DNA of 13,461 bases from Candidatus Undinarchaeota archaeon (GTDB lineage Archaea > SpSt-1190 > JASMDC01), in assembly GCA_964519305.1 (NCBI GenBank), contig CAZFHY010000013.1, forward strand, positions 116,253-129,713, written 5' to 3'. The notes below the pieces were generated by a model. That model saw only the letters and a program-made list of their open reading frames with translations. It ran no database searches and was not told the origin of the DNA. Made by a program: the position numbers and the translations under genes. Numbering within the stretch: position 1 is the stretch's first letter; each line of letters opens with the position of its first letter. Shown piece after piece: positions 1 through 13,461 of this stretch.

Positions 1-98
1 AGGGCATTCTTCAGAACAAGGCGAAGATGCAGAGCACCATCAACCAGATCGAGGAGCTCACACCCGGAACCATGGAGCTCATGTTCGACTGGATGTAA
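1..98 (+). CDS. 3' end (partial) of array paralog 0, conserved C-terminal domain family
   Basis: Frame starting at nt 3 reads [31 protein letters not shown] (TAA at 96-98). 96/98 nt are identical to 765-862, and the same post-stop sequence GCACGCTCA follows. Confidence 0.9.
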   Translation, partial: GILQNKAKMQSTINQIEELTPGTMELMFDWM

Positions 99-202
99 GC
101 ACGCTCATCCATCATAACAGATAGACAGAGGACCCAACCCCCGGCAACGGCTCCGGAGGCACGGGCCCCTAGGGGCCATTTATAAAGAGAGCTAGCTTTT
201 CA

Positions 203-250
203 AGGAAACATTTAAATACAAGTTACTACTATATAGTAGTAAACTGGTGA
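203..250 (+). promoter_or_regulatory. Archaeal promoter (BRE + TATA), palindromic operator-like site and RBS for paralog A
   Basis: Purine-rich AGGAAACA (203-210), TTTAAATA (211-218), perfect 20-bp palindrome TTACTACTATATAGTAGTAA (223-242), and GGTGA (246-250) ahead of ATG 254/257. Confidence 0.8.
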
Positions 251-253
251 TGA

Positions 254-862
254 ATGATGATCGAAGGTATTGACAAGGACGGCGGCGAGTGCAGGGCCCT
301 GGTGCCCTACACCGGCGGCAAGGAGATAACACCTTACGCCGAGGCCGGTCTTCCTGTTTCATATTCACTCAACGGAAAGGAGCTCTCTCCCTACGCCAAG
401 GGTGGCGAGCTGGTCCTTTCCGAGGACGGGAGGGGCGCTAAGGGTTCCTACTCCGTCCCCTCGGGCTCATACAGCGACAACGCTGCCGAGCTCAGCTACC
501 TCCTGGCCGGCGAGAACCCTCATGAGCAGAATCCGCAGGAGACCGCTGAACGGAATGCGAAGCTCGGTAAGTACTGGGAGGGTGCCAAGGAGTTCGGAAA
601 GGGTGCCCTCGACCTCGGCGGTCGCGCCGTCAAGGGCGTCGGGAACGCCATCGAGAGCGGAATCGGCTACGCGGGCGCCACCTACAAGAAGGATTCCGCA
701 TCACGCGCTCAAGATCTCTACCAGACATCTAAGACACTCGGCGAGGCCCGAGATGTCTACTACCAGGGCATTCTTCAGAACAAGGCGAAGATGCAGAGCA
801 CCATCAACCAGATCGAGGACCTCACACCTGGAACCATGGAGCTCATGTTCGACTGGATGTAA
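254..862 (+). CDS. Hypothetical protein, array paralog A (low-complexity PY-motif N-terminus + conserved 110-aa C-terminal domain)
   Basis: 202-aa ORF with its own promoter and RBS. The C-terminal 110 aa are 105/110 identical to paralog B with mostly synonymous nt changes. The start may be ATG 257. Confidence 0.88.
   Translation: MMIEGIDKDGGECRALVPYTGGKEITPYAEAGLPVSYSLNGKELSPYAKGGELVLSEDGRGAKGSYSVPSGSYSDNAAELSYLLAGENPHEQNPQETAERNAKLGKYWEGAKEFGKGALDLGGRAVKGVGNAIESGIGYAGATYKKDSASRAQDLYQTSKTLGEARDVYYQGILQNKAKMQSTINQIEDLTPGTMELMFDWM
530..862 (+). repeat. 333-bp direct repeat (constant C-terminal module), copy A
   Basis: Ungapped match to 1381-1713 with 18 differences in 333 nt (manual count). 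The last 98 nt also match 1-98. Confidence 0.95.
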
Positions 863-967
863 GCACGCTCAACACTCAAAGTTAGATGGACCGCTGATCC
901 GACCACCGGCAATGGCTCCGATGGCACCGGCCCCCTGGCCCGCTTTATAAATAGGAGAGCTTTCTCT

Positions 968-1013
968 AAGAAAGGTTTATATACCAGTAACTACTATATA
1001 GTAGTAACTGGTG
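968..1013 (+). promoter_or_regulatory. Archaeal promoter (BRE + TATA), palindromic operator-like site and RBS for paralog B
   Basis: AAGAAAGG (968-975), TTTATATA (976-983), 30-bp palindrome ACCAGTAACTACTATATAGTAGTAACTGGT (983-1012, one mismatched pair), and GGTG (1010-1013) before ATG 1021. It aligns without gaps to the paralog A promoter at an offset of 765. Confidence 0.8.
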
Positions 1014-1020
1014 TTGAATC

Positions 1021-1713
1021 ATGGCCTATGAGTTCACGAACATCACCGATGCCTATCAGGCCCTGGGAGTCAAGTCCGGGGCTAGCGAGAAGGAGGTGAA
1101 GGACGCCTACCGCTCCCTGGCCATGCAGCATCATCCTGACAGTGGCGGCGACGCCAACATTTTCGACGTGATCACCAAGGCCCGCGATTACATCAATGAC
1201 AATGGCTACGGAGCCGGCCCTGATGTGGAAAAGCTCATCGAGGGCGAAAAAGGCGGCGCTGTCGTCCCCTACCAGGCCCCCGCGCCATCCTACGGTGCAC
1301 GCGATCCTCATATCGCCGAGCTAGAGCAGGGGCTCGCCGAGCAGCGGTACGATGCTGCCGGTACCAATCCTTACGCGGATAATCCTCAGGAGACCGCTGA
1401 GCGGAATGCGAAGCTCGGCAAGTACTGGGAGGGTGCCAAGGAGTTCGGAAAGGGTGCCCTCGACCTCGGCGGTCGCGCCGTCAAGGGCGTCGGGAACGCC
1501 GTCGAGAGCGGAATCGGCTACGTGGGCGCCACCTACAAGAAGGACTCCGCATCACGCGCTCAAGATCTCTACCAGACATCCAAGACACTCGGCGAGGCCC
1601 GAGACGTCTACTACCAGGGCATCCTTCAGAACAAGGCGAAGATGCAGAGCACCATCAACCAGATCGAGGAGCTCACACCAGGGACAATGGACCTGATGTT
1701 CGACTGGTTATAG
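1021..1713 (+). CDS. J-domain-containing protein, array paralog B (N-terminal J-domain + linker + conserved 110-aa C-terminal domain)
   Basis: DAYQALGV...[24 protein letters not shown]...[11 protein letters not shown] is a J-domain with an intact HPD (1132-1140). There is no G/F-rich, Zn-finger or DnaJ_C region, so this is not canonical DnaJ. Confidence 0.9.
1381..1713 (+). repeat. 333-bp direct repeat (constant C-terminal module), copy B
   Basis: About 95% identical to 530-862. Identity begins abruptly at the NPQETAER codons and ends at the stop codon. Confidence 0.95.
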
Positions 1714-1720
1714 GTTACGG

Positions 1721-2014
1721 TCAGAACCACTGTTTCAGGCCTGTCTGCCCCTTCTTCGGCGGCTCATCATCAGCAGGCGTCGGTTCAAGTGTCTTCAGAG
1801 TCTCAGGTTCGCCCAGCGGAAGGGTCTCTTGGACCTGGTTCGCCGACTCCACCCGCAGACCTTTCACGAAGTCAAAGAAGGTCTTGCGCTTCCCGTCCCG
1901 GTATGACACGAAATTGGCACATATCCCAACGCTCCTCGAGAGGGGCACTGGGGCGGAGGCAAGGAAGGTACAGGCGTCGTTGCGGGCGTGGAGACACTCA
2001 GGACAGGTGGGCAT
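1721..2014 (-). CDS. Small Cys-rich (putative Zn-binding) protein with C-terminal PIP-box
   Basis: 97 aa. N-terminal CPEC-x7-C-x16-C pattern, Pro/Glu-rich linker, and C-terminal KKGQTGLKQWF. The ATG lies 5 nt after the upstream gene's stop, with GGAGG upstream. Confidence 0.75.
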   Translation of the reverse strand: MPTCPECLHARNDACTFLASAPVPLSRSVGICANFVSYRDGKRKTFFDFVKGLRVESANQVQETLPLGEPETLKTLEPTPADDEPPKKGQTGLKQWF

Positions 2015-2019
2015 CCGGC

Positions 2020-3090
2020 TCAGGACCTCCTCACAAAGGAGTGGTCGCCGAGCACGAACTCAACGGTGTGAGACTCCTGGTTCCCCACTCCAACGGAGGC
2101 CGCTCGCCCGAGGATGGAGTTCACGAGCTTGATCGGGTAGTCGATACCGCACTCGCCCATCACGATGCTCTCCTCGATCGAGGTGTTCCGTATAGTGACG
2201 TTGTCACCGATTGAGACGTATGGTCCGATGATGCAGTCGGGACCGATGGTACAGCCCTCGCCGATGATCACGGGTCCACGGACGATTACGTCCTTACCTA
2301 TGGTCGAGCCTTTCCCTATGGCCACCGCACCGCGGACGACCGCTTCCTCGCTCACAGTACCACGGATGTCGGTTGTGAGCTCGTTGAGGATGAACCGGTT
2401 ACCCTCCAGAAGGTCCTCGGGCTGACCCGTGTCCTTCCAGCTGCCCTTTAGCTTGACAGCGTTGACTGGCCTCTTTCGCTCAAGGAAGGTCTCGATCGTG
2501 TCCGTCAGCTCGTACTCGCCCCTCGCTGAGGGTTTGAGCTTGCCTATGATGTCCCACACCTCGGGGCCTGAGAAGAAGTAAATACCCGCGATGGCAAGGT
2601 TGGTCTTGGGCTTCTTGGGCTTCTCGACCACGCGGATGATGGAACCATCGTCCACCTCGGCGACACCGAACTTCTCGGGATCGTGGACCGGGAACAGGGC
2701 GACCGAGCATGGCGCACCACTGGCATCGTGCTGACCGACCATGTCCTTGATGGGCATGTTGAAGATTATATCGCCTAAGAGCACGATGAAAGAGTCGTCA
2801 CCCACCCAGTCCTTGGCGATGCTCACCGCGTGAGCGAGCCCCTTACGTTCCAACTGGTCGCGGTAGATTATCTTTACACCGAATCCCGATCCATCCCCCA
2901 GGAAATCCATCAGGGGCCCCTTCATGTACCCGACGATAAGGCACATCTCGGTAATACCCGCATCCCGGAGCTTCTCGACGGTGTACTGGATTACCGGCTT
3001 GTTAGCGAGCGGGAGCAGTTGTTTAGGGCCCGTATGGGTGATGGGCCTCATGCGCGTGCCGAACCCGGCGGCGAGGATGACTGCCTTCAT
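2020..3090 (-). CDS. rmlA: Glucose-1-phosphate thymidylyltransferase, long form (NTP_transferase + hexapeptide beta-helix)
   Basis: MKAVILAAGFGTRMRPITHTGPKQLLPLANKP, GLAHAV, LGD, FGV, VEKP, LKPSARGEYELTD and WKDTG motifs, followed by C-terminal hexapeptide repeats. Start is ATG 3090 or GTG 3093. Confidence 0.92.
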   Translation of the reverse strand: MKAVILAAGFGTRMRPITHTGPKQLLPLANKPVIQYTVEKLRDAGITEMCLIVGYMKGPLMDFLGDGSGFGVKIIYRDQLERKGLAHAVSIAKDWVGDDSFIVLLGDIIFNMPIKDMVGQHDASGAPCSVALFPVHDPEKFGVAEVDDGSIIRVVEKPKKPKTNLAIAGIYFFSGPEVWDIIGKLKPSARGEYELTDTIETFLERKRPVNAVKLKGSWKDTGQPEDLLEGNRFILNELTTDIRGTVSEEAVVRGAVAIGKGSTIGKDVIVRGPVIIGEGCTIGPDCIIGPYVSIGDNVTIRNTSIEESIVMGECGIDYPIKLVNSILGRAASVGVGNQESHTVEFVLGDHSFVRRS

Positions 3091-3156
3091 CACATCGCTC
3101 TAGGACAGCCGGTTTTTTATTGTTTGTCCGTGTGCGTGGGCCGCGGGGTCGAACGC

Positions 3157-4593
3157 GTGGACTGTCCGAGTCGCCAAGGGAGGTACGTCGTGGCGGCAGC
3201 GCTCCTCGTGGCCATCGTGTTCAGACTGAGCATCAATGCAGCGCTGTTGTCCGCTAATCCCATGCCTGTGGGTAACGACGGCTCCTGGCATCTGGCCCGT
3301 CCGGCCAACATCGGCCTCGCGGGTCGTGTCCCTGACGGGAGCGTGCCGGATCCCGTTGAGAAGCGGTTCTACGAGTATCCCGTCCCTTATCATCTCCTCA
3401 TCCTTGTGCTCAACTGGTCCACTTCGCTAGGACGGCTCACGCTCTTCCGTCTCCTCCACATCGTCCAGCCCCTTGTCCATGTGCTCCTCGTGTACGCTCT
3501 CCTGCGACCCACCATTGGGCGGCGGTACGCGTCCTTGGGAGCTCTCATGGCCTCAGGCACCGTGTCAACAGGCCATTACCACGGTCTCCTCTTCGCCTAC
3601 CCGTCGACGTTGGGTCTCCTCCTTCTCCTGGCATCGGTGCTTCTCCTGCGTCGCGGCAGGACGGGGATGGCCGCAGTCGTACTCCTGGCCGGGTTCCAGA
3701 CCCATTACGCGGTGGCCGCTATGGGGCCGGTCATCTACCTCCTCCTTGCCATCGGACCTGAAGAACGACGGCCTGCTCTGACCGTGCTCGCTGTGGCCCT
3801 CTCTGCCTTTGTGGTACTATGGTTCATCCCTACCTTCGCCTCCACAGGCCATCTCCCCAAGGCCCAGACTGTACGCAACGCCGCTGACATGGTCCCCGGA
3901 GCCCGTTCACTGCTCGAGCGATGGTTCCCCACACTGCCGGCGGAGGACCGTCCGGTCGAGCGGTACATCCAGGTGGAATCGGTGGCCTATCCAAAGCTGA
4001 AGAACCTCCTGTTCCTCAATCCTGTGCTCATCCTGCTCGCTCTCGCCGGTCTTTCCAAGAGCGATCCTCTCCATCTTGCGTGGCTTCCCGGCGCACTACT
4101 GTTCCTCGCGGGCTTCCCCGGATCCTACCGGCTCATGCTCTTCGCAGCCCAGCTCCTGCCACTGGCCGCCGCTCCCGCCCTCGCTCAGCTGGTCCGTGAG
4201 GTGAAGAACAGGTCCTATCTAGCATTGATCCTCGCACTCATCCTCATCCCGGGCCCACTTCTAGAGACCCATCTGGCCTTGGGGTGGGCGCAGGTGTACA
4301 CACCTCTCGAGTATGCTGACACCCTCCAGGTCCACGACAGGCTCGGTGCAGAGACCGTGGCCGCGTGCGATCCTGTGGTGTATGCAGTGCTCGCCATGAC
4401 GGGTGAAAATCCCGGATATCGGATCGAGCGTCATGACTGCGATCCATCGTCGACGTACCTCGTGCTCCACGAGCAGTGCGAATGCGCCGACTGCCGGCGT
4501 GCTCAGGCGCCGTGCACACAGGTACTGCCCGGACGTCAGGAAGTGCTGCAGGTCGGAGCGTATACCGTGTACGGACGTCGGACCGTCGGGTGA
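3157..4593 (+). CDS. Multi-pass membrane protein, probable GT-C-fold glycosyltransferase
   Basis: The first TM helix is followed by a GNDGSWH loop and EYPVPYHLL, resembling the D-x3-H / YP-P-x-H pattern of ArnT/PMT-like GT-C proteins. It has roughly 10-12 hydrophobic segments and a polar C-terminal domain. The ORF-track start at 2830 overlaps rmlA; GTG 3157, preceded by GGGGT, is more plausible but uncertain. Confidence 0.65.
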   Translation: MDCPSRQGRYVVAAALLVAIVFRLSINAALLSANPMPVGNDGSWHLARPANIGLAGRVPDGSVPDPVEKRFYEYPVPYHLLILVLNWSTSLGRLTLFRLLHIVQPLVHVLLVYALLRPTIGRRYASLGALMASGTVSTGHYHGLLFAYPSTLGLLLLLASVLLLRRGRTGMAAVVLLAGFQTHYAVAAMGPVIYLLLAIGPEERRPALTVLAVALSAFVVLWFIPTFASTGHLPKAQTVRNAADMVPGARSLLERWFPTLPAEDRPVERYIQVESVAYPKLKNLLFLNPVLILLALAGLSKSDPLHLAWLPGALLFLAGFPGSYRLMLFAAQLLPLAAAPALAQLVREVKNRSYLALILALILIPGPLLETHLALGWAQVYTPLEYADTLQVHDRLGAETVAACDPVVYAVLAMTGENPGYRIERHDCDPSSTYLVLHEQCECADCRRAQAPCTQVLPGRQEVLQVGAYTVYGRRTVG

Positions 4594-4627
4594 ACCTTCT
4601 TAAAGGTTGGAGGCGCTGACCGCCCCG

Positions 4628-5623
4628 ATGGAGCTTCTTCCGCTGGCAGCCCTCTCTTTCGGTACCGCGCTGGCCTCCAGCCTTGTCCTCACGCCACGCC
4701 TGGCGGCCGCCATCGAGGAGCGGGGCCATACCGTTCCGGACCGGTACAAGCTAGACCTGCCTGAAACGCCCACCCTCGGTGGAGCGTGCGTGCTCATCGG
4801 CTGCTTCCTTCCCATCATCCTCTCCATCCTCCTCATCGAGAACGTTCCCACAACACAAGGTGTGAGCCTCCTGGAGAAGATGCTCATCTACTACATCATC
4901 ATGTTCTTCTTCGCGATCTTTGGCATCATGGACGACATACTGGTGCTCAGTCGACGCATCAAGCTCGTGGTCCCGATCATCCTGGTCATCCCGTTCGTCC
5001 GGCTGGTGGACCCATTGGTCCGTTTCCCGCTAATGGGGCGGATCGACCTGCCCCCGGTAGCATTGTACTTCTTCTTGGCCTTCTACGTCATGGTAGTAGC
5101 CAATATGGCCAACTTCCACGCCTCGTACAACGGGCTCTCCACGGGATTGTCGGCCATCCTTATGGCGGCCATGATGCTCAAGAGCTATCTTATGAACCGG
5201 CCTGATGGCGTGCTCATCCTCGCACCCCTGTTCGGCGCGACGGTGGGCTTCCTCTGGTTCAACTTCCCCCCATCACGTATCTTCCCCGGAAATTCCGGGA
5301 CCTTTCTCTACGGAGGGTGCATCGGGTTCTTCCTCATACTCCAGGAGCTCAAGACCTTCGGGCTCGTGGCCCTGGCCGCCCACATCATCAACTTCCTGTT
5401 GTTCCTGTGGTACATGAAGGCCAGGATCATCCCCTGGGTACGGGGAAAGTACGAATACACCAACTTCGGGAAGGTCGACAAGGACGGATTCCTGGTCCCG
5501 CCCCATCGGGGTCTTCTTAAGTTCCTGGTGGCGTCCTTCCGCCCCACCACCGAGCGCACCGCTGTGCTGACGCTCTATGCGCTCACTGCTCTGTCATGTG
5601 CAGCAGGGCTGGTTCTGACCTAG
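4628..5623 (+). CDS. MraY/WecA/GPT-family (Glycos_transf_4) polyprenyl-phosphate HexNAc-1-phosphate transferase, AglH-like
   Basis: PTLGG, GIMDD, ANMANFHASYNGL and FNFPPSRIFPGNSGT motifs with about 10 TM helices. Start is ATG 4628 (alternative TTG 4607). Confidence 0.87.
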   Translation: MELLPLAALSFGTALASSLVLTPRLAAAIEERGHTVPDRYKLDLPETPTLGGACVLIGCFLPIILSILLIENVPTTQGVSLLEKMLIYYIIMFFFAIFGIMDDILVLSRRIKLVVPIILVIPFVRLVDPLVRFPLMGRIDLPPVALYFFLAFYVMVVANMANFHASYNGLSTGLSAILMAAMMLKSYLMNRPDGVLILAPLFGATVGFLWFNFPPSRIFPGNSGTFLYGGCIGFFLILQELKTFGLVALAAHIINFLLFLWYMKARIIPWVRGKYEYTNFGKVDKDGFLVPPHRGLLKFLVASFRPTTERTAVLTLYALTALSCAAGLVLT

Positions 5624-5672
5624 CGGCCGCTGGCCCCAACGAATAAATACCTTCACGTGCCCCCATCCATCG

Positions 5673-6713
5673 ATGAGGGCCCTCGTGGACATCAACCATC
5701 CCGCTCACGTCCACTTCTTCCGCTGCGCCATCGAGGAGCTCCGGGACCGGGGACATGAGGTGCTCATCACTGCCCGGAACAAGGAGTGCGAGTACGCGCT
5801 GCTGGACGCCTACGGTCTCGAGTACACGGACCTGGGATCCCATTACAAGGGACTTGCGGGCAAGGCCGTTGGTATGCTGGCCATCGATGCACGGCTCACC
5901 CGGGTAGCACGCCGCTTCCGCCCCCAAGTGCTCACGGGCATCCACAATACCTATGCGGCCCATGTTTCCCGCCTCACACGGGCCCGGTCCGTCGTTTTCA
6001 CTGATACTGAGCACGCACGCCTAGCAAACACAATCACCTTCCCCTTCGCCCATCGCATCGTCACTCCAGCATGCTTCCGTCTCGACCTTGGCCCCAAGCA
6101 TCGTCGGTACCGGGGCTACCATGAGCTGGCCTATCTTCGGCCGGAACGGTTCACACCCGATCCTGCCGTGGTGGAGCGGGCAGGTGTCGATCCGGAGGAA
6201 CCATTCGTAGTGGTCAGACTCGTATCCTGGGGTGCCAGCCACGACGTGGGGCATCGCGGTCTGGGACAACGCGAGAGCCTGCGGCTCGTCCGTTCCTTGG
6301 AGAAGGAGGCTCGTGTCGTGGTCACGACCGAAGGGGCTGCCGGGGGCGAGCTGGCGCGTAACGCGGTCCACATCCCTCCGCACGAGATGCACCACCTCCT
6401 GGCGTTCGCCTCGCTCTACATCGGTGAGGGTGCGACTATGGCCTCAGAGGCCGCCGTTCTCGGAACACCGGCGCTATACGTGAATCCGCTGGACCTGGGT
6501 TATATGGCCGAACAGGAGGAGCGGTACGAGCTCGTCCATCGCTTCCTGGACAAGACCACCACGGCCGACGACCTCCTCAAGTCCGCCCTACCGCTCCTGA
6601 CCGAACCGGACGCACGAAAGCGGACAGCAGCTGCACGCGAACGCCTCCTTGAGGAGACCGAGGACGTCACAGAGGTCATCTGCGAGCATCTGCTCGACAC
6701 AGCTGACATATAA
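5673..6713 (+). CDS. DUF354 family protein (GT-B fold, predicted glycosyltransferase)
   Basis: DINHPAHVHFF, FTDTEHA, YRGYHELAYL, WGASHD and GEGATMASEAAVLGTP motifs. AATAAATA (5642-5649) lies about 24 nt upstream, suggesting a leaderless mRNA. Confidence 0.88.
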   Translation: MRALVDINHPAHVHFFRCAIEELRDRGHEVLITARNKECEYALLDAYGLEYTDLGSHYKGLAGKAVGMLAIDARLTRVARRFRPQVLTGIHNTYAAHVSRLTRARSVVFTDTEHARLANTITFPFAHRIVTPACFRLDLGPKHRRYRGYHELAYLRPERFTPDPAVVERAGVDPEEPFVVVRLVSWGASHDVGHRGLGQRESLRLVRSLEKEARVVVTTEGAAGGELARNAVHIPPHEMHHLLAFASLYIGEGATMASEAAVLGTPALYVNPLDLGYMAEQEERYELVHRFLDKTTTADDLLKSALPLLTEPDARKRTAAARERLLEETEDVTEVICEHLLDTADI

Positions 6714-6780
6714 CGGTGCGGACGCCCCAAACGAGCACATTAAAGCTTTTTGTGAGGATTTGTGAGCAGGCTGATCCACC

Positions 6781-8496
6781 ATGCACATCCTTGGTATCCA
6801 TGACGGGCATAATGCCTCCGCCTGCCTCATCACCGATGGTGAGACCACCATCGCGCTCCAAGAGGAGCGTTTCACCAACACGAAGAACATCTCAGGCTTC
6901 CCTGCCAAGGCCGTCGCCGCGATACTCGAACGGTCCGGACTGTCGCCCGACGATATCGACCTTGTCGCAATGGCCAGCACCCATACACCGACACCCTTCA
7001 CACGGGACAACATCCTCCAGGGGTACAAGCGCGACGCCAATCTCACGGCCAGGCTGAAGGAGCTTGTGAAGAAGACCCCCGTCTACACCATGTACAAGGC
7101 AAAGCGTCGCAAGGAACGTGAGAAGGCGCTCGTGGACGCAGGATTCGATCTCTCGCGTATCAAATACGTCGACCATCACCTCTGCCACGCCGCCTGCGCG
7201 TACTACGGTGCACCATGGCGTGACGAGCGCGTGCTCGTGCTCACCAATGACGGCTCTGGTGATGGACTGTGCGCCACGGTGTCCATTGCTGAGGGCGGCG
7301 TGATCAAGCGTATCGCAGAGACGGATAAGGGCCACTCGATCGGGAACATCTACTCACGGACCACCTTCATGATGGGGCTAGTTCCACTGGAGCACGAGTT
7401 CAAGATCATGGGAATGGCTCCCTATGCCTCCCCCACTGGCGCCGAGAAAGGTTACGAGGCCTATGCTGACCTAATCGACGTCGATCCGGACAATCCCCTC
7501 ACTATCAAGAGGAAGATCCCTGAGCCTACACATCTCAGCTACCAGCGCCTGCGGGAGCGCACGGAGTTCCTCCGATTCGACTGGATCTCAGCCGGGCTCC
7601 AGCGGATCACCGAGGAGGTCATCAGTCGATGGGTCGAGGCCGCTGTTAAGAAGACCGGTATATCCACTGTGGTGATGGCCGGTGGCGTGTTCATGAACGT
7701 GGCGGCCAATAAGTGCGTGCTCGAACTTCCGTGCGTGAAGAAGCTCTTCGTGTTCCCCTCGTGCGGCGATGATACGACCGCTATCGGCGCCGCCTACCAG
7801 GTCTACGCTGACGTTTGCCGTGACGAAGGCCGTGAGGTCGATATCCCACCCATTGAAGGTTTCTATCTGGGCGATGTTTTCACGGACGCGGACGTAACTG
7901 CCTCGGTGGACGCTGCTCGGGAGCGGTTCACCTTCGACGCGGAACGTGTGAAGGACATCGACAGCGAGACCGGCGCGTTAATGGCCAATGGTGAGGTGGT
8001 GGCACGATGTCAGGGCAGGATGGAGTTCGGGGCCCGCGCTCTTGGTAACCGCTCGATCCTGGGTGATGCTTCGGACGCCAACTGCGTGCGTACCATCAAC
8101 ATGATGATCAAAAAGCGGGACTTCTGGATGCCCTTCGCCCCCGTGATGCTCGACCGACGGGCGTCCGACTATATCGTCAATCCCAAGGAGATGCCGGCGC
8201 CGTATATGATCATGCTCTTCGATACGACCAAGAACCATGAGGACCTCATCGCCGCCGTTCACCAGGCGGACCTCACTGCCCGACCCCAGGTCATACGCAA
8301 GGACTGGAACAGCGGGTATTATCGAGTCCTCGAGAGCTTCGAGAAGGAGACGGGTCGCGGGGTCGCTCTCAATACGTCCTTCAACCTTCACGGGTACCCC
8401 ATCGTGCACGGACCCGAGGAGGCACTGTGGGTGTTCGAGAACTCCGGGCTCACTCACCTTGCCCTTGGGGATATGCTCCTCTCAAAGAAGGCGTAA
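6781..8496 (+). CDS. Carbamoyltransferase, NodU/CmcH/TobZ family
   Basis: ILGIHDGHNASA, EERF, HHLCHA, DGSGD, GGVFMNV, GRMEFGARALGNRS, KKRDFWMPFAP and NTSFNLHGYPIV motifs; 571 aa. Confidence 0.95.
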   Translation: MHILGIHDGHNASACLITDGETTIALQEERFTNTKNISGFPAKAVAAILERSGLSPDDIDLVAMASTHTPTPFTRDNILQGYKRDANLTARLKELVKKTPVYTMYKAKRRKEREKALVDAGFDLSRIKYVDHHLCHAACAYYGAPWRDERVLVLTNDGSGDGLCATVSIAEGGVIKRIAETDKGHSIGNIYSRTTFMMGLVPLEHEFKIMGMAPYASPTGAEKGYEAYADLIDVDPDNPLTIKRKIPEPTHLSYQRLRERTEFLRFDWISAGLQRITEEVISRWVEAAVKKTGISTVVMAGGVFMNVAANKCVLELPCVKKLFVFPSCGDDTTAIGAAYQVYADVCRDEGREVDIPPIEGFYLGDVFTDADVTASVDAARERFTFDAERVKDIDSETGALMANGEVVARCQGRMEFGARALGNRSILGDASDANCVRTINMMIKKRDFWMPFAPVMLDRRASDYIVNPKEMPAPYMIMLFDTTKNHEDLIAAVHQADLTARPQVIRKDWNSGYYRVLESFEKETGRGVALNTSFNLHGYPIVHGPEEALWVFENSGLTHLALGDMLLSKKA

Positions 8497-8521
8497 GGCT
8501 CTACCATTGGGGAGCGTATGC

Positions 8522-10237
8522 TCAGTTACCGCTGCGCTTGGAGCGCCATAGGGGCTGCTGCTCCAGGCCCCATGCCCGGGTGGCGTACTCCTTCACCATG
8601 CGGTGCGTGTTGAAGTAGGATCCAAGACCAATGGCATGCTTCATACGTGATATCCAGCCCGCGCGGTTGTCGTAGTAGAGCGGGAGGATCTCGCGCTCCA
8701 ACCGCTTGTAGATGTTCGCGGCCTCCACATCGTCGTTGTTCTCTTCGCATCCCTTCTCACCAGGTCGGGGCCCGAGAGGCCAGCCTGCCATGGGATCCAT
8801 CTCGTACCCCTCGATCCACCAGCCGTCCAGTACCGATAGGTTGGGTACTCCGTTGAGGGTGGCCTTCATGCCGCTCGTACCCGATGCCTCGAGGTATCGG
8901 AGTGGATTGTTGAGCCAGATATCGACACCGCTTACCATGAGGTGCGAGAGGTCCATGTCGTAGTTCTCCAAGAAGACAACTCTCACGCGGTACTGGTCCC
9001 AGATGTGGTCCGAGACCTCGTTGATCCGTCGGATGAAGTTCTTACCCTCGTGGTCACGGGGATGGGTCTTGCCCGCGAACACGAACTGGACCTTGCCCTT
9101 GCAGAGCTTGCCCAGACGGTGGAAATCCCGGAAAATCAGGGTAGGCCGCTTGTATCCGGTGATTCGGCGGGCGAACCCGATGGTGAGCAGCTTCTTGTCC
9201 AGCAGAACCCAAGAATGGGACTTTGCGTAGTCGTGTAGAGCGGTCTTAGCCCGCTGATGCGCCTTCCACAAGGCCTTGTCGTTGATCTCCTCCGCATGCT
9301 TCAGCAGCTCAGGCCGGTGGCGCCAGCCTGGGAAGCTTCGGTCGTAGAGGTCCTGCATAGGGGGGGATACCCAGAAGCTAGGATGTACACCATTGGTGAT
9401 CGAGTCGATCTGGTGGTCGGGGAACATACGGGCCGCGACCTCGCCGTGCTTGCGCGCTACTGCGTTGGCATAGCGACTTAGGTTGAGAGCGAGCATGGAC
9501 ATGTTTAGGGCGTCCTTGCCACCGAACTGGCGGAACACCTTGTCCTCAGGTGCCAGGTCGCCCATGAAGGGTGAGGCCATCTCGTAGGGGAACACGTCGT
9601 GGCCGGCTCCCACGGGTGTATGGGTGGTGAACATGCAGCTCTGCTTGGTACGGTCGACATCGCCCTTGTTCTCCCTCAATAGCTCGAGGGTGAGAAGGGC
9701 CGCGTGCCCCTCGTTCATGTGGAAGGTCTCGATATCGTTATACCCTAGCGTCCGCAGCATCTTAACGCCGCCGATACCCAGGATCATCTCTTGGACGAAC
9801 CGCTGGTGCGGAGTAGCGTCATAGAGCACGTGAGTGTATGCTCGTTGTTCGGGAGTGTTCTGCTCGACATCCGTGTCGAGCAGGAGGATAGGCACCACGT
9901 GACCGGTCTCCCCGACAACATCGTACTTCCAGGCACCCACATGGATGGTCTGGCCGCGAACGTTGAGGGTGATGACTGCAGGGGACTTCTCCAGCTCGGA
10001 GGCGAACTCCCATCGTATCTCCTTCTCCACTTGGTTGCCGGATGGATCTATCATCTGGTAGAAGTACCCAGCGTTGTAGCACAGGGTCACGCCCACCAAT
10101 GGTATCTCCAGGTCTGCAGCTGACCGCACGGTATCCCCGGCGAGCACACCTAGACCTCCGGAGTAGGTTGGGATGTCCGAGTGGAGCCCAATCTCCATGC
10201 TGAAATAAGCGATGCGCCTCTTCCCGTTCCGCGTCAT
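8522..10237 (-). CDS. glgP: Alpha-glucan (glycogen/maltodextrin) phosphorylase, GT35, short form
   Basis: AYFSMEIG, YSGGLGVLAGD, HMNEGH, FTTHTP, GFARRITGYKR, AGKTHP and the PLP-lysine motif EASGTSGMKA. Confidence 0.96.
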   Translation of the reverse strand: MTRNGKRRIAYFSMEIGLHSDIPTYSGGLGVLAGDTVRSAADLEIPLVGVTLCYNAGYFYQMIDPSGNQVEKEIRWEFASELEKSPAVITLNVRGQTIHVGAWKYDVVGETGHVVPILLLDTDVEQNTPEQRAYTHVLYDATPHQRFVQEMILGIGGVKMLRTLGYNDIETFHMNEGHAALLTLELLRENKGDVDRTKQSCMFTTHTPVGAGHDVFPYEMASPFMGDLAPEDKVFRQFGGKDALNMSMLALNLSRYANAVARKHGEVAARMFPDHQIDSITNGVHPSFWVSPPMQDLYDRSFPGWRHRPELLKHAEEINDKALWKAHQRAKTALHDYAKSHSWVLLDKKLLTIGFARRITGYKRPTLIFRDFHRLGKLCKGKVQFVFAGKTHPRDHEGKNFIRRINEVSDHIWDQYRVRVVFLENYDMDLSHLMVSGVDIWLNNPLRYLEASGTSGMKATLNGVPNLSVLDGWWIEGYEMDPMAGWPLGPRPGEKGCEENNDDVEAANIYKRLEREILPLYYDNRAGWISRMKHAIGLGSYFNTHRMVKEYATRAWGLEQQPLWRSKRSGN

Positions 10238-10316
10238 GCTCTCACTCTCCCTCGCGGCTCTCGCGATGGTGGGACGTACCCACCCTGCGGAGCGGTGATT
10301 ATGGTGTCAAGCGGTC

Positions 10317-10329
10317 ATTTTAAATTTCT
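10317..10329 (-). promoter_or_regulatory. Putative BRE/TATA promoter for the phosphorylase
   Basis: The minus strand reads AGAAA-TTTAAAAT, the most AT-rich patch in the intergenic region, about 80 nt upstream of the ATG. Confidence 0.55.
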
Positions 10330-10350
10330 AGCTGGTCCGGGCCCGCGCGC

Positions 10351-12654
10351 TTATCGCTTCCTCCCTTTCCTTGGCGCGTCCCCCGCTTGTTCGAAGGTCA
10401 GCTGTCCACTCTTCTCTCCAAAGGTGAGCCGGGTCGAAGAGCCCGCGCTCACGCTCGAAGCGACGATGACACCGTCCCGTGCCTCGACCACCAGCTCAGC
10501 GATGCCTTTTAGCATGGCCACGGTCTCATCGCCGCAGATAGTAGAGTCTGCAGCGATTATGAGGGTGGCATCGTACTTGTCGCACATGGCCTTGATATGG
10601 AACACGAACTTGTAGAGCATCGTGGTGGCCTCCTTGATGGCGGAGACCGGTAGCTCGACGATAACGATGATGGAGCTTACGGGGAAGTCCTCCAGTGACC
10701 GCTTCAGTTCGTACGAGAGCTTGTTGAAGGTGACACCGACGGTACGGCAGCCCTTGCTCATTTCCTTGGAGTCCTCGATATTGGGGTCCATGGAGAGCAG
10801 GAGAAGACGATCGTCCTCAAGGAGCGCGTCCACGTCCACCCCCTCAGATAGCAGGTGGCGGGTTATACCGTGACGGGCCTGGGCCACCCAGATGGCGTTG
10901 CGGTATGCACGCAGGTTCGCAGTAAGGATCCCTGAGATGAACTGCTCTTTAGGGAACTCCGGTTCATACGTCAAGAGGAGCGTATACTTGTTCGGGATCT
11001 TACCGATTGTACGGTTCAAGGGGCCGAATCCCCAGGGGTGGGAGTCGGCGAAGAACGCGTTCACCATGATGTCGGACACTCCCGCAGAGCGGTAGAGAGG
11101 CTTGGATGCGACCTCTTTAACGTTCTCCATCAGGATCTCGCCCACCTTTTCACGGGACATCACGTTCTTGAACGGCTCAAGGGCCAGGCGATGGGCCCGG
11201 AGGTAGAGTCGGGAAATGTAGCGGACCATGTCCTTCTCTGAAGCACCCTTATCCTTGCAGAAGATAAGGAAGGCATCCCCGTCGAAGGCGACACGGCCAT
11301 CTTCAGCGCGTACGAACTCGCCTCCCCAGACACCATCGATGGCATTTATCACGACCTTGGTGAATCCGGCCTCCAGCGGGATGGACCCGAGGAACTTGTT
11401 CATGACCTCCGATACAGCTTGAGCAAGGACCAGAGTCTTGGGGAGGATGTAGCCCTCGACACCGGGCGGAGGACGTTCCTCGGTGGTTGCGAAGTGGGTC
11501 AGGATATCCGCCTTCAGACTATCTTCTGTGTACCCTTTGTCTATCTTCGGCGGTTTCAGCTCCTTAAGGAGGTCGATGATAGCGAAGAACAGGTCGGACA
11601 CCCCTCGCTGGACATCATCATCGGATATGTCGACCTCGGTCAGGTCAAAGCTCCGCTTGTCGGGATCGAATGTGACATTCTTCATTGCCTTGTTCTCCCG
11701 CAGGATGCGTCCGACCGCGCTCTCGAGCTCGTTGGTTTTGAGGAACTTACCGGCAAGATAGTCAAGGATGTCTGCTGAGATATGGGCATCCTCGCTCTCT
11801 TTGCGGGGACCCTTGCGCGGGCCGATAACGAAGGCCTTCGTGAAGATCATCAAGGCCCTCAGTTTGTAGATATACCCCACGACAAGGAAGAAGAGACCTG
11901 CGAAGGAGTAGAACAGGGTCTCAGGGAAAATTGTCTGGCGCAAGTGCTCTGGATACACCCAGAACTCGTATACGAGAATGCCCAGGAACAACGTGACGAA
12001 CAACGAGTCGGCGATCATCCACTTGAATCGTCGGAACACCGGGCTCTCACGAACGATGAGGATGCCCGAGAGCGTGAAGTAGAGGTTGGCCACTAAGAAG
12101 GCCGCGATCCCCACGATGGGGAAGATATACACCCGTTCCTCGAGCATGATATGGGGATTGAAAAACATAGGGACCACGGCACCGGCCCCTGCGATGATTA
12201 CTGAGAACACCGCGTACTTCAGGTTCGATGCATCGAGCACCGTTGGCTTCAACTCGAAGACCTTGCACCAGTCCGCAAGGAAGAGCACCAGCACGAACAC
12301 AGTCATGAACAGGAGCGACATCTTTACCTGGGGGAGGATGTTCGGGACATGATCCGATGCTTCAGCCAAGAGGTTAAGGGGGACCACGAACACAGATGCT
12401 TGAAAGAGAATGAGGCCGATAACGAATAGCACCATACCTGCCGTGAGTGTGTCCCATGCCTCGGAGCGAACGCTCGTACGTATCGTGAACCCATATACAA
12501 GGGTTAAGTAGATGACCGCGGCCCATAGTATAGTACCGAGCCCTATTGAGATCTTGCTCTGGATATCTATGAAGCGGGCTTCAGAACCCAGGGCTGGCTG
12601 CGCGACAAGGATAGCAACAAGCGCTGCTAAGAGGAGAATACGTCTGACGCTCAT
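10351..12654 (-). CDS. Membrane protein: signal peptide + ~7 TM + cytoplasmic helical region + degenerate KaiC/RecA-like ATPase domain
   Basis: MSVRRILLLAALVAILVAQPALG looks like a signal peptide and is followed by seven hydrophobic segments. HPWGFGPLNRTIGKIPNKYTLLLTYEPEFPKEQF parallels the TG-x3-LD...GGIP...LL-GxPGxGKT start of KaiC/RAD55 domains. ATG 12654 overlaps the upstream stop (ATGA); alternative start is TTG 12660. Confidence 0.75.
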   Translation of the reverse strand: MSVRRILLLAALVAILVAQPALGSEARFIDIQSKISIGLGTILWAAVIYLTLVYGFTIRTSVRSEAWDTLTAGMVLFVIGLILFQASVFVVPLNLLAEASDHVPNILPQVKMSLLFMTVFVLVLFLADWCKVFELKPTVLDASNLKYAVFSVIIAGAGAVVPMFFNPHIMLEERVYIFPIVGIAAFLVANLYFTLSGILIVRESPVFRRFKWMIADSLFVTLFLGILVYEFWVYPEHLRQTIFPETLFYSFAGLFFLVVGYIYKLRALMIFTKAFVIGPRKGPRKESEDAHISADILDYLAGKFLKTNELESAVGRILRENKAMKNVTFDPDKRSFDLTEVDISDDDVQRGVSDLFFAIIDLLKELKPPKIDKGYTEDSLKADILTHFATTEERPPPGVEGYILPKTLVLAQAVSEVMNKFLGSIPLEAGFTKVVINAIDGVWGGEFVRAEDGRVAFDGDAFLIFCKDKGASEKDMVRYISRLYLRAHRLALEPFKNVMSREKVGEILMENVKEVASKPLYRSAGVSDIMVNAFFADSHPWGFGPLNRTIGKIPNKYTLLLTYEPEFPKEQFISGILTANLRAYRNAIWVAQARHGITRHLLSEGVDVDALLEDDRLLLLSMDPNIEDSKEMSKGCRTVGVTFNKLSYELKRSLEDFPVSSIIVIVELPVSAIKEATTMLYKFVFHIKAMCDKYDATLIIAADSTICGDETVAMLKGIAELVVEARDGVIVASSVSAGSSTRLTFGEKSGQLTFEQAGDAPRKGRKR

Positions 12655-13145
12655 CGCCAATCATCCTCCTCACCCATCTTCGCCCGTGCTTTCTCATATG
12701 CATGCATAAGGGTCGCTACGGCCTTGGGGGCCCTAGTGAACCGGTACAATTCGACGAAAGCCATGAGAATGAAAATGCCCTTGAACACAGCGAAATAGTG
12801 CTTCCCGCTCTTGAGCATATAGAACACCGTGTTCCTAGATGCGTACTCCTCCACCGTCCGTTCCGAGATGGTGCAGACCGCGTCAAGTGTTATGAAAACG
12901 ATAGCGAAGTAGATGAGCAGCGTCATCTTGCCGAATCTCGATTCCTTGAGGTAGGAGTACAGGAGCCAACAAACGTACACTGCAAGGATCTCGGCTGCGG
13001 TCTCGAAGGTCTTGGTCACCAGTTGGATGTAGAAATCGTAATCATCCAGGAACCGCACGGGGCGGAGCCATGAAATCAGTCCGATGATCACGAAGAAGCC
13101 CGCGAGCGAAGCGATGAACAGTATCTTAAGGTGTTTCTCTTCCAT
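12651..13145 (-). CDS. Hypothetical membrane protein (~4 TM)
   Basis: 164-aa ORF with four hydrophobic segments. Its start overlaps the upstream stop (TAATG) and its stop overlaps the downstream start (ATGA). Confidence 0.8.
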   Translation of the reverse strand: MEEKHLKILFIASLAGFFVIIGLISWLRPVRFLDDYDFYIQLVTKTFETAAEILAVYVCWLLYSYLKESRFGKMTLLIYFAIVFITLDAVCTISERTVEEYASRNTVFYMLKSGKHYFAVFKGIFILMAFVELYRFTRAPKAVATLMHAYEKARAKMGEEDDWR

Positions 13146-13461
13146 TAGAGGATCTCCTGTATACGGGACGCTGTGCGGCCCATCTCTAAGAGCACGGGTC
13201 CTAAGGGTGCCTCCGGGTCAGTTAGAACCACAAGCACGGCGGTCGTGCCTACTCCGATAGCTATGAGGCGACCTGTGCTCGTCTCGACTATGAACCGGTT
13301 AACGCGTCCTTTCTTAAGTTCGATAAGAGCGGTCTCGGCCGCACCCATCATCGTTGCAGACATGGCAGCGAATACAGCGGGATCGGTCCCCTTGAATATG
13401 TCCGATGCACCCGGGTTTGACAGTTCGTTCTTGAAAGGCTCGTTTTGATAAACGAAGATGA
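13145..13461 (-). CDS. Roadblock/LC7 (MglB-like) domain protein, 5' end missing or disrupted
   Basis: The frame is open to the window edge. ASDIFKGTDPAVFAAMSATMMGAAETALIELKKG...IVET...AVLVVLT...LGPVLLEM is the typical archaeal roadblock signature. Similarity extends upstream of the ORF-track Met at 13363 to about 13408. Confidence 0.85.
   Translation of the reverse strand, partial: IFVYQNEPFKNELSNPGASDIFKGTDPAVFAAMSATMMGAAETALIELKKGRVNRFIVETSTGRLIAIGVGTTAVLVVLTDPEAPLGPVLLEMGRTASRIQEIL

Follow-up and report, generated by a model that had tools for sequence, protein, structure and literature searches.

Class C (type III) J-proteins include the membrane-anchored DjlA, auxilin, which functions in clathrin uncoating, and the chloroplast protein CDJ2, which acts on VIPP1. 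Constant and variable parts are combined in polymorphic toxin loci of the Rhs, LXG, and CDI type, and encapsulin cargo proteins carry loading peptides, which are short, constant C-terminal elements. Amphipathic helices composed of 11-residue repeats occur in LEA group 3 proteins, apolipoproteins, alpha-synuclein, and perilipins. At the level of transcription, archaeal repressors such as TrmB-family, Phr, and Lrp-type regulators have operators placed downstream of the TATA box and ahead of the start site.

The locus described here shares some features with each of these systems. It is a tandem cluster of four genes in the order gene0-A'-A-B on contig C13 of an uncultured marine archaeon, analysed in a stretch of 13,461 nt (the window) and its surroundings. 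The explanation that we favour, with a probability of roughly one half for the whole of it, is that of a paralog cluster whose members share a docking or assembly domain, in which B brings in Hsp70 and which is controlled through one operator.

Layout and integrity of the gene cluster

The first-pass annotation had recognized at least three head-to-tail paralogs with variable N-termini and stops at positions 98, 862, and 1713. The stops were borne out by the sequence and the number of genes rose to four; however, the third unit visible in the window turned out to be A', a duplicate of A. The coding features are as follows (window positions unless a contig is given):

C13:115587, + strand: start of A', left of the window and before a 100-N gap; A' is a second copy of A
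1..98, + strand: tail of A' (last 32 codons plus stop, the stop at 96-98), 96 of 98 nt the same as in the tail of A
254..862, + strand: gene A, 202 aa (201 aa from the second ATG), stop at 860-862; N-terminal repeats containing xPY
530..862, + strand: constant domain of A, 110 aa; Gly-rich repeats, then a terminal helix pair of high conservation (alignment; predicted helices)
1021..1713, + strand: gene B, 230 aa, stop at 1711-1713; J-domain, then an A-like linker, then the constant domain
1048..1200, + strand: J-domain of B, residues 10-60 (PF00226, E 2.6e-11, 43.9 bits against a cut-off of 27.8)
1381..1713, + strand: constant domain of B, 110 aa, assigned by identity to the domain of A

The window starts directly after a 100-N scaffold gap (C13:116153-116252), the flanks of which share an overlap of exactly 55 nt. 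The assembly is scaffolded and has 16 such gaps in total. Before the gap the coding sequence of A' is identical to that of A, and across the 55-nt overlap A' forms a 609-nt frame that is 2 nt and 1 aa off A. Due to this near-identity across the flank overlap, we regard A' as a duplicate of A and not as a third N-terminus. The array had been expected to continue to the left of the window. It does so with A' and gene0, which encodes 329 aa and has a C-domain of about 50% identity, but it ends there, at a divergent TatD-like gene that adjoins gene0. A profile search across the 39,559 ORFs of the genome yielded no further paralogs. The spacers between the units (155 and 158 nt) contain no ORF, in line with the earlier statement that immunity genes are lacking between them.

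That the array might be an assembly artefact had been raised from the start. Strain variants or a collapsed or mis-scaffolded repeat could mean that the genome has fewer units than the scaffold displays. The 100-N gap inside the array with its 55-nt flank overlap is typical of a graph branch, the scaffolded assembly contains 16 gaps, short-read contigs break at every repeat, and the sister-species contig L023 carries only one A. Against this stand Logan contigs from four runs of two studies, in which each promoter region is joined to the end of the upstream gene. Junctions in the four runs lead from the end of gene0 to the A' promoter, from an A-type gene end to the A promoter with its A-type 5' leader, and, again from the end of an A-type gene, to the B promoter with the B N-terminus. 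Thus, three different spacers each follow the end of a family gene, two of the three lead into an A-type 5' leader, and we concluded that the array was not invented by assembly. In addition, A and B with their different N-termini are contiguous in independent sister-species assemblies (L022, L023). Logan contigs break at repeats, and the array parts that have no contig cover in some runs correspond to such breaks and do not count as evidence. The contig holding the shared N-terminal part of A had depths of 20.2, 18, 14.3, and 76.5 in the four runs, with flanks at 8.5–11.1, 12.9–15.8, 8.4–8.8, and 42.2–43.9, respectively; since depth is not copy number, this is only a weak hint of two copies. 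An artefact is, therefore, very improbable.

Gene B as a J-domain protein and the shared C-terminal domain

A J-domain had been noticed in B and was missing from A. The Pfam search agreed with this assignment: PF00226 matched B well above its cut-off and gave no match in A or gene0. A profile search of the genome returned PF00226 at the same site of B (46.3 bits), and in the translation the HPD tripeptide occupies residues 38-40. Full-length DnaJ models (NCBIfam) aligned to residues 6-62 of B only, with 20–36 bits against cut-offs of 150–620. PF00226 is the sole Pfam content of B, which is devoid of the G/F region, the zinc-finger, and the DnaJ C-terminal domains. The genome encodes a DnaK (PF00012, 715 bits, C20:6010-7725), adjoined by a DnaJ. 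Judged by this domain content, B is a class-C-like J-protein. As in other members of that class, an N-terminal J-domain with HPD is followed by a C-terminus unrelated to DnaJ that would set the site of Hsp70 action, and a DnaK is present. In contrast to them, the targeting part of B matches no known family and, unusually, is shared with adjacent paralogs that have no J-domain, so that B and its presumed clients or partners would be paralogous. The portion of the literature consulted on archaeal J-domain tandem paralogs described no such locus.

Recomputing the identity between the constant parts of A and B gave the values reported before, 315 of 333 nt and 105 of 110 aa; the differences comprise 11 synonymous and 5 non-synonymous codons. 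While the shared 110-aa block was confirmed, the homology between A and B goes further than had been described, by about 50 residues (161 aligned positions, 75% identity). In an alignment of eight sequences, including a relative of 30% identity, all 13 invariant columns fall within the last 51 residues. This end of the domain forms a strongly conserved predicted helix pair closing with a conserved Trp. The preceding part consists of Gly-rich repeats of about 11 residues in variable number and is the least conserved part of the domain. This distribution, with the invariant residues in the last 51 and the least conservation in the repeats, suggests a specific interface.

The constant domain, which had not been recognized from the sequence alone, matched no known family or structure in our searches either. 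A PDB profile search yielded 0 matches at E≤10, and the ESM Atlas gave no usable match for the C-domain and only an unnamed cluster for gene0 (score 0.75). The N-terminal part of A likewise matched no known family in Pfam, PHROGs, and NCBIfam. AlphaFold2 predicted helices of A at residues 94-142, 148-190, and 194-201 with low confidence. Mean pLDDT was 42.2 for A (8-row alignment) and 41.9 for gene0 (4 rows); both models are of low confidence, too low for fold matches to be meaningful.

The proteins encoded by gene0, A, and B are hydrophilic and rich in Gly, Ala, Lys, and Glu (pI 4.9–5.2, GRAVY −0.59 to −0.74, Gly 11–14%), and no hydrophobic segment occurs in their sequences. They would thus, together with A', be soluble, acidic, and mostly helical proteins of the cytoplasm. 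In the explanation that we favour, the shared C-terminal domain would be a protein-binding or self-assembly module through which gene0, A, and B converge on the same partner or join one mixed assembly. B would then recruit the DnaK of the genome to this assembly, which would be remodelled or dismantled as a result. A common docking role of the constant domain is plausible; the domain could also have an activity of its own instead. If the function is as proposed, the locus would represent a simple natural case of how an Hsp70 adaptor originates, namely when a copy of the client or partner gains a J-domain. In a more specific version, gene0 and A would form a lineage-specific, hitherto undescribed polymer or coat that is assembled through the 110-aa domain. 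B would be its built-in Hsp70 adaptor, a paralog of the subunits that it services with the J-domain fused onto a client copy, and one palindromic operator would control the genes along with a small regulon, all in a lineage without recognizable PspA and ESCRT-III. We regard this version as distinctly doubtful.

The repeats point to another possible role, in stress protection or membrane coating, as in hydrophilins, LEA proteins, or apolipoproteins. Amphipathic helices of 11-residue periodicity would coat membranes or shield proteins with no need for a specific partner, and the J-domain copy would provide the link to Hsp70. Gene0, which carries 6–7 repeats of 11 residues, shows a clear periodicity (z 5.9 at lags 11 and 22; lags 7 and 18 also raised), and all three proteins share the hydrophilic, Gly/Ala/Lys/Glu-rich composition of the known 11-residue-repeat proteins as well as being acidic with 11–14% Gly. 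A mannosylglycerate-hydrolase-like enzyme in the regulon described below connects the proteins weakly to compatible solutes. No PspA/Vipp1 or Snf7 homolog was detected when the genome was searched with PF04012 and PF03357, which leaves a membrane-stress role unfilled by known families. The array proteins themselves have no PspA_IM30 or Snf7 match in Pfam (A and B at E≤1, gene0 at E≤0.1). However, the periodicity of A and B is weak (z at lag 11 of −0.3 to 1.2) and their repeats are degenerate, no LEA or apolipoprotein family of Pfam matches gene0, A, or B, and the repeats are the length-variable and least conserved part of the domain while the conserved core with the invariant residues lies outside them. 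We consider this account unlikely.

Distribution, evolution, and genomic neighbourhood

Searches with the family resulted in 7 matches at E≤0.001 among 1.84 billion (1.84e9) representatives, one of them unrelated, and in 7 matches among 5.8e9 clusters. The unrelated one, P0006 (3706 aa), aligned over about 70 residues at 28% identity and was rejected as a compositional match; it is a surface protein that contains Calx-beta, cadherin, and Por-tail domains. Significant matches were present in 2 of 61 related genomes, both of the same genus, and one more was borderline (E 0.009). In all databases searched only three architectures occur, the A type, the B type with its J-domain, and the gene0 type; the only additions are two short, probably truncated metagenome proteins. 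On contig L023 of the sister species, gene0, A, and B are contiguous and in the same order. The omega values between orthologs were 0.19 for A, 0.17 for B, and 0.07 for gene0, and those of the N-terminal parts ranged from 0.15 to 0.21. Both the family genes and their N-terminal parts are under purifying selection.

The C-domains of A and B are 94.8% identical at the nucleotide level in the source genome, compared to 88.5–90.3% between orthologs and 86.7% between A and B of the sister species. Correspondingly, dS of the C-domains was 0.177 between the A and B paralogs here, 0.34–0.38 between orthologs, and 0.489 between A and B of the sister. Gene conversion has homogenized the C-domains of A and B in the source genome. 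The cluster is the product of tandem duplication; the split of A and B predates that of the two known species and the split of A' and A is very recent.

The first-pass annotation had interpreted the array as modular, with the constant C-terminus as a shared tag and the N-termini as interchangeable cargo that recombination could swap. Taken as a delivery system, this would make the C-terminus a tag for loading or secretion. Like polymorphic toxin loci, the array consists of tandem related genes with a constant and a variable part, the latter flanked on both sides by homologous DNA, and like encapsulin cargo it displays a constant C-terminal element on otherwise different proteins. Recombination does act on the array, as gene conversion of the C-domains, and the promoter palindrome coincides with a rearrangement breakpoint in the sister genome. 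The notion of interchangeable cargo found no support: the variable parts are few, fixed, and conserved, with the same three types in both species, one of the units visible in the window merely duplicates A, and a J-domain, being a co-chaperone module, is not typical cargo. Unlike polymorphic toxin loci, the array has the reverse orientation and no immunity ORFs or toxin or trafficking domains. Beyond the J-domain, no toxin, trafficking, defence, or phage families were detected with Pfam, PHROGs, NCBIfam, and PADLOC. Unlike an encapsulin loading peptide, the constant element comprises 110 aa and is no short peptide, and no gene for a family-1 encapsulin shell (PF04454) was found in the genome, which is 99.8% complete. 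Secretion or injection genes, for which the neighbourhoods of homologs had been named as the place to look, were found neither in about 10 kb to the left nor in 11 kb to the right of the array; instead, it is surrounded by genes for hydrogenase maturation, TatD-like proteins, and sugar-nucleotide/glycosyl transfer. A delivery system is thus highly improbable, and the locus is a small, fixed, lineage-restricted gene family and not a cargo-swapping system. In itself, it is a small family of orphan genes that establishes no new delivery or diversity-generating class.

An equally improbable origin is that from an integrated virus, plasmid, or other mobile element. The proteins are orphans of very narrow distribution, and B, through its J-domain, has matches in several phage protein groups. 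However, these PHROG matches cover the J-domain only, no relative of the family occurs in the viral contigs searched, and no integrase or tRNA is among the ORFs listed around the array. The array is flanked by housekeeping genes which are syntenic in both species.

The promoter cassette and its 16-nt palindrome

As had been noted, the regions upstream of A and B are homologous: 114 positions of the two spacers (155 and 158 nt) are identical, and a repeat search identified the same repeat families in both. They contain the following elements:

99..253, + strand: spacer and predicted promoter of A
164-177: GC-rich 14-nt palindrome in the A spacer
179-186: T-rich TATA-like octamer in the A spacer, after the 14-nt palindrome
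211..218, + strand: TATA box of A, TTTAAATA, 6 nt upstream of the 16-nt palindrome
225..240, no strand: perfect 16-nt palindrome ACTACTATATAGTAGT, putative operator, 13 nt before the ATG of A
246-250: GGTGA, Shine-Dalgarno-like word upstream of A
863..1020, + strand: spacer and predicted promoter of B (alignment with the A spacer; repeat search)
944-951: TATA-like octamer in the B spacer
976..983, + strand: TATA box of B, TTTATATA, 6 nt upstream of the palindrome
990..1005, no strand: the same 16-nt palindrome, 15 nt before the ATG of B

At B, the palindrome extends to about 28 nt (984-1011) with one mismatch. All array genes display the same arrangement of TATA box, 6 nt, 16-nt palindrome, 13–15 nt, and ATG, which agrees with the earlier proposal that each gene has a promoter of its own, here predicted from these elements. 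The 3.6-Mb genome contains 7 perfect copies of the palindrome and 16 copies at ≤2 mismatches, whereas the arithmetic expectation for a perfect 16-mer is about 0.001 copies. A TATA box precedes the palindrome at 13 promoter-like sites, and in all 13 an ORF of ≥60 aa starts 3–27 nt downstream. Beyond the array, the cassette fronts about nine other, scattered genes, and the palindrome itself marks about a dozen further promoters. The sister genome has 9 palindrome sites (0 in the reversed control) and has kept the palindrome of the array promoters; the three class relatives searched have none.

In our preferred explanation the palindrome would be the operator of one transcription factor. Since it lies over the expected start site, this factor would most likely be a repressor, and a repressor on a shared operator would switch the four array genes together and along with the regulon. 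Similar to archaeal repressor operators, the element is a palindrome of two 6-nt half-sites, located 6 nt downstream of a TATA box at many promoters, and by analogy a factor bound there would block the recruitment of polymerase. In contrast to them, the candidate sequence was not found in print (no match in the published literature searched). A weakly matching winged-helix protein encoded beside a degenerate palindrome site at C1:558877 is a first candidate for the regulator. The central TATATA of the palindrome could also be a promoter element itself and not part of an operator. The sequencing runs listed as holding the locus include no RNA runs. The A spacer and the other spacer fold as RNA on par with shuffled sequences (z −0.75 and +0.99, respectively), the palindrome region forms a small hairpin (z −2.1), and Rfam gave 0 matches at E≤1 in window positions 1-2100. 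Because the palindrome is located upstream of the expected transcription start, we take it for a DNA operator rather than an RNA element.

The remaining genes that follow the palindrome encode an amidohydrolase, an MGH1-like glycosidase, an M14 peptidase, a metallophosphoesterase, a HAD hydrolase, and several orphans, a functional mixture without clear theme. In an all-against-all BLAST of the regulon proteins, only gene0, A, and B were related to each other. The combination of TATA box and perfect 16-nt palindrome delimits a compact candidate regulon in this uncultured archaeon, whose genome is unusually large for its class. The 14-nt palindrome and the adjoining octamer in the A spacer (164-177 and 179-186) may, from their sequence, be a terminator or a second TATA box.

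The four-gene array and its left end

The left end of the window belongs to a real array of four self-promoted paralogous genes with a common promoter cassette, and this is the more secure part of the analysis. On contig C13 of the source genome (G000) the array and its surroundings are arranged as follows:

left of gene0: a divergent TatD-like gene, an orphan gene, then molybdenum-cofactor and hydrogenase-maturation genes
C13:114482-115471: gene0, the leftmost paralog (329 aa), its last ~100 residues ~50% identical to the constant domain
C13:116153-116252: 100-N scaffold gap immediately preceding the window (C13:116253-129713)
window 1-98: tail of A', a near-identical second copy of A
window 225-240 and 990-1005: palindrome sites
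window 254-862: A, with the C-terminal 110-aa constant domain at 530-862
window 1021-1713: B, with the constant domain at 1381-1713
window 1721-2014, minus strand: 97-aa ORF with a Cys-rich N-terminus and no family match, directly 3' of B and conserved at the equivalent position in the sister species (the other member of the genus)

A first-pass annotation had read three reading-frame ends, near-identical C-terminal parts, homologous spacers and a J-domain from the sequence, and all of these were recovered. The stops lie at 98, 862 and 1713; the constant parts of A and B agree at 315 of 333 nt and 105 of 110 residues, with synonymous differences in 11 codons and non-synonymous ones in 5; the spacers (155 and 158 nt) are identical at 114 positions, and a repeat search returned the same repeat families. 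The J-domain of B matches PF00226 over residues 10-60 (43.9 bits, cut-off 27.8) with HPD at residues 38-40, and no family match was obtained for A in Pfam, PHROGs or NCBIfam. Long alternative-frame ORFs also overlie A and B (window 994-1311, minus strand; 402-950, plus strand), one of them open in the sister species as well. The family and J-domain signal is in the reading frames of A and B, and these ORFs were therefore read as by-products of GC-rich coding.

The frame ending at 98 had been taken for a third paralog. It is the tail of a family gene, but not of a different kind of protein. The assembly has 16 such gaps. Left of this one, the coding sequence is identical to A as far as the gap, and its final 55 nt recur as the first 55 nt beyond the gap. 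Read through this overlap, the gene has a 609-nt frame as A does; the two differ at 2 nt and in one residue (E189D), and window 1-98 is thus the end of A', a very recent second A copy. The proposed continuation of the array to the left holds for A' and gene0, but not beyond, where the array ends. A profile search with the constant domain among the 39,559 ORFs of the genome gave no further copy.

As a check on the reality of the array, Logan contigs of four runs from two studies were mapped to it. Contigs of all four runs joined gene0, its stop codon and the next spacer to the A' start codon. An A-type gene end (from 21 nt before the stop) was followed by the A spacer, the palindrome and an A-type leader in 4/4 runs, and 590-nt contigs with an equal start (21 nt ahead of an A-type stop) crossed the B spacer and reached the J-domain, likewise in 4/4. 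Since two distinct spacers precede an A-type leader, two A copies are required. The N-terminal contig shared by A and A' had a depth of 20.2/18/14.3/76.5 in the four runs compared to 8.5-15.8, 8.4-8.8 and 42-44 for unique neighbours; this increase, seen in every run, is only a hint of two copies, as depth is not copy number. An assembly artefact would concern solely the A'/A copy number: the gap falls within A' and no Logan contig of the four runs covers the entire array, but given the two spacers we consider it very unlikely. In run X7, one contig departs from A at L007:5993 (C13:115993) and continues in a variant resembling the sister-species A gene, and so a close relative seems to co-occur in that sample.

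The promoter cassette

Each of the four genes is preceded by a TATA box, 6 nt, a perfect or near-perfect 16-nt palindrome (ACTACTATATAGTAGT), 13-15 nt and the ATG; the stretch between palindrome and ATG contains a GGTG(A) word. The 3.6-Mb genome contains 7 perfect copies, with an expectation of ~0.001 for a perfect 16-mer, and 16 with up to 2 mismatches. At 13 sites a TATA box lies just 5', and at 13/13 of these an ORF of at least 60 aa starts within 3-27 nt; four of the 13 are the array genes. Products of the other genes behind the palindrome include an amidohydrolase, an MGH1-like glycosidase, an M14 peptidase, a HAD hydrolase and several orphans, and the palindrome also precedes a metallophosphoesterase gene adjoining dnaK-dnaJ. 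Palindrome sites on other contigs of G000 are:

C1:403997, C1:523934, C1:558877
C4:79847
C7:128171, C7:130546
C8:23000, C8:23977
C9:123990
C14:48740
C20:10307
C21:46306
C32:8543

Allowing one mismatch, 9 sites occur in the sister genome (reversed control, 0), three class relatives have none, and the palindrome was not found in the literature searched. We propose that promoters with this cassette of TATA box and palindrome, about 13 in all, form a candidate regulon; the cassette is conserved in the sister genome. Presumably, following archaeal promoter layout, transcription starts near the 3' edge of the palindrome, and binding of a factor at this point would prevent recruitment of polymerase. 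None of the listed sequencing runs that contain the locus is an RNA run. A possible regulator, judged by sequence, is a 255-aa protein (C1:558962-559729, plus strand) with a weak, below-cut-off winged-helix match (HTH_24, E 0.0027). Its gene starts 69 nt from a 2-mismatch palindrome and is divergent from a glutamine amidotransferase gene.

Evolution and distribution of the family

On a 5-kb metagenome contig from the sister species (L023), TatD (minus strand), gene0, A, B, the 97-aa ORF (minus strand) and the nucleotidyltransferase gene are contiguous, and A-B is present on a second (L022), indicating that gene order and the three architectures were kept between species. Orthologs of all three are under purifying selection (omega of 0.19 for A, 0.17 for B and 0.07 for gene0; 0.15 and 0.21 for the N-terminal parts alone). 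The C-domains of A and B are 94.8% identical in nucleotides within G000 (dS 0.177), while either is 88.5-90.3% identical to its own ortholog (dS 0.34-0.38) and the two share 86.7% within the sister species (dS 0.489). This pattern demonstrates tandem duplication and gene conversion in the array: the A/B duplication predates the species split, and the G000 C-domains were homogenised later.

The first-pass annotation had explained the near-identical C-termini as a constant tag for interchangeable N-terminal cargo. The conservation of three architectures and their order argues against this, and we regard the model as highly improbable. The array also lacks the toxin or trafficking domains, immunity genes and diverse variable parts that polymorphic toxin arrays need, and it does not fit encapsulin cargo, as no PF04454 shell was found in the genome.

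The constant domain, unrecognised in the first reading, is outside every described family: neither Pfam, PHROGs and NCBIfam nor a PDB profile search, ESM Atlas and PADLOC returned a match. Among 1.84 billion cluster representatives it had 7 matches at E≤0.001, including a 3706-aa surface protein regarded as a compositional match. A search of 5.8 billion clusters yielded 7 proteins, of A type (201/202 aa), B type (230 aa, every one with PF00226) and gene0 type (329 aa) and one of 143 aa; a profile from all 8 aligned family proteins added no members. In a panel of 61 genomes, made up of this one and others of the genus, the class and further archaea, the domain occurred only in G000 and the other genus member, besides one borderline match (E 0.009). 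Gene0 and its most distant relative, P0007 (308 aa), can be aligned almost end to end (26% identity, E 2e-9), and the gene0 architecture is therefore probably the oldest. An origin of the tandem array from a mobile element is highly improbable given the syntenic flanks in both species, and the viral contigs searched contained no relative of the family.

On sister contig L009 (8442-8478), an A-type spacer with palindrome comes after gene A, and beyond it stand the HAD-hydrolase gene and the genes next to it; in G000 these lie on another contig (C21:46339-45564) than the A region (C13:116253-116495). The synteny break falls precisely at the promoter palindrome. It reflects either a genuine rearrangement at the operator or a chimeric contig; in other sister-species assemblies B comes after A. 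The genomes of G000 (3.63 Mb) and its congener (~3.8 Mb) are three to six times the size of 15 sampled genomes of the class (0.6-1.2 Mb), and the two represent either a branch with unusually large genomes within a small-genome class or a misplaced lineage. Passages of one paper (PMC10936187) describe reduced genomes of about 1.5 Mb in DPANN archaea and contain nothing on this gene family.

Protein anatomy and putative function

Function is much less secure than the evolutionary and promoter description. Homology between A and B begins at A52/B71 (161 aligned positions, 75% identity). In effect, B is a J-domain ahead of an A-like protein; the A N-terminus carries additional xPY-containing repeats. 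All 13 invariant columns of the 8-member alignment lie within the last 51 residues, from A152 to W201. The Gly-rich part preceding them varies in length, with about four extra repeat units in gene0. AlphaFold2 predicted long helices for the domain (94-142, 148-190 and 194-201 of A), at a mean pLDDT of only 42 (41.9 for gene0).

We suggest, at a probability of roughly 0.5, a docking or assembly mechanism in which the conserved terminal helices would form a specific interface through which gene0, A and B join a common partner or a single assembly, to which B would recruit DnaK. The Gly-rich repeat part may contribute avidity or surface binding. Auxilin with clathrin and CDJ2 with VIPP1 are analogous. 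Direct shielding of membranes or proteins by 11-residue repeats is an unlikely alternative. Periodicity of 11 residues is strong in gene0 (z 5.9 at lags 11 and 22, with 7 and 18 also raised) and slight in A. All three proteins have an acidic pI (4.9-5.2), a hydrophilic composition (GRAVY -0.59 to -0.74) and no hydrophobic stretch, and they differ from ESCRT-III/PspA in giving no profile match. With regard to DnaK recruitment by B, its J-domain is functional-looking and the genome encodes DnaK and DnaJ; B has the profile match and HPD of a class C J-protein, lacks class A/B domains and has an Hsp70 in the same genome.
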